A stretch of DNA of 6,858 bases from a virus. Under the pieces are notes generated by a model, which was not told the DNA's origin, made no database searches, and was given only the letters and a program-made list of their open reading frames with translations. Shown here piece by piece: positions 1 to 6,858 of this stretch. Each line of letters starts with the position of its first letter. Position 1 is the first letter of the stretch. Both the position numbers and the translations under genes were made by a program. The stretch is from the IMG/VR virus record IMGVR_UViG_3300011507_000009, positions 1 through 6,858 of that record. One strand, 5' to 3'.

Positions 1-123
1 CCGTCCTGATCGTAACCAACGGACATACGCCGCGAGTTGCGCTTGAGCATTTCAAGATCGCTAGTGGATACGCAGAACGGCTTCGGGAAAGTCACCGGCT
101 GGGCGATCTGGTCATATCTCGGA
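1..123. repeat. Left copy of the exact 123-nt terminal direct repeat (circularisation overlap of the contig)
   Basis: Bases 1-123 are identical base for base to 6736-6858. The repeat lies inside the Zot coding frame, so it is not an LTR or IS end. Confidence 0.9.
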
Positions 124-929
124 GCCGACGACGGCACGTCAGCAACCCGAGGCGTGCGCGAGGCGATGTATTCATCGACGCCGATAGTGTCCATCGACGC
201 AGGCGACGCCGTAGCCAAGATGCCCTTGGACGGCTGAGCAACCTGTTCAGGCTCAGCCACCGGCTCAGCATCCCCAACGATACGGCCCGATATCTTCCAA
301 GCGGCAAGGCCGAGCAGGACGAGGCAGACCACGAAGACATAGAGCGCCCGAGGCGCTCTGAACTTGAAGTGATGTTCGGTCCCATCCTTCACCGACTTGT
401 AGCAACCGAAATACGTCGGGTCAATGGTGATCCGGGTTGACTGACCGTCAGGAAAGTCGAGCTTCTCACCGACGTTCATCACCGGTTGATCGAACTCCCA
501 ACGCTTGATGAACTTGCCGCCCCGCCCCCGGTAGTAGTGGATGTGCATGCCGCACAGCTCGCGCATATGCGAGTCAATCAGCTTGGGGCTTTGCGTGATG
601 GCATGAAGCTCGTGACCATCCTTCCGCATGATTTCAAGCCTTGAGGCATAGAGCGGCACCTTGGAGCCTTGGGGGCGAACACGGAACCAGGTCTGCGCCT
701 CGTCGATAACAATGATCGCGTTCTGCGGTAGGTCGTACCAGGTCTCAGGGTGATCGAACTCAACCCAAGTAGCCTTGATGGCCGGATGATCGGGCTTAAA
801 GTCGGTGATGTTGCAGTAATAGACCGTGCGCCCTTCCCTGTGCGCCTTCTGGTCAATTTCCTTGATCGAGTTCAGGGTCTTACCGTTGCCCTGCTTGCCA
901 GTTCGAAGCACAAACGTTGCCGTAGACAT
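1..929 (-). CDS. zot: Zot / pI-type assembly ATPase, N-terminal 309 codons. The gene runs off the window start and continues at 6735->6471; the full gene is join(6471..6735,1..929), 397 aa.
   Basis: My own translation from ATG 929-927 reads MSTATFVLRTGKQGNGKTLNSIKEIDQKAHREGRTVYYCNITDF... Walker A is GKQGNGKT, Walker B-like is IIVIDEAQ, and the mid-protein TM segment is ALYVFVVCLVLLGLAAW. No stop occurs down to base 1. The frame (929 mod 3 = 2) matches the 6471..6830 ORF, whose ...VTFPKPFCVSTSDLEMLKRNSRRMSVGYDQDG lies in the overlap. The start overlaps the upstream stop (TGATG). The ORF track misses it because the frame is open at the window edge. Confidence 0.9.
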   Translation of the reverse strand, partial: MSTATFVLRTGKQGNGKTLNSIKEIDQKAHREGRTVYYCNITDFKPDHPAIKATWVEFDHPETWYDLPQNAIIVIDEAQTWFRVRPQGSKVPLYASRLEIMRKDGHELHAITQSPKLIDSHMRELCGMHIHYYRGRGGKFIKRWEFDQPVMNVGEKLDFPDGQSTRITIDPTYFGCYKSVKDGTEHHFKFRAPRALYVFVVCLVLLGLAAWKISGRIVGDAEPVAEPEQVAQPSKGILATASPASMDTIGVDEYIASRTPRVADVPSSAPRYDQIAQPVTFPKPFCVSTSDLEMLKRNSRRMSVGYDQD

Positions 930-1237
930 CAGTTACCCCCGACAGAGCCGAGCGACTTTTTCGAGCCGCTGACCTTGTTGACGCCAGACAGAACAATGCG
1001 CGTAGTCACCGCGGCGAAAACGATGTTGACCGCCACGTCGAACTTGAACATGCCCATAATTTGGGCAACGTCAGCGGACACGCCAGTTAGCTGAGCCATC
1101 ACCTGGGCCTTTGCCTGATCCATCACGAAGTTGATGCCGACATAGGTCACGGCACCAATGCCGAGGGCAGACAGCACCTTCTTGACCAGCGGAACGATGG
1201 CCGTGCTGAGAAACGTCATAATCGCGACAAAGTGCAT
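929..1237 (-). CDS. pVI-like minor coat / membrane protein (DUF2523-like), 102 aa
   Basis: ORF track 929..1237. The protein is hydrophobic, with the motif VLSALGIGAVTYVGINF that I recall as typical of the small protein between pIII and Zot in Pf/Xanthomonas/Ralstonia-type inoviruses. It sits between the adsorption gene and Zot, with 1-nt stop/start overlaps on both sides (TAATG at 1237, TGATG at 929). Confidence 0.75.
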   Translation of the reverse strand: MHFVAIMTFLSTAIVPLVKKVLSALGIGAVTYVGINFVMDQAKAQVMAQLTGVSADVAQIMGMFKFDVAVNIVFAAVTTRIVLSGVNKVSGSKKSLGSVGGN

Positions 1238-2607
1238 TACTCACCCCCGAAAGAACGGCCGACGTAGACCATGAAGAACAGCGAGGCCATCGCCACAACG
1301 ATGTAGGAAAGCGCCCCGGCGAAGTCGCAGAGCGGCTGATAGGAAAGCTGGATCGTGCGGCCGATGCTCTCGATGCGGAGCGACTTTGGCGCTGGACAGG
1401 TGGAGCTATAGAAGCGAGTGCCCATATTGAAAAAGCCGCTCGCGTCAACGGTCTCTTCCTTGAGCTGATATTCGCCCTTGGCTATCTCCGCATTGATAGT
1501 CGGCGCTGCCTTGGAATAGTCGCGGGCTTCCTGGTCGGCGCATGCCTGCATTTTCTGAGACCGAAGAATCGCGCACTGAATGGCATCGCCCTCGCAGGTA
1601 ATCGTGGCCGAACAGGACTCACCGGAAACCGAAGACTTAGGGTAATCGTCTTCATCGTCCGAACCATCACCGGAGCCGCCGCCACCGCCAGGAAGACCAC
1701 CACCAGTATCGCCACCCGAGCCATCGCCGCCCGAGCCATCGCCACCAGAGCCATCGCCACCCGAGCCATCGCCACCGCCACCGCCACCGCCGCCAGTATC
1801 ACCGCCGCCAGTATCACCGCCGCCAGTATCACCGCCGCCAGTATCACCGCCGCCATCGTCAGGATTTTTGGCGCAGGTGGTACCAGACCAACCATAACCA
1901 GGCGGACAGCCGGGATCGTTTGGATCAGACGGAGGTGTGTCAGGAGTATTTGGTGGGTTTAGAGGATCACCAGGAACACCAAGGGGATAGTCAGGCTCAG
2001 AGCAGTTATCGCCAGTTGCGTTACCAATAAAATTGCAAAATCCCTCAGTTTGGGAACCGGGAGTAAAAAAACAAGAACTAGCGCGATTATCGGTCAGATA
2101 ACTGCATCGGTTATAACAGACAGTGCCAGGCGAACGAGTGACGACATAATTAGCGCCATTGGAGTTGACAACCGGGGCAGGTGATGACCTGAAAATGCCG
2201 GGGCTTGCAGTGCTGCAATCTGGTGGTGGAGGCTCGCACTCGCCATTATCCGGGTTATATAAGTAATCTACAGGGCAAGAATCGCCAATGCGTAAAGCAG
2301 AGCCTAAGTTATAATCACCACCATTTGTCCCCTCAGGGTGAAGCGTTCTGCTCATTACACAAATATAAAGTGTCGCAGCTTGCTTAATCATTCTTTTAAA
2401 TTGGTAGCGATAACGACCATTACTAGACTCTGCTTGTGAATTAGCAAATTGAGCAACTTGTTGACAGACAGAGGTGGGAGAGGAGCCTGTAATAGTCCCC
2501 TTAGAATGCTCATAAATCCACTTATATTCCGCAGCAAAACTAGCCTGTATATGAAAAACAGAAAAAAACACAATGAGCAGACGAGAATAAATAATAATAG
2601 AGCGCAT
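1237..2607 (-). CDS. pIII-like adsorption / minor coat protein, 456 aa from ATG 2607
   Basis: Signal peptide MRSIIIYSRLLIVFFSVFHIQASFA|AEYKW. The N-terminal half is Cys-rich. The Pro-rich then Gly-rich linker contains (GGGDT)x4 and (GGDGS)x4. The C-terminal domain has CEGDAIQCAILRSQKMQAC and a terminal membrane anchor, ALSYIVVAMASLFFMVYVGRSF. A GGGCGGG SD-like element lies 6 nt upstream of ATG 2607. The track's TTG start at 2664 would add 19 hydrophobic residues ahead of a normal signal peptide. Confidence 0.85.
   Translation of the reverse strand: MRSIIIYSRLLIVFFSVFHIQASFAAEYKWIYEHSKGTITGSSPTSVCQQVAQFANSQAESSNGRYRYQFKRMIKQAATLYICVMSRTLHPEGTNGGDYNLGSALRIGDSCPVDYLYNPDNGECEPPPPDCSTASPGIFRSSPAPVVNSNGANYVVTRSPGTVCYNRCSYLTDNRASSCFFTPGSQTEGFCNFIGNATGDNCSEPDYPLGVPGDPLNPPNTPDTPPSDPNDPGCPPGYGWSGTTCAKNPDDGGGDTGGGDTGGGDTGGGDTGGGGGGGGDGSGGDGSGGDGSGGDGSGGDTGGGLPGGGGGSGDGSDDEDDYPKSSVSGESCSATITCEGDAIQCAILRSQKMQACADQEARDYSKAAPTINAEIAKGEYQLKEETVDASGFFNMGTRFYSSTCPAPKSLRIESIGRTIQLSYQPLCDFAGALSYIVVAMASLFFMVYVGRSFGGE
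1711..1770 (-). repeat. 4 x 15-bp tandem repeat encoding (GGDGS)4 in the pIII linker
   Basis: Units gccacccgagccatc / gccgcccgagccatc / gccaccagagccatc / gccacccgagccatc. Confidence 0.9.
1786..1860 (-). repeat. 4 perfect plus 1 degenerate 15-bp tandem repeat encoding (GGGDT)4 in the pIII linker
   Basis: accgccgccagtatc occurs four times (1786-1845), followed by accgccgccatcgtc (1846-1860). Confidence 0.9.
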
Positions 2608-2608
2608 A

Positions 2609-2680
2609 TTAAACCCGCCCAAAAAATAAAGCCCAGAAAGCAAGAGTAATAACGAAAATCGCAAATTCAGTGGGTCCCAT
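2609..2680 (-). CDS. 23-aa hydrophobic micro-protein (MGPTEFAIFVITLAFWALFFGRV), candidate minor coat / membrane protein
   Basis: ATG 2680-2678 is preceded by GGGAG (2693-2689) with 8-nt spacing. The protein has a single TM-like stretch with a basic end. Its TAA stop lies 1 nt before the pIII ATG. It is below the ORF-track size cut-off. Confidence 0.5.
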   Translation of the reverse strand: MGPTEFAIFVITLAFWALFFGRV

Positions 2681-2693
2681 TTTTCAAACTCCC

Positions 2694-2727
2694 AATAAAA
2701 AGGGGCGCGGTTTGACCCGAGCCCCTT
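2694..2727 (-). terminator. Rho-independent terminator downstream of the major coat gene
   Basis: The minus strand reads AAGGGGC-t-CGG-gtcaaa-CCG-c-GCCCCTT followed by TTTTATT. It sits 18 nt after the coat-gene stop and directly abuts the GGGAG RBS of the next ORF. This matches the terminator after gene VIII in Ff phages. Confidence 0.7.
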
Positions 2728-2745
2728 GGCTGCACAACGGGTCGA

Positions 2746-2934
2746 TTACATCGCGCGGCGCATGTACTTGAACGCAGCGATGCCGACCAGAACGACCAGA
2801 ACGGCACCGCCGATCACAGCGGCGTCAGTACCGGCTTCGGTGATTGCTTCAGTGACACCAGCCGGAACGGCAGCGAAGGCCGAGCCAGCAGCAACGGTGG
2901 AACCAGCGACGAACAGAGCTTTGAGCTTTTGCAT
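2746..2934 (-). CDS. Major coat protein precursor (pVIII-like), 62 aa; predicted mature form is 41 aa
   Basis: It is internal to track ORF 2746..3132, and ATG 2934 has GGAG 8 nt upstream. The sequence is MQKLKALFVAGSTVAAGSAFA|AVPAGVTEAITEAGTDAAVIGGAVLVVLVGIAAFKYMRRAM. This gives a signal peptide, an acidic N-terminus, a hydrophobic core and a basic C-terminus. The ...IGGAVL..VGI..K..RRAM tail resembles Xf/Cf-type coat proteins as I remember them. Confidence 0.9.
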   Translation of the reverse strand: MQKLKALFVAGSTVAAGSAFAAVPAGVTEAITEAGTDAAVIGGAVLVVLVGIAAFKYMRRAM

Positions 2935-2945
2935 GAGATGCACTC

Positions 2946-3158
2946 CTATGTGCGGGTTGAAAGAGCTTTTTTTACTGCAAGAATCCCGAAGACAACCGCG
3001 AACAAAAACAGCGCTTGGCCGGTAAGTACCGGTATATCCTCGGGAGTTAGGCCGGAATGGCCTAATTCGTCGCGCTCGATGGCAGTAAGAGTTCCAACGC
3101 AGGACAAGTAGCCATCCGGCGAAGTTTTCCAACTACCATCGCACGCGAGCAAATACAT
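2946..3158 (-). CDS. 70-aa protein with C-terminal TM helix and basic tail, in the minor-coat (pVII/pIX) slot between the ssDNA-binding gene and the major coat gene
   Basis: ORF track 2946..3158. The sequence ends ...GQALFLFAVVFGILAVKKALSTRT. Its start overlaps the upstream stop (TGATG at 3158). Confidence 0.6.
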   Translation of the reverse strand: MYLLACDGSWKTSPDGYLSCVGTLTAIERDELGHSGLTPEDIPVLTGQALFLFAVVFGILAVKKALSTRT

Positions 3159-3505
3159 CAGTTAGCGCCTGCTGCAACAGGAGCCGGGCGTGGTTGGACG
3201 CGCTGCACAGGAACTGGCAAGCCGTCATCGGATAGCCAGAGGTCCATGCCAAAAGCGGTGCCTGTTTTGGACTTCCACGCTTTGGCATATACGGGGACGG
3301 CAACTTGTTTGCCGATGTACGCCTTATAAGCGTTCTCGATGCCAGAATCGAGTTGGCGCTTGGAAACTTTGAGACCAATAGATTGCTCGACCTCTTGGCC
3401 GAATTGGTCACGACCAGGAGCGGTCAGAACCAAGTAATGCTCAATGATGCCATTCATCTTTTCTTTAGAAGTGACGCCCTTACACAGGCCCATTTGTACC
3501 AGCAT
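3158..3505 (-). CDS. Probable ssDNA-binding protein (pV position), 115 aa from ATG 3505
   Basis: It lies in the frame of track ORF 3158..3568, and the internal ATG 3505 has GAGG 8 nt upstream. Position is rep -> this ORF -> coat genes. The body is beta-rich with a Pro-rich flexible tail (PVPVQRVQPRPAPVAAGAN). The function is assigned by position and composition only. Confidence 0.55.
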   Translation of the reverse strand: MLVQMGLCKGVTSKEKMNGIIEHYLVLTAPGRDQFGQEVEQSIGLKVSKRQLDSGIENAYKAYIGKQVAVPVYAKAWKSKTGTAFGMDLWLSDDGLPVPVQRVQPRPAPVAAGAN

Positions 3506-3519
3506 GGTGATTACCTCGG

Positions 3520-3606
3520 TTATGAACGGGCCCAGCGCCCGAGAAAGTGAATTGCCAACAGTCCGCACATAGTGACGACCAGGACGTTAAGGGTTGCGGC
3601 GATCAT
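3520..3606 (-). CDS. 28-aa hydrophobic micro-protein (MIAATLNVLVVTMCGLLAIHFLGRWARS), candidate pVII/pIX-like membrane protein
   Basis: ATG 3606-3604 overlaps the stop of the preceding 48-aa ORF (ATGA). It has a single TM-like segment with a basic C-terminus, and it ends 14 nt before the pV-like ATG. It is below the ORF-track cut-off. Confidence 0.4.
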   Translation of the reverse strand: MIAATLNVLVVTMCGLLAIHFLGRWARS

Positions 3607-3749
3607 GAAAAAAGCCCGGTACGCTTTTGCGCTTGAAACCAACCGCGCTCGTATTCGTTGTAGTCGTAGCTGCAAAGCAGGTACGGGTTGCAATAAATAC
3701 GGCGCGGACGGTAGTCACGAAAGCCGCACAGATATGCCCAAGAAAGCAT
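3603..3749 (-). CDS. 48-aa Tyr/Cys-rich small protein of unknown function (MLSWAYLCGFRDYRPRRIYCNPYLLCSYDYNEYERGWFQAQKRTGLFS)
   Basis: ATG 3749-3747 overlaps the rep stop codon (TGATG). The frame is open to TGA 3605-3603. It is below the ORF-track cut-off and has no recognisable family. Confidence 0.4.
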   Translation of the reverse strand: MLSWAYLCGFRDYRPRRIYCNPYLLCSYDYNEYERGWFQAQKRTGLFS

Positions 3750-5011
3750 CATGCAGCCTCCACCGATGGCTCAACGTACCAACCAGGACGCTGAGCGCTG
3801 AAATCGACTTGAAGGAAGCGCAGGATCGGAACAACGTTGTTCTTCTGGTCATCCATCTTCAGCTTCTGCAAAGCGGCCTTTGAAAGTCCGCATTCGCAAA
3901 TCTGATCAACGTGGCGGTAGAAGGTCGCACGGGACATAGAATCCATAGTTTCCTGCCAACCGTAATCCTTGATGCTGCGGTATGTGCGAAACAGGTTGAG
4001 AGCAACTGTCTCATTGGCTTTCCCGTTCTTTCCGAACTTCGTCCAACGGGCTTTAAGTGCGGCCAGCACTTTTTCGTCATTAATTACTCGCATGGAGATA
4101 CCTTCAAAGGCCGCAAACAGTTCTTTAGTTACTTGTTCCCAACACCACTGAATAAAACAACTCCCCTGCTCTTCCAGCCGCTCCTGGTAGTCGCACAGGG
4201 CCCATAAATTCGTCGGGATGTTTCTGCGCTCAAGCCAGCGATGCATAACAGTGGCTTCGAGACGAAGAAGGTTTTCCGCCCACTCCTGGAGCGCCGGGTT
4301 CTGGAGCACCGCCAACAGCCGGTGAGCCGCGAACGCCTGGGACGGAACGAAGTTGGCGCCGCCGTAGGCACGAGCGGCCTTGATGGCTTCATCGAGCTGG
4401 CGGCGAAACTCAGGGCCCTTGAGGTAGGCCTTGAGCTTGCGCAGACGGGTTTCCTTGGAGCCCCAATAAGCCGTCGTTTCGTAGTCGTCGCCACGGTTGC
4501 GGGTCTGGCCGTTGCTGACCCCGCGAAGCGCCTGGATCAGTTGGAGCGCGGTGCGCTCATCGGGCAGGCGGGCGGAATAAGTGCAATCGATGCCGTAGAC
4601 CTCGGCGGCTTGCCAGTCCAGCAAGGCCCAGAGCTTCGGGTAGGACCCGGCAAGCCACTTCAACATGACCTCACCACCCTTGCGGATCGAGGTCGGCCCA
4701 AAAACGTTGTGCCCCTGGAGCAGCTTAGCCGGGCTGGCTTTCAGCTCGACGCCGGGCTGCACACGTTTTCCGAGGGACTGGTGAAACACCTTGAAGGCGA
4801 GCGGCGTGAAGCCGGTCGAAAGGCTTTCCCACGCGTGGCTGATGTCCTCGACCTGATAACCACCCTTTCCGTCTGCAAGAACGCTGGTGGCACGAAGCGG
4901 AACACCGAGCTCTTCCAGATCGACGATCAGCAGCTCATTGCCGCGCTTACCAGTGCTGGTAGCGATGGCCTGAGCCTTGAACGGTACGAAAAGATGGATT
5001 TTATCGAGCAT
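3749..5011 (-). CDS. Rolling-circle replication initiation protein, pII / RstA (Phage_CRI-type) family, 420 aa
   Basis: ORF track 3749..5011. The motif KASPAKLLQGHNVFG matches the conserved ..SP.K..QGHN.FG box I recall in filamentous-phage pII/RstA proteins. It is the first and largest gene of the operon, downstream of a divergent control region. Confidence 0.85.
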   Translation of the reverse strand: MLDKIHLFVPFKAQAIATSTGKRGNELLIVDLEELGVPLRATSVLADGKGGYQVEDISHAWESLSTGFTPLAFKVFHQSLGKRVQPGVELKASPAKLLQGHNVFGPTSIRKGGEVMLKWLAGSYPKLWALLDWQAAEVYGIDCTYSARLPDERTALQLIQALRGVSNGQTRNRGDDYETTAYWGSKETRLRKLKAYLKGPEFRRQLDEAIKAARAYGGANFVPSQAFAAHRLLAVLQNPALQEWAENLLRLEATVMHRWLERRNIPTNLWALCDYQERLEEQGSCFIQWCWEQVTKELFAAFEGISMRVINDEKVLAALKARWTKFGKNGKANETVALNLFRTYRSIKDYGWQETMDSMSRATFYRHVDQICECGLSKAALQKLKMDDQKNNVVPILRFLQVDFSAQRPGWYVEPSVEAA

Positions 5012-5054
5012 GCCGGTATTCCGTTACAGCGGTACACGTTACGCGATGGGGGAA

Positions 5055-5083
5055 CTTATACGCCGTAACGCGTTACAAAGCAA
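5055..5083 (-). promoter_or_regulatory. Candidate sigma70 promoter for rep: -35 TTGCTT (5083-5078), 17-nt spacer, -10 TATAAG (5060-5055)
   Basis: Read on the minus strand: TTGCTT-tgtaacgcgttacggcg-TATAAG, about 44 nt upstream of the rep ATG. The spacer contains the 12-bp palindrome. Confidence 0.35.
5065..5076. promoter_or_regulatory. Perfect 12-bp palindrome GTAACGCGTTAC, a candidate operator. Further CGTTAC copies lie at 5022-5027 and 5037-5042.
   Basis: The sequence is exactly self-complementary. It lies between the divergent rep and 65-aa ORF start codons, and the half-site CGTTAC is repeated twice more within 50 bp. Confidence 0.5.
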
Positions 5084-5123
5084 CACGTGACAGAATAACC
5101 AGCATCAGAGGAACACCAGGATC

Positions 5124-5321
5124 ATGACAGTGACCAAGCCCTACCGTGTGCGAGATGAGTTCGCAGACTCGATCAAAGAGAGGCGGATCAACATGATCGT
5201 CGAGACCCGCGAAGACATAGCCGAAGCCGACCTAGTGAACGCAACACTCTGGAAGTATCTCGACCAAATAACCACAAAAGATGTAATGAAATACCGCGAA
5301 GAAGTGCTCAAGAAAGACTGA
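5124..5321 (+). CDS. 65-aa small DNA-binding protein candidate (ribbon-helix-helix-like), divergent from rep, in the slot of an RstR-type phage regulator
   Basis: ORF track 5124..5321. The pattern KPYRVRDEFADSIKERR...EADLVNATLWKYL fits strand-helix-helix of Arc/CopG-type proteins. It is the only convincing plus-strand gene. The SD is marginal (GAGG 12 nt upstream). Confidence 0.5.
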   Translation: MTVTKPYRVRDEFADSIKERRINMIVETREDIAEADLVNATLWKYLDQITTKDVMKYREEVLKKD

Positions 5322-5338
5322 GCAGAAATCGCGCAAAA

Positions 5339-5393
5339 GTCTCACCATGAGACAAGAGTCCACCATTAGAGATGGTGGACCCGGCTGCGCCGG
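5339..5393. other. Three abutting perfect stem-loops in the large intergenic region
   Basis: GTCTCA-cca-TGAGAC (5339-5353), GTCCACCAT-tagag-ATGGTGGAC (5358-5380) and CCGGC-tgc-GCCGG (5381-5393). Confidence 0.7.

Positions 5394-6858: not shown

Follow-up and report, generated by a model that had tools for sequence, protein, structure and literature searches.

Our findings indicate that the attachment protein gene (g3p) of a Pf-like inovirus is a mosaic in which a cassette of ~0.8 kb was exchanged by recombination with a phage lineage of different backbone, and we put the probability of this reading at about 85%. The DNA analysed (the window; 6,858 nt) is a contig that holds a circular genome of 6,735 nt, its genes on the minus strand, and carries a terminal overlap of 123 nt. 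Since nearest relatives differ between the two halves of pIII and the mosaic is reciprocal, module swapping of the receptor-binding half, as the original prediction had proposed, is strongly supported.

Identity of g3p and relatives of its two halves

The lineage of the window backbone is small (6.7 kb), lacks an integrase and has the blackswan219 phages as its nearest named relatives. Genes of the Stutzerimonas stutzeri group adjoin one backbone relative (a prophage), and the host of the window phage is probably Stutzerimonas/Pseudomonas. Rep and Zot were identified via homologues in related loci only. As a separate observation, the phage that shares the replication module of the window is not the one that shares its structural module.

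The g3p product (456 aa) matches phrog_4352 across residues 11-454 (E = 3.2e-95) and has 279 protein-database matches at E <= 1e-3, many of them Pseudomonas entries named 'attachment protein'; those from P. aeruginosa are 35-49% identical to it (aa). Upstream of the gene lies the coat gene (PF05356) and directly downstream g6p (DUF2523), whose start codon overlaps the g3p stop; Zot comes next. Together with a layout that runs from a signal peptide through folded, Cys-rich N domains and a Gly-rich linker to a hydrophobic C-terminal anchor, this identifies g3p, as judged from homology and gene order, as a G3P/CoaA-type attachment protein of the Pf-like clade. An AlphaFold2 model of the N half (mean pLDDT 89.6) has two folded domains and then a flexible, low-confidence hinge. 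When compared with the PDB, the protein gave a trypsin inhibitor as sole phmmer match (E = 0.53) and no solved pIII domain, and the model gave nothing at E <= 0.001 with Foldseek (best E = 0.13); a BFVD structure search returned weak matches only, to other uncharacterised inovirus proteins. The labels 'TolA-binding' for N1 and 'pilus-binding' for N2 were rejected because neither sequence nor structure has a significant match in the PDB, and an Ff-type N1/N2 fold was likewise not assigned, the N domains resembling solved pIII N domains in neither respect. Also rejected was an identity with Neisseria TspB (Pfam PF05616), the annotation given to the homologue from blackswan219-6 (the nearest GenBank relative), as the match, at 18.1 bits, falls short of the cutoff (20) and covers C-terminal residues 383-455 only.

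Separate searches with the two halves of pIII led to different phages. The C-terminal domain is 93-97% identical (aa) to those of blackswan219-6, P0011, P0016 and the backbone relatives L006, L007 and L020 but 44% to that of another inovirus, L009; the N domains of blackswan219-6, P0011 and P0016 are 26-56% identical to those of the window or cannot be aligned with them. L009, in turn, is nearest to the N half (78-87% aa identity); for N1 it reaches 78%, and every other relative stays at or below 39%. The same reciprocity is seen in nucleotides: positions 2625-1800 are 85% identical to L009 and 45-50% to L006, L007 and L020, whereas 2934-2641 are 92-93% identical to the backbone relatives and 60% to L009, and 1629-929 (C-terminal domain plus g6p) 89-92% and 51%, respectively (Fisher p 3e-46 to 3e-103 for the reciprocal contrasts). 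For the coat gene g8p, identity is 92-93% to L006, L007 and L020 and about 60% to L009. That L009 is an unrelated inovirus backbone is evident from its different Rep, its distant coat and Zot genes and an integrase that the window lacks; only 1664-2813 is common to both, and the match at 85% is limited to about 1800-2635. Phages with the same flanks and a different middle, for which the original prediction had suggested a search, do exist: more than ten backbone relatives retain the two flanks at 85-98% identity and have no match to about 1975-2610. In eleven contigs with both flanks 2256-2606 is unmatched, and in 8 of the eleven 1976-2255 is unmatched as well.

Similar exchange is apparent elsewhere in the clade. 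At least eight unrelated N1 types (mutual identity <= 47%) sit on near-identical backbones, and six loci (L003, L035-L039) combine an N2 that is 83-85% identical (aa) to ours, albeit with a GC3 of about 0.70, with other N1 types, so that N1 and N2 assort independently in this group. Relatives of L009 itself cease to be similar to it at two points, the g3p start and the N1/N2 border. Hence, as with a horizontally exchanged module, segment and flanks differ in their relatives and the segment recurs in a second, unrelated backbone; a donor in which its composition is native was not found. Searches for N1 donors gave no matches in IMG/VR or GTDB genomes, L009 alone in JGI metagenomes and nothing above 37% identity in a database of 5.8 billion proteins. 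The exact g3p products (456 aa and 475 aa) are absent from public assemblies, so this recombinant combination has been sighted once only. At only 85% identity, the nearest relative of the cassette is too distant to point to a donor or a direction of transfer.

Joints of the cassette

Table 1. Features in and around the mosaic g3p gene (coordinates of the window).
Feature	Position	Strand	Evidence and remarks
Major coat gene g8p, 62 aa	2746..2934	-	Pfam Phage_Coat_B, E = 1e-18; backbone, 60% GC
Hairpin and U-run, likely intrinsic terminator of the coat gene	2697..2727	-	RNA fold, stem GGGGCUC.GGG/CCG.CGCCCC, then UUUUU
Hydrophobic 23-aa micro-ORF MGPTEFAIFVITLAFWALFFGRV, conserved, chimeric	2609..2680	-	Homologues in 24/24 related loci
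Upstream crossover zone, W-A-L-F codons of the micro-ORF	2625..2640	-	Three-way alignment
g3p start (ATG at 2607) and the cassette's own signal peptide MRSIIIYSRLLIVFFSVFHIQASFA	2533..2607	-	Near-identical peptide, same arrangement in L009
Relic of the original backbone g3p signal peptide RFSLLLLLSGLYFLGGFN, in-frame	2608..2664	-	ATG starts of relatives
N1 domain, g3p aa 26-122, hypervariable, lowest GC	2242..2532	-	Sole relative L009
N2 domain, g3p aa 123-211, 50% GC, GC3 about 0.37	1975..2241	-	86% nt identity to L009
Pro-rich hinge DPLNPPNTPDTPPSDPNDPGCPPGYGWSGTTCAKNPDD, conserved clade-wide	1855..1974	-	44-sequence alignment
Gly-rich tandem-repeat linker with downstream crossover zone	1690..1854	-	15-nt-period arrays
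C-terminal virion-anchor domain, g3p aa 327-456 and stop	1237..1629	-	Backbone, 58.5% GC, GC3 0.73

The coat-gene terminator had been proposed to be one of the two recombination joints. In composition the island does end there, but the recombination edge lies elsewhere, since identity to backbone relatives remains at 90-94% across the terminator and as far as about 2610-2640, and the terminator sequence itself is almost identical in L006 and L007. The hairpin (2727-2697), visible by RNA folding, was not called by a simple terminator scan, and its fold energy is unexceptional compared with shuffles (z = -1.0). Three-way alignment instead places the upstream crossover within the micro-ORF, at about 2625-2640: the 5' 42 nt of the latter resemble L007/L006, while its 3' 43 nt together with TAATATGCG resemble L009 (39/43 positions match, by eye). 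With a backbone-type 5' part and homologues in each of the 24 related loci compared, the micro-ORF is a conserved backbone micro-gene and was not acquired together with the cassette, contrary to what had been assumed. It is preceded by a Shine-Dalgarno-like site (GGGAG) and stops 1 nt ahead of the g3p ATG (TAATATG); its homologues, including one in a P. aeruginosa Pf phage, end in (F/L)FGR[IVL], and its peptide is unchanged while the coding GC3 ranges from 0.33 to 0.88 among loci. Neither Pfam nor PHROG holds a match to it. Overlapping the micro-ORF in the +1 frame is the signal peptide relic, with TTG at 2664 as a decayed ATG start: in eleven relatives (L007, L016, L020-L028) g3p begins with ATG at this position and encodes MRLSLL(L/R)LLCGLCF... 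A g3p ORF of 475 aa that starts at the TTG appears in the ORF listing of the window.

On the other side, the idea of a joint in the repetitive linker fits what we find. The hinge, whose residues are nearly invariant in the alignment, is of the L009 type (NTPDTP, not DTPDVP) and 90% identical to L009 versus 74-81% to backbone relatives; the backbone signature DDNGNPPGDGSGG, which directly follows the hinge, is absent from the window, and the linker tail GGGLPGGGGGSGDGSDDEDDYPKSS is of the backbone type. In between, the linker reads (GGGDT)x4, then G8, then (DGSGG)x4, encoded by arrays of 15-nt period at 1785-1855 (100% matches) and 1708-1776 (94%). The downstream crossover thus lies inside the Gly-rich linker, where the repeats prevent its exact placement.

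In the exchange that we propose, homologous recombination between co-resident phage genomes would have used two short patches conserved in the clade, namely the 3' end of the micro-ORF abutting the g3p start and the Gly-rich repeat linker; the exchange of the cassette with another backbone lineage and the crossovers at these two sites are the demonstrated steps. The cassette extends from about 2635 down to between 1855 and 1690 and brings in its own signal peptide, the hypervariable N1, N2 and the Pro-rich hinge. Judging by Ff, CTXphi and Pf phages, the g3p N domains may be receptor-binding and set receptor specificity (type IV pilus and/or TolA), and if they do, the swap would change adsorption specificity.

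Could the mosaic be an artefact, or have arisen without transfer? Two co-occurring phages might have been joined during assembly at the 3' end of the micro-ORF and the Gly-rich repeats, both of which are short conserved or repetitive patches, and the 123-nt terminal overlap is typical for de Bruijn graph assembly; the exact g3p product, moreover, is missing from every other assembly searched. We nevertheless regard a chimera as very unlikely: like mosaics with the same boundaries are found in an integrated prophage as well as in over ten independent contigs, which stem from different samples, the patch that known relatives have in common at the upstream joint is <20 nt, i.e. far below the k-mer implied by the overlap, and the g3p reading frame, TAATATG junction and signal peptide are all intact. 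Even less probable, to our minds, is divergence of the N half in place under diversifying selection. For most backbone relatives, no similarity can be detected between their N1 and that of the window, a situation that extreme divergence could mimic, but this scenario is effectively refuted because L009 carries the same cassette at 85% nt identity in an unrelated backbone that is only 51-60% identical elsewhere. Nor does the window offer a reverse transcriptase, template repeat or inverted repeat for local hypermutation. Diversification by a DGR or shufflon was rejected as well, since inverted repeats are absent and the only families of direct repeats are the terminal overlap and the linker array; the enzyme-length ORFs of the window are g3p and, as named from their homologues, Rep and Zot, and a gene for a reverse transcriptase or recombinase was not seen among them.

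Composition of the island and source of its low GC

Computed GC contents agree with the hand counts behind the original prediction: 44.4% at 1900-2700 (57% in the rest of the window) and 43.3% at 1980-2700, with bins as low as 36.7% (2341-2460) and 35.0% (2521-2700), and far higher values in the flanks (64.2% at 2701-2820, 71-72% at 1681-1860). The whole genome has 55.4% GC, or 56.6% without the cassette. The best single-island segmentation (2256-2700, 38.7% GC) has a log-likelihood ratio of 26.8 (25.7 in a re-run). Against the latter, first-order Markov simulations (n = 200) peaked at 14.6 and shuffles of 90-nt blocks (n = 200) at 21.9; the step is significant, as 0/200 runs reached it in each control (0/400 in total). 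Codons in the island do tend to end in A/T. Signal peptide, N1 and N2 have a GC3 of 0.346 (0.31 in signal peptide plus N1), the remaining genes one of 0.674 (Fisher p = 2e-21). For 17/18 amino acids G/C-ending codons are rarer, and they number 79 where backbone usage predicts 159 (z = -11); the third-position excess is mostly T (T3 0.50-0.52 vs ~0.2). As for the island being sharply bounded, this applies to its upstream edge near 2700 only; downstream, GC climbs as a staircase from signal peptide plus N1 (2242-2607, 40%) through N2 (1975-2241, 50%) and hinge (55%) to the linker (68%). Low GC from ~1975 to ~2635 is accounted for by the cassette, and that at 2636-2700 is backbone, being made up of the terminator U-run, the Shine-Dalgarno region and the hydrophobic micro-ORF.

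The AT-rich and T3-rich composition of the cassette may reflect a history outside the window backbone, and two accounts of it, which we hold at similar and less than even odds, deserve weighing. That the cassette came, directly or via intermediates, from a lower-GC Pf-like lineage, with window and L009 both as recipients, would agree with the breadth of the codon shift (GC3 0.35 vs 0.67 across 17/18 amino acids), with the same cassette being a compositional outlier in two different backbones, and with the existence of lower-GC family members such as L005, which has 49.6% GC and matches the hinge and linker of the window at 77-80% identity. Yet L005 is only 28% identical in N1 and 62% in N2 (aa), and a low-GC carrier is absent from the viral, metagenome and genome collections and the protein database that we searched. 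With L009 as sole other carrier, a genome of 55.5% GC showing the same trough, and with N-domain GC3 being depressed clade-wide, the lower-GC phage source of the original prediction is unproven. Alternatively, low GC may be intrinsic to g3p N domains throughout the clade and bear no donor signature, the candidate causes being weak codon selection or else fast turnover together with T-biased (C-to-T) mutation of the single strand that is packaged. This account leaves room for cassette exchange and contradicts nothing but the idea of a lower-GC donor; were it true, composition would be uninformative on a lower-GC source. In its favour, N1 has a GC3 of 0.31-0.62 in all loci tested, below the ~0.67 of the window outside the cassette, and a GC content below that of the genome in 12/13 loci; g3p and g6p of L005 have a GC3 of 0.33-0.34 against 0.47-0.52 in its other genes; and the L009 trough sits inside that 55.5% GC genome. 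The T-biased excess at third positions points the same way, as does the finding that low-GC and high-GC versions of N2 differ mainly by C/T (24/55 sites). Changes polarised since the split of window and L009 run 10:6 and 10:5 from GC to AT, with no sign of amelioration, albeit this is weak and the parsimony polarisation (N2 outgroup) is confounded by a GC-rich outgroup. On the other hand, window and L009 are extreme, with a GC3 0.33 under their backbones when most relatives are 0.1-0.2 under, and an N2 protein that is 83-85% conserved has a GC3 of 0.37 here versus about 0.70 in L003 and L035-L039, a contrast that one mutational regime within one backbone does not readily explain.

Known systems and meaning for Pf-like inoviruses

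The closest known counterparts are the G3P/CoaA proteins of the Pf type (PA0724 of Pf4, ORF437 of Pf1), which have the same gene order (coat, g3p, g6p (DUF2523), Zot) and the same signal peptide, Cys-rich N domains, Gly-rich linker and C-terminal anchor as the window g3p, and whose hinge type PPSDPNDPGCP.GW/YGWSGTTC, present in Pf1 ORF437, is found in the window too. Alleles of Pf prophage G3P are reported to differ mostly in their first part, N1 (PMC7549136). What distinguishes the window is its small 6.7 kb backbone without integrase and with blackswan219/Stutzerimonas stutzeri-group affinity, an N1 allele with one known relative and an unusually strong compositional contrast. In Vibrio cholerae, VFJphi is a mosaic of fs2 and VEJ/VCYphi whose exchanged block, of ~700 bp, lies downstream of the att site (PMC3731265). 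VFJphi and the window thus both see distinct inovirus lineages recombine and a sub-kilobase to kilobase block replaced in a conserved genome, but the block in the window is intragenic (the receptor-binding half of g3p) and has its joints in micro-ORF and linker. In the pIII proteins of Ff, IKe and CTXphi, a flexible Gly-rich linker joins a C-terminal anchor to two folded N domains, an architecture that the window g3p shares, albeit it has no sequence or significant structure match to their solved domains. The N-terminal domains of these pIII proteins bind TolA and pilus and are spaced by Gly-rich linkers, and swapping them retargets host range, as with fd displaying the CTXphi pIII N domain, which infects V. 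cholerae.

Mosaic inoviruses and swappable pIII N domains being an established concept, the window is a clean example of known phage mosaicism, not a new mechanism. Somewhat more tentatively than either account of the low GC, we speculate that Pf-like inoviruses of Pseudomonas/Stutzerimonas may keep, population-wide, a two-slot system of N1 and N2 cassettes with fixed joints, which may be the unannotated micro-gene of 23-27 aa, the N1/N2 border and the Pro-hinge plus Gly-repeat linker. Its AT-rich and T3-rich cassette pool may differ in composition from all backbones, and the micro-gene, missed in Pf annotations, may be functional as a virion or assembly protein or as a translational coupler of g3p. 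In any case, the conserved micro-ORF between coat gene and g3p merits annotation, and the joints at the g3p start and at hinge and linker could serve directly as splice points when Pf-like phages are engineered. Backbone similarity would often mislead when hosts of inoviruses are predicted, and the mosaic described here provides a well-resolved natural example of how filamentous phages may retarget adsorption by replacing the receptor-binding half of g3p as a unit at short conserved joints, with the virion-anchoring half and the remaining genome unchanged.

Opposite affinities of g3p segments and flanks

The original prediction of a swapped module in the gene of the attachment protein (g3p) was borne out when relatives were compared directly, since flanks and middle match different phages. 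Blackswan219-6, one of the two nearest GenBank phages (both Inoviridae from a black-swan cloacal swab), matches window positions 1-1819 and 2745-3146 (85-86%) and nothing between. Relatives nearer to the window, taken from metagenomes and IMG/VR (L006/L024, L007/L015, L016-L018, L020-L023, L025, L028), whose Zot proteins share 75-99% amino-acid identity with the window's, are 89-94% identical from ~2610 upward and 70-98% from ~1975 downward; none of them matches 2256-2606, and 1976-2255 is present in fragments only. Reciprocally, the match of L009 is confined to 1664-2813, this being a metagenomic contig of an unrelated inovirus backbone with a different Rep plus an integrase, a coat protein of 46% amino-acid identity, and g6p and Zot from another lineage. 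Segment by segment, the cassette of signal peptide, N1, N2 and Pro-rich hinge sides with L009 and both flanks side with the backbone relatives (see table; Fisher p from 3e-46 to 3e-103).

Protein comparison agrees with these segment identities: the C-terminal domain has nearest relatives at 93-97%, and in the N domains these either reach no more than 56% or cannot be aligned. N2 is nearest to L009 (87% nucleotide identity) and to the L003/L035-L039 group of loci (83-85% amino-acid identity), and the sole relative of N1 is L009 (78%). Divergence of the N half in place is ruled out by L009. An assembly chimera is unlikely, given that many independent contigs and a prophage show this architecture as well.

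Features of the window, segments compared by pairwise alignment, and micro-ORF copies in related loci
Feature	Coordinates	Strand	Remarks
Rep	5011-3749	(-)	
G5P-like ORF	ends at 3158	(-)	
70-aa membrane protein	3158-2946	(-)	phrog_4800
Major coat protein	2934-2746	(-)	Pfam Phage_Coat_B
23-aa ORF (micro-ORF)	2680-2609	(-)	
g3p	2607-1237	(-)	
g6p	1237-929	(-)	DUF2523
Zot		(-)	wraps across contig ends
275-aa ORF	4241-5068	(+)	antisense within Rep gene
Upstream flank	2934-2641		60% vs L009; 92-93% vs backbone relatives
Cassette	2625-1800		85% vs L009; 45-50% vs backbone relatives
Downstream flank	1629-929		51% vs L009; 89-92% vs backbone relatives
Micro-ORF, L034	2501-2569		
Micro-ORF, L009	1125-1196		
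Micro-ORF, L001	2232-2303		
Micro-ORF, 20 other loci			

The two ends of the window share a perfect 123-nt direct repeat (1-123 = 6736-6858), an assembly overlap showing that the genome is circular and 6,735 nt long. Every recognisable gene is on the minus strand, and the order is that of inoviruses. Mosaicism is not confined to g3p but runs across the genome: the structural and assembly module (1-3146) shows ~85% identity to blackswan219-6, the replication module (G5P and Rep, 3174-5010) 82-87% to blackswan219-1, and neither phage otherwise shares anything with the part of the other that matches the window. Sharing of 5012-6470 with any relative is patchy. L007, closely related in its backbone, is integrated as a prophage in a 33-kb contig, and the glutathione reductase encoded next to it shares 98-100% identity with Stutzerimonas stutzeri group proteins; the nearest prophages found in genomes are held by Pseudomonas spp., and the window g3p groups with Pseudomonas Pf-type 'attachment proteins'.

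Joints, scar and exchangeable slots

The coat-gene terminator, proposed as the upstream joint, has to be given up because near-identity to backbone relatives continues past it and breaks off only within the 23-aa ORF. Aligned three ways, this ORF is L007/L006-like over its 5' two-thirds and L009-like over its 3' third (TTCTGGGCTTTATTTTTTGGGCGGGTTTAA) and in the TATGCG that comes next, which places the crossover at ~2625-2640, within the micro-ORF and not in the terminator. The linker stands as the downstream joint. The Pro-rich hinge (1974-1855), which is kept across the clade, bears L009-specific sites in the window (NTPDTP, not DTPDVP); the backbone signature DDNGNPPGDGSGG directly after the hinge is absent, and the linker tail GGGLPGGGGGSGDGSDDEDDYPKSS is of backbone type. 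The joint thus falls within the Gly-rich repeat linker, its placement being no finer than ~1855-1690. This zone contains a pair of near-perfect tandem arrays (period 15 nt; 1708-1855), which encode (GGGDT)x4 and (DGSGG)x4 with a Gly8 run between. Every relative differs in how many repeats it has and of what type, so the linker itself changes fast and is prone to slippage.

What looks like a scar of the exchange remains at 2608-2664 (-): an in-frame relic, RFSLLLLLSGLYFLGGFN, of the g3p signal peptide that the backbone originally had, with TTG (2664) in place of its ATG, precedes the start codon (ATG, 2607) and signal peptide that belong to the cassette. Were the TTG at 2664 still used, the precursor would be 475 aa long and contain two hydrophobic segments. 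In most backbone relatives micro-ORF and g3p signal peptide (MRLSLL.LLCGLCF...) are overlapping genes, the latter being read in the +1 frame. In L006 (~4499-4600) a 1-nt T-run difference joins the micro-ORF in frame to the signal-peptide end (MGATEYAVIVITLAMWALFSVACSVAFA followed by DSY...), either a homopolymer sequencing error or a natural variant with the micro-ORF as signal peptide.

At least eight N1 types occur on near-identical backbones; identity among them does not exceed 47%, and most show no detectable similarity. Along the L009/L003 lineage, similarity among relatives is lost exactly at the g3p start and resumes at the N1/N2 border, hinge or linker, and four or more different N1 domains are found paired with the window-type N2 (1975-2241). 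These breaks and pairings mark N1 and N2 as separate slots, which are exchanged independently of each other.

Low-GC island and its source

The predicted low-GC island is real: GC is 44.4% across 1900-2700, the genome average being 55.4%, or 56.6% once the cassette is left out. The best-fitting single-island segmentation (2256-2700, 38.7% GC) stands above all 200/200 Markov simulations and all 200/200 block shuffles. Codon use is unusual, as had been claimed, with GC3 of 0.35 in signal peptide, N1 and N2 versus 0.67 in other genes and G/C-ending codons rarer for 17/18 amino acids (z = -11); third-position T makes up the main part of the excess (0.50-0.52 vs about 0.2). Sharp bounds were found on one side: the upstream edge at ~2700 coincides with a hairpin plus U-run (2727-2697), whereas downstream GC rises as a staircase rather than a step (signal peptide and N1 40%, N2 50%, hinge 55%, linker 68%). 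The low GC of 2636-2700 (35%) is a feature of the backbone, due to the U-run, the Shine-Dalgarno region and the Phe/Ile/Leu-rich micro-ORF, whose GC is 0.38-0.50 in backbone relatives. The antisense 275-aa ORF sits in the genome's highest-GC part (4276-4855, 64.7%) and is probably a by-product of composition.

Where the low GC comes from divides our evidence evenly. The lower-GC donor phage originally invoked did not turn up, as the only other carrier, L009, has a 55.5% GC genome and no low-GC carrier was found in the four collections searched. Such a donor lineage would nonetheless fit the large codon contrast affecting nearly every amino acid, the cassette being a compositional outlier in two backbones, an N2 GC3 of 0.37 here against ~0.70 in relatives with 83-85% identical protein (L003, L035-L039), and the existence of lower-GC family members (e.g. 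L005, 49.6%). Set against it, N-domain GC3 is depressed in nearly all clade members irrespective of N1 type, C/T differences on the viral strand predominate, and amelioration since the split between the window's version and L009 left no sign, albeit in a biased test. To our minds, a lower-GC donor lineage is about as likely as a bias intrinsic to the N-domain region or to a shared pool of AT-rich cassettes.

A conserved micro-ORF, and functional context

The 23-aa ORF had been regarded as cassette cargo, a view contradicted by a homologous micro-ORF between coat gene and g3p in 24/24 related loci of Pf-like inoviruses examined; prophages of Pseudomonas sp. are among these, as is Pf phage 62-2 of P. 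aeruginosa, which carries the micro-ORF unannotated. The homologues (23-27 aa) are preceded by a GGAG- or GGGG-like (Shine-Dalgarno-like) site and combine a hydrophobic core (one hydrophobic helix) with a C-terminal (F/L)FGR[IVL]. Across loci, one and the same peptide is encoded with GC3 from 0.33 to 0.88, and between L009 and phage 62-2 a single residue change stands against about ten synonymous ones, a pattern that indicates selection on the micro-ORF as a protein. It has no match in Pfam or PHROG and may represent a tip or assembly protein that is still missing, or couple the translation of g3p; a conserved, unannotated micro-ORF at the g3p start is the most interesting by-product of our analysis. 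A second type (25 aa, hydrophobic) directly follows the coat stop in Pf1 (X52107, 1073-1150; MLWSVWLGAFFAGAFITGYRTGEFF), upstream of the annotated terminator in what the record labels 'intergenic region', and in the lower-GC contig L005 (1203-1280; MIWSLMLGAFMAMALIAGIKVGQYQ).

An AlphaFold2 model of g3p residues 26-251 is confident (mean pLDDT 89.6) and has two folded domains followed by a flexible hinge. The N-half model found no significant structural match in the PDB, nor did g3p match solved structures by sequence, so a receptor-binding role and any assignment of N1 or N2 to pilus or TolA are drawn by analogy. By that analogy, with Ff, CTXphi and Pf phages (PMC7549136), the N domains here are putative receptor-binding domains, and hypervariability of N1 would be expected of a domain facing a variable receptor. 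Mosaic inoviruses are well documented (e.g. VFJphi, PMC3731265) and allele variation of Pf G3P, mainly in its N1 part, has been noted (PMC7549136), the present exchange being an example of known mosaicism, not a new mechanism. What the window adds is a sharply resolved intragenic case with reciprocal evidence, mapped joints and a population of alternative cassettes.
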